Origin: Deltaproteobacteria bacterium
Lineage (GTDB): Bacteria; Desulfobacterota; Binatia; UBA1149; SPBQ01
Direction of reading: 5' to 3'
NCBI GenBank assembly: GCA_029262375.1
Contig: JAJCZM010000026.1
Span: 40,198-104,197 of the forward strand
Length of the DNA: 64,000 nt
Part shown: piece by piece, positions 1-64,000 of the stretch
How the letters are laid out: each line of letters begins with the position of its first letter
Position numbering within the stretch: position 1 is the stretch's first letter
Notes under the pieces: generated by a model
Told to the model about the DNA's origin: nothing
What the model saw: only the letters and a program-made list of their open reading frames with translations
Database searches by the model: none
Program-made: the position numbers and the translations under genes

Positions 1-117
1 CAACTGGAGAATCGCTTCGCTGACGTTGTCGACCGTCGTCTGCGGCACGAGCTCTATCTCACGATAGGCGCTGTAGGTCATTGCGAGCTCGAGCTTTCCG
101 GTCTGCTGTAGCGACAT
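1..117 (-). CDS. hypothetical protein, 5' fragment only (gene runs off window start)
   Basis: ATG at 115-117 on the minus strand. The open frame (MSLQQTGKLELAMTYSAYREIELVPQTTVDNVSEAILQL) continues to position 1. No recognisable motif. Confidence 0.2.
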   Translation of the reverse strand, partial: MSLQQTGKLELAMTYSAYREIELVPQTTVDNVSEAILQL

Positions 118-352
118 TGCCGTCTCCTCGGTGCCAGGGGGAAAACCCCGGGTCTCGGGTAAAGAGCAATCGCCGTGCCACGACGGAGAATTTCGAGACA
201 CGAAATCCAAGGCGTTTCGTACGGCGATGTCGCAAACGCCATGGCACGCAGCGCTACACCTACGACGCTGCGAACATCCGTGTGCGCAACCCGCAAGGAC
301 ATCGTCACTGCTGAACTAATTCGCCTCCTCGCCCGCCCTCGTATAGCACCGC

Positions 353-3178
353 GTGATGGCCCCCGGACAACCAGCACGATCGGCCTTCCATGAAGAGCTC
401 CCATTGGTCGAAACCGGTGAATTCACAGCGGAATGTTCGCTCGGGGATCTCGGAGTCGATCCCGATCTCTGTGCCGCGCTCACCGAGGAGGGGCCGCTGT
501 GCTTCCTGGACTTCGAGGCCACCGGTCTCAGCACGGAAACCGATGCACTGATCGAGGTCGGCGCCATCAACGTGCGCCCCGGCTCCGAGCACGCCGAGAT
601 CTTCCGGTCCTACATTCATACCGAACTCTTCCTGTCGCCGTTCATCCAGCGCCTGACCGGAATTGCACAATCCGATCTAGACGGCGCACCGACGTCAACG
701 GCTGTGATGGCCGCCCTCGATACGTTCATCGATGACGTAACGGTGGTCGCGCACAACATCGACTTCGAACGCTCTTGGCTGACCACGGCGGCGTCGAAGC
801 GATTCGGCAGCCACCCATTTCTCGACACGATCGATTTGTTGGCGCTGGTCTATCCCGACTCGCGCAACATGAAGCTCGACACGTTCTGCCGCGAAAAGCT
901 GGAACGCAAAGAGCGGCATCGCGCGCTCGACGATGCACTCGACACCCTGCGAATCGTCGTACGAGTCTACGAGGAATCGCGCGACGGCAAGCCGCACGGT
1001 TTGAACGCCCGGAACGCGATGCGCGCGCACGCTCCGTCGGCGCCGTGGCGCACCCGTCTGGAATCTCTCCCCGAGTCCGACCTTTTGCGGGTCGCGCCTA
1101 CGTCGCCGCTCGATGAAGGGCCTCGCCTCGCGCCGGTCCCACTGCAGTACGATGCCATCATCGATCGCTTGCAGCAGGAGGACGACGCCCGGCGCGTTCT
1201 GCCCGACTACCAGACTCGTCTACCGCAGCTCGATCTCGTCGCGAATGTCTTCGACTGTTTTACGGGGAAAGGCGGCCGCAGCGTCCACGTTTGCGAAGCC
1301 GGCACCGGCATCGGTAAGACACTGGCGTATCTCGCTGTGGCGATCCCGTTCGTGCGGCAATCGGGCGAACAGGTCGTGATTTCGACCTCGACGAAACTGC
1401 TACAGAGCCAGCTCATCGAGAAGGACATCCCTGCAGTCGCGCGCCTGATGGGCTTTCCCGACTTACGCTTCACGGCCATCAAAGGCCGCGCGAACTATTT
1501 GTGCCGCGCACGCCTCGATCGATTCCTCGAAGAGCCACCCGAGCTACCATTCGGTGGGGAATCACTCGCTGCCGCTCTGCTCGCAGCGTTCTCGAACAGC
1601 ACCGGTCACGGCGAAGTCGACCGGCTCCCCGGCGTGCTCTACCAGATGCATCCGGAACTCGAGCGCTACAAACGCGAAGTAACGAGCGCCGAGGCGAGCG
1701 AGTGTTCGCGCCAAACCTGTGAAACCACGCGCGGCGACTGCGTCTTCCGTGCAGCGCGTGCTCGGCTCGATGGAGCCGAGATCATCGTGGTCAATCACGA
1801 CCTGCTCCTGCGTTGGCCGCCGGACTACCCGGCACTCAGCCACCTGATCATCGATGAAGTACACGAGTTGGCCGAGCGCGCCGACGGCGCTTACGCGCGC
1901 AGTGCAGAAGCGGTCGAGATCATTCACCGCGTCGAGACCGTCCTCGGTCGTCGCGGCGACGCAGAGATTCGCCCCGACGGCGAGCTGATCGAGCAGGGCG
2001 AACGCGCGCTGCGTCTGGTGACCGCCATCGGCAACGAATCCTGGGATCTCGTAAGCTCGGGGAATTCGAGCCAGGGCTATCGCGACGAACTCGCAATTCC
2101 GCTCGACGGTCCCGGACCTACTTGGGGCCCGCTGGTGGAAGCGTGCACGGAACTCGCCGGCATTCTCAACAAGATGGCTCGCCGCCTCTCGACGATGGCC
2201 GACGACGATGAGAGCACCGCAGCCGGCGCCGCTGAAGCGTTAGTCGACGCCGCGACGGTACTGCGCGAGAGCTTTCCGCTCGCCCCTGACGACCTCGTCG
2301 TACGCTTCCGAGGCTTATCGCGACACCGCGGCCAGAGTTGGCGTCTCGTCGCCACGCCGGTCTCTCCGGCTGCCGATTTCCAGTTCGAAATTCTCGATCG
2401 CACCGAAACGATGTTCGGAACGTCCGCCACCGTCATGGTCGGCGAAGACACGCGCGGAGCACTCGGCAATTTGGAGCTAGCGGAACGGGCCGGACGCCGG
2501 TACTCGCTCGACGAGCCTATCGAAAGCACCTTTGACTACGCCAGCAATCTGCAAGTCCTGTTCATCGACGAGAAGACCGATCCCTCCCGCCTGGTCGACA
2601 AGACAGTGGACGTTCTCGCCACCGTTGCGCGCAAACTCGGAGGACGGACGATGGGCCTGTTCACGAGCCGTGAACGTCTGAGTACCGTCAGCGATCTGCT
2701 CTACACCGCACTGTCCTCGGAAGGCATACAGATTATCGCGCCCTCGTCGGGCAACGCGGATCCTCACGATCTCGTGCGAACCTTCACCGAGACGGAGAAC
2801 GCAGTGCTGCTGGGAGCGCGCGCGTTTTGGCAGGGTGTCGATGTCGCGGGCGACGCGTGTCAGGCCGTCGTCATCGAGAAACTCCCCTTCGACGTACCGG
2901 GCGACCCGCTGATCCAACGCCGCGGTGCACTCGTCGAGCGCGAAGGCGGCAACTCCTTCATGGACTACATGCTGCCGCGGATGCTGTTGCGGCTGAAGCA
3001 AATGATGGGACGACTGATCCGAACACCGGATGATCGCGGTGTCGTGATCGTCGTTGAGCCGCGAACGGACCGCCGATACTTCGAAAAAATTCTCGGTGCG
3101 GTACCGCCGCGCGCGAAAGAACGACGCATCAGGCTCGAAGACCTCGAGCGAACACTCGACGAGTTCTTCGACAACTAG
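353..3178 (+). CDS. dinG: DinG-family ATP-dependent DNA helicase with N-terminal DnaQ-like 3'-5' exonuclease domain
   Basis: N-terminal Exo I-like motif FLDFEATGL. Walker A GTGIGKT. DEAH-type box IIDEVHEL. 941 aa of Rad3/XPD-like helicase core. The exact start is uncertain. Confidence 0.8.
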   Translation: MMAPGQPARSAFHEELPLVETGEFTAECSLGDLGVDPDLCAALTEEGPLCFLDFEATGLSTETDALIEVGAINVRPGSEHAEIFRSYIHTELFLSPFIQRLTGIAQSDLDGAPTSTAVMAALDTFIDDVTVVAHNIDFERSWLTTAASKRFGSHPFLDTIDLLALVYPDSRNMKLDTFCREKLERKERHRALDDALDTLRIVVRVYEESRDGKPHGLNARNAMRAHAPSAPWRTRLESLPESDLLRVAPTSPLDEGPRLAPVPLQYDAIIDRLQQEDDARRVLPDYQTRLPQLDLVANVFDCFTGKGGRSVHVCEAGTGIGKTLAYLAVAIPFVRQSGEQVVISTSTKLLQSQLIEKDIPAVARLMGFPDLRFTAIKGRANYLCRARLDRFLEEPPELPFGGESLAAALLAAFSNSTGHGEVDRLPGVLYQMHPELERYKREVTSAEASECSRQTCETTRGDCVFRAARARLDGAEIIVVNHDLLLRWPPDYPALSHLIIDEVHELAERADGAYARSAEAVEIIHRVETVLGRRGDAEIRPDGELIEQGERALRLVTAIGNESWDLVSSGNSSQGYRDELAIPLDGPGPTWGPLVEACTELAGILNKMARRLSTMADDDESTAAGAAEALVDAATVLRESFPLAPDDLVVRFRGLSRHRGQSWRLVATPVSPAADFQFEILDRTETMFGTSATVMVGEDTRGALGNLELAERAGRRYSLDEPIESTFDYASNLQVLFIDEKTDPSRLVDKTVDVLATVARKLGGRTMGLFTSRERLSTVSDLLYTALSSEGIQIIAPSSGNADPHDLVRTFTETENAVLLGARAFWQGVDVAGDACQAVVIEKLPFDVPGDPLIQRRGALVEREGGNSFMDYMLPRMLLRLKQMMGRLIRTPDDRGVVIVVEPRTDRRYFEKILGAVPPRAKERRIRLEDLERTLDEFFDN

Positions 3179-3211
3179 GTGCTGTGGATGCTAGTGGGTG
3201 CTGCTGGGCGC

Positions 3212-4777
3212 TCAGGCGTCGGCCGGCTGATGCGTCTTGTCGAGCAGCGCCTCAACTGTTTTCACGGGCGCGAAGGTATCGAGCGGAACCTCGACGAAGA
3301 CGGTATTCCAATCCGACATCGCTCCGTTCCATAGCCCTGGGCGCTCGAGAGAACGCAGCGGACGCCCGTCCTTCGACTTCTCGACGAGGAATACCGCGTC
3401 GGGATCGACGTGATCGGCCAAGCGACGTAGCTTGCCGTCCGGGCCGCGAAGCGCGCACACGAGATCCACCGGATTGAAATGTGTCGACTGCGTGAGCAGC
3501 GACTGCTGAGCGTCGTCGGCGGGATCGACTTCGCTGGTCTCGACCACCTGCACACTATCGCGTCCGTTGGTGGACACCCAAAACGGTCCACCGCCGGGTT
3601 CGCCCGTGTTAGGCACCATGCCGCAGGCGCGAATCGGACGATCGAGCATTCGCAGCGCGAAGTCGCGGCGTGCACCGCCGTCGGTAAGCCCCCGCGGTGT
3701 GGGAGTGCACAGGCGCTCCGCTAAGAACGCCAGGGCGGCGCCGACCGCTTGATCACCATCGGCCCGCACCGCTTCGCAATGCGCGAAGACTTCCTGTTGT
3801 AGCTCGAGGGTGAGTCCACCAAGGACCTTCTTCCAGAGATAGGTCGGACCTTTGGCGTCATCGGGAACCACGTTGTCGATATTCTTGATGAAGACGACAT
3901 CAGCGTCGATCTCACTGAGATTCTCGATCAACGCACCGTGCCCACCGGGGCGAAACAGAAGCTCGCCCGAACGTTCGCGAAACGGCTTTCCGTCCAGTTC
4001 TACGGCCAGCACGTCGGTCGACGACTTCTGCGCGGAAAATTCGATCTCGTATCGCACGCCGAATTGTTGTTCGTAACGCGCACGCACCTCCGACAGCAGC
4101 GCTTCGAAGCCCGCTCGATGTTCCGGCGATACGGTGAAATGCAGGCGACAGACATCCCCTTCCCCGCGGGCGTACGCGGCCGCTTCGACGAGGTGTTCTT
4201 CGAACGCGGTACGATTGATGTCTCCGTAGCCGTGAAAAGTGAGAAGTGCTTTCGGCAACTCGCCGTAGCCCATGCCTTTGTCGGTAAGTAGATGTTCGAG
4301 TAGGGCGCGTACGTCACCGTCACGCGCGACTTCGAGCACGTCGAGCCCGGCGGCGGCCATGGACGATTGAAGTTGGTCGAAAAAGGCGAAGTTCTCGAGC
4401 CCGTCGAGGAGCTTCAACAGCTCCTTCGCCGCACCGTCACCCGACGCAGCGGCCGTGGCCACTTCAGACCTGCGCACCGGAGCCGCGGCGTAGAGATACG
4501 ATAGCGGCGTCTTGAACATTCGACTGGCTGCGCCCGAAGCCGGCACGAACTTCACCACCTCGCGCGAGGCGATCGCATCGTCGAACAGCGATGCGAGTCT
4601 GTTCTGTTCGGCAGCATCAACGACGGTAATCCCGTCGCCGCGGGTGCACGGCCTGATCAAGCGCGCGAATGCGGGCGGATCGACGTAGAGTTCCAGTTGG
4701 CGATCCACGTCGGAGAGATCGAGCCCGTGGGCTACGATCTCGGCCTTCTCTTCTTCTGTCAGCGAGTGCGGGCGCAT
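3212..4777 (-). CDS. DUF4301-like protein, UDPGP-superfamily nucleotidyltransferase-like fold
   Basis: 521 aa. Gly-rich NTP-binding-like loop VPASGAASRM and a PGGHGAL motif that resembles UDP-sugar pyrophosphorylases. The family assignment is from memory, not from a search. Confidence 0.4.
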   Translation of the reverse strand: MRPHSLTEEEKAEIVAHGLDLSDVDRQLELYVDPPAFARLIRPCTRGDGITVVDAAEQNRLASLFDDAIASREVVKFVPASGAASRMFKTPLSYLYAAAPVRRSEVATAAASGDGAAKELLKLLDGLENFAFFDQLQSSMAAAGLDVLEVARDGDVRALLEHLLTDKGMGYGELPKALLTFHGYGDINRTAFEEHLVEAAAYARGEGDVCRLHFTVSPEHRAGFEALLSEVRARYEQQFGVRYEIEFSAQKSSTDVLAVELDGKPFRERSGELLFRPGGHGALIENLSEIDADVVFIKNIDNVVPDDAKGPTYLWKKVLGGLTLELQQEVFAHCEAVRADGDQAVGAALAFLAERLCTPTPRGLTDGGARRDFALRMLDRPIRACGMVPNTGEPGGGPFWVSTNGRDSVQVVETSEVDPADDAQQSLLTQSTHFNPVDLVCALRGPDGKLRRLADHVDPDAVFLVEKSKDGRPLRSLERPGLWNGAMSDWNTVFVEVPLDTFAPVKTVEALLDKTHQPADA

Positions 4778-4884
4778 GGAATCATGCTAGCACAGCGGAT
4801 GGCCGGCTTGCCGCGCGCATCGCCGGGGCAATGCGCGGGCAGCCGAGAGGCGTGCTATCGAGCGACCTAGGCGGCTCGAGTGAT

Positions 4885-5199
4885 CTAGGCGGCGTTGACG
4901 AGGGTTTCGAGCTGACCGTCTTCGTACATCGAGCGAATGATGTCGCAACCACCCACGAACTCGCCGCGCACGTAGAGCTGGGGGATTGTCGGCCATTCGC
5001 TGAACTGCTTGATGCCTTCGCGTAGCTCGGGATCCTGCAGCACGTCGTAGGTCTGGAACGGCTTGCCCGTTCGCTTGAGGATCTCGGAGGTAACCTGCGA
5101 GAAGCCGCACTGCGGTAGCGCGGGCGTGCCCTTCATATAGAGGACGATATCGTCCTGCTCGACCTGCTCTTTGATGCGCTGAAATATGTCTTGTGCCAC
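4885..5199 (-). CDS. grxD: Grx4-family monothiol glutaredoxin
   Basis: CGFS active site (PQCGFSQ), 104 aa, conserved C-terminal WPTIPQLYV. Confidence 0.9.
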   Translation of the reverse strand: MAQDIFQRIKEQVEQDDIVLYMKGTPALPQCGFSQVTSEILKRTGKPFQTYDVLQDPELREGIKQFSEWPTIPQLYVRGEFVGGCDIIRSMYEDGQLETLVNAA

Positions 5200-5211
5200 G
5201 ATAGTGAACTC

Positions 5212-5493
5212 CTAGTCGATCTTGGTGAGCCCGTCGCGATGTTGATCGGGCGACAGCGCGTTGATCATCAACGCGTGGATCTCGCTCTGCATCGCGTCGC
5301 CGAGGGCGTCGTATACCAGCCTATGGCGTTGGACGAGAGACTTTCCCTCGAAAGACGCAGCTACAACAGTTAGTTCGAAGTGATCACCGGTCCCGTGCAG
5401 GTCTTTGGCATCCGCTTGGGCATCCGGGATCCCGGACTCGATCATTTGTTTGAGGGTCTCTGCGTTCATGGGCTTTCCATCCAGAAGCAACAA
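5212..5493 (-). CDS. bolA: BolA-family protein (partner of monothiol Grx)
   Basis: 93 aa, BolA-like fold signature (HFELTVVAASFEGKSLVQRHRLVYDAL), adjacent to and co-directional with grxD. Confidence 0.8.
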   Translation of the reverse strand: MLLLDGKPMNAETLKQMIESGIPDAQADAKDLHGTGDHFELTVVAASFEGKSLVQRHRLVYDALGDAMQSEIHALMINALSPDQHRDGLTKID

Positions 5494-5530
5494 GGTCGGT
5501 CATTTCGGCCGAATTTTCAAGGCGTTGGCA

Positions 5531-7000
5531 CTAATCGATGTAGCCGAGGGCACGTAGCGCTTCCTGTTCACGCTCCCGCTCGAGCTCCTGCTCCCGCTCG
5601 CCTTGCTCGGCCATACGGGTCTTCGGCCCCTGTTGGCGCGGCAAAGGATGGTCGGCACGCCAGCGCGCCAGCCGTGCCGATAGCGCCTCGAGAATCTTCG
5701 GCTCCGACCCGACGAGGCTCACCTCTTCGAGGGGGTCGCGCTCGAGATGATACAACTCGCCCACGTCTTCGCCCTCGTTCTCGATGAGCTTCCACGGGTA
5801 GTCGACGATGGCTGTCTCAGGGTGGCGTAGGTCTTCGCGAAACGTCGAATTGAACAAGCGACGTTCGAGATAGAAGGCCCGCGGCTCCGGTTCTTCCCGG
5901 CTGCGCAGCGAAGTCGCGACGCTGCGACCGTCTGTTTCGTAGCGGCGCCCCGGATCCACCAGGTCCATCACTGTGGGCGCGAGATCGACCAACGACAGCG
6001 GCGTCTCGAGCACGCTCGGTTCCAGTTGCCCCTCCCACACCGTGAGCCACGGCACGCGCACGGTTTCGTTGAACAACAGGACACCGTGCCCGAAGCCGAT
6101 CAGGTCGCTCGACCGGCGTTCGGCAAGCGACTCGCCGTGATCGGAAACAATCAGCACCAACGGCGATCCCTGCGGAGCCGCGTCGTAGGCACCTTGGACG
6201 ATTCTCTGAACGGCGCGATCACTGGCGGCGATCTCGCCGTCATACAACGACCGTGCGCGCAGGATCTCCTGTTCCTTCAATTGCTCGGCGGACTCGAGGA
6301 AACGATCCAGTTCGCTGTAGCGACGGTAATCGCGCGTGGGCCGCTTGATGAACTTGTCGCGATAGGGTTGCGCCGGTTCGTAGGGTAGGTGCGGCTCCCA
6401 AAGGTGTACCCAGAGGAACCAACGCTCCCCCTCGCGCTCGTCGAGCCACTCGCTCGCGTGCCGCAACACCTCGCCGGCGCTTCGCCATTTCTTGGGAGCA
6501 CGCGGCGCGTTCGTGTCGTCGAAGCCGGCGATATGCCGCAGTTCAGGGTCGAGCCCAATCCGGGCGGTAATGGCAGCGGTTCGGTAGCCCCGCTCCTGCA
6601 GAAAAGTCGCCAACGTGGGAGCGTCGGCATCGAGTCGGCGCGCGGCATTGCGCATGATTCCGTGCTTGCGCGGGTACTGCCCGGTCAAGATCGACGCGTG
6701 CGACGGATCCGTGGTCGGCATGACCGCGAACGCGTTTTCCATACGGACCCCGAGCTTGGAAAAGCGTTTGAGGAAGGGCGTCGTCGGTCGCTTGTAACCG
6801 TAGGCCGATAGACGATCCGCGCGTGTCGTGTCGATCGAGACCAGCAAGATCTTCGATGGCGCGTTGCCGGCGTCGAAACGCGAACACCCTTGCGTCAGAA
6901 AGATCGCCGGCAAGACCACCGACAAGACCGTCGATAAAACCACCAACTGGACGACCGATCTCGACCGATCCCCAAATCTTTGGATGAACTGTCGGCGCAT
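5531..7000 (-). CDS. sulfatase-like hydrolase/transferase (alkaline phosphatase superfamily), membrane anchored
   Basis: LLVSIDTTRADRLSAYGY and VSDHGESL motifs. N-terminal hydrophobic anchor. No CxPxR formylglycine motif, so probably not a true sulfatase. Start chosen at MRRQF; the ORF continues open to 7234. C-terminal tail ...LRALGYID. Confidence 0.7.
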   Translation of the reverse strand: MRRQFIQRFGDRSRSVVQLVVLSTVLSVVLPAIFLTQGCSRFDAGNAPSKILLVSIDTTRADRLSAYGYKRPTTPFLKRFSKLGVRMENAFAVMPTTDPSHASILTGQYPRKHGIMRNAARRLDADAPTLATFLQERGYRTAAITARIGLDPELRHIAGFDDTNAPRAPKKWRSAGEVLRHASEWLDEREGERWFLWVHLWEPHLPYEPAQPYRDKFIKRPTRDYRRYSELDRFLESAEQLKEQEILRARSLYDGEIAASDRAVQRIVQGAYDAAPQGSPLVLIVSDHGESLAERRSSDLIGFGHGVLLFNETVRVPWLTVWEGQLEPSVLETPLSLVDLAPTVMDLVDPGRRYETDGRSVATSLRSREEPEPRAFYLERRLFNSTFREDLRHPETAIVDYPWKLIENEGEDVGELYHLERDPLEEVSLVGSEPKILEALSARLARWRADHPLPRQQGPKTRMAEQGEREQELEREREQEALRALGYID

Positions 7001-7089
7001 GGGTTGCAGAACTCCTTCATGTAGCCGCGTCACGATCACAACGCTATCGAGTTTGCCCACTCGCCCGGCGCTGCGATAATGCGCGCCGC

Positions 7090-8532
7090 ATGCCGCCATT
7101 CGTCGCCACTGCTGATCGCCGGTGCTTTCGGAATCTGTCCGGTGCAGCATGGTTGTGCTTCGCCCTGCTCGTCGCCGTCGGGTGCACCGAGCGAGAACGA
7201 CCGCACGTAGCCCAGCGTCAATCGGATCGTCCAAACGTGCTCCTCGTATCGATCGACAGCCTGAGGGCCGATCATCTCGGCGCGTACGGCTACGACAAGC
7301 CTACGTCTCCGTTCATCGACAAACTTGCGCGCGAAGGCGTAGTGTTCGAGCGTGCGCTGAGCAGCACTTCGTGGACATTGCCCGCGCATACGGCGTTGTT
7401 CACCGGACTAGCCGACAGTGCGCACGGCGCCCGAACCCCGAAGAGCCGACTGGCGGAGGACTACGAGACGCTCGCCGAAGCGCTCGCCGCCGACGGGTAC
7501 ACCACCGTCGGCCTGTATTCAGGACCGTTCCTGCATCCCGATTTTGGTTTGGCGCAGGGTTTCGCGCGATACGTCGATTGCACGTCGTTCGGCCTCAGCA
7601 GCGGCGACCCTCGCAAACAGCATGGCGCATCTCATCGAGACGTCACGAACCCCGTCCTTCTCGAGAACGCTCGAAAAGAAATCGCCACCCTGGGCCCCGA
7701 GCCGTTCTTCATGTTCGTGCATATGTGGGATCCCCACTACGACCTCATCCCACCCCCCGAGTACCGTGCCATGTTCGACGTGGACTACAACGGCGATTTC
7801 GACGGCCGCGACTTCCGACACGACGCCGGCTTCACGACCGGCATGGACGACGCCGACTTCAAGCACGTACTCGCGCTGTATGACGGCGAGATTCGCTACA
7901 CCGACGATACGCTCGCCAAGATCGTAGACTTGCTCGATTCGTCGGGACGATTGAACGACACGATCATCGTCGTCGTATCCGATCACGGCGACGAGTTTCT
8001 CGAACACGGCGGTAAGGGGCATCGCCACACGCTGTTCCAGGAACTCATTCACATCCCGTTCATCATCTGGAATCCCGCTCGTGTACAACCCGCGCGCATC
8101 GAGACACCGGTATCGCTCACCGATGTGGCACCGACGTTGCGCGACCTCGCGGGTGCAGGCGGTTTCGCCGAGACGACGGGACGTTCATTGGTGTCGGCGC
8201 TCTCGGGCGGTTCCGTCCCGATTCGACCAGTCATGAGCGAGCTGACCGCGCCGCCGCAGTCGCCGGATTCGAGTGCACTGGTGTCGGGCGACGACAAGCT
8301 GGTCGTCGATCACAAGCGCGGCAAGGCGACATATTACGATCTCAGCGCAGACCCGCGCGAACACAACCCCGTACCGGCCAGGCACACGAAGAAAGCGGCC
8401 CCGTTGCTGATATCGCTGACGAAACTCAAGAAGCAGGCCGCGCAGATTCGCGCGAGACATGCAGGCGACAGCAACATCGAGCTTCCCGACGACATGCGCG
8501 AGCGACTCGGACAACTGGGCTACCTGGAATAA
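7090..8532 (+). CDS. sulfatase-like hydrolase/transferase (alkaline phosphatase superfamily), probable lipoprotein
   Basis: Signal peptide with a lipobox-like AVGC. LLVSIDSLRADHLGAYGY, SSTSWTLPAH (Ser/Thr nucleophile type) and VSDHGDEF motifs. C-terminal tail ...LGQLGYLE. Confidence 0.75.
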   Translation: MPPFVATADRRCFRNLSGAAWLCFALLVAVGCTERERPHVAQRQSDRPNVLLVSIDSLRADHLGAYGYDKPTSPFIDKLAREGVVFERALSSTSWTLPAHTALFTGLADSAHGARTPKSRLAEDYETLAEALAADGYTTVGLYSGPFLHPDFGLAQGFARYVDCTSFGLSSGDPRKQHGASHRDVTNPVLLENARKEIATLGPEPFFMFVHMWDPHYDLIPPPEYRAMFDVDYNGDFDGRDFRHDAGFTTGMDDADFKHVLALYDGEIRYTDDTLAKIVDLLDSSGRLNDTIIVVVSDHGDEFLEHGGKGHRHTLFQELIHIPFIIWNPARVQPARIETPVSLTDVAPTLRDLAGAGGFAETTGRSLVSALSGGSVPIRPVMSELTAPPQSPDSSALVSGDDKLVVDHKRGKATYYDLSADPREHNPVPARHTKKAAPLLISLTKLKKQAAQIRARHAGDSNIELPDDMRERLGQLGYLE

Positions 8533-10149
8533 CTATTGGGCAGGTTGGGCGGGCTGCGCCGTCTGAGCAGGTTGCTGACGCCCCACCTTGCGGGTCGGTA
8601 CGCGCAGCGATCGATACGTAGCACCCGCGACATGATCGAGCGGTTCCTCGCGCTTCTTCCAAAACACTACAGCACTATCGAAGATTTTCTCGCCAGGCAC
8701 CCGCTCGTAGAATCGCGGCAACCAGGTGGCGATGCCTTCGAGTTTCCCGCGCGAAAGAAGAACGACGTCGGGCAATTCTCCCTCCACGAACGGGATGTAG
8801 GGTCGCCCGAATCGCTCGCCCATGTATCGATCCATACCGCGAAAGAAGAATCCGTAAGGTACCCAGTTTCCGTGTTTCGCGAACGCTAGGAAATGCGTGC
8901 AGCCGATAGCCCAGATCGTTTTGTCCTCGGCTAGTAGCTCGGCAACTCGCTGACCGACGCGAAGCTGGCTCGGCAACACCGCACCGCGGAAATCTTCGAA
9001 GTCCAACCGCGGGATCGTCGCGACAACCAGCGACACACCCCCAATCAAAGGGATGAGGGCGGGTCCGATTGCGCGGTCGCTCGACCGTAGCCACTGCAGC
9101 GGAAGACACACCAACATCGCGAAGCCGATCGCCAGCAACGGCTCGATGATGAAGCGGTCGGGGAATCCCTGATAGTCGAGATGCAGATAGGCGAGAGCTA
9201 CGAGCCCGGTGCCGATCATGTATGCCCACTCCGGCCGCTCGCGCAGGAACAACAGTGCGCGAAACGGCCGCACGACCAACCACAACATCGATCCAGCAAC
9301 GAAAGCGAGGCCAAGGCTGGGCACGACGCTGCGCAACGAAATCCCTTCGCTCGTTTTTGTAATCCAACCGAAGCGCATGCGAATCGCACCCCACCGAAAT
9401 TCAAGGCCGGACATATATTGGGATGGAAATCGGTACGCCTGCTCGATCTGTTCCCAGAAGGCGCCGTGGTAAACGAAGTAAGCTTCGTACAGCCCCGTGA
9501 GCGCGACGAAGCCGGCAGCGAACCATAGCATCGAGCGTATCGGCCGGTCCCATAAAATGAGCGCGAGCGGCGCCAGACCTACGAACAAGAGCGCCGGCTG
9601 CCAACATAGGAACGCCGCTGCGGTAGCCAATCCCGACAGCAGAGGTCGGCGCGCCTGAATCGCCAAAAACGCGCACAAAATGAAAAAAACCAGGAACACT
9701 TTCGGCCTCGCCCCGACGGTTCCCATGATGATGAACTGGTTGTAGGTGAACGCAGCCAGCGCGGCGACGTGCGCCGTGAGGCCGCTGCGTGCGTAACGTC
9801 GGGCCACGATCCAAAGGAGCGCGTAGCAGCCGGCGGTAACCAAGACGCTCAGCAGGCGCGCCGAATAGATATCGAGCATGCCGAACGCGCGCCCGATCAT
9901 GATAGCCCCGCCCGTGAGCATCATGCTCAGCGCGTTCTTGGGGTCGAAGTGCGATAGGTGAGGGGGCGTGCCCGAGGCGAAACGTTCCGAAATGAAGAAG
10001 TAGTGTTGATTGTCGGCGATCAGCGGGACGTCCAACGGTCCAACCAACCAACAAGCGACCAGTGCGAGCAGCGCGTAGACGCAAGGCCAGACGTAGTCGG
10101 GCAAGCCAAACGTCCCGCGAAGGATCGATGTAGTCTGCGAATCGGACAC
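8533..10149 (-). CDS. polytopic membrane protein, GT-C-like (ArnT/PMT-type) glycosyl/phospho-transferase candidate
   Basis: About 12 predicted TM helices followed by a ~170-aa soluble C-terminal domain. Low-complexity tail QPAQTAQPAQPAQ. The family assignment is tentative. Confidence 0.35.
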   Translation of the reverse strand: MSDSQTTSILRGTFGLPDYVWPCVYALLALVACWLVGPLDVPLIADNQHYFFISERFASGTPPHLSHFDPKNALSMMLTGGAIMIGRAFGMLDIYSARLLSVLVTAGCYALLWIVARRYARSGLTAHVAALAAFTYNQFIIMGTVGARPKVFLVFFILCAFLAIQARRPLLSGLATAAAFLCWQPALLFVGLAPLALILWDRPIRSMLWFAAGFVALTGLYEAYFVYHGAFWEQIEQAYRFPSQYMSGLEFRWGAIRMRFGWITKTSEGISLRSVVPSLGLAFVAGSMLWLVVRPFRALLFLRERPEWAYMIGTGLVALAYLHLDYQGFPDRFIIEPLLAIGFAMLVCLPLQWLRSSDRAIGPALIPLIGGVSLVVATIPRLDFEDFRGAVLPSQLRVGQRVAELLAEDKTIWAIGCTHFLAFAKHGNWVPYGFFFRGMDRYMGERFGRPYIPFVEGELPDVVLLSRGKLEGIATWLPRFYERVPGEKIFDSAVVFWKKREEPLDHVAGATYRSLRVPTRKVGRQQPAQTAQPAQPAQ

Positions 10150-10232
10150 GCGCCGGCTCTCACGAAACGTCCCGGACGTTCGGGCGAAGTTTGAGTCTGT
10201 AGCGGGGCCCCAGCACGATAGCCAGTGCTTCC

Positions 10233-11633
10233 ATGAAATTCCGCCCAGCTAAGTTCCTCACGGCGCTGTTCGTTACGTGCATCGCGGCGACTACCTTCGG
10301 ATGTCAGTCGGGACCGGCAAAACCGGTCGAACGCCCCGGCAAACCGCTGATGCTGATCGGCATCGACGGACTCGAATGGGACGTCGTCCTCGAGCTGCTC
10401 GGCGCCGATCGCTTGCCAAACATCGCCAGGGCGATGAAGACTGGAATCTACGGCGAGTTGTCGGTCACGAAGCCGACGCTTTCACCGATCATCTGGACTT
10501 CGATCGCAACTGGAATGACCAGCGAGGAACACGGCGTTACCGGGTTCATCCACCCTGACCGTCAACGAGCTAGCGATGGTGAGCGTCTCTACACGAGCGC
10601 CGACCGCCGCGTTAAAGCATTCTGGAACATTCTCAGCGACTACGATCTGCGCGTAAACACGGTCGGCTGGTGGCTCACCTACCCCGCCGAGAAAGTCAGC
10701 GGCACGATGGTCGCCCAGGTGAACACGATCACTCCGCAGCTACGGGCGGCAGGACGCGGAATCTGGAAAGGTTCGCTCGTCGAGAATCTCGAGGGCCAAG
10801 TCTACCCGCCCGAAGATCAAGCCACCGTACTCGAGGCACTTCCTGTCGTAGAGGCTGCGCTGCCGCAGCTGGTCGAAGACATCTTCGGCGATACCGGAAA
10901 ACTCTCGCCGGCATACGCCGCACTACTCGAGCAGAGCATGTGGGCGTTTCGTGCGGACGCGATTTACCATCGGGTCGCCCGCGACCTGCTGGAACGCGAC
11001 CCGGATTTCGATCTGTTCGCGGTCTACTTCGGCGGTTCCGACGTCGTCGGGCACCGATTTTGGCGCTTCATGTATCCCGAACTCTATGAAACTCCGACGC
11101 CCGCCGCGCTCCGGCGCAAACTCGGTGAGATCGTACGCGACTACTACGAGTACCTGGATACGGTGATCGGCGACCTGATCGCCGCGGCGCCGCCGGACGT
11201 AACGGTCATAATAGTAAGCGACCATGGCATGCGCGCCGTGCGCAAGACCTCAACGAACCTCGGCGCCGATCTTTCGGGAGGACATCTCGAAGGTCCGCCG
11301 GCGTTCTTCATTCTAAACGGTCCGCTCGCGGCGACACCGACGCCCAAGAAATACCGAGGGCCCATCCAACGCTTCGATCTAGAAGCGTACGGTACCATTC
11401 TCGACGTCACGCCGACGATGCTGGCGATGCTCGGTGTACCGGTCGGTCGCGACATGACCGGACGCGTCATGAAGGCAGTCATCAATCGCGATGTTCTCGA
11501 GCGTCATGGGATCGACTACGTCTCGAGCCATACCGGCCTACTTTGGAATCGGTTGCGGCCGAGTGACGAGCGCGCGCGCAACGACGTCGGGGAGCGCATC
11601 GAGCAGCTGCGACAGCTCGGCTACCTCGACTGA
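10233..11633 (+). CDS. alkaline-phosphatase-like type I phosphodiesterase/nucleotide pyrophosphatase family protein, secreted or lipoprotein
   Basis: Signal peptide ending FGCQSG. IGIDGLEWDV and IIVSDHGM motifs. C-terminal tail ...LRQLGYLD. Confidence 0.7.
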   Translation: MKFRPAKFLTALFVTCIAATTFGCQSGPAKPVERPGKPLMLIGIDGLEWDVVLELLGADRLPNIARAMKTGIYGELSVTKPTLSPIIWTSIATGMTSEEHGVTGFIHPDRQRASDGERLYTSADRRVKAFWNILSDYDLRVNTVGWWLTYPAEKVSGTMVAQVNTITPQLRAAGRGIWKGSLVENLEGQVYPPEDQATVLEALPVVEAALPQLVEDIFGDTGKLSPAYAALLEQSMWAFRADAIYHRVARDLLERDPDFDLFAVYFGGSDVVGHRFWRFMYPELYETPTPAALRRKLGEIVRDYYEYLDTVIGDLIAAAPPDVTVIIVSDHGMRAVRKTSTNLGADLSGGHLEGPPAFFILNGPLAATPTPKKYRGPIQRFDLEAYGTILDVTPTMLAMLGVPVGRDMTGRVMKAVINRDVLERHGIDYVSSHTGLLWNRLRPSDERARNDVGERIEQLRQLGYLD

Positions 11634-11650
11634 GCAGACGCTGGTCTGGA

Positions 11651-12550
11651 CTACTGAAGAACGAGGTCGATCTCGGCGCTCAACTGTTGCAGGTCGACGT
11701 AGGCGCTCCGTGTTGCGGAGCCGACACCGGCTACGCGCACTCGCACCTCGTGATCGCCCACCGGCAGGACCCGACCGAATCGGTATCTGCCTTCGGAGTC
11801 GGTAAAGCGTCGCTTCTTGCGTGAGCCGTCCAACGGCACGAGACGTACGCGCGCTCCAGCGACCGGCTCGCCACCGTCGCTTACGACACCGTGAACGTTG
11901 GCCGGTGCGCTGCCGTTGATCGCGGCCATGGCATCGAGGTCGAAGCCGCCCTTGGTCCCGGGTGCAACCATGTTCCCAAAATCCGGTATGTCACTACCGC
12001 CGTCGATCACACGCACGAAGCGAATCATCTCGAGACCAAGATCAGCGAGATCGAACCGGTCGCCGCCCGATGATGGATCCAGCGGGTTCATTCCGTTGGC
12101 AGGGTTCGACGTAACCGCGGTCCGGCCGGCAAGGCCGGTGCCCGTTTCAGCGTTGAACGGGAACCGATGCCACGTGCGATTGTCGTCGCTCACTTCGACG
12201 ATCGCGTACTCGGTGAACAACGGACCTTCCTCGCCGCCGACGTGAAATGCGTTCTCGTAGATCGCGAGATCTGCTCCCGGCCCGTCGATGACGATGTTGT
12301 CGTTGAACGCAACGGTAATCGAACCACCATTGCCGAGTGAGTAGACGTGCGTCGAGCCAACCAGCAGACCTCGTCCCCGTGGCGCGCCGAATACCCGCCG
12401 CGGTAGTTTGTCCGCACCGAACCCAGCATTAGCACCCGTTTCCACGGCTTTAACCGCGTCTACAAATGGATCGCCAGCAATCGCCCGCGGCACAACAAAA
12501 GCGCCGAAAAGGACCCAAAAGCCGAATAGAATGAATCTACACGCCAACAT
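11651..12550 (-). CDS. secreted hypothetical protein with C-terminal carboxypeptidase-regulatory-like (beta-sandwich) domain
   Basis: N-terminal signal peptide (FILFGFWVLFGAFVVPRAIA). C-terminal GRVLPVGDHEVRVRV resembles a CarbopepD_reg fold. Confidence 0.4.
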   Translation of the reverse strand: MLACRFILFGFWVLFGAFVVPRAIAGDPFVDAVKAVETGANAGFGADKLPRRVFGAPRGRGLLVGSTHVYSLGNGGSITVAFNDNIVIDGPGADLAIYENAFHVGGEEGPLFTEYAIVEVSDDNRTWHRFPFNAETGTGLAGRTAVTSNPANGMNPLDPSSGGDRFDLADLGLEMIRFVRVIDGGSDIPDFGNMVAPGTKGGFDLDAMAAINGSAPANVHGVVSDGGEPVAGARVRLVPLDGSRKKRRFTDSEGRYRFGRVLPVGDHEVRVRVAGVGSATRSAYVDLQQLSAEIDLVLQ

Positions 12551-12775
12551 CGCGTGATCTGGCTATCGGGGTGTGGCGCGCGGTTCAAACGGGCCTGCGC
12601 ACAAGGTCGTCGAACACCGGCGGCCAGGCGACGGAAGACCCGTGTGGGTAGCGATAAAAAGTTGGAGTCCGCTAACGGTTCGTGTTTACCTCCGGCCCTA
12701 TCCCAAGGCATTGCGGGGCCACTGCGTCGACGGCGAAAGAACAACGCCGGCTACGGTGACGATGCTGACGACGCG

Positions 12776-12811
12776 GACTTTGCGCACTTTGCGGACTTTG
12801 CGCACTTTGCG
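12776..12811. repeat. tandem repeat (9-bp unit x4, or 18-bp x2) in the pckG promoter region
   Basis: gactttgcg cactttgcg gactttgcg cactttgcg, lying 26-61 nt upstream of the pckG ATG. An AAGGAG RBS follows. Confidence 0.7.
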
Positions 12812-12836
12812 ATAGCTAAAGGAGATCAAGGGATCG

Positions 12837-14591
12837 ATGCACCAAGGGCTTCAGGATTGGGTAGACGAAATCGCGAAACTTACGCAGCCGGACGAGATCG
12901 TCTGGTGCGATGGATCGGAAGAAGAATACGAACGGCTGATCAACGAGCAAGTCTCCGACGGAGATCTCACCCCGCTCAATCCCGACAGCTACCCGAACTG
13001 CTTCCTCGCGCGCAGTGATCCCCAAGATGTCGCGCGGGTCGAACACCTAACGTTCATCTGTTGCGACAAGGAAGACGACGCAGGTCCGACGAACAATTGG
13101 ATGGCACCGGCGGAAGCCGAGGCGCGCGTGAAGCCGTTGTTCGAAGGCGCGATGAAAGGCCGCAAGATGTACGTGGTGCCGTACATCATGGGCCCCGTCG
13201 GATCCGACCTTTCGGAAGTCGGAGTCGAGATCACCGATTCCCCCTACGTTGCCATCAACATGCGCATCATGACGCGTATGGGAAAGGTTGCACTCGACCG
13301 GCTCGGCGACACAGGTACATTCGTCAAAGGTTTGCACTCGCTCGGCGATCTCTCTCCCGACCGCAGATACATCCTGCACTTCCCTCAACGACGTGAGATC
13401 TGGAGCATCGGCTCAGGCTACGGTGGCAACGCGCTTCTAGGCAAGAAGTGCTTTGCGCTGCGCATCGCTTCGACGATGGCACGCGACGAGGGTTGGCTCG
13501 CAGAACACATGCTCATTCTCGGACTCGAAAGTCCGACTGGAGACGTTACGTACGTCGCGGCGGCATTTCCCTCCGCGTGCGGCAAAACCAACCTCGCCAT
13601 GGTCCTGCCGCCCGCATCACAGAAAGGTTGGAAAGTTTGGACCGTGGGCGACGACATCGCCTGGATGCGGTTCGACGACGACGGACAACTCTACGCAATC
13701 AATCCCGAGCACGGATTTTTCGGAGTTGCGCCGGGCACGAGCCTGAAGACGAACCCGAACGCGCTGTACTCCCTGCAAGGCAACTCGATCTTCACGAACG
13801 TTGCACTGACCGACAACAACGAACCATGGTGGGAAGGTCTCTCGGACCCGCCGGCACACGCCACCGACTGGCGCGGAAACGACTGGACGCCCAGTTCGAA
13901 GAACAAGGCAGCCCACCCCAACTCGCGCTTCACGGCGCCGGCCGAACAATGCCCAGGCATCTCGAGCAAGTGGGAGGATCCCAAGGGCGTCCCAATTTCG
14001 GCAATCGTTTTCGGTGGCAGACGCGCGCGCACCGCCCCGTTGGTGTACCAGGCGTTCGACTGGGATCACGGTGTATACGTCGGTGCCTCTGTGGCGTCGG
14101 AAACGACGGCGGCACAGCAGGGTGCCGAAGTCGGTGTGATCCGACGCGACCCCTTCGCGATGCTCCCGTTCTGCGGCTACAACATGGCCGACTACTTCGC
14201 GCACTGGTTCTCCATCGGAGATCGCAAGGGCGCGAAGCTTCCGAAGATCTTTCACGTCAACTGGTTCCGCACCGACGAAGACGGGAAGTTTATCTGGCCC
14301 GGCTTCGGTGAGAATGTTCGCGTTCTGCGTTGGATCCGCGGTCGCTGCCTCGACGAAGTCGACGGCGCGGAAACACCGATCGGTTACGTCCCGACACAAG
14401 AAGCGTTCGATCTGCGCGGCATCGAAGAACAAATCCCGGCAGAAGTCCTCGCCGATCTACTCGAGATCAACAAAGAGGATTGGGCTCCGGAGTTGGCCGA
14501 TCAGCGTGAGTTCTTCGAGAAGTTCGGCGAACGCCTTCCCGCCGAGATCTGGGAACAGCACGCCGCACTCTGCAAGCGTCTGGGTCTCTAG
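12837..14591 (+). CDS. pckG: phosphoenolpyruvate carboxykinase (GTP)
   Basis: [21 protein letters not shown] kinase loop, [10 protein letters not shown]-loop, 584 aa. Confidence 0.95.
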
Positions 14592-14606
14592 AAACGAGCC
14601 AGTCAG

Positions 14607-16040
14607 TCAGTCCGCAAATTCCGGCCAGACATCAGCGGGACGCTCACGCTCGAACGCAGCCGACGCCTGCAGCACCAGGTCGTCTCGATGGCGTTCGGCA
14701 ACGATCTGCAGCCCTACCGGCAAACCCTTGTCGCCAAAGCCCGCGCGCACGGTTGCCGCCGGATGCCCTGATAGATTGAACGGATACGCAAACGCCACGA
14801 CGTGGATCGGATTCTCGATCGGCTTACCGGCAATCTCCTTCGGGAAAGGACCTTTCGCACCAAAGGCTTCGGTCGGGAGCATCGGCGTCAGAAGTAGATC
14901 GAACTGCGAGAACAAGTCGGCGAGCGCATAGTTGAGATCCGCGCGCTGGTGCTGAAACCCGGCAATCTGCTCGTGCGTGAGGTTCGCCGCCAACTTGATC
15001 CCCTCCCAGTAGCTGCGCTCGAAGAGTTCCTCGTGCCCCTTCGCACGAGGATGACCGGCCAGGTGGCCGTAATCCTCGGCGCCACACATGAAAGCCCACG
15101 CATAGCCGGTGTCAGGAAGAGTAATGTCGAGATCGACGACCTCGTGACCGAGCCCCCTGAAAACTTCGACTGCCGCCTCGACTTCGCGCAGCACACCCGG
15201 CTCGACGGTGGCGTAACCGAGATCGCGACTGAATCCGATCTTCAGCTTCGGGAGCGCATCGTCGAGCGAAGATAGATATGCACGCTCGGGCTTGGGCAGC
15301 GAATTTGGGTCGACCGGGTGATAGCCGGCAGTCACATCGAGAAACAGCGCAGCGTCGCGTACGGTCCTCGTGATCGGTCCATAGTGAACGGTATCGACCC
15401 ATCGCTGCATGCCGAGCGCTTCCTCGGGGCCAACCGGAATGCGGCCGAAAGTGGGCTTGAAGCCGTATGCACCAACGTAACAGGCCGGAATGCGGACCGA
15501 GCCGCCGCCATCCGACCCTGTGGAAAACGGCACCATGCGAGCGGCAATCGCAGCAGACGACCCGCCGCTCGAACCGCCGGGGGTATGCTCGAGGTTCCAG
15601 GGATTGTGCGTCGTACCGAACACGCGATTCTTCGTGAAGCAGGTGTACCCAAACTCCGGCGTGTTCGTCTTGCCGATCACCACGGCGCCGGCGCCGCGCA
15701 GGCGGGCCACCTCAACGGAGTCGCGCTCGGCGATGTGATCGCGAAACGCAACGGATCCGTACGTCGTTGGGAGTCCGCCGACATCTTCGAGATCCTTTAC
15801 ACCGAGAGGCACGCCGGCCAATGCACCGACGTCTTCTCCACCGGCAATGCGGGCATCGAGCCCACGTGCGTCGTCGAGCGCGCGGTCGGCGCAAACATGA
15901 ACGAAAGCGTTCAGCGATGCGTTGCGTGCATCGATGCGCTCGAGCGCGGACATCGTTGTTTCGACGGCGCTCACTTCCTTCCCGCGGACGAGAGCCGCCA
16001 GTTCAACAGCTGATAAATCCATAAGCGACATTTTGATCAC
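14607..16040 (-). CDS. amidase-signature family amidase (GatA-like)
   Basis: GGSSGGSSAAIAA amidase signature, Ser-cisSer-Lys context, 477 aa. Confidence 0.85.
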   Translation of the reverse strand: MIKMSLMDLSAVELAALVRGKEVSAVETTMSALERIDARNASLNAFVHVCADRALDDARGLDARIAGGEDVGALAGVPLGVKDLEDVGGLPTTYGSVAFRDHIAERDSVEVARLRGAGAVVIGKTNTPEFGYTCFTKNRVFGTTHNPWNLEHTPGGSSGGSSAAIAARMVPFSTGSDGGGSVRIPACYVGAYGFKPTFGRIPVGPEEALGMQRWVDTVHYGPITRTVRDAALFLDVTAGYHPVDPNSLPKPERAYLSSLDDALPKLKIGFSRDLGYATVEPGVLREVEAAVEVFRGLGHEVVDLDITLPDTGYAWAFMCGAEDYGHLAGHPRAKGHEELFERSYWEGIKLAANLTHEQIAGFQHQRADLNYALADLFSQFDLLLTPMLPTEAFGAKGPFPKEIAGKPIENPIHVVAFAYPFNLSGHPAATVRAGFGDKGLPVGLQIVAERHRDDLVLQASAAFERERPADVWPEFAD

Positions 16041-16198
16041 CCTTCCGCGTTCGCCGTAGCCCGGCCTATAGTCTTACCCCGATCGGGGATATTTACGCCC
16101 ATGGTCGGCGGCCGCCGGGGCACGGAATTCCCTATTGATTTCAATGACCTACCAAGCCTCGGGGTACGAAACCAGCGTTTCCCCTGCTGCAAACTCTC

Positions 16199-16615
16199 TT
16201 GAATAGACGATCAGGATTGTGTACCGGTGGGACTAGGTCGAGGAGCCGGCTCGGCCAAGGACAGGCAGACATGGCTAAAACAGAAACCACCTGGCAGCCA
16301 GACGTTGAGACCCCTGAGGACGACACGGTAACAACCGCCGAAGACGCGGCGCTCGTGTTGTCTCTGGTCGTCATCGTCGTTCTCTCCGGCACTCTGGTCA
16401 CATTCCTGCTTCTCGAATTCCTGGACGTGCTTCCCGCACGCGTTGGATCCGTCCTACTCGCAACACTGTTCATCTTCTGCGGAGTCGTTGGTAGGGCAAT
16501 CCTCTCGCGCGCTCTTTCCATGCCGCTCGACTACCAGGGCGACGCGCCCGTGATTCGAAACCTCGGTCGTCGCCGCAGAAGCCGGCCCAGCCCGATCCGC
16601 CCCATTCGCGCCTGA
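16199..16615 (+). CDS. small hypothetical membrane protein (2 TM); start likely at MAKTETT (16271)
   Basis: Two hydrophobic helices (LVLSLVVIVVLSGTLVTFLLL; LLATLFIFCGVVG). No known motif. Confidence 0.3.
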   Translation: MNRRSGLCTGGTRSRSRLGQGQADMAKTETTWQPDVETPEDDTVTTAEDAALVLSLVVIVVLSGTLVTFLLLEFLDVLPARVGSVLLATLFIFCGVVGRAILSRALSMPLDYQGDAPVIRNLGRRRRSRPSPIRPIRA

Positions 16616-16703
16616 CCGACTCAAATTGTCGTCGCGGCACGAGCGTTGCGAAACCTGTCCCCATAGATAGTTATATGGACCGCGCCTTACGCGACGCCGA
16701 TCC

Positions 16704-17105
16704 ATGTACATTCTCCTACACGTGACCTGGGCTTGCTGGATTGGCTCGATCGTCTTCTTCTCATTCGTGGTCGCTCCGACCGTACACGCGGTTCTGGAAC
16801 GACCCGACGCCGCTCGCCTGATGCGGACGATGTTCCCTCGCTATTACCTGTTCGGGATCATTTGCGGCCTCGTCGCGCTGGTCAGCGCCCTGCTGACCGC
16901 GAACGACTTGAAGCTCACCGTGCCGTTGGTCATCGCGTGTGTACTATCAGCGTACGCGCGGCAGGTGCTGACGCCCGCCCTCGATCAAGCGCGCAGCGCC
17001 TCGGACGACGAACGCTTCGCGTCGCTACACGTTCAGAGCGTACGACTGAATCTCATCGCGCTGGCTGCACTCCTGCTGGCCGGCCTGCGGCTCGCGGTCG
17101 CGTAG
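16704..17105 (+). CDS. DUF4149-like membrane protein
   Basis: 133 aa, 4 TM. The N-terminal FFSFVVAPTVHAVL pattern is typical of DUF4149. Confidence 0.45.
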   Translation: MYILLHVTWACWIGSIVFFSFVVAPTVHAVLERPDAARLMRTMFPRYYLFGIICGLVALVSALLTANDLKLTVPLVIACVLSAYARQVLTPALDQARSASDDERFASLHVQSVRLNLIALAALLLAGLRLAVA

Positions 17106-17106
17106 C

Positions 17107-17916
17107 TCAGACTTTCAGATCCACACTGATCGGACAGTGGTCCGATCCAAGGACATCCATGTGGATGGCCGCACCTTTGACCTGCTTCATCAGCTCTTTG
17201 TTGACGAAGTGGTAGTCGATACGCCACCCGACATTGCGCTCGCGCGCCCCCGCACGATAGGTCCACCAGGAATACTCGCGCTCAGGGGGCTCGAGGTTTT
17301 CGACCGTCTTCGCCGGATGAAAGTGGCGGTAGGTATCGACGTAGCCGGCATCGACGAACTTCTGCAGCGTCTCACGCTCGATCGGTAGAAACCCCGTCAC
17401 TTTTTCGTTTTCTTTCGGTCGCGCGAGATCGATCGGAGCGAGCGCAGTATTCCAATCGCCCGAGACGATGAGGTTTTTTCCTTCAGCGCGCTCCTCTTCG
17501 AGCACTTCGAGCAGCGTTTCGTAGAACTCCAACTTGAATGCGAGCCGTTCGGGATCAGGACCGTCCTCGCGCTGGCGACCGTTGGGGAAGTAAATGTTGT
17601 AGAGAGTGAAATCGCCGTGCTCAGTGACGAGCACACGCCCCTCATCGCGCTCGAAGGGAACCCCCTTGGTGACGAACATGGGCTCGGCCAGGCTCAGGGT
17701 CGCAACGCCGCTATAGCCTTTGCGCTGCGCTGAGTGCCACGAGGCGTGGTATCCGAGATCGGCTATCGCGGCGCGCGCGGCTTCGGGAACCTGTTCCTCC
17801 AATGCTTTGGTTTCCTGCAGGCAGACGACGTCGGGACGCGCTTCTTCCAGCCATTCGAGAAAATTCTTTTTGAGAGCGGCGCGGACACCGTTGACGTTCC
17901 AGGAAACAATCCTCAT
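17107..17916 (-). CDS. xthA: exodeoxyribonuclease III
   Basis: MRIVSWNVNG N-terminus, WRIDY and SDHCP C-terminal motifs, 269 aa. Confidence 0.9.
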   Translation of the reverse strand: MRIVSWNVNGVRAALKKNFLEWLEEARPDVVCLQETKALEEQVPEAARAAIADLGYHASWHSAQRKGYSGVATLSLAEPMFVTKGVPFERDEGRVLVTEHGDFTLYNIYFPNGRQREDGPDPERLAFKLEFYETLLEVLEEERAEGKNLIVSGDWNTALAPIDLARPKENEKVTGFLPIERETLQKFVDAGYVDTYRHFHPAKTVENLEPPEREYSWWTYRAGARERNVGWRIDYHFVNKELMKQVKGAAIHMDVLGSDHCPISVDLKV

Positions 17917-18455
17917 TGGGCGACGAGTCTCTCCACGATCCGGCTTGCCGCGTCGCGCGCAAGAGTTTGGATCTGTTCAGTGGTCAGAATGGCCACGGGA
18001 TGTGCGACCCAGACGGGGTTGTAGTCAGGCATACCGAGAAGGCGCGACTGCTCTTCGGACTCGTCGGTAAACGCATCGGTACCGATGTTCACGGTCGGAA
18101 TGCCTTTCTTCTCGAATCGAATCACGTCGTGCACACTGCACGACACGCACGATCCTCAATCGGCGAGTGCTTCGATCACTGCGTCGCTCACCTCGGTAAT
18201 CTCGTCGACGAGATCGGCAGGGGCGGGGCGGGTGAACGTGGGCTTTTGCACACGCGAAACGATCGCACCGTGCTCCGACGTCAAGACTTGCTCGAGTGCA
18301 TCGAGGAATTCCGCCGACTTCGGTTTCGAGATCGACAGCAACGACACGCGTTTGCCGTGGATTGAATCCAATCGAGGCGCCGGCGGATGCGGGTCCATCA
18401 CAGATTCGTCAAAAGGGCTTACCAGGTCTTCCATACTCTCACTCCTGCTTCTCAC
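17913..18455 (-). CDS. UGSC-family selenoprotein (single gene read through the in-frame TGA at 18156-18158 as selenocysteine)
   Basis: The two track ORFs 18156-18455 and 17913-18146 are in the same frame and separated only by a TGA. The local sequence encodes ...EALAD-U-G-S-C-V-S-C-S-V-HDVIRF..., i.e. the U-G-S-C motif. A SECIS-like hairpin lies 11 nt downstream. The GTG start overlaps the upstream gene's stop (GTGA). Confidence 0.7.
18126..18144 (-). ncRNA. SECIS-like stem-loop (cis element within mRNA) 11 nt 3' of the in-frame UGA
   Basis: Minus-sense GUCGUGCA-GUG-UGCACGAC forms a perfect 8-bp stem. The apical loop contains G-U, as in bacterial SECIS elements. The spacing to the UGA matches the fdhF-type rule of about 11 nt. 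Confidence 0.5.
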
Positions 18456-20017
18456 GCTTCGACGACGACCTGGGTCGTGATCTCAGATCCCAATCCGAAG
18501 CCCACCCAAGGTGGCAAAATTTCCGAGAAACGGCCAGCCGGGCCGCCCGCCACGAGCACATGGATCTGCTCGGGACTCGACCATTTCGTCGCGATGTCGT
18601 CTTCCCCCATGAACGCCATGAAAGGACTTCGCTCGCCGGCGGTAATGTCGCCGACGCGAACGGACGCGATATCGAAAATTCGCTGGGCGACTTCCGCTTT
18701 CGACCATCCGGCATCGGCGAACATGCGGGCGTGCTCTTGGCACAGAACGAACACCGTTTCTGCGGCGATCGGAAATACGGTCGGTGAGAACACTGCAGCA
18801 CCGGCCAAACCAATCGTGGTCACGACGTCCTCGACACGTTGGCTGTAGTGATCGGACACGGTAAACGGAGAGTCGCCAACGTACGCGGTCACGGTACTGA
18901 CGTCTGCACTGAAGCCTCGCGTGACGGAATACGGCTCCCACGGGCTCGCTTCCTCGTTCTCAGCAAAACAGAACGAGATCTTTCCCGGCTGCCCCATGGT
19001 CGATCGATCAAGCTTCGGCGGCTTGCCCATCCCGGTAAGCCCGCTCATCAAACGAACCGCGCGTCCGATGGTCGCGTTCGCACGATTCCAGCCACCCATA
19101 CAATTGATCCCGGAGTTCATCCCGATGCGCGCGCGGACCGGCCCGTTGACCCACAAGACGATGCCCGACGTGTGGGTCGTATTCGTCATCCCATGCAGGT
19201 TGAACGACGGGTTGAGTACGGCCTCGGCGCCGGCGCGCACAACCGGGAAATAACTGGGATGACAGCCCGCGAGTACCGCGCAAGACGCCAGGCGTTCGAG
19301 CGTGAGTTCGCCCATGCCGGGTGGTACCGGTCCGAGACTCAGGCTCGGATCTCGCCCGTCGAGCATCGCATCGACACGCTCACGGGTCGGCGCAGTGACG
19401 GGTAGCCCATCGGTCCATCCGCGCTCGAATAGATCTTCCATGAGATCGAAGTCGGTCGCCGGCGGCGGCGAAGCCCAGAGAGATGGATCGAGCGCGCTCT
19501 TCGACGCGCATCCGGGCTTCATGCGCGGAGGCTCGTCGGCTAACGCGACGGCTTTCACTCCGGCCGCTCGCGCCGCTGCTTGCGCGATCTCGTTGAAGTC
19601 GTCGGTGGACCAACCTTCGACCGCGCGCTCAACGACGCCCGAATCGTCTATCCAGTAGGCCGTAGGAACCGTCGCGACATCGAAGGCCGACGATACCGCG
19701 TACGGCTCGCCCTCGACCAGCGCCGTAAACTCGGCTTTTGCGCGGCGCATCGTGCGCTCGGTGGTTACGCGATCGTTCTGATGGATCGCGACGATCGACG
19801 TTCCCGCCGCCCGCAAGCCGTCCGCGATCGTCTGCAACCGCGCGAGCGTCATCCGACTGGTCGGACAATCCTCTTCGACGAAAAGTAGCAGAACGGCGCC
19901 GTCGGCAAGCAGCGCCGCAAGATCGATCGTGTTGCCGTCGGTAGCTACGAGAGAGAAATCCGGAGCCTTCACCTTGAGTTTGAGCACGTCGCTTTTGTTC
20001 GGCCTGGACGACAACAT
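18452..20017 (-). CDS. peroxiredoxin-like (AhpC/TSA fold, CPTS motif) domain fused to an uncharacterised ~370-aa domain; translationally coupled to the UGSC selenoprotein
   Basis: Start chosen at MLSSRPNK; the track ORF extends to 20206 with a TTG start. KAPDFSL...FVEEDCPTS resembles the Prx PxDF...VCPTE signature. The C-terminal domain is unrecognised. Its stop overlaps the start of the downstream selenoprotein gene. Confidence 0.6.
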   Translation of the reverse strand: MLSSRPNKSDVLKLKVKAPDFSLVATDGNTIDLAALLADGAVLLLFVEEDCPTSRMTLARLQTIADGLRAAGTSIVAIHQNDRVTTERTMRRAKAEFTALVEGEPYAVSSAFDVATVPTAYWIDDSGVVERAVEGWSTDDFNEIAQAAARAAGVKAVALADEPPRMKPGCASKSALDPSLWASPPPATDFDLMEDLFERGWTDGLPVTAPTRERVDAMLDGRDPSLSLGPVPPGMGELTLERLASCAVLAGCHPSYFPVVRAGAEAVLNPSFNLHGMTNTTHTSGIVLWVNGPVRARIGMNSGINCMGGWNRANATIGRAVRLMSGLTGMGKPPKLDRSTMGQPGKISFCFAENEEASPWEPYSVTRGFSADVSTVTAYVGDSPFTVSDHYSQRVEDVVTTIGLAGAAVFSPTVFPIAAETVFVLCQEHARMFADAGWSKAEVAQRIFDIASVRVGDITAGERSPFMAFMGEDDIATKWSSPEQIHVLVAGGPAGRFSEILPPWVGFGLGSEITTQVVVEA

Positions 20018-20084
20018 GTCAAGCCGGCGCTGGGTGTAACAACATCTGTTGCTGCGCAGGACGCGCACTGTATTCTTGTCAGCG

Positions 20085-21071
20085 ATGGGCACGCTGATTC
20101 TGACGAGGGCGCAAGTCGCCGACTTGCTGGAAACCGAGGAAGTGGTTGAAGCTGTGGAGGTCGCCTTTGCGCGCCATGGCAGCGGATCGACGCGGATGCC
20201 GCCCAAGGTCTACCTACCGCTGCCCGAACACGCCGGCGACTTTCGCGCGATGCCGGTCTACTTCCCTGCCATCGACGGCACGGCCGCTTCCGCCGGCGTC
20301 AAATGGATAAACGCGCATCCCGAGAACCCCGCCCGCCATGGGCTGCCGTCCGTACTCGGCGTGTTCATTCTGAGCGATCCCGAGACGGGCCGCCCACTGG
20401 CGGTCATGGACGCGACCGAACTGACGGCCGCTCGCACCGGTGCCGCCGCTGCGGTCGCAACCAAATACTTGGCACCGCCCGGCAGCGACACGTTGACGCT
20501 GGTCGGTTGCGGAGCGCAGGCTCCCGCCGTGTTGGCGGCACACCTGGTAGTCATGAAACCGAAAGAGGTTCGCCTAGTAGATCGCGACGCAGCAGCCGTT
20601 CAGCGCATCGTCGCAGCATTCCCGGATCTCGCCTGTCGATCGGTATCGCTGGAAGAAGGCATGGCAGCGGATGTCGTGTGCACGATGACGCCGTCTCGCT
20701 CGGGGTTCATCGATCATGCGATGTTGTCGGGTGCGACACACATCAATGCGATGGGCGCCGACGCTCCCGGCAAGCAAGAACTCGATGCGGAGATCCTGCG
20801 CGATGCACGCGTATTTCTCGACGACATGGATCAGGCATCCAAAAGCGGCGAGGTGAACGTCGCTCTCGATAGCGGACTCATCACAATGGACGACCTGGCG
20901 GGAACTCTCGGAGAAGTCGTCGCGGGCAAGATCGTCGGTCGAGCGGAGGCCGCCACCACGGTCTTCGATTCCACTGGATTGGCCGTTCAGGACCTCGCGG
21001 TCGCCGATCGCATCTACGAAAAGGCGCGAATCGCGAAATGCGGCATCGAGGTGGATCTCGTCGGGGTCTGA
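20085..21071 (+). CDS. ornithine cyclodeaminase/mu-crystallin family protein
   Basis: Rossmann GCGAQA motif and OCD/mu-crystallin-like overall layout. It is divergent from the Prx-fusion gene. Confidence 0.8.
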   Translation: MGTLILTRAQVADLLETEEVVEAVEVAFARHGSGSTRMPPKVYLPLPEHAGDFRAMPVYFPAIDGTAASAGVKWINAHPENPARHGLPSVLGVFILSDPETGRPLAVMDATELTAARTGAAAAVATKYLAPPGSDTLTLVGCGAQAPAVLAAHLVVMKPKEVRLVDRDAAAVQRIVAAFPDLACRSVSLEEGMAADVVCTMTPSRSGFIDHAMLSGATHINAMGADAPGKQELDAEILRDARVFLDDMDQASKSGEVNVALDSGLITMDDLAGTLGEVVAGKIVGRAEAATTVFDSTGLAVQDLAVADRIYEKARIAKCGIEVDLVGV

Positions 21072-22766
<1,695 letters not shown>

Positions 22767-22783
22767 CACGGCCGTCCCAGCGT

Positions 22784-23314
22784 CTATCCGATCCGATCGA
22801 GCGCCTTCTTGTAGGTCGCGAGATCGTCGTCCGAAAACAACACGAAACGAACTTCGTCGTACGACTCGGGGTGTTTGGCCAGCATCGCTTTGACCGTCTT
22901 CAGTGCACGCTCCGCCGCTTCGTTCACGGGATAGCCGTACACGCCCGTGGAGATCGACGGGAACGCAACGGTGCGTAGACCGTGGCGTCGCGCGAGCTCC
23001 ATCGAATTTCGATAGCAGGCCTCGAGCGATTCGGGCTCGCCCGCCTCGCCGCCGTCCCAGACAGGACCCGCCGTGTGGATCACGGCTTTCACATTCATCT
23101 GCCCGCCGGTCGTCATCACGGCGGAGCCCGTCGGACATCCGCCCTGCTGCGAGCGCAGGCGTTCGCACTCCGCTGAAATGGCCGGGCCGCCTGCGCGGTG
23201 AATCGCTTCATCGACGCCGCCGCCACCCACCAACTCTTCATTGGCCGCATTTACAATCGCATCCACCGATTGCTCAGTAATATCGCCTTGAAGTAGTACC
23301 AGTTGTTCCGACAT
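22784..23314 (-). CDS. macro-domain protein (O-acetyl-ADP-ribose deacetylase-like)
   Basis: VNAANEELVGGGGVDEAIHRAGG macro-domain signature, 176 aa. Confidence 0.85.
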   Translation of the reverse strand: MSEQLVLLQGDITEQSVDAIVNAANEELVGGGGVDEAIHRAGGPAISAECERLRSQQGGCPTGSAVMTTGGQMNVKAVIHTAGPVWDGGEAGEPESLEACYRNSMELARRHGLRTVAFPSISTGVYGYPVNEAAERALKTVKAMLAKHPESYDEVRFVLFSDDDLATYKKALDRIG

Positions 23315-23495
23315 GCTCGCCTCCTCGTTTGGTCAGCCCGATCGCCCCTCGAACTCACGCTCCGGGATCCGCAGCTGTAGGCACGTGAGCTTGGTAATCT
23401 GCCACCGGCTTGCCCACGCACCACCTGGAAACATATTGTAGCGCAAAGCAGGGCCGCGGAACGACAATCCGTCCTCGAGGCCAGGTTCACCCTCT

Positions 23496-24119
23496 ATGAG
23501 CGCAGAAATCGTCCACCACGAACTCGATCTCGACCTCGCCATCCTGGCCCGTGCCGAGACTTCAGGAGAAAAAACCTTCCGGGTCTGGAGCGTGGAGGAT
23601 CCGGTCGTCGTCGTCGGTCGCTCGGTCGATGCCGCCATCGAGGTCAATACCGCCTTTTGTAGCCAAAACGGCATCCCCATCGTTGCGCGCCCCTCCGGAG
23701 GTCGCTCGGTGCTGATCGGCGCCGGCAGCGTTCAGTACGCCTTCGCGGCCCCGTACTCGCTGGCCCCCGAGCTGCAGTCCATCGCCGGCTCCAAACGGTT
23801 CTGCAATCGAATGCTACAAGCCGCATCGCCGGAACTTGCGGCCCTTACCGAGGACGAGAGCGGAGATTTAATGCACGACGATAGGAAAGTGGCAGGATTG
23901 GCGCTCAAACGCGGACGTTCGGCCATGCTCTTGCACGGAACGATTCTGGTCAACGCGGATCTCGAATTGATCGCGCAGGCGCTTCACCATCCGCAACGCG
24001 AGCCCGCGTATCGCGGCGGTCGCACACACCGCGAGTTCCTGGCGAACTTGGAAGAACTCGACACACGCCGCCTCAACGATCGAGTGAACGAGCTGATGGC
24101 GGAAACCGCGCAGGGCTAA
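23496..24119 (+). CDS. BPL/LPL catalytic-domain protein (lipoate/octanoate-protein ligase-like)
   Basis: HDDRKVAGLALKRGRSAMLLHGTILVN lysine-containing LplA/LipB-type motif. 207 aa with no accessory domain. Confidence 0.65.
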   Translation: MSAEIVHHELDLDLAILARAETSGEKTFRVWSVEDPVVVVGRSVDAAIEVNTAFCSQNGIPIVARPSGGRSVLIGAGSVQYAFAAPYSLAPELQSIAGSKRFCNRMLQAASPELAALTEDESGDLMHDDRKVAGLALKRGRSAMLLHGTILVNADLELIAQALHHPQREPAYRGGRTHREFLANLEELDTRRLNDRVNELMAETAQG

Positions 24120-24123
24120 GGGG

Positions 24124-24615
24124 CTAGCCGCAGCACTTCTTGAATTTCTTACCGCTGCCGCAGTGGCACGGATCGTTCCTTCCGATTCGAGGATCGCTGC
24201 GTCGAAAAGGCTCGCTCGGAGTCGGCGCGTGCCCATCGTGGAAGCGCCAGCTACCGTCAATTTTCTCGAACGCGCTGACCTCGTGATGCTCGCGATGCAT
24301 TCCACCGGCATCTTCGAAGCGAGCGACGAACTCGATCGCACCTTTTTCATCGCCCTCTTGTCCGGCTTCGACTTGGAGGATCTCCAATCCCAACCACGTG
24401 GATTCTTTCGCCCAAGCGCGAGCGCCCTTCTCATCGTACCCATCGACAGTGTCCGGATGATGGGTGCGCTTGACGAAATCCATTTGCTCGCATGTGTGTG
24501 CCGTGTAGCGCGCACGCATGAGTTGTTCAGCGGTCGAAGGCTCCTCGCCGTCGTGGAGGAAGCGACCGCAACAACGATCGAAATCGGTACCGGTTCCGCA
24601 GGGACATTCGCTCAT
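24124..24615 (-). CDS. YchJ-family protein with N- and C-terminal SEC-C metal-binding motifs
   Basis: N-terminal CPCGTG...CCGRF. C-terminal [16 protein letters not shown] (SEC-C). Confidence 0.75.
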
Positions 24616-24655
24616 AGTGTGGTCCTTTCGTAGGCCGGCATGCGTAGCAAGTCGG

Positions 24656-26626
24656 CTATTCCATCTCGGCGAGTTCGGCCTGTGCCGCTTCCCAACGCCC
24701 CATCAACTCTTCCAACTTCGAGGCGTCATCGCGATAGGAAGTCAGCAGCTCGCTATAGCGCTTCTGATCGTCATAGATCTCGGGCTTCGAAAGCTCCGTG
24801 CTGCGCGCCTCTTGGCTCTGTTCAAGTTGGGCGATGCGTTCTTCGAGTTCGGTAACCTTCGTCTGGTGCGCACGCACGCGTGCGGGATTGATGCGCTTAC
24901 GCACCGCCTTCGGCTGCGGCGTCGAGGTTACCGCGGTCGCGGCGTGCCCGTTCTCTTCGGCCGTCAGCGTATCCGCGCCGGTGGGCGCCGCGGTCGCGTC
25001 TTCGTTCATGGGCTCGCCGCGCCCGACGCAGTGGTCCATGTACTCTTTCAATGTGCCCGGAAACTCGACAACCGTGCCGCCGGATACGTCCCATATGCGA
25101 TTGGCCAGCCGGTTCACGAAGCTACGGTTGTGACTGACGAACATGATCGTACCACCGAACGTTTCGAGCGCGGCGGCCAGCGCTTCCGACGACTCGAGAT
25201 CGAGATGGTTCGTCGGTTCGTCCATCAGAATCAGATTGCCGGGGTCGACGAGGATCCGGGCCAATGCGACACGCGCTTTCTCGCCGCCGCTCAAGACCCC
25301 GATCAGCTTGTCGACGTCGTCGCCGCTGAACAGCATCGTACCGAGTGCGGTTCGCACCCTGGTAACGTCATCAACGGCACTGTGCCGCCAGATGTCATCG
25401 AAGATACTCGACCGAACATCGAGCTGCGCGGCAACGTGCTGCGCGTAATACGCGGGCTTCACGTTGTAGCCGAGCGTGGAAGCTCCGCCGGTCGGAGTCA
25501 GTTGCCCCGCCATGATTCGCAGGAGTGTAGTCTTGCCGTTACCGTTCGCTCCGACGATGGCGATGCGATCTCCGCGCCGCGCATTCAACGTCACGTCGGA
25601 GAACACCTCGCCGGAGCCGTAGTCGTACGCGACCGACTCGAGCTTGACGACGTCTTGACCGGCGCGCTCGCAGGGCGGAAAGCGAAACGTAAGAGACTTC
25701 GCTTTCTCGGGGAGGACGATCGCATCGAGCTTCTCGACGGCTTTGATGCGGCTCTGCACCGCCTTCGCTTTCGTCGCCTGCGCGCGAAAACGCGATATGA
25801 AACGCTCGGCTTGCTCGCGTTCTCGGGCGATATTGGAGGCCCGCTTCTCGAGAATTTCCAGTTCCTCGGCACGCGCAACGACATAGGCTTCGTAGTTGCC
25901 GCGGTAATTGCGTACGCCTTCGGTCTCGAACGACACAATACGCGACACCTGGTCGTTCAAGAATTCGCGATCGTGGCAGATCAACAGAAATGCGCCTTGG
26001 TAGCGACGCAGGAAATCACCGAGCCACGTCACCGACGGAACGTCGAGGTGATTGGTCGGCTCGTCGAGGAGCAGCACGTCGGGTCGCTGGAATAGCAATC
26101 CGGCGAGAACGGCGCGCATGCGCCAGCCGCCGCTGAGCGTTCCGATGTCCGCTTCCATGTCGCCGGCCTTGAAACCGAGCCCCTGAAGGATCGTCTCCGC
26201 GATATGTTCGCCGAACTCCGACTCGAAGGCGGCGAGGCGCTCGTGGAGATCGACGAGTCGCTGCGAGAGTTCCATCAACTCGTCCTCGTCGGTCGATGTC
26301 TCGAGATCAGACTGAACGGCCTGCATGTCGTGCTCGAGTTCGTCGCGGCCGGGAACGCTGCCGACCACGTAAGAAATGAGTGTCCGGCCGCTCAAATCGG
26401 AGAGTTCTTGCGGCAAATAGCCGATTCTCGACCCGCGCGAGTGGCGAATGCTCCCCGCCGTGGGATCGACGTTGCCGACGATCATCTTCAGAAGGGACGA
26501 TTTCCCCGAACCGTTGCGTCCGACCACACCGATTCGCTCCCCCGAATCGACGCGCGCGCTGAGCGACGAAAATAGGGTGCGACCGCCGTAGCCGAGCGCT
26601 ACGTCTTCGAGGACGACGAGAGACAT
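24656..26626 (-). CDS. ABC-F family ATPase (Uup/EttA-like translation factor)
   Basis: Two ABC cassettes ([10 protein letters not shown] and [10 protein letters not shown] Walker A; LSGG signatures) with no TMD. Coiled-coil C-terminal extension. Confidence 0.9.
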
Positions 26627-26700
26627 GGCGCTAAGGTGTAGGGAGGAGTGTCGGCGGCTTCAAACCGCCAACACCGAGTCATCGCATGTGGAAGAAGTTT

Positions 26701-26735
26701 GTCTGGAGGCAAGGGTCTTCACCTTGCCTCCAGAC
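26701..26735. other. strong hairpin in the divergent intergenic region between the ABC-F gene and apaG
   Basis: gtctggaggcaagg-gtcttca-ccttgcctccagac is a perfect 14-bp stem. No adjacent T-run, so it is not a canonical terminator. Confidence 0.3.
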
Positions 26736-27016
26736 CTCGGCCGTTTTCTAGCAGCGGCCGTCGAGGCCGACCCTGAACGACGGCCTCATTCCAGGTAGGG
26801 TCGGGCCGCGGGCGAAGATCTCAGTCGGTCCTTCGTAGAAGTTGGATCAGGCTGCGGATGATCCACGCCCGGATCCATCGGACCGATACTTTGCGTGAAG
26901 ACCTTGCCGCAAGCGCGACGACTCCTGCCTAGTAGCGCAACGATACGCCCCCGCGTTTTATAGTGTCAAGAAGAATCGACTTGAACTCGCCCACCCGCTC
27001 GGGTTAACTCGCCGTC

Positions 27017-27409
27017 GTGTCGCAGACTGTATCCGCAACCACTGAAGGCGTACGCGTCGAAGTCATGTCGCTCTTCTTGCCTGAACAGTCCGACATCAGC
27101 GTAGACCGCTACGTTTTCGCCTACCGGATAACAATCTCTAATGAATCCGACTTGACGGTACAGTTATTGCGCCGTCATTGGTTCATTACTGAGGCAAATG
27201 GCGCGGTCCGTGAAGTAGAGGGTGAGGGGGTCGTAGGGGAGCAGCCTAGTATCGAACCGGGCGATTTCCACGAGTACACCAGCGGCGCGGTGCTCGAGCT
27301 ACCGGCAGGAAGCATGCGCGGGACCTACAAAATGCAACGCGAAGACGGCAGCGCGTTCGAAGCGCGCATTCCAGAATTCAAACTCTACATGCCGCGAACA
27401 TTACACTAG
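27017..27409 (+). CDS. apaG: ApaG (DUF525) protein
   Basis: 130 aa. GVVGEQP...PGDFHEYTSG motifs are typical of ApaG. Confidence 0.85.
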   Translation: MSQTVSATTEGVRVEVMSLFLPEQSDISVDRYVFAYRITISNESDLTVQLLRRHWFITEANGAVREVEGEGVVGEQPSIEPGDFHEYTSGAVLELPAGSMRGTYKMQREDGSAFEARIPEFKLYMPRTLH

Positions 27410-27455
27410 CGGCGTCATCGGCCGGCGGCCGGCACCCGTCACGAGCCGCCGCATC

Positions 27456-28814
27456 TCAAGCAAACGTGACGAACTCTTCGGCAGTAGACGGGTGGATTCC
27501 CACCGTCGCGTCGAAATCCGCCTTCGTAGCGCCGGCTTTCATCGCTACGCCTAGGCCTTGGATAATCTCAGGTGCGTCGTGTCCAATCATGTGGCAGCCC
27601 AATACACGATCCGTCTCGTTGTGCACGATCATTTTGATGAACGTGCGCACCTTCCGATCCGTGAGCGTGTGAATGAGAGGACCGAATCCAGCGCGGTACA
27701 CCGTCACACCGCTCTCGCCGTACTTTTCGATCGCTTGCTCGGTCGTGAGCCCGACGGTTGCAATCGGCGGCTCGGTGAACACAGCCGTCGGAATGTCGTC
27801 GTAACTCATCGTGGTGTTCCTATTTCCGAACAGGCGATCGGCCAGCGCCCTTCCCGCTTGGATCGCGACCGGAGTAAGCGGCGCACGCTCGGTTACGTCG
27901 CCGATCGCGTAGACACTATCGACTGCCGTCCGGTCATCGTCGGCGACCACAATCTCGCCCTTCGCGCCCAGTTCGATTCCGATCGCATCGAGTCCAAGAC
28001 CATCGACATCGGCACGACGGCCCACGGCGTAGACGACGGCGTGGTCTACGACCAGTTGCTCGGAGCCGCTGGGGCCCGTCAGCTCACAGGTCGTTGACTC
28101 GCCGTCTCGCGACAGTGAATCGACCGTGGTCTCTGTACGCACATCGACGCCGACCGCCCGCAGCGCGGCGAGCAGCTCGGTACGCAAGTCCTCATCGAAT
28201 CCGCGCAACGGACGATCTCGGCGGATGGCGAGCGTCACCTTTGTGCCCAAGCCGGCCATGATCGAGGCAAACTCTACCGCGATATAGCCGCCGCCGACGA
28301 TCAGTACGTGGCCCGGCTGTGTCTTCAGTTCGAAGAACCCATCGCTCGTGATCGCATGCTCGATCCCGCTTATGCGCGGCAGGATCGGACGACCTCCGGT
28401 CGAGATCAAAATGAATTTCGCACTCACCCGACGACCATCGACTTCAACCTCGTGGGCGGAGACCAGACGTGCACGCCCGCGCACGAGCTCGACACCGGCC
28501 TTCTCGAGATGACCTTCGTGAATGTGCTCGAGGTTCTCAACGGCCGCGTCACGCTTCGACACCAACGTAGACCAGTCGAGAGAACCGGTCTCGCTATGCC
28601 AACCGTAACCGGCGGCGTCGCCGTGGGCATGGCCATGCTCGGCTGCGTACACCATGAGCTTCTTCGGAATGCAGCCGCGGATGACGCAGGTCCCACCGAC
28701 GCGATCGCCCTCCGCGATGGCGACGCGCGCTCCGTAAGATGCCGCACGCTTGGAAGTCGCAAGACCGCCGCTACCGGCTCCGATGACGAATAGGTCGTAG
28801 TCGTATGTGCTCAT
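27456..28814 (-). CDS. glutathione-disulfide reductase-like FAD/NAD(P) pyridine-nucleotide-disulfide oxidoreductase
   Basis: FVIGAGSGG FAD site. Redox-active GGTCVIRGCIPKK. C-terminal HPSTAEEF dimerisation motif. Start at MSTYDYD. Confidence 0.8.
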   Translation of the reverse strand: MSTYDYDLFVIGAGSGGLATSKRAASYGARVAIAEGDRVGGTCVIRGCIPKKLMVYAAEHGHAHGDAAGYGWHSETGSLDWSTLVSKRDAAVENLEHIHEGHLEKAGVELVRGRARLVSAHEVEVDGRRVSAKFILISTGGRPILPRISGIEHAITSDGFFELKTQPGHVLIVGGGYIAVEFASIMAGLGTKVTLAIRRDRPLRGFDEDLRTELLAALRAVGVDVRTETTVDSLSRDGESTTCELTGPSGSEQLVVDHAVVYAVGRRADVDGLGLDAIGIELGAKGEIVVADDDRTAVDSVYAIGDVTERAPLTPVAIQAGRALADRLFGNRNTTMSYDDIPTAVFTEPPIATVGLTTEQAIEKYGESGVTVYRAGFGPLIHTLTDRKVRTFIKMIVHNETDRVLGCHMIGHDAPEIIQGLGVAMKAGATKADFDATVGIHPSTAEEFVTFA

Positions 28815-29040
28815 GATTTGTCCCTGCGTTCCCATCTGCGCCGCGGACTGCGAACGCCCATACATAGAGAGAACGTTTATCGGGCGCGCAGGTTACTAAC
28901 GCCAACCGCTGTGGGCCGACTCGAGTCCGGCGTTCGGCCGCCACGACAAAAAAAGCCCGCTAAAAAGCCCGCGATGTAACTTACATCGCGGGCTTTTCTA
29001 TTGAGCTGGCGGCGCATGATCGCGCGTGACGTGCTCGAGA

Positions 29041-29622
29041 TCAGTGACGTGTTTCTTCTGTCGGGGATTCGCAGTCGATGCAGTAGTACTGCTCACCGAG
29101 TTTGCGGTAGTCGTGAGTCATCTTCACAGACAACGCGAGCACGCGCGCCATGTCGCCGCGCTGACCGCGGCGATAGGGTGAGGCTGGGACGTCGAGATAC
29201 ACCAGCGCTTCATCTTCCTCTTCACCCGGCTCGACCTTGAAGACTCCGGGGAACTCTCCCGGGCGCGACGGCTGCGCACCGACGAGCGGCAAAACTGCAT
29301 TGATCAACGCTTGAAAACCTGGCGACATCGCCAACGCCTGTGCCTCACTCAATTCGGACACTGCCGGAAGCGTCGCATCGCCCGCCACTGTCTCTTCCTG
29401 CTCTGCTACTTCTTGCAACGCCAACTCGGCTATCTGCATCGCGGCGACACCGGGCTCGTCGAATCCAACTTCGTTCGACGGCTCGGTGACGTCGTTGGTC
29501 GCTTTCGAATCGCTTCGCTGGTTCGAATCGCTTCGCTGGCTGGAATCGCTTCGGGGCTGCGACTCGCCCTGCTTGTTGCAATCGTGCTCTTGCCGGTCCT
29601 GTTTTTGTCGACTCATGGTCAT
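29041..29622 (-). CDS. hypothetical acidic protein with SDS[SN]QR tandem peptide repeats and C-terminal CxxC
   Basis: Start chosen at MTMSRQ. Repeats RSDSSQRSDSNQRSDS. C-terminal YYCIDCESP. No family recognised. Confidence 0.35.
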   Translation of the reverse strand: MTMSRQKQDRQEHDCNKQGESQPRSDSSQRSDSNQRSDSKATNDVTEPSNEVGFDEPGVAAMQIAELALQEVAEQEETVAGDATLPAVSELSEAQALAMSPGFQALINAVLPLVGAQPSRPGEFPGVFKVEPGEEEDEALVYLDVPASPYRRGQRGDMARVLALSVKMTHDYRKLGEQYYCIDCESPTEETRH

Positions 29623-29910
29623 TTTCCTCGCGACGTCGCAATCGTCGCCGTGGTAGTAAAAGGTAAGCACGTTCCGGGCATCCGCAAGGAGCGCCAGGCG
29701 CGTTCTCGTTCACCTCCTACTGGGCGTTACTTTCATTGGATCGAGCAAACGTGCGAATTATTCACCTCAGTCCGCGTCGTAACGTTCGGCGTTCGCCATC
29801 GTAGAATGAGCGAGCGAGACAACTCCTCGGAACATTGCTCGGAAACCTCCTGGCAAAACTCCTCGCAACACTCCTCGAAAAATTCCCCAATAGATACCGC
29901 CGGAACATTC

Positions 29911-30744
29911 ATGAGAACGATCACCAGCCCTCTGCACGCTGTAGTCTTTGCAGTCACGATGTTCGCAGCTACTGCGGCCTTCGCCGACGAAACGTCTGCC
30001 ACCAACGAGTTCGATCACGCGCAGTGGGCAACGGTGCTGTCGCAGTTCACCATCGACGGCAACATCGACTACCGCCGACTCGCTCGCGAGCCCGACGCGT
30101 TGTCGCGATATTTGGAACAGCTCGAGGCGATCAAGCGTGACGATTTCGCAACGTGGTCGCGAGATGCCCGCATGGCGCTCTGGATAAACGCGTACAACGC
30201 CTACACCGTCCGATGGATTCTCGACCACTACCCGACCGAAGGGATTCTCGAGACGGTGCCGATCTGGCGCCGCGCACTCGGGGCACCGTTCAGCAATCGC
30301 TTCATCCCGCTGGCCGAGCTGGCGGCGGCGCAGTCAGGTGACGCGGCGGCGCAGCCGAATATTTCGCTGTCGGCCATCGAGCACGAAATCCTGCGAAAGA
30401 AGTTCAGCGAACCGAGGATTCATTTCGCGATCGTGTGTGCATCGAAGAGCTGCCCGAAATTGCGCGACCGGCCGTATACGTCCGCCGGCCTCGATTTAGA
30501 ACTGGACGAGAATGCACGAGACTTCCTCCGCGACCCCGCAAAAAACCGATATGACCCGGGCCACAATCGTCTGATCGTTTCCAAAATCTTCCGCTGGTTC
30601 GACGAGGATTTTGAGCCGGGCGGAGGAGCCCTCGGCTTTTATCGCCGATACGGGCCGGAAAGCACCGTTTCGGCCCTAGCCGCCTCGAGCGCTCCCGCCT
30701 CCGTAGAATACGGCGACTACGATTGGTCGCTGAACGGAAAATAG
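29911..30744 (+). CDS. DUF547 domain protein, secreted
   Basis: Signal peptide (VVFAVTMFAATAAFA). WINAYNAYTVRWI and IHFAIVCASKSCPKL are typical DUF547 motifs. Start at ATG 29911; the track ORF extends upstream and is probably spurious. Confidence 0.65.
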   Translation: MRTITSPLHAVVFAVTMFAATAAFADETSATNEFDHAQWATVLSQFTIDGNIDYRRLAREPDALSRYLEQLEAIKRDDFATWSRDARMALWINAYNAYTVRWILDHYPTEGILETVPIWRRALGAPFSNRFIPLAELAAAQSGDAAAQPNISLSAIEHEILRKKFSEPRIHFAIVCASKSCPKLRDRPYTSAGLDLELDENARDFLRDPAKNRYDPGHNRLIVSKIFRWFDEDFEPGGGALGFYRRYGPESTVSALAASSAPASVEYGDYDWSLNGK

Positions 30745-30788
30745 AAAAGCCCGGAGCCAATCGGCGACCGGGCGAGCTAGCGGACTAG

Positions 30789-30826
30789 CAAACTTGCAAA
30801 CTTGCGAACTTGCGAACTTGCGAGTT
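30789..30826. repeat. 8-bp tandem repeat (aacttgc[ag]) x4-5 downstream of the DUF547 gene
   Basis: gcaaacttgcaaacttgcgaacttgcgaacttgcgag. Confidence 0.6.
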
Positions 30827-31199
30827 TCGCCTTCAGCATCTCGCGCGCGGATGGAACGACCCGGAGGCCGTCTCCATCCGCGTGCGGATGTGCTGAAGGA
30901 GGCATGGCGTGCAGGAGTCAGCATGCCGAGCACCGACGGGTGCGCCAACCCGAACCCTCGAGACCAAAAGGGGGGAGACCAAATAGTCCCGATTCTCCTG
31001 GACTAGCGCAGCGCGTGGCCGACTCCCGGCTCCCCTCGAGGACGCGTCCCAAACAATGGCATCCCGCAAGCCCGCGATGAATCGAGGGATTTGTAGGCCG
31101 CGCCGCTCCACCTGATACGGCGGGCTTATTCTGAGCACCCGTCGTGAAAACCTAGGTTCTACCTACGAATCCCATACACCGAAGCCTCGAAATATCTCG

Positions 31200-31682
31200 A
31201 TGCGCCGAGGCCCCTTTGCATTGCGCCATTTCCTGCGGCAGCCAGGCGTCGTAGAGACTATGGAAAATATGGACAATCTGGCAGACCCCCGATTCGAGCA
31301 GACCGTGACCGCCTACTACGACGCCCTGAGCGCCGGAGATCAGCAGGCCTGGCTGGCGCTGTTTGCCGCCGACGCGACCAGCCACGACCCGGTAGGCACC
31401 CCACCGGCAGTGGGCAGCAAGGAGCTGCCGGAGATCTGGAACGTCAAGACTGCGCCGTTCGAGAAACTCACGGCGTCGGTGGAGTCCGCGTTCTTCGCCG
31501 ATACCGGAGCAGCCGTAAAGTGGAAGGCTGTCGCCACCAGCGCCGGCGGCGGCGGCGTCACGTTCGAAGGGATCTCCGTCTTCGAGTTCACCGAAGAAGG
31601 ACACATCCAAACAGTAATGGCTTATTGGGATCCGGCGGCTATGCTCATCGCACTCGCGGATAGCGAAGCCGCGGCCGAGTAG
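31200..31682 (+). CDS. SnoaL-like / NTF2-like fold protein
   Basis: About 140 aa. The VTAYYDALSAGD...WLALFAADATSHDPVG pattern is typical of SnoaL/ketosteroid-isomerase-like proteins. The start is probably internal (METMENM). Confidence 0.55.
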   Translation: MRRGPFALRHFLRQPGVVETMENMDNLADPRFEQTVTAYYDALSAGDQQAWLALFAADATSHDPVGTPPAVGSKELPEIWNVKTAPFEKLTASVESAFFADTGAAVKWKAVATSAGGGGVTFEGISVFEFTEEGHIQTVMAYWDPAAMLIALADSEAAAE

Positions 31683-31747
31683 TCACCGCGCCCGTTTAGC
31701 GCGCCTGCGAGTAGGTCGCTCTCACGACGCGCGCGAGTAGGCCCTTC

Positions 31748-32539
31748 TCACGACGCGCGCGAGTAGCGCGACATCGCAGACTCGCACAGGTCGTTGTAGC
31801 CGCACCATCCACACAACACTCCGGGCGTCGGGGGGAACACTGTCGCCTCTTCGGCCGTGTCGATACGCGCACTCAGCCGAACTTCGATCTCGTCTGCTTG
31901 AGCGCGCAGAACACGACGCCGCAATCGCGCGCCGGTTTTCAAGAAGTCCAATACCAGCTCGACCTCTTCCGCCTGCCCTTCGCGAAACATTGCCATCGCG
32001 TATGCTTCGAGCTGCTGCGCTTCCTTCCCTTCGAACTTCTTCGGAACTCGCGAGCCCGTCTTGTAGTCGATGATGTGCAAGAGACCGTCTTTGTCGGTCG
32101 CCAATCGATCGATGAATCCCTGGAACTTATGGCGCTCACCGACCGTAACCCGGAAATGGTGCTCGTTCGCAACGGTCGTCAAGCGATCGGACAAGAAGCG
32201 CTCACGATAGTAACGCGACAACATCTCCGCGCCGTTGCGTCGATAGGTTTCCATCGGTGTGCCGGTTTTGACCACACGAACGGGCGCTGAGCCATCGGCA
32301 ATGCGACGGTCCCATTCATCGCAGTAGTACGCGACCGACTGTTCGAGCGTGGGTCTGTTGCCGCCGTCGCGCTGCTGGAACATCCATTCGAGGGCCGAAT
32401 GCACTTGTGTGCCCATGAATCCCTCGACGCCCTGGAATCCTTCTTGGACTCCATCGAGATAACGGTAACGAAATCGTCGCGCGCATTGTTCGAAGGTCGT
32501 CACACGCGAGAAGCTGTAGGTTGAAGGATCGGGCGCCAT
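31748..32539 (-). CDS. PD-(D/E)XK nuclease family protein (Cas4/RecB-nuclease-like) with C-terminal Cys cluster
   Basis: IIDYKTG (D-x-K catalytic motif), an upstream EHHF (E motif), and C-terminal CGWCGYNDLC. Standalone, with no CRISPR context. Confidence 0.6.
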   Translation of the reverse strand: MAPDPSTYSFSRVTTFEQCARRFRYRYLDGVQEGFQGVEGFMGTQVHSALEWMFQQRDGGNRPTLEQSVAYYCDEWDRRIADGSAPVRVVKTGTPMETYRRNGAEMLSRYYRERFLSDRLTTVANEHHFRVTVGERHKFQGFIDRLATDKDGLLHIIDYKTGSRVPKKFEGKEAQQLEAYAMAMFREGQAEEVELVLDFLKTGARLRRRVLRAQADEIEVRLSARIDTAEEATVFPPTPGVLCGWCGYNDLCESAMSRYSRAS

Positions 32540-32612
32540 GCGACTCCTGTAGCAGGGCGCGGGGGCGGAGGCGACGCACGGACGCAGTCGCGGCCGCGCG
32601 CAAGTCGTGAGC

Positions 32613-33503
32613 CTACGAAACGACTGGAATGCGGTAGCAAACCAGGCCTGCGGCCCGCAGCGAGCCATCGGTAGGAGACCACAACTCGACCTCACTGGTG
32701 AACGCCGTGCCAAGTCGTGAGAGCAAACGGCCGCTTCCCACGACCGGCCCCGGCGCCGACGATGCGAACACCGCGCTGAGCGATACGGTCGCTCCGATAC
32801 TCTCTCGTGTCACCGACTCGGTAGTGTACGCGGCCATCGAACCGCAGTTATCGAGCAGCCCGACGACGGCACCGTCATCGATGTGACCATCCGCGTCCTC
32901 GTTGGGCGCGACCGGGATGAGTAGCGATTGCCAGTCGTCCACGAATTCGTCGAATACGATCAATCCGGACTCTTCCAGAAAGGGCGAACCTTCGACCGGC
33001 CTTCCGTCCTCGATCGAGACACGCCCGAACATGGCCGCGCGCCTACTGCCGCCGCTGTCAGTCACGGACGACTCCGGCGCGCCCATCTGATGAATCGCCA
33101 AACTGGCCGCTCCAGTCGCAACCACGTCGCCCGTGTCGCTATCGACGCGCAAGGCCACGTGCGCGACATCTCGACCGCGCCGTACGACTTCACCGTGCGC
33201 ACGCACGCCTACGTTGCGCGCCGCACCGAGGTAGGAAATCGAAAGTCCGCGCACGCTGATCGCTTTGCTCTCGCTCGGCTCGCGCTCTGTCGACGCCACA
33301 GCCAGCATCGCCGCAGAGATCATGAGCGACGCGTGCGCTCCGCCGTGAAGATTCCCACTGCGGTTGGCGTTCGTCGCACGCATCGCGAGAGCGACGACCG
33401 CCCGGCCGTCGCCGGCGTGCTCGAATCGCGCACCGAGGCGCTGCTGATACCTGCTTGCTTCGAACAGTGCGCGTACGCGCTCGGATAGTCCTTTGCTACT
33501 CAT
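32613..33503 (-). CDS. tandem hotdog-fold (PaaI-like) thioesterase-superfamily protein
   Basis: NLHGGAHASLMISAAMLAV is a typical PaaI/4HBT motif. A second, degenerate hotdog half follows. Confidence 0.5.
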   Translation of the reverse strand: MSSKGLSERVRALFEASRYQQRLGARFEHAGDGRAVVALAMRATNANRSGNLHGGAHASLMISAAMLAVASTEREPSESKAISVRGLSISYLGAARNVGVRAHGEVVRRGRDVAHVALRVDSDTGDVVATGAASLAIHQMGAPESSVTDSGGSRRAAMFGRVSIEDGRPVEGSPFLEESGLIVFDEFVDDWQSLLIPVAPNEDADGHIDDGAVVGLLDNCGSMAAYTTESVTRESIGATVSLSAVFASSAPGPVVGSGRLLSRLGTAFTSEVELWSPTDGSLRAAGLVCYRIPVVS

Positions 33504-33543
33504 GCTTGTCGGCGTACTTGCGTCAGCTGCCCCTGACAGTCAA

Positions 33544-34656
33544 ATGCCGAACGTGATGAACACGGTAGCAATGGTCCAAACCGCACCGCGAACGCTCCAA
33601 GCGCGAGAGCTACCGGTGCCGGATATCGGTGACGATGACGGCCTGCTCCGTGTCGAGGCCTGCGGCATTTGTGGATCCGATTGCGAGCAATTCACCGGCG
33701 TCCTGCCGGTACGGATGCCGGTGATCCCGGGCCACGAACCGCTGGGGTTCATCGAGAAGGTCGGCAAAAACGCGGCAAAACGCTGGGGGGTGCGCGAAGG
33801 CGATCGCGTCGTCGTGGAACCCATCCTCAGCTGCGGCAACTGCGCTATCTGTAAGCGCGGGCTGCGGCATCTGTGCTCCGACATGAGCGAAGGATTCCGC
33901 TGCTACAGCTACATCCCCGTCGCGACACCGCCATCGCTTTGGGGCGCATACTCGAAGTTCATGTATCTCGACGCCGACACGATGATGCACAAGATCGATC
34001 CGACGCTGCCGCCCGAGATCGCCGTTCTGTACAATCCACTCGGCGCGGGATTTCGTTGGGCCGGGGAACTCGGCGGCATCAAGGCCGGGGATACCGTTCT
34101 GATCATCGGTCCCGGACAACGCGGCCTCGCAAGCGTCCTGGTAGCGGTAGCAGCCGGTGCCGAGCGCATCATCGTTTCCGGTCTCAGTAAGGATCAGAAC
34201 AAGCTCGCGCTCGCTCGACGCTACGGCGCTACACACACGATCAACGTCGATGAAGACGACTTGGTGAGTTCAGTACGAGAAATCACAGGCGGCGCCGGCG
34301 CCGATGTCACCGTCGAAGTCAGCGCGTACGCAGTCGAACCGGTCGCTCAATCTCTGAGCACGACCAAGCGCGGCGGCACCATCGTGCTGGCAGGCGTAAA
34401 GGGCATGAAAGAAGTTCCCGGTTTCGTTTCCGACCTTGCCGTGGTGCAGGAACTCACGATCAAAGGCGCGCTCGGTGTGACGTCGACGGCATTTCGAGAC
34501 GCGATCGCACTGATCGAACGCCGCGAAGTCGATTTGAGCGCGATGCACACACATTCCTTTCCGCTTGCTGAGGCGGAGACGGCAGTGCGTACGCTGGCCG
34601 GTGAAATAGAGGGCGAAAGCGCCATCGCCTGCTGCCTACTGATCGACTCGGACTAG
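33544..34656 (+). CDS. zinc-dependent alcohol dehydrogenase (MDR family)
   Basis: GICGSDCEQ...GHEPLG Zn-binding motifs and a GPGQRGLA Rossmann motif. Confidence 0.85.
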   Translation: MPNVMNTVAMVQTAPRTLQARELPVPDIGDDDGLLRVEACGICGSDCEQFTGVLPVRMPVIPGHEPLGFIEKVGKNAAKRWGVREGDRVVVEPILSCGNCAICKRGLRHLCSDMSEGFRCYSYIPVATPPSLWGAYSKFMYLDADTMMHKIDPTLPPEIAVLYNPLGAGFRWAGELGGIKAGDTVLIIGPGQRGLASVLVAVAAGAERIIVSGLSKDQNKLALARRYGATHTINVDEDDLVSSVREITGGAGADVTVEVSAYAVEPVAQSLSTTKRGGTIVLAGVKGMKEVPGFVSDLAVVQELTIKGALGVTSTAFRDAIALIERREVDLSAMHTHSFPLAEAETAVRTLAGEIEGESAIACCLLIDSD

Positions 34657-35197
34657 TAGAGCCAGCCCGTCTTTCGTTCGGTCTCGTTAGGATCGACACC
34701 GAAATACGCGGCGCCTCCTTGCAGATACATCAGCGAGAACGTGATGAACGGCAGTACGAACATCTGCCAAGCCATGATGGCGTCGTCGTCGTCATCTGCC
34801 AAGCCATGATGACGACGACGCCCTCGCCGCTCCCGCCACGCACTCCCCAGATCACGAACGAGACGAGTAGGTAGAGTAGGTAGATCATCGCGCCGGTGCG
34901 CGCCCAGCGTTTGAGCAACCAAAGTCCCACCGCGCCTACCATATATATAGCGATGTCGACGAGCCCGGCGGCGACCGCAAACCGACCCGAGAGATTCATG
35001 CCCAGCCATACATGCCTGTAGTCCTCGGTCTGACCGACGATCTCTACGAATCCTACGACTGCCATCGTCGCCGCAACCAAGCTCAGCGCGATCACGAAGC
35101 GCGGCTTCCTGCTCACCCTCTCCAACGCGAAGGTGGCAGCGACGAGTCCGAGGCCGATCGCCAATCCGATCAGTGGAGTCTGTAGTGATGCGGGCAT
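34653..35197 (-). pseudogene. membrane protein gene disrupted by a 32-bp quasi-palindromic insertion/duplication (frameshift)
   Basis: Frame A (34730-35197) ends ...VVVIMAWQM-TTTTPSWLGRC*. Frame B (34653-35009) resumes ...IMAWQM-FVLPFITFSLMYLQGG. The inserted 32 nt are revcomp(GCGTCGTCGTCGT) plus a direct copy of ATCATGGCTTGGCAGATG. Confidence 0.45.
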
Positions 35198-35499
35198 GCA
35201 GCCCCCAAGCTACCCGCGCCGATCAACAAGCAAAACATCCCCCCCTGACGCGGCGCACGTACAGAGATGCACGAAGCGGACGCGATCCGAACGCATCACG
35301 CGAGCGACGTCGCGAAAATGCCGCGGGATACAAGCGTGTCCGCCCCTGTGCAGTTGGCACCACATTTGCGACAGCACATGCGTAGGCCGCTATGCCCCGA
35401 CCGTGGGAATCGGGCCGGATCGACACGCCGCCGCCGCACGCCAAGGCAACCGGCTGAGACTCGATCCACCCCACGGCGCGAGGTGCGGAGGGCAAAACG

Positions 35500-36621
35500 A
35501 TGACGTGGAATGAGATACTATCGCGGGTAAGCACGCGCAGCAGACGCACGAAACGCAAACGCCGGGCATCGGCTCGTCGACGCAATCGCGCGCAAGACGC
35601 TACAGACCGACCTCTGCGGTCGGGATTCAACCGTTTGTCGTCTTCTATTCGAGCGATGACGGCCCGGCAGCAGAGCAACACGCCGGCTCGCAAGCGAAGC
35701 CGCCGCTCTGTTGCCACATCGAGTGGGATTCCAGAGCGCATTCCCACGATCGAGTTCAGTCTCGGCGCCGGCGAGTCCGCCGACTTCAATCTCACAGCTG
35801 CCGAGGCCCTCGACAAGAAAGTACTCCTCGGCGAGATTCGCCGACTCCAAGACGCCAACGAGCAGCTTCTGGCAGAGTTGAGGCGAACCACCGAGGGCGG
35901 CAGTGCCCCGTTCTATACATCGGCGCACGATCTGAAGACTCCGCTTTGTACGCTCGAGTCCGTCGTCGATGCGCTTCTGCAATCGCTCACCGAAGAAAAG
36001 GCAGGCGAACAGTCGCGTAACCTTGCGCGTCTGGTCGAGCTCACGAGCAAGCGCATGCGTTGCCTCGTCGATGACCTCCTCGATCTCGGGCGCGTTGGAT
36101 CGCATGCCGATCTCGACGAGCTCGTGGATCTGGGCGAGATCGTCACGAGTGCACTCGATCGCAATGCGGCCATGATCGAATCGAACGAGGTGTTCGTCCA
36201 GGTCACGGGCACGCTCCCCATCGTCCGAGCGCCCAGGCGCGATCTACGCGCCGTAGTGGCCAACATCGTGGAGAACGCCGTCAAATACGCCCCGGCCGAG
36301 GGCCGGCACACCATCGCGGTCGGTGCCGACGAAACCGCTGATGGCGCCGTCGTTTGGGTGCGAGATACAGGCTGCGGATTCGCCCCAGCGAAAATCGAAG
36401 AAGCGTTTCAAGCATACGTACGCTGCAACTCCGACATAGACGGAACCGGTCTCGGGCTGGCCATCGTCAAGAAAGCCGTCGACGGCTGGGGTGGACGCGT
36501 ATGGATCGAGACGGCGCCGGGCACCGGCACCACCGTCTCGTTCACCGTTCCGAGCGCAAAGCTCGCACGGAACGTCGAGCCGAATGCACCTCGTGCGTAT
36601 CGGCAGGAGGAACTGACATGA
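35500..36621 (+). CDS. cytoplasmic sensor histidine kinase (HisKA + HATPase_c)
   Basis: H-box FYTSAHDLKTPLCTLES. N, G1 (VRDTGCGF) and G2 (GTGLGLAIV) boxes. No TM segment. Arg-rich N-terminus. Its stop overlaps the start of the next gene (ATGA). Confidence 0.75.
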   Translation: MTWNEILSRVSTRSRRTKRKRRASARRRNRAQDATDRPLRSGFNRLSSSIRAMTARQQSNTPARKRSRRSVATSSGIPERIPTIEFSLGAGESADFNLTAAEALDKKVLLGEIRRLQDANEQLLAELRRTTEGGSAPFYTSAHDLKTPLCTLESVVDALLQSLTEEKAGEQSRNLARLVELTSKRMRCLVDDLLDLGRVGSHADLDELVDLGEIVTSALDRNAAMIESNEVFVQVTGTLPIVRAPRRDLRAVVANIVENAVKYAPAEGRHTIAVGADETADGAVVWVRDTGCGFAPAKIEEAFQAYVRCNSDIDGTGLGLAIVKKAVDGWGGRVWIETAPGTGTTVSFTVPSAKLARNVEPNAPRAYRQEELT

Positions 36622-39002
36622 AAGATCGCGGATTGGTTCTCATTGCAGACGACGATTCGTTACTGAGCCGTACCATCGCAGCCGCGCTGCGGCGTGCCGG
36701 CTACAGAACCATCACGGCCCGCAACGGTGAAGAGGCCGTCACGCTGGCGGAACGTCGCAGCCCGCATGCCGTCATCCTCGATTTCATGATGCCCGTGATG
36801 GACGGCATGGAGACTGCGCGCGCGATGAAAGCGAACGAAAAGACCCGGGAGATCCCGATCGTTCTTCTGAGCGCCGCGAACAACTACGACTTGGAGCGGC
36901 TCTCGCACTGCGGCGACGCGTGGTGGTCCGCCCGGCTAGAGAAGCCGATCACCATGCAGACGCTTCTACGAACGATGGAGCGCGTGATGTCGGTCGGCGC
37001 GGTCGGAAGCGAGCACGCAGCCGAGATCGATCCCGGCGAAACGACACGCGAGTACATGCGACAGACGCTCGATCGGCTCGACACGGTTCGGTTGGACCTC
37101 GAGCCGGGTAAGCCTGTGCCCGCGGCCAGTCGCGCCTACGAGATGGGACTGCGCCACTCACGCCGCCTTCGCGAAGGCGCTATCGATCTGAAATCCGCGA
37201 AGCTCGAGCGTCTTGCGGGCGAGGCCGAGATCCTACTCGAAACCGGTATGGTCGAGGGCGGTCTGGGTGAGAAGGCCCTCGGGCGGCTCCATGGCATCGT
37301 CGAGAAACTTGCTGCCGCCCTCAACGGTAAGATCCGCGCGCGAGCGGTCTCGCAGACAACGGCAAGCGACGCGACTCCCACAACAAAGGTGCCCTGGGTC
37401 TTACTGGTCTGCGACGATCCGGAGTACTCGATCGCGATAGCATCACGAGCACGCTTCTACGGCGTGTGCGTCAACAACGTGGCACAGCCGGATCTCGCAT
37501 GCGGCATCGCACGCCGCTACCCATTCGCCGGAATCGCAATCGCCGGATCGATCGCATCGGATGCCGCCGACGCAGTCGACTCGTTACGCCGCGTTTGCCC
37601 GCAGGTACCCATCGTGGTTGCCGGCGCCGGACGCGCAGACGCTCATCGCGCCGCACTGAAGGCAGGCGCCGATCGAATCCTGCCTGCCGGGGCGGATCCC
37701 GAACGAGTCATCGCGGCCGCCAGCGAGCTGATCCATCAGGGCAAGCCCACGCTCGGCACCGTACTCGCCGTTGCAGAAGATCCCGCAATTCTAGGGATGG
37801 TCGAACACCAGCTTCTCGATCTCGGCTGCAACGTCGTTTCGATCCCGTCACTGACCGCCTTGTCGGAAACGGTAGAGGTGATTCAGCCCGATATCCTACT
37901 GGCCGACATTGGCGAATCCGTAGACGAGTACATTGAAGCCGTGATGCAGCTGCGCTCGCAGGCGCGCTGGAGTGCGTTGCCGGTGGTAGGAATCGCTCGC
38001 AATGCGGTCGCTGCGCAGGCGTTGGCGGGCCGCAAGGACGCTGCAGATTCGGTCGTCGTGCGCGACCGACTCTCCGAGCAAATACGCAGCGCGGTCTTCG
38101 ACATCATGCGCTCGAAGGGCACGAGCCGGACGCTGGAACTCGACGCTGTCACCGGCGCACTCAGTCGCGACGCGTTCCTTTCAGCAGGCGCCACCGTACT
38201 CGAACAAGCACAGTCATCCGGCACCCGAGCCGTTCTCGCCGGAATAGACGTCGACACGACCTCTCTCGAGGAACGCATCGGAGAGGGTGCGGCCGATCTC
38301 ATGCTGAAAGCGGTGTACCAGCGAGTGCGCGACTCACTGTCCGATTGCGATCCGATCATCGGCAGGCTCGATGGTGGATACTTCGCAATCCTCGCGCGAG
38401 ATGCCGATCACGATGCCGTTCACAAGACGTTGGCGGTCGCCGCGAGTGTGTTTACCCCATCGGTATCGATCCGCACCGGCGCATCGATTTACACCGGTGG
38501 CCACTCGTTCAAGGAACTACTTGCCGACAGCATGAGCATGCTCGACAAACGCGCCGAGCCCGCATCGATGCCCATGCCCACGACGGACGAGGCTGAGGTC
38601 GATGCCGAACACGAAGATCGCACCCACGACACACCGCCGGTGTACATCGTCGAAGACGACAACGTACTGCGTACCGTCCTGACGGAACAACTATCGAAGG
38701 CGGGATTTGACTGTCACGGGTACGCCGATGGCAGCGAAGCGCTCGATGCTCTGCTCCAAACGGGCAAAGACGGCGATACGCCGGTCGTGCTCTTGGATCT
38801 CGACCTGCCCGGCCTCGACGGCTGGAGCGTGCTCGAGAAGCTACGCGCCGAGAAGCCGGATGTGTTCCGCACCGTCATCATGACGGCCGATGAAGACGAA
38901 GAGACCGAGTTGAAAGGATTGCGCGCAGGCGCGAGCGACTATGTCGTCAAACCGGTCAAAGTACCCGTGATGGTCGAACGGATCCGCCGCCTCATTGCAT
39001 AG
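36618..39002 (+). CDS. multidomain response regulator: REC - helical (Hpt-like) - 2 degenerate REC-like - degenerate GGDEF (GGYF) - REC
   Basis: N-terminal REC (LIADDD...ILDFMMPVMDG...K). C-terminal REC (VYIVEDDN...LLDLDLPGLDG...VVKP). RLDGGYFAIL in place of RxGGDEF. 794 aa from ATG 36618. Confidence 0.7.
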   Translation: MKDRGLVLIADDDSLLSRTIAAALRRAGYRTITARNGEEAVTLAERRSPHAVILDFMMPVMDGMETARAMKANEKTREIPIVLLSAANNYDLERLSHCGDAWWSARLEKPITMQTLLRTMERVMSVGAVGSEHAAEIDPGETTREYMRQTLDRLDTVRLDLEPGKPVPAASRAYEMGLRHSRRLREGAIDLKSAKLERLAGEAEILLETGMVEGGLGEKALGRLHGIVEKLAAALNGKIRARAVSQTTASDATPTTKVPWVLLVCDDPEYSIAIASRARFYGVCVNNVAQPDLACGIARRYPFAGIAIAGSIASDAADAVDSLRRVCPQVPIVVAGAGRADAHRAALKAGADRILPAGADPERVIAAASELIHQGKPTLGTVLAVAEDPAILGMVEHQLLDLGCNVVSIPSLTALSETVEVIQPDILLADIGESVDEYIEAVMQLRSQARWSALPVVGIARNAVAAQALAGRKDAADSVVVRDRLSEQIRSAVFDIMRSKGTSRTLELDAVTGALSRDAFLSAGATVLEQAQSSGTRAVLAGIDVDTTSLEERIGEGAADLMLKAVYQRVRDSLSDCDPIIGRLDGGYFAILARDADHDAVHKTLAVAASVFTPSVSIRTGASIYTGGHSFKELLADSMSMLDKRAEPASMPMPTTDEAEVDAEHEDRTHDTPPVYIVEDDNVLRTVLTEQLSKAGFDCHGYADGSEALDALLQTGKDGDTPVVLLDLDLPGLDGWSVLEKLRAEKPDVFRTVIMTADEDEETELKGLRAGASDYVVKPVKVPVMVERIRRLIA

Positions 39003-39049
39003 TGGCATGAGGCGGCGGCCGGTTCGTAAACGCCCGATCGATCGTCGGA

Positions 39050-39490
39050 CTACTTTTTCTGGTCGGCGATCGCCTTGTCCACATCGATGAACTGGGCACC
39101 TTCGCCGCGCGCGGGGTCGTCGCGAAGCATTCCAATCACCATGCAGTTGCGCTCGGCACCGCTACGGTTCGTGCAGTAGAGTGCCTCACCGCCGGCTACC
39201 GGCATACCCGGTCCGAACGCGGTGCACCCGATACCGCCGAAATTCAGCGCTTCACCGTCGCGACCGAGTTCCACACGCACCGCCGCGTGCGAAACGCAGG
39301 CCTGGGTGACAACAAGTTCCATCCCGCCCGGTACGCGATACATCTCGGTCGTACGACCGGGGCGCGCATCTACACGTGCGCTGATAAGCCGCTCTGCTGC
39401 GGCATCGCCCGCGGACTGAGCCGAAGGGACCATGAACAACAGCAGGGCCGTCGTGAGCACTGCTTTGCCGATTCTTTTCATTTCAAACAC
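39050..39490 (-). CDS. small secreted hypothetical protein
   Basis: Signal peptide (AVLTTALLLFMVPSAQSA), 6 Cys, no known motif. Confidence 0.4.
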   Translation of the reverse strand: MFEMKRIGKAVLTTALLLFMVPSAQSAGDAAAERLISARVDARPGRTTEMYRVPGGMELVVTQACVSHAAVRVELGRDGEALNFGGIGCTAFGPGMPVAGGEALYCTNRSGAERNCMVIGMLRDDPARGEGAQFIDVDKAIADQKK

Positions 39491-39879
39491 CTCGTACGCC
39501 GGAGCGTTTCTTGACGTATGCGGTATACGCTAGGCGCCATATCTCGCTGCTGTCCATCGACCCGCTCCCCCCTTCGGGTGCGGCGCCTCGAGGTATTTGA
39601 GAAAGTACTACCAAACCACGCAGCCGCCACGGCGAACCGCACGGCATCGCCGATCCGAACAGACCAACGACGCCCAACCGCTCAAGCGCATTGCATGGCA
39701 ATTCATGCAGTGCGCGCGCGTGCACCTGCACGACGCACAGAGCGCGCAAGCACGCGAAACCGCTGAAAAAGGCATCGCCAAAAATGCTCGGTGTTACGCT
39801 AGTAGGGATCGGCAGGTGTATCCCTGCGCGATACCGCTGTGGCTCTGACCGCACGGTACGCATGCCGACAAACGTAGCA

Positions 39880-40377
39880 ATGCGCGTATTGGTTTTTGAG
39901 ATAGACGGGCAGCGATTCGGGCTCGACGCATCCGGAGTCCGCGAGGTACTTCCGGCGGCCGCGCTCACCACGATCCCGAAGCTCCCGCCTGCAATCGAGG
40001 GCGTTCTCGACGTACGCGGCGTCGTCGTCCCCGTCATCGGCATGCGGCGCGCGTTGGGGCTCGATGATCGTGCGATGCGCTCGACCGACCATCTGGTACT
40101 CACCATGCACAGAGTCTCCGAGGAGCGTGGCGAATGCCTGGTTGGTCTGCACGTGGACCACGCCGTTGAGATCATTGCCATCGACGAAGCGAACCTTAGT
40201 CTCGCAGCCGACGGCGACACCACCGCCACGCACATCGCGCGTCTCGAGGGCGGCCTGATGTCGATCCACCTGGTCGAAGCAATTGTCGCCGATTGGATCG
40301 CGCAGCCGCGTGAGACGCTCGGCATCGGCGAGACAGCCACTCGCGTCGACGAAGGAAGCACACATGCAGCCAAGTAG
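39880..40377 (+). CDS. cheW: CheW-like coupling protein
   Basis: MRVLVFEIDGQRFGLDASGVREVL...VDHAVEII CheW fold pattern. 165 aa from ATG 39880. Confidence 0.75.
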   Translation: MRVLVFEIDGQRFGLDASGVREVLPAAALTTIPKLPPAIEGVLDVRGVVVPVIGMRRALGLDDRAMRSTDHLVLTMHRVSEERGECLVGLHVDHAVEIIAIDEANLSLAADGDTTATHIARLEGGLMSIHLVEAIVADWIAQPRETLGIGETATRVDEGSTHAAK

Positions 40378-41821
40378 TTTCACTACGGCGCATAGCCAGC
40401 TGTTGCAGTTTCTGTCGGAGCGGATGGGGCTCGAGCTGATCGGCACCCGGCGCGACGCAGCACTTTCGGCGATTCGCAGCGCGATGGCCGAGAGCGATGT
40501 CGAGACGTTCGACGAGTACTACGAACGCATCACGTCCGAAGACATCCATCTCGATCGATTGATCGACGCCGTATCCGTCGGTGAAACGTACTTTTTTCGT
40601 GAACCGGCGCAGTTCGAATTCCTACGCAATCACATCATTACCGGCCTGCAAGACGCGCGAGGCTACGACACACCGATCCATTGCTGGAGTGCCGGCTGCG
40701 CCAGCGGTGAGGAGGCGTACTCGATCGCAATTCTCCTCGAAGACATGGGCGTATCGCCGAGCTCACGAGTACTCGGCACCGATATCTCGAAGTCCGCGAT
40801 CGAACAGGCTCGCGCGGGGCTTTATCGTGCCTGGTCGCTGCGAACCGCCGACGCGGCGTTCATGGACCGCTACTTCTCTCTCGACGGCCTCAACTATCGC
40901 CTCTGCGACCGCATCCGCGAACGCGCAATATTCGAGCGCCACAATCTCACTGCACCAGTTGCGCCCGACATGGTCGTCGCTGAGTCGTGCGATGTGATCT
41001 TCCTGCGCAACGTACTCATTTACTTCGGTCGCGACGCAGCGACCGTTCTCATCGAACGTTTGGTTTCGTGCTTGACTGACGGTGGTTGGTTGATCACCGC
41101 ATCCTGCGATCCACCCATTCAAGGCCATCCGACCTTGGAATCCATTTCGAGCGAAGGCTGTGTGTTCTATCGTCATCGCAAGTCCGGCGCGCGCACCTTT
41201 CCGACTGTACGCAGCATTGCGATCGCACCCGAATGCGAACAACGCTTCGTTTCGACGCTGCCGGCGGCGGTACCGACAGTCAACGAAGTCGCAACGAAGC
41301 CGCATCCTTTCGATAGAGATGCGGCCGAAAAAGCATCACGCGTCGGAGATTACGTCGAAGTAATTCGTCTCACAGCCGACCACCCGGACGATCCGACGGC
41401 GAAAGCGATTTCCATCCGTGCAACCGCCAACTTGACGGGATCTCTCGGTGCCTACCGTGAATGCGACCGCTCGTGCAGAGACCACCCGTTCTCCGTCGAA
41501 CTACACTACCTGCGCGGGCTCTTCCTGTTCGACCTCGGGCGCAGTAGCGACGCAGCCGACGCGTTTCGACGCGTCGTCTATCTCGACCCTACGTTGGCGC
41601 TCGCTCACTTCTCGCTCGGTACCATCCTGGCGAAGTCCGGTGATATCTCGCGCGCCCGCCGCGCATTCCAGACCGCACACGGCCTGTGCATGGCAATGGA
41701 CCCCGATGCCATCATTCCCTTGACAGAACATGAACCGGCGTCGCGCCTCGCAGCCGCAGCCAGATCGCAGATTGACGGACTCGCTCCAGCCGACGACACA
41801 GCCATCGGTGAAAACCCATGA
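40364..41821 (+). CDS. cheR: chemotaxis methyltransferase CheR with C-terminal TPR repeats
   Basis: YFFREPAQFEF, IHCWSAGCASGEEAYSIAI (SAM-MTase motif I) and VIFLRNVLIYF motifs. C-terminal TPR-like helices. Confidence 0.85.
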   Translation: MQPSSFTTAHSQLLQFLSERMGLELIGTRRDAALSAIRSAMAESDVETFDEYYERITSEDIHLDRLIDAVSVGETYFFREPAQFEFLRNHIITGLQDARGYDTPIHCWSAGCASGEEAYSIAILLEDMGVSPSSRVLGTDISKSAIEQARAGLYRAWSLRTADAAFMDRYFSLDGLNYRLCDRIRERAIFERHNLTAPVAPDMVVAESCDVIFLRNVLIYFGRDAATVLIERLVSCLTDGGWLITASCDPPIQGHPTLESISSEGCVFYRHRKSGARTFPTVRSIAIAPECEQRFVSTLPAAVPTVNEVATKPHPFDRDAAEKASRVGDYVEVIRLTADHPDDPTAKAISIRATANLTGSLGAYRECDRSCRDHPFSVELHYLRGLFLFDLGRSSDAADAFRRVVYLDPTLALAHFSLGTILAKSGDISRARRAFQTAHGLCMAMDPDAIIPLTEHEPASRLAAAARSQIDGLAPADDTAIGENP

Positions 41822-42447
41822 GCAGCGAAATCCACGGACAACTGAATTCGGGCAGGTCGGCGACGAACCGCGGCTACGTCACCGAGCTGCGAGAACGTGC
41901 CGAGATAGCGCTCGACACGCTGACTGCGCCCCCTACGGACTTCGGCACAGAACTCCTGGAACAGCGTGCGCAGGACTTGGCGCGTCGCACCGACGAATCG
42001 ATCGACACCGACGACCTGACCGACGTCGTCGTCTTCCACGTCGGGCTGGGGACTTACGCCATCGAGACGACGCATACGCATCATATCGTACGCGTAACAA
42101 GCCTAGCACCGATCCCGGGGTGCGACAGTTACCTCAAGGGCGTCTGTTTGTACGGCGGTGAGATCGTTCCGGTCTTCGATATATCGACCGTGCTGGGCGA
42201 GACGACGAATATTCCGGCGACGAATGCGTGGGCGATACTTCTCGGTGAGTCCGAGATCGAAGTCGCAGTCGTGGTCGACCGTGTCGACACACTCACGACG
42301 ATACGAACAAACGAACTAGAAAAGCTTTCGCGCGCGGCGCTGATCAGCGAGGCCGGCAAATTCATCGAGGGCACGCTGCCCAGCGGCTTGACGCTCATTA
42401 GCGCGGCACGACTTCTCGAGCACGAGACGATGAGAATTTCGCGCTGA
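41818..42447 (+). CDS. second CheW-like domain protein
   Basis: [24 protein letters not shown]...[14 protein letters not shown] CheW-like pattern. Confidence 0.65.
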
Positions 42448-42466
42448 CAGCAGCGCTTGGAGTGGA

Positions 42467-44290
42467 GTGGTTATGTTGAAGAGGCTCAAGAACATGTCGG
42501 TCCCGCACCGGCTATACGCGGCGTTCGCCATCCAGGTGTGCCTGTTGGTCGCGGCCAGCCTATTCGTCTACGAGCACGTTTCGGACATCCGAAGCTCCGT
42601 GGTGCGAGTAGTCGCCGTCTCGCTCCCACTGGAACGCGCCGTGCAAGAGATGGAGCGCAGTACCGATTCGTTCGCATCCGCCGTCATGCGCTACCAGAAC
42701 GAGCTCGATCCGCACGACAAGAAGCGTGCGCAGGAAGCAGTAGAACGTTTCTCCAACAGCGTAGATCGCTTCAAGAAACTCGCCCGCACGAATTCGCAGC
42801 GGTCGTTGCTGCGTGAGATCTACGGTGTGCACGGAGAACTTCAACTCGCCGGCAACGGCTTGATGACCACCGCCGACGAGCTCACGGCCAGCAGCAACAG
42901 TATCGACCTGGGCGTTACGGATCTCACGAAAGAACTCGACGAGAACATCGCAGGCATCGATCGTGCGTTGCCTTTGGCCGCCGAACTCATCGAAGCCAGC
43001 TACGGCATTCGCGGCGCGATGCGTCAGGCCAGTGCCGCCGCACGCCACTACCGGCTCGCCCCCGACGCTCAGTTGCGCAACGATGCACTGACTGCCACCA
43101 ACACCTTCACTCGCCACGCGTCAGTGTACGACACGCTCGCCGACAGTGGCCTGGTCTACCCTTGGTTGGCCGCCGCGCGCGACCGTGGCAACGACGTCAA
43201 ATCGAAGGTCGTCGAGCACTTCGATCTGGTAGATAAGAACATTCGCGCCTCGCGCTCGTTTCGCAGCGGTGCGTCCGACGTGATGGCTCGCCTCACCGAA
43301 GAACTTCGACCGCAGATCATGCAGGAGCGCGCCGAAGTACAGCGCGAGGTCGATCGTGCCGTCGCCGAGGCGCAGGCTGTCGTTCTCACGATCGCTTTCG
43401 CAGGTCTATGTCTCGGCGCCGCCCTGGCAATGTGGTCGAGCGTGGGAATCATGCGACCGCTTCAGGAAGCGGTGCGCAAACTCAACGAAACGAGCAGCAA
43501 GCTCGCAGCCTCTTCGGCGGACCGCTCTGCCGGCGCGCAAGAGCAGGTAGCATCGGTCGCGGAGAGCATGGCCACCGTGACGGAAGTCGCCCGGTCCGCC
43601 GAACAGGCGGCGGATCGCGCTACCTCGGTTGCCGATTCTGTGCGCCAGACCGACCAGGTCGCACAATCCGGCCGTTCCGCTGTCGGCGTCGCGGTCACGG
43701 CAATGGCTCGGGCCAAAGATCAGACGCATTCGATTGCCGAAAACATCGTTGCGCTCGCCGAGCAAGCGAAAGCGATCGGTGAGATCATCACCAGCGTCAA
43801 CGACATCGCGGAACAGACCAACCTGCTTTCGCTCAACGCGTCGATCGAAGCATCGCGAGCGGGCGAACACGGCAAGGGCTTCCAGGTCGTCGCAGGCGAG
43901 GTCAAAGAGTTGGCCGGCCAATCGAAGATGGCGACGCGCCAAGTCCGGGAGATCCTCGGTGAGATCCAGAAGGCTACGAGCAGCGCCGTCCTTTCGACGG
44001 AAGACGGTACGCACACCGTCGAGAACGCGGTCGATGTCGTGAGCCAGGCGGGCGACACGATCAACTCGCTCGCCGAGACGATTGCAAACGCCGCCAACGC
44101 CGCTTCGCAGATCGCAGCACACGCGGCGCAACAGGCCACCGCGATGACGCAGATCAAAAGCGCCATGGAAGACATCGACAAGGTGGCGCAGAGCAATGCG
44201 TCGTCGGCGAAAGAGATTCAGGGAATGGCTTCCGATCTCAGCGGCCTAGGCGCAGAACTGCAGGCACTCGTGCGAGGCAGCATCGGCTAA
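42467..44290 (+). CDS. methyl-accepting chemotaxis protein (one N-terminal TM, HAMP, MCP signalling domain)
   Basis: Highly conserved [31 protein letters not shown] signalling-domain core. N-terminal TM helix. Confidence 0.9.
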
Positions 44291-44301
44291 CACCCATAGC
44301 G

Positions 44302-46782
44302 ATGCCGCACGACGACAACAGCTTGTTCGAGGCGATCCTCCCGACTTTCGTCGAGGAATTGCACGAACACGTCGATGCTCTGAACCGAAATCTTCTCGGA
44401 CTGGAAGGAAACGTTCCAGCAGAAGAGCGCGTCGAGCTACTCAACGCGCTCTTCCGTACCGCTCACACTCTCAAGGGCGCGTCCGCGATGATCAACATCG
44501 ACGTGCTCGAGACGACCTGCCATCAGTTCGAAGAAATACTCACAGCACTTCACAAGGGTGCGCTCGAGCTCGCGCCGAGCCTGATGCAGCTGTTGTTCGA
44601 GATGTGCGATGGAATTCAGGACGCAGGCTCGCGCCTGAACGAAGATCTAGGGCTCGACCAAGCCACGCTGCACGCGATAATTCCCAAGCTGGCGTTCGTC
44701 ATGATGGACGTCGATTGGCAACGCTACGAAGAAGTCGAGGCGGGTGAAGGCGACTCGACACGGGCGACCGTGCAGCCTTCCGATTTCGATTTCGACGCAC
44801 CTGGTGAACCGGAGCCCGTCTCCGCTTCGGCTCCTATTCTCAGTAGTCCGAACCTGCCCACCCTTCCGCCGCGCGAAGCGTCTCGCACGCTCATCGATCC
44901 GCTCGCCGCGATACTGGCACCCACAGAGGCCGCCGATGCGAACGATCGGGACCCCCACCACGACGCGGACACCGACGCCGATTCGCCGGCAATTGCATCG
45001 AGCGACGAAGGTTCGGCTCGTTCCTCTGCCGGTCAACGCATACGTTCATTCCGCATCACGGCTGACAAGATCGATACCCTGGTTGCGAAAGCAGGTGATT
45101 TGCTTGCGACGCGCGATCGGATGGATACGCGCGCAGAGGAAGTCCTCGGCCTACAGGAAGAGGTCGCGCAATGGCGCACCGAGTGGCTACAGACTCGCAA
45201 GACGCTCAGTTCTCTGACGTCCGGAGTACGCAGCGATACTCACCGCCATAAACTCGACCGCGAAGATCGCGTCGAGGAACTTTTTGACGACTTCTATCGA
45301 CGGCTGAGCGAGCTCGGAAAGAAACTCGATTCGCTGTCGTCGCACATGGCCACCGATCGCAGCTCGTTTCGACAATCCGTCATTCCAATGGAAGAGGATG
45401 TGCGCTCGATGCGTATGGTTCCTTTCTCGGAAGCATGCAACGGGTTCGAACGTATGGCTCGCGATGTCGCGCGACTCGGCAACAAGGAAGTCATTCTCGA
45501 AATCCGCGGCACCGAAGTGGAACTCGACCGTGCCGTGCTCGAGTCGATCAAGGACCCGCTGAGACACCTTGTGCGAAACGCCGTCGACCACGGCATCGAA
45601 GCACCGGCTACTCGCATCGCACACGGAAAGCCGGCGGCCGCAACGGTGGTGGTCTCGGCCCAACTCCAAGGTCCGCTGGTAGAGATCTCCGTGGCGGACG
45701 ACGGCCGCGGCATCAATCACGAAGCGATTCGTACCAAGGCCGAAACCCAGGGGATCGCGACACCGTCAGATCCACGCCAACTCGTCTCACTCATCTTCGA
45801 GCCGGGCTTCTCGACCGCCGAGAAGGTCACGAACATCTCGGGCCGCGGCGTCGGACTCGACGTCGTGAAAGCGACGATCGAAGGGCTACACGGCAGCATC
45901 GGCGTAGAATCCGAACTCGGAGCGGGAACGCGTTTCTCACTGAGCCTACCTCTCACTCTGACGACTATCCGAGTACTGCTTTTCCGTACCTGCGGTCAGC
46001 TGTTTGCAACATTGGCAACATCGGTGGACCAGCTCCTGACGGTTCGTCGCGAAGACATCCGCCTGGTAGGCGGACGGCCGGTAATCTCTCTCGGGTCGGA
46101 GCTCATACCGATCGCGTCTCTGGCCGAGACGATCGGAAAATCCGACGGGATGCTCGATGAACGTTCGGAACTCTCGACCATCGTCGTCACAACCGACAAT
46201 CATCGCGTCGCATTCACGGTGGATGAGTTCCTCGCAGAACAGCAGGTCGTCGTTAAGAGCCTCGGAAACCGACTGCACGGTGTACGCAACGTCTCGGGCG
46301 CCAGCGTTTTGTCGGGCGGCGAGATCGTCCTGATCCTCAATTCGGGCGAACTCGTCCGAGCGGTTCACGGCACCGCGTGGGACAGCGCCACCGCCTTCGC
46401 TTTCGAAGTGGAGAAGCCGCACTACCGCGTGCTTCTCGTCGATGACACGCCGACGACGCGCGTTCTGCAGAAAAGTATTCTCGAATCGGCCGGCTACGAG
46501 GTCCTCATGGCGGTTGACGGTATCGACGCATGGGCTGTGCTGCTCTCGGAGCAGATCGACCTCGTGATCACCGATGTGGACATGCCGCGCAAGGACGGAT
46601 TCGCGCTGACGCACGACATCCGCCAGAGCGAGGTCCATCGCCACCTGCCCATCATTCTCGTGACGGGGCGCGGCACCGACAGCGACAAAAGACGAGGCGC
46701 GGACGCGGGCGCGAACGCCTATATCGTCAAGAGCCAGTTCGATCACATGTCGTTGCTCTCAACGATCGAGAGGCTGATCTGA
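44302..46782 (+). CDS. cheA: hybrid CheA histidine kinase with C-terminal receiver domain (CheA-REC)
   Basis: Hpt (FRTAHTLKGASAMIN), HATPase_c (G boxes GRGVGLD, GAGTRF), CheW-like P5, and C-terminal REC (LLVDDTP...ITDVDMPRKDG...K). Confidence 0.9.
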   Translation: MPHDDNSLFEAILPTFVEELHEHVDALNRNLLGLEGNVPAEERVELLNALFRTAHTLKGASAMINIDVLETTCHQFEEILTALHKGALELAPSLMQLLFEMCDGIQDAGSRLNEDLGLDQATLHAIIPKLAFVMMDVDWQRYEEVEAGEGDSTRATVQPSDFDFDAPGEPEPVSASAPILSSPNLPTLPPREASRTLIDPLAAILAPTEAADANDRDPHHDADTDADSPAIASSDEGSARSSAGQRIRSFRITADKIDTLVAKAGDLLATRDRMDTRAEEVLGLQEEVAQWRTEWLQTRKTLSSLTSGVRSDTHRHKLDREDRVEELFDDFYRRLSELGKKLDSLSSHMATDRSSFRQSVIPMEEDVRSMRMVPFSEACNGFERMARDVARLGNKEVILEIRGTEVELDRAVLESIKDPLRHLVRNAVDHGIEAPATRIAHGKPAAATVVVSAQLQGPLVEISVADDGRGINHEAIRTKAETQGIATPSDPRQLVSLIFEPGFSTAEKVTNISGRGVGLDVVKATIEGLHGSIGVESELGAGTRFSLSLPLTLTTIRVLLFRTCGQLFATLATSVDQLLTVRREDIRLVGGRPVISLGSELIPIASLAETIGKSDGMLDERSELSTIVVTTDNHRVAFTVDEFLAEQQVVVKSLGNRLHGVRNVSGASVLSGGEIVLILNSGELVRAVHGTAWDSATAFAFEVEKPHYRVLLVDDTPTTRVLQKSILESAGYEVLMAVDGIDAWAVLLSEQIDLVITDVDMPRKDGFALTHDIRQSEVHRHLPIILVTGRGTDSDKRRGADAGANAYIVKSQFDHMSLLSTIERLI

Positions 46783-46783
46783 G

Positions 46784-47431
46784 ATGGTAGACGGTAGGGA
46801 CATTGACGAGCGCAGACGCTTCGACGTCGTCGTGATCGCGTCATCAACCGGCGGGCCCACTGCCCTCGGCGCCGTGCTCGGCGGTCTCGATGACGATTTC
46901 GACCTGCCGGTTCTCGTTGTCCAACACATGATGCCCGCGTTCACTCGAGAGTTCGCCGAGTGGCTGGGCCAGACGGTCTCACTACCGGTCAGCATTGCGC
47001 GACACGGCGACAAGCTCCGGCCCGGCACGGCGTACCTTGCACCGGAAGACGTCCACCTCACGCTCATCGATCGAAACACCGTGGGACTCAGCGACGCGCC
47101 GCGACGCGGCTATCACCGTCCCTCGGCAGACGTACTCTTCGAATCTGCGGCGGAGAGTTTCGGCGCACGAACACTCGCGGTCGTACTGACCGGCATGGGT
47201 AACGACGGCACCGAAGGTCTGGCCAAAATACACACCGCCGGCGGCCACGTATTGATACAAGACGAAGCGAGCTGCGTGGTGTACGGAATGCCCGGCGCGG
47301 CAGCAGCGGCGGGACTCGCCGACAGCATCGTCGCATTGGAAGACATGGCACAACGCATTACGCTGCTGGCTCGCAAGCGCGCGCCGAGAGCCGATTCGGG
47401 AATGGGAAAGGAGATCGCCGACCTCTCATGA
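46784..47431 (+). CDS. cheB: CheB methylesterase, catalytic domain only (no receiver)
   Basis: VVIASSTGGPTAL, VVQHMMPAFT and GMGNDG methylesterase motifs. 215 aa. Confidence 0.85.
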   Translation: MVDGRDIDERRRFDVVVIASSTGGPTALGAVLGGLDDDFDLPVLVVQHMMPAFTREFAEWLGQTVSLPVSIARHGDKLRPGTAYLAPEDVHLTLIDRNTVGLSDAPRRGYHRPSADVLFESAAESFGARTLAVVLTGMGNDGTEGLAKIHTAGGHVLIQDEASCVVYGMPGAAAAAGLADSIVALEDMAQRITLLARKRAPRADSGMGKEIADLS

Positions 47432-48201
47432 GCGACACCGTCGAAAAGCCCGCCGTTGTACTGACGGCCGATGACGACCCGGTCACCTCGCAGATTCTTC
47501 TCGCGTATCTGGAAGTCGAAGGCTACGAAGTGCTGCTTGCGGCCGACGGCGACGAGGCGATCGCGTTGGCGAAGGCAAATCCCCCCGATGCGGTGATCCT
47601 CGACTACAACATCCCCCCCACCAACGGTGCCGACGTAGCACGCGCGCTCCGCGCCGACCCGACGACACAGCACGCCGGCATCGCGCTGCTGACGGCTTCG
47701 ACCGAACTGGTGGACAACGGGGCCGAAGAAGATCTCTGGAACGCGCGCCTGTCCAAACCCGTAGATCAGCCTTACTTGGCGAGCATCGTCGCATCGCTCA
47801 TCGCGGGAGCGCATGCGCTCCTACGCGAGAATGCGCCCGAGGCGCCGGACGCGCCGCTCCCCGACGATCCGATTCAAGCAGAGTTCGTGAGCCGGCTTCG
47901 CGACAAGGTCCCGCAGATGCGCCAACTCGCTCGATGCGAAGCCAACGCGACCGCGCCGGGATCTCCGCTGCGCGTACTGCGGCGTCATCTTCAGCAGATC
48001 GAGGGATCGGCGAAGATGTGCGGCTTTCCGGAAGTTGAACTACGCGCCTTGGAAGCCGCGCAGTTGCTCGACTCTTGCCTTGGCGCGATCGAAGCAGGTG
48101 CCGAGAGCCATCTCGACGACCTGCGCGCTTCGATCGAAACCATCGCGGCACTGGCCAAGACCGCCGGCTCCATCAGCCCGACTGCCACAGACCGGCCGTA
48201 G
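47428..48201 (+). CDS. response regulator receiver fused to C-terminal Hpt-like domain
   Basis: REC (LTADDDP...ILDYNIPPTNG...SKP). The C-terminal HLQQIEGSAKMCGFPEVELRALEAAQ resembles an Hpt helix bundle. It is the last gene of the che cluster. Confidence 0.6.
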   Translation: MSDTVEKPAVVLTADDDPVTSQILLAYLEVEGYEVLLAADGDEAIALAKANPPDAVILDYNIPPTNGADVARALRADPTTQHAGIALLTASTELVDNGAEEDLWNARLSKPVDQPYLASIVASLIAGAHALLRENAPEAPDAPLPDDPIQAEFVSRLRDKVPQMRQLARCEANATAPGSPLRVLRRHLQQIEGSAKMCGFPEVELRALEAAQLLDSCLGAIEAGAESHLDDLRASIETIAALAKTAGSISPTATDRP

Positions 48202-48225
48202 GAACCTGTGCCGGACCGGCGCCTG

Positions 48226-48678
48226 CTAGTTCGCGCCCATCGCGCCCATAATGATCTGCACCGACATTCCGATCACCGAGAGCGCCCCCGCAAAGAACGA
48301 GAGCGCGCGCCACGGCTGCAGCTGCATCGTGTAGAAGAACGTGTGCAGCAGACGAGCGACGGTAAAGGTCCAGAGATAAGCCGCCGCACTGCTCGGCGAT
48401 GCCCCGCTGAGCACGAACACGAGACCGATCGCGAAAAACGCCGGCAGGTTCTCGGCATCGTTTCGCTGGATCCTCAGGGCCTGGGCTACCGCAGGCGCCT
48501 CCTGCGGCTCCGCGGTGCCGCCGCTACCGAACACACGAGCGTCCTCAGGGTTCGTGTAGCCCTGATTGCGCTGCCGCTGGACCCCTGAGTACACCGACGA
48601 CCAGAAGAGCTTCAGCGCGAGAATGGCGCTGCACAGCGCGTAGGTCTGGAAAGCTGGGTTGTCTGCCAAAATATCCAT
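48226..48678 (-). CDS. MAPEG-family-like membrane protein
   Basis: 150 aa from MDILADNP. 3-4 TM. The family call is tentative. Confidence 0.4.
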   Translation of the reverse strand: MDILADNPAFQTYALCSAILALKLFWSSVYSGVQRQRNQGYTNPEDARVFGSGGTAEPQEAPAVAQALRIQRNDAENLPAFFAIGLVFVLSGASPSSAAAYLWTFTVARLLHTFFYTMQLQPWRALSFFAGALSVIGMSVQIIMGAMGAN

Positions 48679-48764
48679 GATTCCACCTCCTTCGGGGGGT
48701 GACGCCGTATAGCCAACCGGCCGTGGCAAGGAAATGCCCTGCCTTGAGCAATTTACAATCAGGC

Positions 48765-48793
48765 TTGACTGTTTGTTAGTTCTTGCGTATATT
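48765..48793 (+). promoter_or_regulatory. sigma70-type promoter (TTGACT-17-TATATT) for the TetR gene; predicts a leaderless transcript
   Basis: TTGACT at 48765-48770, 17-bp spacer, TATATT at 48788-48793, ATG at 48801. An AT-rich island in a GC-rich genome. The spacer contains TGTTTGTTAG. Confidence 0.5.
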
Positions 48794-48800
48794 TTTCGTC

Positions 48801-49439
48801 ATGACGACGGCGACGGCTCAACCCACACGGCGCACCCAAGCGCAGCGCTCGGCGGAAACGCAGGGACTCCTACTCGACGCCGCCCTCGATTGCCTGGTCG
48901 AACTCGGTTACGGCGACACGACGACGACCGTCGTCGCCAAACGCGCCGGTGTATCGCGCGGAGCGCAGCTTCATCACTTCCCCACGCGGGCCAGCTTGGT
49001 AGCGGCCGCCATCGCGCACCTGTTCGCCGAACTCACCGCCGAGTACCAGCGCGCGTTCACCGCTGTAGGCGATGCAAAGGATCGGCTACCCGCGGCTCTC
49101 GATCTTCTCTGGTCAATGTTCACGCACCCGCGCTACCCCGCCGTCACCGAGCTACACACTGCCGCCCGTACCGACTCGGAACTAGCGGCCGCGCTGCTCC
49201 CCATTGCTGAGAATCACCGCGCGAACGTGCACCGTCTCGCCGCCGAGTACTTCCCGGCCGCCGCGCGCAATCGCGCGCGCGTCGACGCCACGTTGGCGAT
49301 GCTGCTCAACGCGATGCACGGCATGGTCGTGTCGTGGGAATCCTTCGGCGACGGCATCGACATCGACGCAGAACGCGAAGTGTTCGCAGACACGGCACTC
49401 ATCCTGATCGCCAATCTCGAACGAGACGGGCTCTCGTAG
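48801..49439 (+). CDS. TetR/AcrR-family transcriptional regulator
   Basis: N-terminal HTH TTTVVAKRAGVSRGAQLHHFPTRASL. About 210 aa. Confidence 0.85.
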   Translation: MTTATAQPTRRTQAQRSAETQGLLLDAALDCLVELGYGDTTTTVVAKRAGVSRGAQLHHFPTRASLVAAAIAHLFAELTAEYQRAFTAVGDAKDRLPAALDLLWSMFTHPRYPAVTELHTAARTDSELAAALLPIAENHRANVHRLAAEYFPAAARNRARVDATLAMLLNAMHGMVVSWESFGDGIDIDAEREVFADTALILIANLERDGLS

Positions 49440-49461
49440 AATATCCAGGTAGGTTTTTGCG

Positions 49462-50370
49462 ATGGAAGCACTTCGATTTGACCTTACGATTCTCGCCATT
49501 CCGACCTTCGTCGTCTTGATGCTCATCGAATCGATGATCACCGGCCGTCGCCGCAGCTCCGGCGCACCAATGCGCGGCTACACCCCGCGCGACACAGCGG
49601 CAAGCCTGAGCATGGGGGTCGGCAACGTGTTGATCGATTTGTTCATGAAGGGCGTCGCCATCTCGGCGGCGGCAGCACTCGCGACGCTCGTGCCGTGGAA
49701 ACTCGACTCGACTTCGACGTGGACCTGGGTCGGCGTCTTCCTCGCAACCGACTTCTGCTACTACTGGTTCCATCGGTTCCATCACGAGATTCGACTGTTC
49801 TGGGCGGCGCACGAGAACCATCATTCGAGCACGCACTACAACCTCTCGACCGCGCTGCGACAGTCCTGGACCACTCCGTTCACGGGCATGCTGTTCTACA
49901 TCCCGCTGCCTTTGCTGGGGTTCGAACCGAAGTTGATCATGAGCGCGATCGCGCTCAATACGATCTATCAGTTCTGGATTCACACCGAGGCGATCGACAA
50001 ATTGGGTCCGCTCGAATGGGTCATAAACACACCGTCGCATCACCGCGTACACCACGGGCGCAACGTTGAGTATCTCGACAAGAATTACGCCGGCATGCTC
50101 ATCATCTGGGATCGCATGTTCGGGACGTTCGAACCCGAGGTCGCAGCCGTAGACTACGGTCTGACGACGAACATCCACACCTACAATCCCGTAAGAATTG
50201 CATTTCACGAGTGGGCCGCGATGCTACGCGCCGCATCGCGGGCCGACTCTCTCAAGAACGCTTGGAACTACCTGGTGCAACCACCCGGCTGGAGCCCCGA
50301 CGGGCGTACGCTCACTGCATCGCAGATGCAGGAGCGCCTCGAGCGCGGGCTATCGGTGACACCGCACTAG
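49462..50370 (+). CDS. fatty-acid hydroxylase / sterol desaturase superfamily membrane protein
   Basis: Histidine boxes HRFHHE, HENHH and HHRVHH. Multiple TM segments. Confidence 0.8.
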   Translation: MEALRFDLTILAIPTFVVLMLIESMITGRRRSSGAPMRGYTPRDTAASLSMGVGNVLIDLFMKGVAISAAAALATLVPWKLDSTSTWTWVGVFLATDFCYYWFHRFHHEIRLFWAAHENHHSSTHYNLSTALRQSWTTPFTGMLFYIPLPLLGFEPKLIMSAIALNTIYQFWIHTEAIDKLGPLEWVINTPSHHRVHHGRNVEYLDKNYAGMLIIWDRMFGTFEPEVAAVDYGLTTNIHTYNPVRIAFHEWAAMLRAASRADSLKNAWNYLVQPPGWSPDGRTLTASQMQERLERGLSVTPH

Positions 50371-50374
50371 CGCG

Positions 50375-50896
50375 CTACGCCGACGCTCGGCGCCGCAGTA
50401 GTAAGTGAGTGAACGTCGCGATCGTTTTCGCGTCGACGATCTCACCGCGTTCGATCATCGCGACGACGTCGTCGAACTCCATCTCATGCATTTCGATCTG
50501 CTCGGCGGGGCCACGATCAAGCGTACCCGTCTCGAGATCGTGGGCCGTATAGAGATGGATCCGTTCATCGGTGAAGCCGGCGGCGGTCAGCACTTCACCG
50601 AGTCGCTCGATGCGGCCGGCGCGATAGCCGGTTTCCTCCTCGAGCTCGCGCACGACACAGACCTCGTGACTCTCGCCCGGATCGAGTTTTCCGGCAGGCA
50701 CTTCCCACATCCATTCACGAATTGGGTATCGGTACTGACGCAGCATGAGCACTCGTCCATCGTCGAGAAACGGCAGAACAGCCGCCGCTCCGGGATGATA
50801 GAGCACTTCGAAACGCGCGCGATGGCCGTTGTCCAGCTCGACTTCCTCGATACAGAACCGGCCGATATTTCCATCGCTCAATACTTCGCGACTCAT
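50375..50896 (-). CDS. NUDIX hydrolase (ADP-ribose pyrophosphatase-like)
   Basis: Nudix box GKLDPGESHEVCVVRELEEETG. Start at MSREV. The track ORF extends to 50992 and would overlap nth. Confidence 0.8.
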   Translation of the reverse strand: MSREVLSDGNIGRFCIEEVELDNGHRARFEVLYHPGAAAVLPFLDDGRVLMLRQYRYPIREWMWEVPAGKLDPGESHEVCVVRELEEETGYRAGRIERLGEVLTAAGFTDERIHLYTAHDLETGTLDRGPAEQIEMHEMEFDDVVAMIERGEIVDAKTIATFTHLLLRRRASA

Positions 50897-50904
50897 ACAA
50901 ACTC

Positions 50905-51606
50905 CTACTTTCTCTTGGCGGGCGACTTCTTTCTCGTCACCGGCTTGTGCTTCGCGGATGACGGGTACGGGCACAACGCCCGCAGCGTACATGCGTCGCA
51001 GTGCGGTTTACGCGCATCGCACACTCGGCGTCCGTGAAAGATCATCGCGTGCGAGAATTGCGTCCAATCGTCGCGCGGAACGAGTTCCATCAGTTCTTTC
51101 TCTACCTTGACGGCATCGGTCTGTTTCGTCAGCCCCAACCGTGAAGCGATGCGACCAACGTGGGTATCGACAACCAAACCGGGCACGGCAAACGCGTTCC
51201 CCAAGATCACATTCGCCGTCTTTCGCCCCACCCCGGGCAGCTTGACGAGATCCTCGAGCCGCGGCGGAATCTCGCCGCCATGGTCTGCAACAACGGCCCG
51301 CGCCATACCGATCAGCGACTTGGTCTTGTTCTTGTAGAACCCGGTCGAGCGAATGATCGCTTGCAAGTCTTCATCGTCGGCTTCGCTGAGACGTACCGCG
51401 TCCGGATATCGTGCGAACAACGCAGGGGTCACCATGTTCACCATCTTGTCGGTACATTGCGCCGATAGTATGGTCGCACACAGCAGTTCGAACGCACTAC
51501 CGTAGTCGAGCGCGCAACGGGCGTCGGGATGCGCCTGGAACAACGCTTCGACGATCTGCCGTGCGCGCCCTTCACGCGCTGCTTTAGATTCTCGCGGCAT
51601 CGCCAA
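50905..51606 (-). CDS. nth: endonuclease III
   Basis: HhH-GPD (LCATILSAQCTD; LPGVGRKTANV). 4Fe-4S C-X6-C-X2-C-X5-C (CDARKPHCDACTLRALC). Lys-rich C-terminal tail. Confidence 0.9.
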   Translation of the reverse strand: MAMPRESKAAREGRARQIVEALFQAHPDARCALDYGSAFELLCATILSAQCTDKMVNMVTPALFARYPDAVRLSEADDEDLQAIIRSTGFYKNKTKSLIGMARAVVADHGGEIPPRLEDLVKLPGVGRKTANVILGNAFAVPGLVVDTHVGRIASRLGLTKQTDAVKVEKELMELVPRDDWTQFSHAMIFHGRRVCDARKPHCDACTLRALCPYPSSAKHKPVTRKKSPAKRK

Positions 51607-51623
51607 CGAGTCTAGGAGAAATC

Positions 51624-52244
51624 ATGAGAACTCCAAACACACGCACGAAAATTGCCGCTACGCCTTCTTCCCCGGAACTCGAAGCGGTGCGAGTCGACAG
51701 CGCCGCGATGCCGGCCGTCGTTGCTCCGCCTCACCCTTTGCACGGCGGTTCGATCGACATTCCTGCAGTTGCAGGTCTGTTCAATGCGCTGGCGGATTCG
51801 GGATTCGCGCCGCTCGCGTTCAACTGGCGCGGCGTAGGAGCCAGCGCCGGCGTCCCGAGTGGCGAAATTGACGATGCGGTCGCCGACTACCTTGCCGCCG
51901 TGCAGCACGCATCGGAGGGTGCACCGTTGGTCGCGGGTGGCTACTCGTGGGGCGCGGCAGCGGCACTCGTGGTTGCGGGTATTGCGCCTCACATCGAGCG
52001 GCTCGTCGTCATCGCACCGCCCATCGCGATGATGCAAGACAAGAGCGTGCTCGACACGGGACGCCCTCTGCACGTCATCGCGGGCAGCGACGACATGTTC
52101 GCGCCGCGCGACCAACTCGAAGAGACGATCGAGTCGATAGACGGTGCAACACTCGACATCATCGAAGGTGCCGACCATTTCTTCTCGACGGGTGGTATCG
52201 ACCGCGTCGAGCAACGCATTCGCACCCGGCTCGGTACCGACTGA
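51624..52244 (+). CDS. alpha/beta-fold hydrolase (dienelactone-hydrolase-like)
   Basis: About 200 aa. GYSWGA nucleophile elbow. The C-terminal GADHFF is the probable catalytic His. Confidence 0.5.
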   Translation: MRTPNTRTKIAATPSSPELEAVRVDSAAMPAVVAPPHPLHGGSIDIPAVAGLFNALADSGFAPLAFNWRGVGASAGVPSGEIDDAVADYLAAVQHASEGAPLVAGGYSWGAAAALVVAGIAPHIERLVVIAPPIAMMQDKSVLDTGRPLHVIAGSDDMFAPRDQLEETIESIDGATLDIIEGADHFFSTGGIDRVEQRIRTRLGTD

Positions 52245-52259
52245 AACGGTAGATTCCGG

Positions 52260-53324
52260 TCAGCGTCCCAGCAGCCGACTGCCCGGTGCACAGGCTTCGA
52301 GTAGACTGCGCCGCTGTTGCGCCTCCAGCTTGTCCACACGCGTGGGCACCGCGCCACGAACGAGCTTCGTGCCGCGCTCAATCCAACCGTCGATTTCCGC
52401 ATCGAGTTCGAAGAACCTCGCGATACGTTCCAGCCAACGCGCCGGCTCCGCCACCAGCCGTTCGAACGGCACGCTTAGCACGCGCTCGGCAGGCAAGTCG
52501 TTCAGCCCCGACATTCCCTTCACAACCTGGTCGTTCCAGTAGCGTCCGAAGTATTGCGCCGGCGGGCGCGACTCGAGAATTCTCGTGATGGGATCGTCAC
52601 CGCTCGGCGGCGCCGCAACATCGATCGTACCGAGGGCGGAGATCGGCGTGCCGTCATCGAGCGGTGCATCGTACAGAAGGCAGATCGGGAGCCGATAGGC
52701 GTGATGTTCGCGCATCGAGAGCGCGGTCTCGCCGCCGTCGCGATGCAGATGCACGAACCGCGCATTCGGAAAGAGCCGTGCCAACTCGTGGGCGTATTCA
52801 ACCGACGATCCTGATCGCTCGATCCAGTGACGGCGACCGCACCGCTCGCCCAGCCATTCGAACATGCGCCGGTAGTGCGCGACCGGCGCTGAAGGCGGCG
52901 CCGCGTCGAGATATTCGACGAGCTGCTCAAACAACGTATCGGGATCTTCCGTCAGACGCGGCAGCATCGATACCAAGATCCACGGCAACGGTTCATCGCG
53001 CCGGTAACGGCCCGCTGCGCGATTCGATCGCTCGCCCGGATCGTCGACCGGATCGTCGACCGATTCATTGAAGGGATAGGTGATCTCGGCAACCTCGTAA
53101 CCACGCCGCAGCACGGCCGTCACGAACGGCTGCTCGGCCGTTACCAATCGACGAAACGCGGGGCCGTCAATGGGGTCGCTAGAGAATCTTCGCGACCAAT
53201 CCAAGCCCGTGAAGAACTCGAACAGGCTGAGCACTTCGGGATGCTCGCCAAGCATGCGCGAGAGCAACGTCGAGCCGCAGCGCCCCGTGCCGACGATGAA
53301 TCTTTCTGGTGACTGACCGGTCAT
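52260..53324 (-). CDS. sulfotransferase-family protein
   Basis: 5'-PSB-like P-loop FIVGTGRCGSTLLSRML near the N-terminus (start MTGQSPERF). The track ORF extends upstream and is probably spurious. Confidence 0.7.
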   Translation of the reverse strand: MTGQSPERFIVGTGRCGSTLLSRMLGEHPEVLSLFEFFTGLDWSRRFSSDPIDGPAFRRLVTAEQPFVTAVLRRGYEVAEITYPFNESVDDPVDDPGERSNRAAGRYRRDEPLPWILVSMLPRLTEDPDTLFEQLVEYLDAAPPSAPVAHYRRMFEWLGERCGRRHWIERSGSSVEYAHELARLFPNARFVHLHRDGGETALSMREHHAYRLPICLLYDAPLDDGTPISALGTIDVAAPPSGDDPITRILESRPPAQYFGRYWNDQVVKGMSGLNDLPAERVLSVPFERLVAEPARWLERIARFFELDAEIDGWIERGTKLVRGAVPTRVDKLEAQQRRSLLEACAPGSRLLGR

Positions 53325-53345
53325 GAGAAAAGACACCCGCGCTAG

Positions 53346-53399
53346 ATGTATCAGATGTGTCAGCTCTGTCAGGTCTCTCAGGCCTCTCAGGCCTCTGAC
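53346..53399. repeat. degenerate 9-bp tandem array x6 (nnnntntcag) in the divergent region between the sulfotransferase gene and the downstream hypothetical gene
   Basis: atgtatcag atgtgtcag ctctgtcag gtctctcag gcctctcag gcctctgac. The period is exactly 9. It starts 22 nt from the sulfotransferase start codon. Confidence 0.55.
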
Positions 53400-54701
53400 G
53401 GGTGGACTCACTGTGATCACTCTGCGAGGCTCGCGGCCGACGTGAGCACGCAAGGCAACGACCCGCAAGATATGCAAGATAAGGGTGTTACGGATTCTAC
53501 AGTTGATACGGGCGAAATCTGGCAGCGGTTGTGCCGCAGTGTCGAGAATCTGAATCGACGCATCATGGTAAACGCCGACGAAGACCCGAGCGGCACCGAG
53601 CAGGCGCAGGGTCTGCGCTACGCCGCCGACCTTCTCGCAGCCGGCATCACGGTCTGCATCGAACACGGCGACGCGGACCATCCCGAGTTCTGTCGCATGA
53701 TCGACCACAGCATGAAGTGGGGACTGGACGCACCCGACTGTCTCTACTTGCTCGCAAGCATAAGCGGCCGTCATCGTTACCGAATCACGGGCCACGCAGG
53801 CAGCGCCGCACACATGGACATTCAGGCGAACTGGGGGCACTTCGCCGAAGGCGACATCTCGAAGTGGGGAACGATCTCATCGATCGATTCGACCAGTCTC
53901 GTCACAGCCGCCGACGGCACCGTCGAGATCACCTTGGGCGACGGCACACCGGGAACGAACCATCTCGCACTCGATCAGCGCGCCGAGTTCGTACTCGTCC
54001 GGCAGTATTTCGGGGACTGGTCACGCGAACGCCCGGCCAACCTGACCATCGAACGCATCGGCCAGGGCCCGGCGCCGGATGCGCCGCAGATCACCGACAT
54101 GCAGCAGCGCTACGCACGCCTGTGCGACTGGCTCGATAAGAGCGGAGCGCTTTGGGAACAAATGAGCCAAGGCATGCTCACCATGGAACCGAACACCGTG
54201 TTCTCCAACGACCCTCAGCTCAGCAGCGAACGCTCGGGGATGCGCGGACAGATCTACTGCATGGGAAACTTCGCGTGCGCACCCGACGAAGCCGTGGTGA
54301 TCGAATTCGTGCGGCCGCGTGCGAAGTTCTGGACCGTCGGGCTGGCGAACTACTACTGGCAGAGTCTGGACTACGAGACACGACAGAGTTCGCTCAACAT
54401 GACCCAGGTACAGATCGACGACAGCCAGCACGGCGACGTCGGCGACGACATGGTCCGACTCGTCATCGCGCACGGCGACCCGGGGGTGGCGAACTGGCTC
54501 GACCCCTGCGGTCGGCACACCGGCACGCTCATCATCCGCTGCCTACTCGCCGACGCACCCATCTCACCCAAGCTCACGCTGGTCGCGCGCACGGGGCTCG
54601 ACGATCTACTTCCGCAAGCGACGCGTCGCGTGGATAGAAAAACTCGCGCGGCCCGGCTTCGAGCCCGCCACGCGGGCGTGCTCGCACGATACACTCGGTA
54701 G
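53346..54701 (+). CDS. hypothetical protein (about 400-450 aa), no family recognised; true start probably downstream (e.g. MQDKGV)
   Basis: Long ORF with a coding-like composition. The N-terminal 18 codons coincide with the 9-bp repeat array. Confidence 0.4.
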   Translation: MYQMCQLCQVSQASQASDGWTHCDHSARLAADVSTQGNDPQDMQDKGVTDSTVDTGEIWQRLCRSVENLNRRIMVNADEDPSGTEQAQGLRYAADLLAAGITVCIEHGDADHPEFCRMIDHSMKWGLDAPDCLYLLASISGRHRYRITGHAGSAAHMDIQANWGHFAEGDISKWGTISSIDSTSLVTAADGTVEITLGDGTPGTNHLALDQRAEFVLVRQYFGDWSRERPANLTIERIGQGPAPDAPQITDMQQRYARLCDWLDKSGALWEQMSQGMLTMEPNTVFSNDPQLSSERSGMRGQIYCMGNFACAPDEAVVIEFVRPRAKFWTVGLANYYWQSLDYETRQSSLNMTQVQIDDSQHGDVGDDMVRLVIAHGDPGVANWLDPCGRHTGTLIIRCLLADAPISPKLTLVARTGLDDLLPQATRRVDRKTRAARLRARHAGVLARYTR

Positions 54702-55096
54702 AATTCCGATTCGGCTCAGAAAGATGGGCACAGACCTGCGCTGTGCTGTAGCAATGCGCAACGCGCCGGACCCGACACACGTCGCATTTTTCCAACGTAC
54801 CGCTGGAACATTGGTACGCTAGATATAGACGTCCGCCTCATCACAAACCCGAGCGGACACAGGGCGGGGGAAAATGCAGAAATTCGCAAGTGACGCGAAC
54901 ATGAGTTCGAACATCTGGGTTCTGGTCTTCGCGGCTGCCGTCGTGATGGTCGCCGTTATCTCGCAGCTTACGGATACGGCGACATGTTATCGCGTTCCGG
55001 GATGCATGTTCTTCCGCGGATTCCTGGGTCCCGGCGTCGGGAACATAGGCTTCTAGTTCCCGACGAAAGCGCCGACCGCGCGAGTTCGCGCGGCGC

Positions 55097-58000
55097 CTAA
55101 CCGCCGTACACCCAGCCCGAACAGATCTCGAACTCAGCCGCACAATTCGATTCGACGCAGCTCAAGCAGCCGCTACTCGATGGGTTCAGACAGTTCAGCG
55201 CGCAGTTCGAAGCAGCGCAGCCGCCCGTTCCACCGTAGCAATCGGCGCAGGCTGCGCTGAGACCGGTGTTGTTCTGTAGACCGGTCGAAATGCACGACGA
55301 GTTGCCGGTACACGACAATCCCAACGATTCGGCTTCCGCCCCCAAGTTGACCGACGCACGCACCGTCTCATCTTCCGGATTCAAACAATTGTCGCCGAGT
55401 ACCTCTGCAAGGCAGATGGTGTAATCGGTGCCGGCCGTCCCCAGCGACGCGATATCGGTGTACACCCGATATACCTGGCCACCGTTCACGGGCACCAAAC
55501 CACTGGCCGCGCTTCCGCCCACCGGAACCGGAGAAGGCGATGCTCCCGCCGCCGAGTTCGCGAGTAGCGAGCCGGGCTGACCGTCGTAAATGCCGGCGCC
55601 GAGCAATCCGCCGCCGCCGTCATGGAAGAGCGTGAGCCTCACGTTGGTAGAAGTCGGCGGCTGGAACAGTACGTCTTCGTCGCCGCCGGATATCGGACCC
55701 GCGAGGTCGACGACGTTGCCGTCGCCATCGGTAACGTTGCTAGAGAAACAACTCCCGATTTCCACACGACGCGCGGAGCGCACACAGACGTTGTAGGAAC
55801 CTGTTCCGGCGCCGGTTACGTCGCACACTTCCACTGTGTAGGTCGATCCGGAGTTGACGAGCGTGAGGCCCGTGCTGCCGGTCTGACCAACCGGAACGTT
55901 TCCGGTCGACGACAAGGTCGAAGCACCGAGCTTGAGTTCCCCACGCGCGAGTAGTGTGTCGCCGAAGTCGTTGTGCAGTTCTACGAAGACTTCCTCGGTC
56001 ACATGCACCGGGAACGAGAACGTATCGCAGTCGCTGCCGAACAGCGGAATGCTGTCATCGCGGCAAGAATCGGTGACGAGCTGGCCGGATTCCAACGTAC
56101 ACGTGGCACTACAGCCGTCGCCGCCGGTCTGGTTGCCGTCGTCGCAAACTTCGCCGCCGAGCACCAAGCCGTCGCCGCAACCGGCCTCGACCACACACAC
56201 CTCGTAGTTTCCGAAGGTGTCAAAGTCGGACGTATCGACCTGCAAGGTGTACTGAGTTCCGCCTGCGACGGCGAAGGGCGCCGTGACGCGTTCGGTGAAC
56301 GTGAATGCATCGGGTGTTTCGCTACCCGACACCGGCGTCGCGCCGTTGTACAGCGCTGCGGCCATCGTAGACGTGCCGCTCAGATTGCGCAGACGAACGA
56401 TGACGTTGGTCGAAGCAGGCGTCGTTAGGCGCACGCCTCTGTCGCCGCCGGCGCCGCTCGCACCGGCGATCTGAACGTCGTCACCGTCGCCGTTGCCGAC
56501 CGAGCCTGTCGTACAATCGCCGAGCGCTACGGTCGGCGCATCGAGAATGCAGACCTGGTACGGCCCGAACGTATCGGTCACCGCGCTATCGACATAAAGA
56601 TAGTAGGTGCCGGCTCCGAGCGAGGTCGGTCCGCCGGTACCGTTCTGACCGGCGACTACCGGTCCCGTGCCAAGTCCGGCAACGGCGCTACCCGCGTCGC
56701 CGGGCGTCGTCACCAACGAGGCTTCGAGGACGGTGGTCGCCCCCTGTTGATTGGTGAGTTCGATGAACACATCCTGTGTACTCGCCAACGTAAACACGTA
56801 GCCATCGTCACTGCCGCTCGGCGAACCGGCGAGGTCGATGCCGTCGGCATCGAGGAACGGATCGATGTAGCCGTTCGAACACGAATCGAAATCGATGACC
56901 GTCGTCGGGGCCGAACAGACCGAGCCGACGCATTCGCCCGAGACACAGTCGTCGCCGATCAGACAATTGTCCCCAAGCGCACACGGATTGCAGGAGCCGC
57001 CGCAATCGAGATCGGTTTCGTCGCCGTTGATCATTCCGTCAGAGCACGATGTGGGTGGAGGCGGATCGCCGAGCCCCGAGCATGCATCGAACGCGGGAAT
57101 GCAGTTGGCATCCAAACAGGTCCGGCATGGCGGCGAGCTCTGGTCGATCGCACAGACGCTCGCGCAGTTGAACAGTCCGCACTCTGAAGAATTGCCGTAG
57201 CACTGCGCGCATCCGCTGCTCAGCCCGGTCGCTGTAACGACGCAGGCGGCGACGCATGACGGAATGTTCGGGTCGGACAAACATCCAACGGTACACGGCA
57301 CTGCTTCGGCTTCGATGTCGAAGCTCATGTGCACGGCCTCGTCGGGCGCGTTGTCGCAGGCGCCACTCGGCGGAAGTGTCGTCGTCGTAGTCGTGGTAGT
57401 CGTCGTCGTGTCCAGCGTCGTCGTCGTGGTCGTCGTCGCGCCGATGTTGCCGGTACACACGTCGAAGGCAGGAATGCAGTTTGCTTCCACGCACGCGATG
57501 CATGCCGGCGCGGTTTGGCTGACAGCGCATTCCCCCGCGCAATTGAGTACGCCGCACTCCGCGGAGTTGCCGTAGCACACAGAACAGGGACCGCTCAGGC
57601 CGGTTGCCAGCGAAACGCAATCGCCGATGCACAGTGCGATATCGGGGGCACTCAGGCAGCCGAAGGTGCAGGTAGTGGTTTCCTCCTGTTCGTCGATCGC
57701 CGCGAGAATGGTTTCATCCGGAACGTTCGTACACGCGCCCTGCCCTCCGGGCAGTGTCGTCGTGGTAGTAGTAGTGGTGGTGGTGGTCGTCGTCGTCGCG
57801 CTACCCATCGTCGTCGTCGTCGCAATAGGCGCATCGGCGCAGAGGTCGAACGCGGGGATACAGTGCGTATCGAGACACGCGACGCAGGCCGGGGAATTTT
57901 GGTTGAGCACGCACTCGGCCGCACAGTTCTGGAAGCCGCACTCCGCCGACTCGCCGTAGCACAGCGAGCAACCCGCACTCAGTCCGGTTGCGGTAGAGAG

Positions 58001-59149
58001 GCAGGCACCGACGCATACGCCGATATCGGGAGCACCGAGGCATCCGAAAGTGCAGGTCGTGGTTTCGGCTTGAATATCCGTGCCGGCCGCGACCGCTTCA
58101 TCGGGCGGATTCGCGCAGGTAGTCAGAGGAATCTCGCCGGCGCCGCAGCTGGCGTTGATCGTGCCGTCGTCGAACGCGTCGCAGTCAAGGTCGAGACCTC
58201 CCATGCGTTTGAGCATGCCGCAGACGCGACAGTCGACCGCATTGGTGATGCAGGTGGTCAGCGCGGAGACATCCGCTGAGCTACCGCAGCCGGCCGGAAA
58301 GGCCACCGCGTAGTCCACGCCGGCACAGCGTGACGCGACCGTGGTCGCGAGCTTGCCGAGCTGCTTGCCGACCTTCGGGTTCACGCCGTCGGGTACCACC
58401 GACTGCACACAGCTCTCGATACCGACCTGATCGATGATCGAGCCGATCTTCAGCCCCGTCTTCTGACAGCTACTGAATGCACGCAGCTTCGTGGCGATGA
58501 GTTTTTCGTAGTCCTTGTGGACGCGCTGCTGGCAAGCGCTCCCGAGTGAGTCCGTATCGGGAACAACTCCGGCGCTCAGATCGACACCGAACAGATCCTG
58601 CGACACCCCGGCGTCCTCATCGACGGCGGCATCGTTGACGGTATCGGCATCGGTAAATCCGTACGAGATGGCTGCGCCGCACAGACTCGCTTCCGTCGTT
58701 TCTGTCTTGGTACGCGACTTCGCTACTTTGCCGCGAAGGTCGCGGGTCCAACACTGCGGGCCGGTTACAGCCGTGAGAAGCCCACGCGAGCCGTCGCGCA
58801 GACAGCTACGTACTTCTTTCCCCTCGGCCTTTACGACTTTCGTGGCGCGCAGGAAGACCTTGTTCACGCACTTCTGCTGGATCGAGTTGAGAGCCTGGGC
58901 TTCCGCCGGGACCGGCGCGGCTATCAATAAAATCGCCGCTATCGGCGCGGCTCTTAAAATCGCCGCTGTCGGCGCGGCTCTTAAAATCGCCGCTATTGGC
59001 GCGGCTCTTAGAATCGCCGCTATCGGCGCGGCTCTTAGAATCGCCGCTATCGGCGCGGCTCTTAGAATCGCCGCTGTCGGCGCGGCTCTTAGAATCGCCG
59101 CTGTCGCGAGTGTGGGGAGTATAGGGATGGACCGGAACGGGTGGATCAT
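55097..59149 (-). CDS. giant secreted cysteine-rich repeat protein with poly-Thr linkers, 4 PPC-like domains and a Myxococcales-type Cys-rich repeat
   Basis: 4 copies of a ~75-aa 10-Cys module (CTFGCL...GLS..C..CYG.S.ECG..NCA..C...C..C...CIPAFD.C). Poly-Thr runs up to 14 residues. CGDGLVLGGEVCDDGNQTGGDGCSATC matches the myxobacterial Cys-rich repeat. PPC-like DxxYxF...Y.VC..E units. Signal-peptide-like AAILLIAAPVPAEAQA follows the N-terminal repeats. Confidence 0.75.
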   Translation of the reverse strand: MIHPFRSIPILPTLATAAILRAAPTAAILRAAPIAAILRAAPIAAILRAAPIAAILRAAPTAAILRAAPIAAILLIAAPVPAEAQALNSIQQKCVNKVFLRATKVVKAEGKEVRSCLRDGSRGLLTAVTGPQCWTRDLRGKVAKSRTKTETTEASLCGAAISYGFTDADTVNDAAVDEDAGVSQDLFGVDLSAGVVPDTDSLGSACQQRVHKDYEKLIATKLRAFSSCQKTGLKIGSIIDQVGIESCVQSVVPDGVNPKVGKQLGKLATTVASRCAGVDYAVAFPAGCGSSADVSALTTCITNAVDCRVCGMLKRMGGLDLDCDAFDDGTINASCGAGEIPLTTCANPPDEAVAAGTDIQAETTTCTFGCLGAPDIGVCVGACLSTATGLSAGCSLCYGESAECGFQNCAAECVLNQNSPACVACLDTHCIPAFDLCADAPIATTTTMGSATTTTTTTTTTTTTTLPGGQGACTNVPDETILAAIDEQEETTTCTFGCLSAPDIALCIGDCVSLATGLSGPCSVCYGNSAECGVLNCAGECAVSQTAPACIACVEANCIPAFDVCTGNIGATTTTTTTLDTTTTTTTTTTTLPPSGACDNAPDEAVHMSFDIEAEAVPCTVGCLSDPNIPSCVAACVVTATGLSSGCAQCYGNSSECGLFNCASVCAIDQSSPPCRTCLDANCIPAFDACSGLGDPPPPTSCSDGMINGDETDLDCGGSCNPCALGDNCLIGDDCVSGECVGSVCSAPTTVIDFDSCSNGYIDPFLDADGIDLAGSPSGSDDGYVFTLASTQDVFIELTNQQGATTVLEASLVTTPGDAGSAVAGLGTGPVVAGQNGTGGPTSLGAGTYYLYVDSAVTDTFGPYQVCILDAPTVALGDCTTGSVGNGDGDDVQIAGASGAGGDRGVRLTTPASTNVIVRLRNLSGTSTMAAALYNGATPVSGSETPDAFTFTERVTAPFAVAGGTQYTLQVDTSDFDTFGNYEVCVVEAGCGDGLVLGGEVCDDGNQTGGDGCSATCTLESGQLVTDSCRDDSIPLFGSDCDTFSFPVHVTEEVFVELHNDFGDTLLARGELKLGASTLSSTGNVPVGQTGSTGLTLVNSGSTYTVEVCDVTGAGTGSYNVCVRSARRVEIGSCFSSNVTDGDGNVVDLAGPISGGDEDVLFQPPTSTNVRLTLFHDGGGGLLGAGIYDGQPGSLLANSAAGASPSPVPVGGSAASGLVPVNGGQVYRVYTDIASLGTAGTDYTICLAEVLGDNCLNPEDETVRASVNLGAEAESLGLSCTGNSSCISTGLQNNTGLSAACADCYGGTGGCAASNCALNCLNPSSSGCLSCVESNCAAEFEICSGWVYGG
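58912..59106 (-). repeat. 27-bp in-frame VNTR (about 6.5 copies) encoding AAILRAAP[I/T] at the extreme 5' end of the giant-protein ORF
   Basis: Unit atcgccgct[ag]t[ct]ggcgcggctctta[ag]a, with near-identical copies. It lies between the only upstream ATG (59147-59149) and the signal-peptide-like hydrophobic segment. Confidence 0.8.
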
Positions 59150-59306
59150 CGACGCGAGTCTCCCGTCGCCTCGCGACGACTACGTGAACGGAAAATAGCA
59201 GGCATTGGATGCCCTGGCCGCGCGCGGGGCCCGACCACTCGCAACGACTACATCCTGAAACAGGTTCTACGGCCCCAAAGCCCGTGATGTCAAGGGATTC
59301 CCAAAG

Positions 59307-59330
59307 CCTAACAAACATTTGTTTGTTAGG
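59307..59330. promoter_or_regulatory. 24-bp perfect AT-rich palindrome (11-2-11), candidate operator in the divergent region between the giant-protein gene and the tesA-like operon
   Basis: cctaacaaaca-tt-tgtttgttagg. It shares the 10-mer tgtttgttag with the TetR promoter spacer at 48772-48781. Confidence 0.45.
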
Positions 59331-59430
59331 GGCGAGTATCTCTCTGCGAGCGCGTCGGAGGGTTCGGGCGGCAGCGCCACCCGAAGGAGTGGGGGTCGCG
59401 GGCGAGCCCATCAGCCGCAGGCCTCGGACG

Positions 59431-59510
59431 AGCCGACAGGCGTTCCCAGCAGCCGACAGGCGTTCCCAACAGCCGACAGGCGTTCCCAGGAGCCTACGCG
59501 TTCCCAAAGG
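59431..59510. repeat. 20-bp minisatellite x3.5 (agccgacaggcgttcccagc)
   Basis: Three near-perfect copies plus one degenerate copy. The period is not a multiple of 3, so it is non-coding and lies upstream of the tesA-like gene. Confidence 0.7.
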
Positions 59511-59532
59511 AGCCGAGGGCCAGGCTCGGCGG

Positions 59533-60243
59533 ATGCCTCCGAACGATCGTGCGCTGGATTCGCGGCTCCCGTCGACCTTGCTAAGGTCACTCGTCGTGCG
59601 ACCGTTTCTTCGTTGCTTGTCAGCGGCCGTATTGGCCTCGTTCTCAGTATGCGCCTCGCCGTCAGGAGCCGAACCGCTGGTCGTTTGCCTCGGCGACTCG
59701 CTGACCGAGGGCTACGGAATCGATCCCGCGAAGTCCTACCCCGCCCTACTCGAGAAACTTTTGGCTGAGCGTGGCTGGCCCGATGTCGAAGTCGTCAACG
59801 CCGGTATCAGCGGCTCGACCTCGGCGAGCGGACGCGCACGTCTGCAGTGGCAGCTACGCCGCAAGCCCGACGTGTTGATCATCGCGCTTGGCGCAAACGA
59901 TGGACTGCGCGGCGTCGAGCTCGACGCGAGCAAGAAGAATCTTGCGTCGATCGTTGAACTCGCGCAGGCAAACGAGATTACCGTGCTGCTGGCAGGCATG
60001 AAGCTACCGCCCAATTACGGCGCCGAGTACACGCAACAGTTCGAGCGCATGTACGGCGAGCTCGCGTCCGAATTCGACGTCACGCTACTCCCCTTCTTGC
60101 TGAAGGATGTCGCCGCGCGCCCGAAGCTGAACCTGCCCGATGGCATTCACCCGAACGCCGAGGGCTACGCGATCGTCGCCTCGACGGTTGCCGATGCGGT
60201 CGCACCTCTTCTCAAGCCCATAACTGCTGTTGGTAACTCATGA
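59533..60243 (+). CDS. tesA: SGNH/GDSL arylesterase, TesA (thioesterase I/lysophospholipase L1)-like, secreted
   Basis: GDSLTEGYG block I, GANDG block III, DGIHPN block V. Signal peptide. The start is ambiguous (59533 or an internal GTG). Confidence 0.8.
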   Translation: MPPNDRALDSRLPSTLLRSLVVRPFLRCLSAAVLASFSVCASPSGAEPLVVCLGDSLTEGYGIDPAKSYPALLEKLLAERGWPDVEVVNAGISGSTSASGRARLQWQLRRKPDVLIIALGANDGLRGVELDASKKNLASIVELAQANEITVLLAGMKLPPNYGAEYTQQFERMYGELASEFDVTLLPFLLKDVAARPKLNLPDGIHPNAEGYAIVASTVADAVAPLLKPITAVGNS

Positions 60244-60983
60244 CGTCAGGCGGCGTTCTCCAACCGTCCGCGGGTGATGCCGCTCAGGTCCGCGCTCGCG
60301 GCGTGACGAAGCATTTCGCAACGCCCGCCGGAACGGTCGACGTCTTGCGCGGCGTCGAACTCGATGTCGAACGCGGCGAAACCGTTGCAATTGTCGGCGA
60401 ATCGGGAAGCGGGAAATCGACGCTGCTCGCCCTACTGGCCGGGCTCGACACGGCCAGCGCGGGAACACTCGAAGTCGGCGGGATCGATCCGGGCAGCATG
60501 GACGAAGCCGGTCTGGCAGGGTTCCGTGCGCATACGATCAGCATCGTGTTCCAACATTTCCACCTCATGAAGAGCCTCACTGCACTGGAGAACGTGCGGC
60601 TTCCCTTGGAGCTGCGCGGCGACGCCGATATCGCTGGACGCGCCGAGCGCGCGCTGGCCGATGTCGGCTTGGCCGCACGCCAAAGCCATTTCCCGGCACA
60701 GATGAGCGGCGGCGAGTGTCAACGCGTCGCGCTTGCACGCGCCATGGTCACGACACCACGCCTGCTCTTGGCAGACGAACCAACAGGCAATCTGGACGAG
60801 AAAACAGGACGTCGCGTGATGGACCTGTTGTTCGACGTCGTCGCATCGACGGGCACGACGCTGATTCTGGTAACGCATAGCGAGATCCTCGCCGCCCGAT
60901 GCGCGCGCACCCTGACGCTGAGCAACGGCGTACTGCTTCCCGCAACCGCGGACGCCCGCGCAGGCGCAGGCGCCGGCAATTGA
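60240..60983 (+). CDS. ybbA: ABC transporter ATP-binding protein (YbbA/LolD-like)
   Basis: Walker A GESGSGKST, signature MSGGECQRVALARA, Walker B LLLADEPTGNLD. Start overlaps the tesA stop (ATGA). Confidence 0.85.
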   Translation: MTSGGVLQPSAGDAAQVRARGVTKHFATPAGTVDVLRGVELDVERGETVAIVGESGSGKSTLLALLAGLDTASAGTLEVGGIDPGSMDEAGLAGFRAHTISIVFQHFHLMKSLTALENVRLPLELRGDADIAGRAERALADVGLAARQSHFPAQMSGGECQRVALARAMVTTPRLLLADEPTGNLDEKTGRRVMDLLFDVVASTGTTLILVTHSEILAARCARTLTLSNGVLLPATADARAGAGAGN

Positions 60984-60995
60984 AGAACTAGTTCG

Positions 60996-63554
60996 ATGTC
61001 CGGCATCAGACGATTTCTGCGAACGATGCGCATCGCGGTCCGCGATCTCGGACATCAGCGTGGATTCGCCGTATTCTTCACCCTCAATCTGGCACTCGGC
61101 CTGGTCGGCGCGATCACGCTGGCAGCACTACAATCTTCGATCGAGGACACACTCGAAGAACGCTCGCGTTCGTTCTTGGCAGCGGATTTGCGCGTCGCTG
61201 CAAACCGACCGCTTACCGACGTAGAGCGCGCGCACATCGATCGTATCGCGCAACCCACTGCGACGTCGCAACTCATCCAGCTGTATACGATGGTCGCCGC
61301 GCCGCGCCGATCTCGCCTGGTCGAAGTACGCGCAATCGACGATTCATTCCCGCTAAACGGCGCGGTCGTTCTTGCGGATGCCGGGCGCACTACCGCTGAC
61401 ACGTTCCGCCAATTGAGCGAGCAGCGCGGCGCTTGGGTGGACCCGTCGATTCCAGCCGCTCTCGGCGTCACGCTGGGCGAGACCGTCAAACTCGGCGGAG
61501 CGCAGTTCACGCTGCGCGATCTCGTCGAACGTGACACCGGTTTGTCGGTGCGCGCCGTCTCGTTCGGACCGCGTATCTATATAGCCGCCCGCTATGCCCA
61601 TGAGACCGGCCTCATCCAGACGGGAAGCCGTGTCGAGTACCAAACACTGATCGCACTCACTCCCGATCGCGATGCGGCGGCCGTATCGGAAGCGTTGCGC
61701 CACGTACTCACCGACTCGGTAATTCGCGTAACGAGCCACGAAGAAGCGACCGCCGGAATTTCCGGAGCATACGAACGCGTCACGAGGTACTTGGGCGCGA
61801 TCTCCCTGGTCGCTCTATGTTTGGCGGGACTAGCCTGCGCGTACGCTTTCCGCACGTACCTGGCAGGACGGGTTGCCGACATCGCGATTCTCATGAGCTT
61901 GGGCGCGCCGCGGCTACGCGCTCAGGGCGTGCTCGTGATCGAGCTCTTGGTACTCGGAACCGCCGCCGCAACGCTTGCCGTCGTTCTCGCCACGCTTGCC
62001 CTTCCCCTTGTCGCGCAATCGTTGGCGGACGTACTGCCCGCTCACATCGACTTGGCCGTGCGCCGCAACGAAGTGCTCGCGGCATACGCGATCGCGCTAC
62101 TATTCGGACCGCTCTCGTGTCTGCCGTTCCTCGCACGGCTCGCACGGCTGCGCGTCGCGGAACTGTTCCAGGAGCATCTTCGCGTCGAACTCGCCGAATC
62201 GCGCCTGCGTGATCTCGGCTGGTACGTCCCCGCGATCGTTTTCGTTGCCACGCTGGCGTGGTGGCAGTTGGGCAACCTACGACAGTCTTCAGGGTTCATG
62301 GCCATCCTGATCGTCGCTGCGCTGCTCATGGGTCTCGCCGCGCGCGCCATTTTGGGTGGCGCAAGTCGCATCGAAGCGAAGCGCTTGCCACTCAAGCTCG
62401 CACTACGCCAGCTCTCGCCCAAACGCCGCGCGTCGCGCACCGCCTTCGTAGCACTCGCCTTGGCGGCTTTGTTGTTGGCGCTGCCGGCTCAAATGCGAGC
62501 GCTTCTCGATGAACGACTCGCACCGCCGGCCGAAGGCGATATTCCGAGCTTGTTCCTGTTCGACATACAGCCGGAACAAGCCGAGCCACTACGAACGTTG
62601 GTGACGCAGTCGGGAACGACACTGCAGCGCATGGCACCGATGGTGCGCGCTCGCCTCGACGCCATCAACGGCGAGACCGTTGTTCATGAAGACGGACAGG
62701 AACAGGCACCGGCTGATTTTCGCGCACGCCGACGATTGCGCACCCGCCGATACAATCTCACGTACCAGGTGCAGCTCGCTCGCACCGAGCAAATTGTCGC
62801 CGGCCGCGACTTCTCCGGCGTGTGGGAGTTCGGGTCCGACAGGCTGCCCGAGATGTCGATGGAAGTGGACTTCGCGCAAGACCTCGGCGTCGGGCTCGGC
62901 GACACGTTGCGGTTCGACGTCCAAGGCGTCCCCGTCGAAGGACGCATCGTCAATCTGAGAACGGTCGATTGGAACAGCATGCAGCCGAACTTCTTCGTGT
63001 CGTTTCAGCCCGGGGTGTTGGAAGCAGCACCAGCAGTGTTACTGGCGTCGGTTCCCGCGCTCCCCAGCGAAACGCGCCGCGATCTGCAGAACGCAATCGT
63101 CGATGCGTTCCCGAACATCTCGCTGATTGACGTCACGAAAGGCATCGACCGCGCGCTCGGGTTGATCAACCAACTCCAATGGGCGCTGGGAGCAACCACG
63201 TTTACGTCTCTGCTGGTCGGTTTTCTTCTTGTTGTTGCGATTGCGCGCGACGAGGCACGGGCGCGTCGCGCCGACGTCAACCTCTTGAAGGTGCTCGGCG
63301 CGCAGCACGGTCTGCTCAGACGCAGTATTGATACCGAGTTCGCCCTGCTCGCACTCGCCGCGACCGCCGTTGGGGTCGGCACGTCCATGGCGATCGGCGC
63401 CGTGTTGGCGTACGGATTCTTCGACACCGAAGTTGCCAGTGCATCGTCGACGTCGCTCGCCGTGCTGGGTGTGCTGCCATTTTTGACCGTCGTGACCGCG
63501 CGCTTCGCAACACGTTCGGTACTCGCCGGTCGGCCGTCCCTCTTTCTTCGCTAG
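60996..63554 (+). CDS. ybbP: FtsX-like ABC permease with two FtsX/MacB-type domains (YbbP-like)
   Basis: 852 aa. 10 TM arranged as two 4-TM FtsX-like modules, each preceded by a periplasmic domain. It is next to ybbA, as in the E. coli tesA-ybbA-ybbP locus. Confidence 0.8.
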   Translation: MSGIRRFLRTMRIAVRDLGHQRGFAVFFTLNLALGLVGAITLAALQSSIEDTLEERSRSFLAADLRVAANRPLTDVERAHIDRIAQPTATSQLIQLYTMVAAPRRSRLVEVRAIDDSFPLNGAVVLADAGRTTADTFRQLSEQRGAWVDPSIPAALGVTLGETVKLGGAQFTLRDLVERDTGLSVRAVSFGPRIYIAARYAHETGLIQTGSRVEYQTLIALTPDRDAAAVSEALRHVLTDSVIRVTSHEEATAGISGAYERVTRYLGAISLVALCLAGLACAYAFRTYLAGRVADIAILMSLGAPRLRAQGVLVIELLVLGTAAATLAVVLATLALPLVAQSLADVLPAHIDLAVRRNEVLAAYAIALLFGPLSCLPFLARLARLRVAELFQEHLRVELAESRLRDLGWYVPAIVFVATLAWWQLGNLRQSSGFMAILIVAALLMGLAARAILGGASRIEAKRLPLKLALRQLSPKRRASRTAFVALALAALLLALPAQMRALLDERLAPPAEGDIPSLFLFDIQPEQAEPLRTLVTQSGTTLQRMAPMVRARLDAINGETVVHEDGQEQAPADFRARRRLRTRRYNLTYQVQLARTEQIVAGRDFSGVWEFGSDRLPEMSMEVDFAQDLGVGLGDTLRFDVQGVPVEGRIVNLRTVDWNSMQPNFFVSFQPGVLEAAPAVLLASVPALPSETRRDLQNAIVDAFPNISLIDVTKGIDRALGLINQLQWALGATTFTSLLVGFLLVVAIARDEARARRADVNLLKVLGAQHGLLRRSIDTEFALLALAATAVGVGTSMAIGAVLAYGFFDTEVASASSTSLAVLGVLPFLTVVTARFATRSVLAGRPSLFLR

Positions 63555-63630
63555 CGCTGTTTCTTCGCGAGCGCGGCAGTTTCAGCGGCAGCCTGAATCG
63601 CGAAGGACCGTCATTCGGAGCTGCGGTTCC

Positions 63631-63978
63631 TCAGTTGGACCAGCCCTTGCTCTGGGCGTGCTTCGCATACCAAACCAGAAAAGCCGTGACTACCAGTTGC
63701 ATCAGAACGCCGATCCAGACGTCGACAGAACCCAAGCCAACCACTCCAAATATATGAGCCATTGTCACGAGCACGCCGACCAGCGACACCATAAACACAT
63801 AGACCGCGGCCGACTTCCTGAGCAGAAGCAATAGGCAGCCAAGCGAGCCGCCGAATACCGCTACCGCAAAAGCTGCGGTCGCCCATACGGGTCGACCTTC
63901 GATTATCGGGTGATACGCCTCGGGAAATGAGGCGAGCGAGTCTGCATTCAGCTGCACGACGCAATTGACGGCGCCCAT
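63631..63978 (-). CDS. small hypothetical membrane protein (3 TM)
   Basis: 115 aa, hydrophobic helices, no motif recognised. Confidence 0.3.
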   Translation of the reverse strand: MGAVNCVVQLNADSLASFPEAYHPIIEGRPVWATAAFAVAVFGGSLGCLLLLLRKSAAVYVFMVSLVGVLVTMAHIFGVVGLGSVDVWIGVLMQLVVTAFLVWYAKHAQSKGWSN

Positions 63979-64000
63979 AATATTGAAGATGAGCGTGACA

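Follow-up and report, generated by a model that had tools for sequence, protein, structure and literature searches.

Genes and features at the locus

Three genes of a local operon lie on the minus strand of the window, that is, the whole stretch of 64,000 nucleotides that was analysed: gene A, which encodes a redoxin domain joined by a linker to a further domain (here called X); gene B, which encodes a selenoprotein of the UGSC family; and an exonuclease III-family gene. Their features, in window positions, are as follows.

18452..20017, minus strand: gene A, encoding a 521-aa protein in which a Cys-bearing linker joins a redoxin domain to domain X (from the open reading frame and its translation)
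19625..19969, minus strand: thioredoxin-fold redoxin domain, residues 17-131, with active-site CPTS (Cys51 codon at 19865-19867)
19463..19540, minus strand: linker, residues 160-185, containing KPGC (Cys170 codon at 19508-19510)
18455..19462, minus strand: domain X, residues 186-521 (Cys252 codon at 19262-19264, Cys350 codon at 18968-18970)
18442..18446, minus strand: AGGAG, Shine-Dalgarno-like, 7 nt upstream of the gene B ATG, read from the sequence
17913..18434, minus strand: gene B, encoding a selenoprotein of the UGSC family that has 173 aa if started at the ATG; an alternative GTG start at 18455 overlaps the gene A stop
18156..18158, minus strand: in-frame TGA, the selenocysteine (Sec) codon (residue 93), in the motif AD-U-GSC-V-S-C
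18126..18144, minus strand: SECIS-like hairpin, GUCGUGCA-GUG-UGCACGAC, beginning 12 nt past the UGA (minimum free energy fold, z -1.4)
17107..17916, minus strand: exonuclease III-family gene, the third of the local operon, whose ATG overlaps the UGSC stop (ATGA)

Gene A runs from an ATG at 20017 to a TGA stop at 18452-18454. An earlier reading of this DNA, made from the sequence alone (the sequence-only reading), had delimited the same frame; its coordinates were reproduced, and a 521-aa protein identical to the product is present in public data (P0001). Homologues with 80% and 76% identity have nearly equal lengths, 521 and 523 aa, and full-length homologues reach down to 45% identity. Thousands of database entries are called 'peroxiredoxin' on the N-terminal domain alone.

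Gene B clearly belongs to the UGSC family. It scores above the thresholds of PF24696 (151.8 bits, cut-off 25, E = 2.7e-44) and NF041046 (135.2 bits, cut-off 125), contains the UGSC motif with its in-frame TGA, and has the hairpin behind it. The motif proved to be UxxCxxC, and not CxxU-like as first described. In 72 of 73 genome-derived loci, one of them being L001, the contig of the window itself, and in all 80 metagenome loci, a TGA stands at the equivalent site; among the related UGSC genes examined, the count is 151 of 152. In 35 loci the hairpin is conserved, with six predicted pairs kept nearly throughout (one broken cell) and one pair showing a compensatory change; because it overlaps coding constraint, this conservation is weak independent evidence. 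Sequence and profile searches of gene B against the PDB gave only insignificant Rossmann-like echoes, and neither tRNA genes, tRNA-Sec included, nor selA or selB homologues were found within the window.

The GTGA overlap described earlier between the two genes is present (GTG at 18453-18455, TGA at 18452-18454). It does not settle the start of gene B, since an ATG preceded by the Shine-Dalgarno-like sequence lies at 18432-18434, and gene calling on the public contig took it as the start; either start is possible. As this ATG sits 17 nt downstream of the overlap, translational coupling through the overlap is demoted from a proof to a possibility. Among 73 related loci, however, the spacing between the two genes has a median of 17 nt and an ATGA or GTGA overlap occurs in 24, so tight co-expression is a trait of the family.

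The exonuclease III-family gene stands outside the conserved cassette: of 67 related loci, only 2 have an Exo_endo_phos gene as the next one downstream. All-against-all clustering of open reading frames and Pfam scans of the nearest neighbours yielded no conserved third gene, and thus the X-UGSC cassette is self-contained. One apparent cluster of 79 loci consisted of antisense shadow frames and represents no real conserved gene. The Pfam scans also revealed no conserved metabolic neighbour among the nearest genes. Some cassettes lie amid genes for CoA-transferase, acyl-CoA dehydrogenase and acyl-CoA ligase.

The N-terminal redoxin domain

Residues 17-130 of the gene A product match Pfam AhpC-TSA (PF00578) with an E-value of 7e-13 and 49 bits against a curated cut-off of 26, which bears out the earlier assignment to the AhpC/TSA-type redoxins. 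The accompanying description as thiol-peroxidase-like is not supported. In peroxiredoxins the peroxidatic cysteine sits in a PxxxT/SxxC motif. This motif is absent from the gene A redoxin, where the corresponding sequence, LLLFVEEDCPTS, has Leu at -7 and Glu at -3, and the top matches in a structure search were DsbE and ResA. The family consensus around the active site is EECPTC/S in related loci; the fourth position is Cys in 57 of 69 redoxin-bearing genome-derived loci, whereas the window has CPTS and hence no CxxC active site. The domain is nearer to ResA, TlpA and DsbE than to peroxiredoxins.

Although the thioredoxin fold of TlpA, ResA and DsbE is the most similar one, the gene A product differs from these proteins in several respects. 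Neither a signal peptide nor a membrane anchor is seen in its N-terminus (MLSSRPNKSDVLKLKVKAPDF), which has no hydrophobic segment as judged by eye, and the redoxin is fused to a cytoplasmic-looking domain. Its motif is the monothiol CPTS, and its scores of about 35 bits fall far below the NCBIfam cut-offs of 170-300 (35.5 bits against 170 for ResA; 35.3 bits against 300 for WAxxUGC_long). From the peroxiredoxins (AhpC/TSA, BCP subfamily) it is set apart by the missing PxxxT/SxxC motif, by the family consensus CPTC and by being optional within the X-UGSC cassette. Many such cassettes have no redoxin, or have TrxB in its place, and therefore the redoxin cannot be the catalytic core.

The linker and domain X

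The redoxin is followed by a linker across which pLDDT drops to 53-78 in the model of the full-length gene A product. The linker motif [KR]PGC[GAS]S occurs in all 71 related loci alignable at that position, and its Cys is kept in every redoxin-fused form. Stand-alone X proteins start downstream of the linker.

The sequence-only reading had placed here an unrecognized domain of ~370 aa; that it is uncharacterized stands, and its size is corrected to ~335 aa (residues 186-521) after a linker of ~30 aa. Searches with the gene A sequence gave no match to domain X in Pfam, NCBIfam or PDB sequences, 54 relatives scanned singly had no Pfam match at all, and a profile of 148 sequences had none in the PDB. 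No relative of its fold is detectable in the PDB, and the HMM search that had been suggested as a check matched it to no Pfam or NCBIfam family. The X family comprises 4,508 clusters at 50% identity and occurs in more than 598 species genomes.

Its conserved motifs are GWTDGLPVxPPT, AGC(252)xPxY, RANxTIGRA, PGKxxFC(350)xAENE, SPW, EH(429) and GGxAGRxS, among which no cofactor- or substrate-binding signature could be recognized. C252, C350 and H429 are invariant in all 81 loci. The Cys/His-rich stretches that had looked conserved in the sequence-only reading are only partly so: C252 is invariant and RANxTIGRA is conserved, whereas C246 is specific to a clade and C306 (GINC) is not conserved, being Ala in most relatives. 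The clade whose X gained C246 and H390 is also the one to which the monothiol CPTS is confined (12 of 12 genome loci), and it holds 74 of the 76 CPTS homologues in databases, although the loci behind this correlation are phylogenetically non-independent. The combination seen most often, in 49 loci, is CPTC together with N246 and Q390; there is also an intermediate one.

Pairing and fusion of domain X with UGSC

Starting from X motifs, a UGSC homologue was found directly downstream on the same strand in 72 of 80 loci from species-representative genomes; three of the eight exceptions end at a contig edge, and stand-alone X without a nearby UGSC gene was recognized in five loci, of Rokubacteria and Methylomirabilota. 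Starting from the UGSC motif, X lies directly upstream in 66 of 80 metagenome loci. Thirteen of the others have less than 400 nt of upstream sequence, and one (L137) keeps only the C-terminal tail of X. Proteins with two X domains in tandem have no adjacent UGSC, and together with the five X-only loci they show that X can occur without UGSC in cis.

Among 148 family representatives, four kinds of fusion exist, namely UGSC-X, X-UGSC, redoxin-X and X-Pyr_redox_2. Fusion of X to UGSC occurs in many lineages; many open reading frames of the UGSC-X kind begin just past the TGA, while those of the X-UGSC kind stop at it. Stand-alone X genes adjoin UGSC too, in both orders. Cys-type fusions retain CGSCxSW, which is a CxxC core as expected of a redox dithiol. 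The X-flavoprotein fusion P0208 contains a TrxB-type CAVC motif, and its gene comes after a split UGSC gene.

The pairing spans Actinomycetota, Alpha-, Beta- and Gammaproteobacteria, Myxococcota, Binatia, Acidobacteriota, Gemmatimonadota and Spirochaetota. Among cultured bacteria, at least Pseudonocardia bannensis DSM 45300 has the cassette. The dedicated, co-expressed pair proposed from this single locus is hence recovered across genomes, through UGSC adjacency from both sides, short spacing and fusions, and the conserved partner is X. Far from being a common enzyme family without UGSC co-occurrence, X is unannotated and pairs with UGSC in essentially every informative locus.

Proposed function

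The observed gene pairing, fusions, residue conservation and Sec retention are best accommodated, with a probability of roughly 60%, if the products of genes A and B together make up a single cytoplasmic thiol/selenol oxidoreductase of two parts, in which X is the obligate partner of UGSC and is probably substrate-binding or catalytic. From these data we infer a self-contained thiol/selenol redox relay, in which the two proteins would form a physical complex, electrons would travel in the order and direction given below, and the substrate would be a small molecule or a protein. Reducing equivalents would enter via the N-terminal thioredoxin-fold domain at Cys51 in CPTS (CPTC in most relatives); in one lineage a fused TrxB-like NAD(P)H flavoprotein replaces the redoxin. 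They would then pass through the invariant linker Cys170 and/or the cysteines of X, of which C252 and C350 are universal and C246 is clade-specific. In this way the UxxC(xxC) selenol of UGSC may be kept reduced, and it would in turn reduce a putative substrate bound on X. The fusion of X with a TrxB-like flavoprotein (CAVC) in one lineage strengthens the case for such a relay, although the redoxin could instead be a regulatory or protective add-on and not the electron donor.

X might alternatively be an enzyme with non-redox chemistry that UGSC and the redoxin merely regulate or protect, for example by redox switching of its cysteines. Its wealth of conserved Arg, Lys and Gly-rich motifs (RANxTIGRA, PGK, GGxAGRxS) suggests an anionic ligand, UGSC is absent in cis from some X genes, and acyl-CoA-related genes of the kinds named above surround some cassettes. 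These metabolic neighbours are not conserved, however; Sec is retained in 151 of 152 cases, which points to a catalytic rather than a regulatory role, and covalent fusion in both orders with near-obligate adjacency would be unusual for a regulator. We consider this alternative unlikely.

About equally unlikely is a Sec-ligated metalloenzyme in place of a relay, with UGSC (UxxCxxC..HD) and C252, C350, E428 and H429 of X jointly ligating an Fe-S cluster or another metal. The UxxCxxC spacing does resemble the ferredoxin-type CxxCxxC, a His and an Asp are conserved after the UGSC motif, and X contributes invariant Cys, Cys, His and Glu residues. The structural matches, however, were not significant. 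Cys-type UGSC-X fusions have Trp for the third Cys (CGSCxSW) and one paralogue has CGAS, so that a three-ligand site is not conserved. In addition, the fusion partners that recur, a thioredoxin fold and TrxB, have disulfides and selenenylsulfides as their targets rather than metal clusters.

Still less probable is a 1-Cys peroxiredoxin that reduces peroxides, with UGSC and X as its dedicated resolving or recycling partners. The absent peroxidatic motif, the DsbE and ResA structural matches, the thioredoxin-type CPTC of most relatives and the loss or TrxB replacement of the redoxin in many cassettes all speak against it. That the adjacency has no functional link, being a local operon accident or a split-ORF annotation artefact, is hardly credible: it has in its favour nothing except that the sequence-only reading rested on one locus, and it is refuted by the pairing counts from the X side (72/80) and the UGSC side (66/80), which cover many phyla, and by the existence of fusions.

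A bolder reading, which we put forward tentatively and at somewhat less than even odds, is that X and UGSC constitute a previously undescribed selenoenzyme class. In it, X would have a fold for which no relative has been solved and would act as the subunit that binds the substrate or carries out catalysis; the UGSC selenol, recycled by a tethered module of the thioredoxin-fold or TrxB type, would serve a reduction that sulfur performs inefficiently. If true, one of the most abundant orphan selenoprotein families of aquatic and soil bacteria would acquire a partner and a path towards its function.

Comparison with known systems

UGSC has been on record as an orphan family since 2007 (Zhang & Gladyshev 2007/2008; PMC1976440, PMC2398784), and it has been reported in Hyphomonas neptunium. 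In the Global Ocean Sampling (GOS) data it ranks in the top five selenoprotein families by abundance, with 255 Sec against 21 Cys forms, a ratio among the highest in the family table (PMC2398784). The 2008 paper also mentions UGSC fused to a conserved domain with a conserved Cys, 'Unknown_1', which is probably our domain X, and thus the X-UGSC system is not wholly new. The statement of the sequence-only reading that this is not a characterized system holds insofar as literature searches found no functional study of UGSC and a 2026 review still lists the family as functionally uncharacterized (PMC13188914); it needs qualification by the UGSC-'Unknown_1' fusion of 2008 (PMC2398784). In the searchable text of papers, nothing was found that describes a near-obligate cassette of two genes, an X-TrxB fusion or the joining of a redoxin to X.

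Gene B shares with the UGSC family (PF24696, NF041046) the motif, the in-frame TGA and the hairpin, whereas X is absent from Pfam and NCBIfam. UGSC gains a near-obligate partner domain, and what this domain is tethered to varies with the lineage: a thioredoxin fold, thioredoxin reductase or UGSC itself. The orphan becomes a defined two-component system open to experiment, and X merits its own profile model as a new domain family.

Natural fusions of thioredoxin reductase with a client or carrier are exemplified by the NTRC-type TrxR-Trx and by AhpF. In these, as in X-TrxB (P0208) and redoxin-X, an electron donor is tethered to its acceptor; the difference is that the acceptor here, domain X, is one without known fold or function.

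A parallel in organization is offered by glycine and D-proline reductase (GrdA, GrdB, PrdB), in which, as in X-UGSC, a UxxC(xxC) selenoprotein works beside a larger non-Sec partner. The GrdB motif is UxxCxxC, and the enzyme is linked to electrons from thioredoxin and thioredoxin reductase (PMC13188914); in the X family, a thioredoxin-fold or TrxB-like domain is fused to X in different lineages, and a similar electron transfer may be supposed. A very high Sec:Cys ratio in GOS is common to UGSC and to the glycine/D-proline reductase families (PMC2398784). On the other hand, gene B has no match to GRDB (PF07355) at E ≤ 1, the UxxCxxC spacing alone being common to both (PMC13188914), X likewise fails to match the Gly_reductase family at this threshold, and no homologues of GrdA, GrdC/GrdD or the pyruvoyl proprotein GrdE/PrdA were found in the cassette or among the neighbours scanned. 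The likeness, drawn by analogy, is one of organization and not of membership, and the hosts differ as well: those of X-UGSC are mostly aerobic soil and marine heterotrophs, whereas glycine and D-proline reductases belong to amino-acid-fermenting anaerobes.

Gene organization in the window

Gene A, established from its open reading frame and translation, and its downstream neighbor gene B lie on the minus strand, flanked by two further genes:

20017 to 18452-18454, minus: gene A, 521 aa (ATG to TGA), encoding a redoxin, a linker and domain X (residues ~186-521)
Downstream of gene A, minus: gene B, UGSC-family selenoprotein (PF24696, E = 2.7e-44; NF041046, 135 bits against a cut-off of 125)
18156-18158, minus: in-frame TGA (Sec codon) of gene B, within AD-U-GSC-V-S-C
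17107-17916, minus: exonuclease III (ExoIII)-family gene (Exo_endo_phos), its ATG overlapping the UGSC stop (ATGA at 17913-17916)
20049-21071, plus: ornithine cyclodeaminase/mu-crystallin family gene, divergent from gene A

An identical 521-aa protein is held in public data, and a database search returned full-length gene A homologues from 80% to ~45% identity; together with the translation and the two family matches, this bears out the two genes proposed in the sequence-only reading. The CxxU-like motif of that reading gives way to a UxxC type. The overlap it reported between the gene A stop and a GTG start of gene B is real, but the start needs correcting: an ATG 17 nt downstream of the GTG is preceded by AGGAG with ideal spacing, and was picked by the public contig's gene caller. 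Among 73 related loci, the spacing between the two genes has a median of 17 nt, with ATGA/GTGA overlaps in 24 and a 13-nt overlap in about ten, and tight co-expression is thus a family property, whichever start gene B uses.

TGA is retained in 72 of the 73 genome-derived loci (the window's own contig included) and in all 80 metagenome loci. The conserved hairpin after the UGA overlaps coding constraint, which limits its value as independent evidence.

Pairing of domain X with UGSC

UGSC was found directly downstream, on the same strand, in 72 of 80 genome loci collected through X. The other eight comprise three that end at a contig edge and five stand-alone X genes (Rokubacteria and Methylomirabilota), so that X can occur without UGSC in cis:

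L022, 5884-7050; also L028, L039, L043 and L069: stand-alone X gene without UGSC in the fetched flanks

In L022, mreB/mreC-like genes flank the X gene on one side and a DEAD-box helicase gene on the other. When metagenomes were searched from the UGSC side, by a motif with the Sec position left free, X lay directly upstream in 66 of 80 loci; 13 of the remaining 14 are without upstream sequence, and one keeps the C-terminal tail of X. Stand-alone X genes adjoin UGSC in both orders. Pairing from both sides, together with the fusions described below, confirms the dedicated gene pair that had been suggested, and the gene-neighborhood comparison proposed with it found the partner conserved beside UGSC in genomes and metagenomes.

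The X family and its architectures

The family search proposed for the C-terminal domain left it uncharacterized: the window's X gave no match in Pfam, NCBIfam or PDB sequences, 54 diverse stand-alone relatives scanned one by one gave no family or structure match, and a 148-sequence X profile gave none in the PDB. The family comprises 4,508 clusters (50% identity, E ≤ 1e-3), 912 of them at E ≤ 1e-30, and among the matches listed it occurs in at least 598 GTDB species genomes. Its hosts are Actinomycetota, Alpha-, Beta- and Gammaproteobacteria, Myxococcota, Binatia, Rokubacteria, Methylomirabilota, Acidobacteriota, Gemmatimonadota, Spirochaetota and Nitrospirales, and databases name X-bearing proteins 'peroxiredoxin', 'redoxin domain-containing' or 'hypothetical'. 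The motifs DGLPxxPPT, AGC(252)xP, RANxTIGRA, PGK...C(350)xAENE, SPW, EH(429) and GGxAGRxS are conserved X-wide. Conserved cysteines, noted earlier in Cys/His-rich stretches, do exist, but which cysteines matter needs correcting: the universal ones in X are C252 and C350.

Five architectures (UGSC-X, X-UGSC, redoxin-X, X-X and X-Pyr_redox_2) were recognized among 148 family representatives. Many fusion ORFs start or stop exactly at TGA, and these are thus Sec-type fusions. An X-flavoprotein fusion, with the TrxB redox motif CAVC, is encoded directly after a UGSC gene. One contig (L084) carries two UGSC-X paralogues (241-2085 and 3903-5573), at least one and probably both of Cys type, CGAS replacing UGSC in P0277; they represent a divergent form of the system that lacks Sec. 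Tandem proteins also exist:

L167, 5001-7154; L168, 1176-3329: X-X proteins P0272/P0142, 717 aa

Both repeats keep the AGC and CxxE(S/D)EE cysteines. No UGSC lies next to these two genes, that of L167 following an SBP_bac_5 solute-binding protein gene, and they may represent a UGSC-independent branch.

Neighboring genes

Comparison of neighbors in the related loci revealed no conserved third gene. The commonest are selB/selA upstream (8-12 loci) and HhH-GPD DNA glycosylases downstream (5 of 67 loci); AIRS-domain (SelD-like) genes lie downstream in two.

L021, L027, L032, L036, L040, L048, L049, L057, L062, L064, L065 and L072: selA and selB directly upstream, same strand, around positions 2.4-5.9 kb of each locus
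L165, 6621-7868; L166, 410-1666; L082, 1661-4598: X and UGSC cassettes among acyl-CoA-type genes

The selA/selB-linked redoxin-X and UGSC cassettes belong to 11-12 proteobacterial and Acidobacteriota genomes, which suggests that UGSC is a principal client of the Sec machinery there. Acyl-CoA metabolism genes are scattered near cassettes; those around L165, L166 and L082 (CoA-transferase III, MaoC-like dehydratase, acyl-CoA dehydrogenase, AMP-dependent ligase and TctC transporter) may indicate an organic-acid or CoA-thioester context, a pattern that is not general.

The ATGA overlap makes redoxin-X, UGSC and ExoIII a local operon, a feature of the window and not of the family: ExoIII is the downstream neighbor in 2 of 67 loci. 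With the glycosylases and an Ogt-type methyltransferase upstream in 2 of 74, DNA-repair genes recur weakly near the cassette. The divergent ornithine cyclodeaminase gene, not found across the family, is shared with L002 (contig CAXQPB010000052.1), the closest genome-collection relative among the matches listed (58% identity), which has the same cyclodeaminase-cassette-ExoIII order. L002 is labeled a Nitrosopumilus (archaeal) MAG; because the remaining matches listed are all bacterial, the contig is possibly mis-binned.

A proposed electron path

The N-terminal domain of gene A, taken for peroxidase-like in the sequence-only reading, is not convincing as a peroxidase and is a thioredoxin-type disulfide-exchange domain, monothiol in the window's clade; of that interpretation as a whole, the dedicated pair stands and the peroxidase-like and CxxU assignments do not. 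The ~30-residue linker bears [KR]PGC[GAS]S (Cys170), invariant in every redoxin-fused form among the alignable related loci and absent from stand-alone X proteins. The second redoxin cysteine is lost (CPTS) only where X has acquired H390 and a cysteine at position 246 (C246), six residues before the invariant C252, and an intermediate form (CPTC with C246 and H390) exists. A relay rewired between the redoxin site and the cysteine site of X would fit this pattern, a correlation that is not phylogenetically independent.

X recurs with three kinds of partner: a UxxC protein containing Sec, a CxxC domain of thioredoxin fold and a flavoprotein resembling TrxB. All are components of dithiol/selenol electron-transfer chains, from which we infer an NAD(P)H-fed path that would end on X. 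Electrons would enter from NAD(P)H via a cellular or fused TrxB and pass to the redoxin and Cys170; the cysteines of X and the selenenylsulfide of UGSC would receive them next, and the UGSC selenol would deliver them to a putative substrate on X. Metal ligation by UGSC and X is less favored than redox chemistry, since the motif kept in Cys-type UGSC-X fusions, CGSCxSW, preserves no more than the CxxC core.

Comparison with known systems

UGSC proteins have been on record since 2007-2008 as abundant selenoproteins without an assigned function (PMC1976440, PMC2398784) and were still uncharacterized in reviews of 2022 and 2026 (PMC9312934, PMC13188914). The 2008 paper mentions UGSC fused to a conserved 'Unknown_1' domain (PMC2398784), which is probably X. 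In the literature searched, we found no description of the near-obligate cassette, of the redoxin-X and X-TrxB architectures, or of the X family's size, absence from Pfam and NCBIfam and lack of a fold relative. The interest is moderately high, because pairing with X makes an old orphan selenoprotein family experimentally tractable.

Gene A differs from classical TlpA/ResA in having no signal peptide, and its product is thus presumably cytoplasmic. The closest organizational analogy for X and UGSC is glycine or D-proline reductase, in which the UxxCxxC selenoprotein B uses thioredoxin-supplied electrons (PMC13188914), with no detectable homology of X or UGSC to GrdB, PrdB, GrdE or PrdA. We class X and UGSC with the thioredoxin-linked selenoprotein redox systems, as a new variant, and put the probability that they constitute a genuinely new selenoenzyme class at about 0.4, which is substantial.

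Follow-up and report, generated by a model that had tools for sequence, protein, structure and literature searches.

An apparently lineage-specific 27-bp coding minisatellite in the predicted signal-peptide leader of a 1350-residue Cys-rich protein

Close to the 5' end of a gene for a secreted, Cys-rich, poly-Thr-linked protein of 1350 residues (55097-59149, minus strand, placed by its open reading frame and its homologs), the 64-kb window, by which we mean the whole stretch of DNA analysed here, carries a near-perfect tandem array of a 27-bp unit. We consider it probable that this array is a lineage-specific coding minisatellite, young or homogenised, which was produced by slippage or unequal exchange in a leader that would be translated and then cleaved. 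In other words, the minisatellite as such is of an ordinary coding type, while its position is unusual; most likely it is a young, tolerated slippage product in a place where length hardly matters, since this part of the protein would be cut off.

The array, its start codon and its codon usage

TRF places a repeat of period 27 at 58931-59106 (plus-strand placement), with 6.5 copies, 95% matches, 0% indels and a score of 310, which makes it by far the top-scoring tandem array of the window. Six full units (58943-59104, minus strand, codons 16-69), each with at most two mismatches to the consensus AATCGCCGCTATCGGCGCGGCTCTTAG, encode the nonapeptide [T/I]AAILRAAP in the register ACA/ATA GCG GCG ATT CTA/TTA AGA GCC GCG CCG/CCA. 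They are followed by a degenerate terminal copy of 30 bp (58913-58942, minus strand) with the codons ATA GCG GCG ATT TTA TTG ATA GCC GCG CCG, which reads IAAILLIAAP and would form the hydrophobic core of the signal peptide; array and terminal copy together make up codons 16-79 of the gene. The first-pass annotation had set the limits at 58912-59106 and called the repeat near-perfect, and both statements agree with this layout. What is more, the 27-bp unit occurs six times here, as opposed to zero times in 100 dinucleotide-preserving shuffles, and no further copy of it was found in the window outside the array. The remark that the copies differ only at two or three wobble-like positions stands in part: there are indeed three variable positions, two of which (CTA/TTA and, in one copy, CCG/CCA) are synonymous, but the third, ACA/ATA, is a second codon position and exchanges Thr for Ile. 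Counted by hand on the unit sequences, two units differ on average at 1.4 of the 27 positions, or approximately 5%. The variants are ordered, the TTAA units being grouped towards one end of the array and the TTAG units towards the opposite one, with additional A/G and C/T differences, and at most two adjacent units are identical.

The array thus has what one expects of a coding minisatellite, namely, head-to-tail units of high identity beyond chance, in a translated frame and with a unit that is a multiple of three (27 bp, or nine codons). Several other arrays in the window have periods of 8, 20 or 26, which are not divisible by three, and those that were placed against genes (around 29.5-31.8 kb, at 12773 and at 59431) are non-coding. 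An unusually repeat-rich genome can be ruled out, as the density of tandem arrays, 1.4 per 10 kb, is the same in related loci.

A codon listing confirms the earlier suggestion that the array lies between the only upstream start and the core of the signal peptide. Namely, no start codon lies between the upstream stop and the ATG at 59149-59147, which is the sole ATG, GTG or TTG upstream of the array in frame; codons 1-15, beginning with this ATG (MIHPFRSIPILPTLA; 59105-59149, minus strand), would represent the original n-region together with the first part of the h-region. A putative Shine-Dalgarno sequence, GGGAG (59160-59164, minus strand), stands 10 nt upstream of this ATG, within a block GGAGACTCGC-N-TCGATGAT that is conserved in the closest ortholog, L003 (metagenome contig Ga0315338_1000559, 81% amino acid identity). 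The alignment of the upstream DNA of the two genes shows that, apart from this block, the ATG and the first codons, two more elements are conserved. One is a promoter-like TTGACA-N18-TAGAAC (59264-59293, minus strand), unflagged by a strict consensus promoter scan, from which transcription might start near 59257, giving a 5' UTR of about 105 nt. The other, just upstream of the -35 box, is a perfect 11-bp inverted repeat, CCTAACAAACA-AA-TGTTTGTTAGG (59307-59330), which is probably an operator. At the aligned ATG, the L003 leader starts MIQPFRSILMLAVA, and the first eight residues, MIQPFRSI there and MIHPFRSI here, show a single difference. Given that the Shine-Dalgarno sequence, the ATG and the first codons are conserved in L003, the ATG at 59149 can be taken as the orthologous start, and since the L003 leader is short, it follows that the array is an insertion into the coding sequence of the signal peptide. 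Judging from the sequence, then, the array is not a 5' UTR; it is translated and extends the signal peptide at its N-terminus.

The first-pass annotation had also considered that the array might be a 5' UTR, with translation starting at the TTG inside the last copy, and this alternative does not hold up. The TTG in question (58927-58925, minus strand) is the sole other canonical in-frame start ahead of the mature part, but it has no Shine-Dalgarno sequence upstream, and its product, MIAAPVPAEAQA.., would be devoid of a hydrophobic core, with a best 11-residue hydropathy of 0.69 as compared with 2.4-3.2 in the leaders of the homologs. A Cys-rich protein whose relatives all bear signal peptides would, moreover, remain cytoplasmic, and we rejected this start. 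Two further frames were discarded as well, an antisense ORF at 58515-59198 and an alternative minus-strand frame at 58806-59507, both of which overlap the conserved mature coding frame and lack support.

The codon usage of this region is anomalous. The leader (codons 1-83) contains six AGA codons as opposed to one in the other 1267 codons, six ATA codons (five in array codons 16-79 and one at codon 10) as opposed to one elsewhere, and three TTA and four CTA codons as opposed to zero and four, respectively, in the other 1267. For reference, in twelve long ORFs of the window the share of AGA among Arg codons is 3.4%, that of ATA among Ile codons 5% and that of TTA among Leu codons 1%. The GC3 of the array is 0.57, compared to 0.74 in the rest of the gene. 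With each added unit the leader gains one Arg and, in AGA, ATA/ACA and CTA/TTA, three very rare codons, such that every unit inserts three slow codons into the first 75. This anomaly is in keeping with a recent amplification at a 5' gene end that already leaned towards AT, but poor translation of the region would be an equally good reading of the cluster of rare codons. Besides the length and charge of the leader, these codons are the sole concrete route through which output might depend on copy number.

Relatives of the gene and the architecture of its leader

The protein belongs to a small family whose members are found only in Binatia-type metagenome genomes, and its only family matches are DUF4215 and myxo_disulf_rpt. 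The genomic context is chromosomal, with a GDSL lipase, an ABC ATPase and an FtsX-type permease on one side of the gene and a sulfotransferase, a NUDIX gene and chemotaxis genes on the opposite side, in a bacterial chromosomal region with a GC content of 62%. Protein searches with the full protein, with residues 1-339 and with residues 84-339 returned no relative nearer than 69% identity, and no existing record of the exact 1350-residue protein was found. Eight relatives were compared, namely, homologs P0001-P0006 and loci L001 and L003 (loci L002, L004 and L005 are the same as P0005, P0003 and P0004, respectively). In all eight the signal peptide is ordinary, the leader lacks a repeat, and the conserved QQxC is preceded by 29-38 residues, as opposed to 90 here. 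In particular, over the 1291 residues that align between L003 and the gene, the sole indel consists of 59 extra leader residues here, and TRF detects no tandem repeat in the L003 leader region. The two genes differ at approximately 25% of nucleotides, with a dS of 1.68 and a dN/dS of 0.07, and this ratio, together with the 81% identity, indicates that the gene is under purifying selection.

The leader would comprise 84-86 residues (about 85), compared to 25-27 in L003, where cleavage is expected between MIQPFRSILMLAVALLVATAAPAES and QV. This bears out the earlier proposal that the signal peptide is unusually long and that the in-frame array lengthens its n-region. The presumed c-region, VPAEAQA (58892-58912, minus strand), aligns with AQA, VHA, ARA, AHA and AES, which precede QQxC in the homologs, and is followed by the mature sequence LNSIQQKC. 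There are two candidate sites for signal peptidase I, AEA/Q after residue 84 and AQA/L after residue 86, the slash marking the cleavage. From the last arginine, R66, the sequence proceeds through the h-region AAPIAAILLIAAPV to one or the other of these sites, and the peak 11-residue Kyte-Doolittle hydropathy, 2.81, falls on residues 70-80 in the terminal copy. In other words, a complete classical n-h-c Sec signal adjoins the predicted cleavage site: a charged n-region, an h-region and small residues at -3 and -1 can all be read from the sequence, and it is only in length, 84-86 residues as opposed to the usual 18-35 or so, that the leader departs from a Sec-type signal peptide. We assume that a leader of 84-86 residues with a charge of +7 can be exported.

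The classical signal is preceded by approximately 54 extra residues with six further arginines, so that the leader has seven Arg in total, compared to 0-3 Arg and Lys combined in the relatives. Each nonapeptide contains a five-residue hydrophobic patch and a Pro, and with five residues only, the patch is too short to serve as an h-region. No twin-arginine motif (RRxFLK) is present in the leader, whose arginines stand singly at intervals of nine residues, nor is there a lipobox or a Cys near the cleavage site. What is more, the leader has no TAT_signal Pfam match, and residues 1-95 match no Pfam family even at E <= 10. Of the 53 matches that phmmer obtained for residues 1-90 among 1.84 billion representatives, the 12 that were inspected (the strongest and those near an N-terminus) are unrelated proteins with 9-residue periodic repeats, none of them containing a related repeat module. 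A shared module of repeated leaders was rejected on these grounds, as the inspected matches have just the 9-residue periodicity in common with our leader. Finally, exact-pattern scans of genome, metagenome and viral contig collections did not find the 27-bp unit.

Origin of the array and alternative explanations

How could such an array have come about? We propose that a part of the signal-peptide coding sequence was amplified by slipped-strand replication or unequal exchange. The unit may derive from the local h-region, through a change from ATT TTA TTG ATA GCC GCG CCG to ATT YTA AGA GCC GCG CCG, which would require the loss of one Leu codon (TTG) and the conversion of ATA to AGA (Ile to Arg, a T-to-G change). 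The terminal copy is, by its sequence, the probable template of the unit, and the use of the very rare AGA for Arg would be explained by its origin from an ATA of that copy. Immediately beyond the array, the flank GCCGCGCCGGTCCCGGCG (58904-58921, minus strand) resembles the unit junction GCCGCGCCG-ATA-GCGGCG, and the two could have served as short direct repeats, approximately 27-30 nt apart, at which the first slippage took place. Translation from the ATG at 59149 through the array would then yield an extension of approximately 54 residues, in which six nonapeptides, cationic, moderately hydrophobic and punctuated by Pro, follow one another, before the Sec signal proper (Arg, AAPIAAILLIAAPV, PAEA/QA). 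Signal peptidase would remove the entire leader, and if this is so, the copy number cannot alter the mature protein, which is probably why the expansion has been tolerated. Any effect of copy number would have to be exerted on early translation elongation and on the kinetics of export.

As for the age of the array, the first-pass annotation had argued for a recent expansion or contraction, and the array does look young: its units are approximately 5% apart, compared to approximately 25% between the orthologs, at a dS of 1.68. The expansion is, consequently, either far younger than the split from L003 or has been homogenised, and concerted evolution, as opposed to youth, could account for the low divergence of the units.

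Would the same observations be explained if variation of the array were itself under selection? The first-pass annotation had suggested that the copy number is likely polymorphic and could tune expression or export, and one could argue, accordingly, that the array is an adaptive contingency or tuning locus, in which the gain and loss of units sets the length and charge of the n-region, the number of rare codons and, through these, the output, and in which hypermutability has been selected. The near-identity of the units makes ongoing slippage likely, and an in-frame array confined to a removable leader would be free to vary without damage to the mature protein. What is more, each unit brings AGA, ATA/ACA and CTA/TTA, and the CTCTT repeats of Neisseria opa genes (bioRxiv 10.1101/2020.09.16.300947) provide a precedent. 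That said, the leader repeat is absent from all eight relatives compared and is no conserved feature of the family; the 12 of the 53 phmmer matches inspected, out of 1.84 billion representatives searched, include no related repeat; and the density of tandem arrays in this genome is ordinary. For these reasons, we deem selection for tuning unlikely, and its most specific form, a hypermutable in-frame 'dial' in a free-living, uncultured bacterium, by which the number of units would grade translation and Sec targeting of a giant secreted protein while leaving the mature product unaltered, a little more unlikely still.

We attach a similarly low probability to another idea, namely, that the expansion does harm, be it mild or strong, since the long and regularly charged leader would impair targeting or cleavage in a gene that is losing its function. 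It is true that the leader is three times longer than the norm of the family, with seven Arg compared to 0-3 Arg and Lys, and that the rarest codons are heavily clustered in the first 75 codons. However, the frame of 1350 residues is intact, with no other indel and a dN/dS of 0.07 relative to L003, the promoter-like block, the Shine-Dalgarno sequence and the ATG are all preserved, and a complete n-h-c unit still appears to adjoin the cleavage site. In addition, long bipartite signal sequences are functional in autotransporters (PMC2805444).

The number of units should be read with some caution. Two Logan contigs from the same population (SRR15505517) are 100% and 99.993% identical to the window, but, having been assembled at k=31, one ends at 57754, where the poly-Thr (GTC)n tract starts, and the other begins at 59460, inside a 20-bp array, such that the 27-bp array itself is uncovered. 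At approximately 190 bp, the array exceeds a typical short read, and the assembly is probably metagenomic, so the figure of 6.5 copies may be mis-estimated. Could the array as such, or its copy number, be an artefact of metagenome mis-assembly? The breaks in the k=31 assembly at the neighbouring repeats (57754 and 59460) and the length of the array relative to a short read speak for this possibility. On the other hand, the unit variants are ordered, with no more than two identical neighbours, which puts them within reach of an assembler that uses a large k or long reads. What is more, the flanks and the independent contigs are identical, and the reading frame is preserved. A gross artefact is thus unlikely, and we regard the artefact explanation as a whole as very improbable, the unit number being nonetheless approximate.

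The least credible explanation, to which we give next to no weight, is that the array is non-coding, be it 5' UTR, regulatory DNA or RNA, with translation from the TTG in the last copy or from further downstream. What it can invoke are the rare codons and low GC3 of the array, a weak tendency of each unit to form a hairpin (CGCCG-NNNN-CGGCG) and terminator-like matches in the units that contain TTTTA. It is opposed by the Shine-Dalgarno sequence, ATG and first eight residues shared with L003 but for one residue, by a TTG which has no Shine-Dalgarno sequence and which would delete a signal peptide found in every homolog, by a marginal RNA fold z-score of only -1.95, by the lack of any Rfam match in 58600-59700 at E <= 1, by terminator-like matches that are not enriched (3, as compared with an expected 1.2 +/- 1.1), and by a period of exactly nine codons. 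A structured RNA or attenuator was discarded on the same z-score and Rfam result and on the lack of enrichment in terminator-like motifs. Among other repeat types, a REP/BIME-like dispersed element was set aside since the palindromic core is confined to the array and its flank, save for a chance-level site at 29155, and iterons or CRISPR since spacers are lacking, as is any rep or cas context, the neighbours being chromosomal housekeeping genes.

Significance and comparison with known systems

What, then, is the significance of a tolerated minisatellite in a leader? If the copy number varied and affected output, this would amount to a graded control of a secreted protein via a disposable part of it; such dial-type control, if real, would differ from phase variation by frameshift, and would be found in Binatia, an environmental phylum without studied contingency loci. 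The interest is modest unless population data show variation. That said, the array also speaks to how much a signal peptide can tolerate, with a leader tripled, as we propose, by slippage, while the rest of a gene of 1350 residues has remained under strong purifying selection. There is a practical lesson, too: genes of this kind may be truncated by start-codon callers during annotation, and k-mer assemblers break at such repeats.

Among eukaryotic genes, human APOB and PCSK9 have in-frame insertions of leucine repeats in the signal peptide, with the mature protein unchanged. These variants amount to 1-3 codons in the h-region, as opposed to 54 residues and six charges in the n-region here. Closer in layout are autotransporters and TpsA proteins, whose extended signal peptides (N1-H1-N2-H2-C; ESPR) are likewise bipartite, an extension at the N-terminus being followed by a stretch that resembles a complete classical signal peptide, with a total of more than 50 residues (PMC2805444). 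However, the extension seen here is a seemingly recent internal repeat that is absent from orthologs, and not a conserved module; in particular, the Pfam model of the ESPR motif matches neither residues 1-95 nor the whole protein, and instead of an autotransporter or TpsA passenger and beta-barrel, only DUF4215 and myxo_disulf_rpt are found.

With respect to the repeat itself, the array resembles staphylococcal SD-repeat genes (PMC3324548) and Borg repeats (PMC9879509) in its near-identical, head-to-tail units of a length divisible by three. The likeness to the minisatellites of bacterial surface proteins and to Borg repeats extends to an extracellular host protein, a young appearance and flanking partial repeats, Borg tandem repeats being likewise flanked by partial repeats (PMC9879509). 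The difference is one of position: staphylococcal SD and Borg repeats lie in the mature protein, where they change its length or add disorder, whereas the array described here is predicted to lie wholly in a cleaved leader. What is more, Borg repeats are A-rich and are carried by archaeal extrachromosomal elements, unlike this array, which is found on a bacterial chromosome with 62% GC and an ordinary repeat density. As for the location within the gene, the nearest counterpart is provided by Neisseria opa genes, in which slippage-prone CTCTT repeats in the signal-peptide-coding region control surface proteins (bioRxiv 10.1101/2020.09.16.300947); in both cases the repeats are found in the part of a gene for a surface or secreted protein that encodes the signal peptide. 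However, phase variation of the opa type depends on a unit that is not divisible by three: the opa units are 5 bp long, and a change in copy number shifts the frame and turns the gene on or off. In the present array, with its unit of 27 bp, the same event would change only the length of the leader, without a switch.

Upstream region of the large gene

A perfect 11-bp inverted repeat (CCTAACAAACA-AA-TGTTTGTTAGG) is found at 59307-59330, upstream of the minus-strand gene for the 1350-residue secreted, Cys-rich protein, and between this repeat and the gene, immediately after the repeat, there lies a TTGACA-N18-TAGAAC block (59264-59293, minus strand). Both elements are kept in the closest ortholog locus, L003, which is 81% identical at the amino-acid level (there at about 5760-5830). 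The two are probably the operator and the promoter of the large gene, respectively. Closer to the gene, in what is presumed to be its 5' UTR, a small hairpin is followed by a T-run (59200-59214, minus strand; GGGCATCCAATGCCT GCTATTTTCC), and its conservation in L003 is only partial.

The same divergent intergenic region contains a second tandem array (59431-59506, plus strand), located immediately upstream of a GDSL/TesA-like gene whose start codon is probably the ATG at 59533. It consists of 3.9 copies of a 20-bp unit, AGCCGACAGGCGTTCCCAGC, with 89% match, and its period is thus not a multiple of three. Logan contig L006, an independent assembly, starts within this array.

Domains and linkers of the mature protein

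Once mature, the large protein would begin with a domain (residues 84-339; 58133-58900, minus strand) that is confidently predicted (pLDDT 87) to form an all-alpha bundle with invariant cysteines. A Foldseek comparison of this predicted fold with solved structures gave no significant match (best E = 0.58), and public data contain very few members of the family. Imperfect (GTC)n tracts at 57378-57438 and 57756-57822 code for the poly-Thr linkers that join the Cys-rich modules. Despite a dS of about 1.7, linker length does not differ between the protein and its L003 ortholog. Logan contig L007 ends at exactly 57754, beside the second tract.

Other tandem arrays

Five further short arrays, at 12773-12811, 29504-29567, 29821-29886, 30772-30823 and 31707-31766 (periods 9/18, 18, 12, 8 and 26), are all apparently intergenic or upstream. 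Tandem-array density is about 1.4 per 10 kb, equal to that of related Binatia loci.
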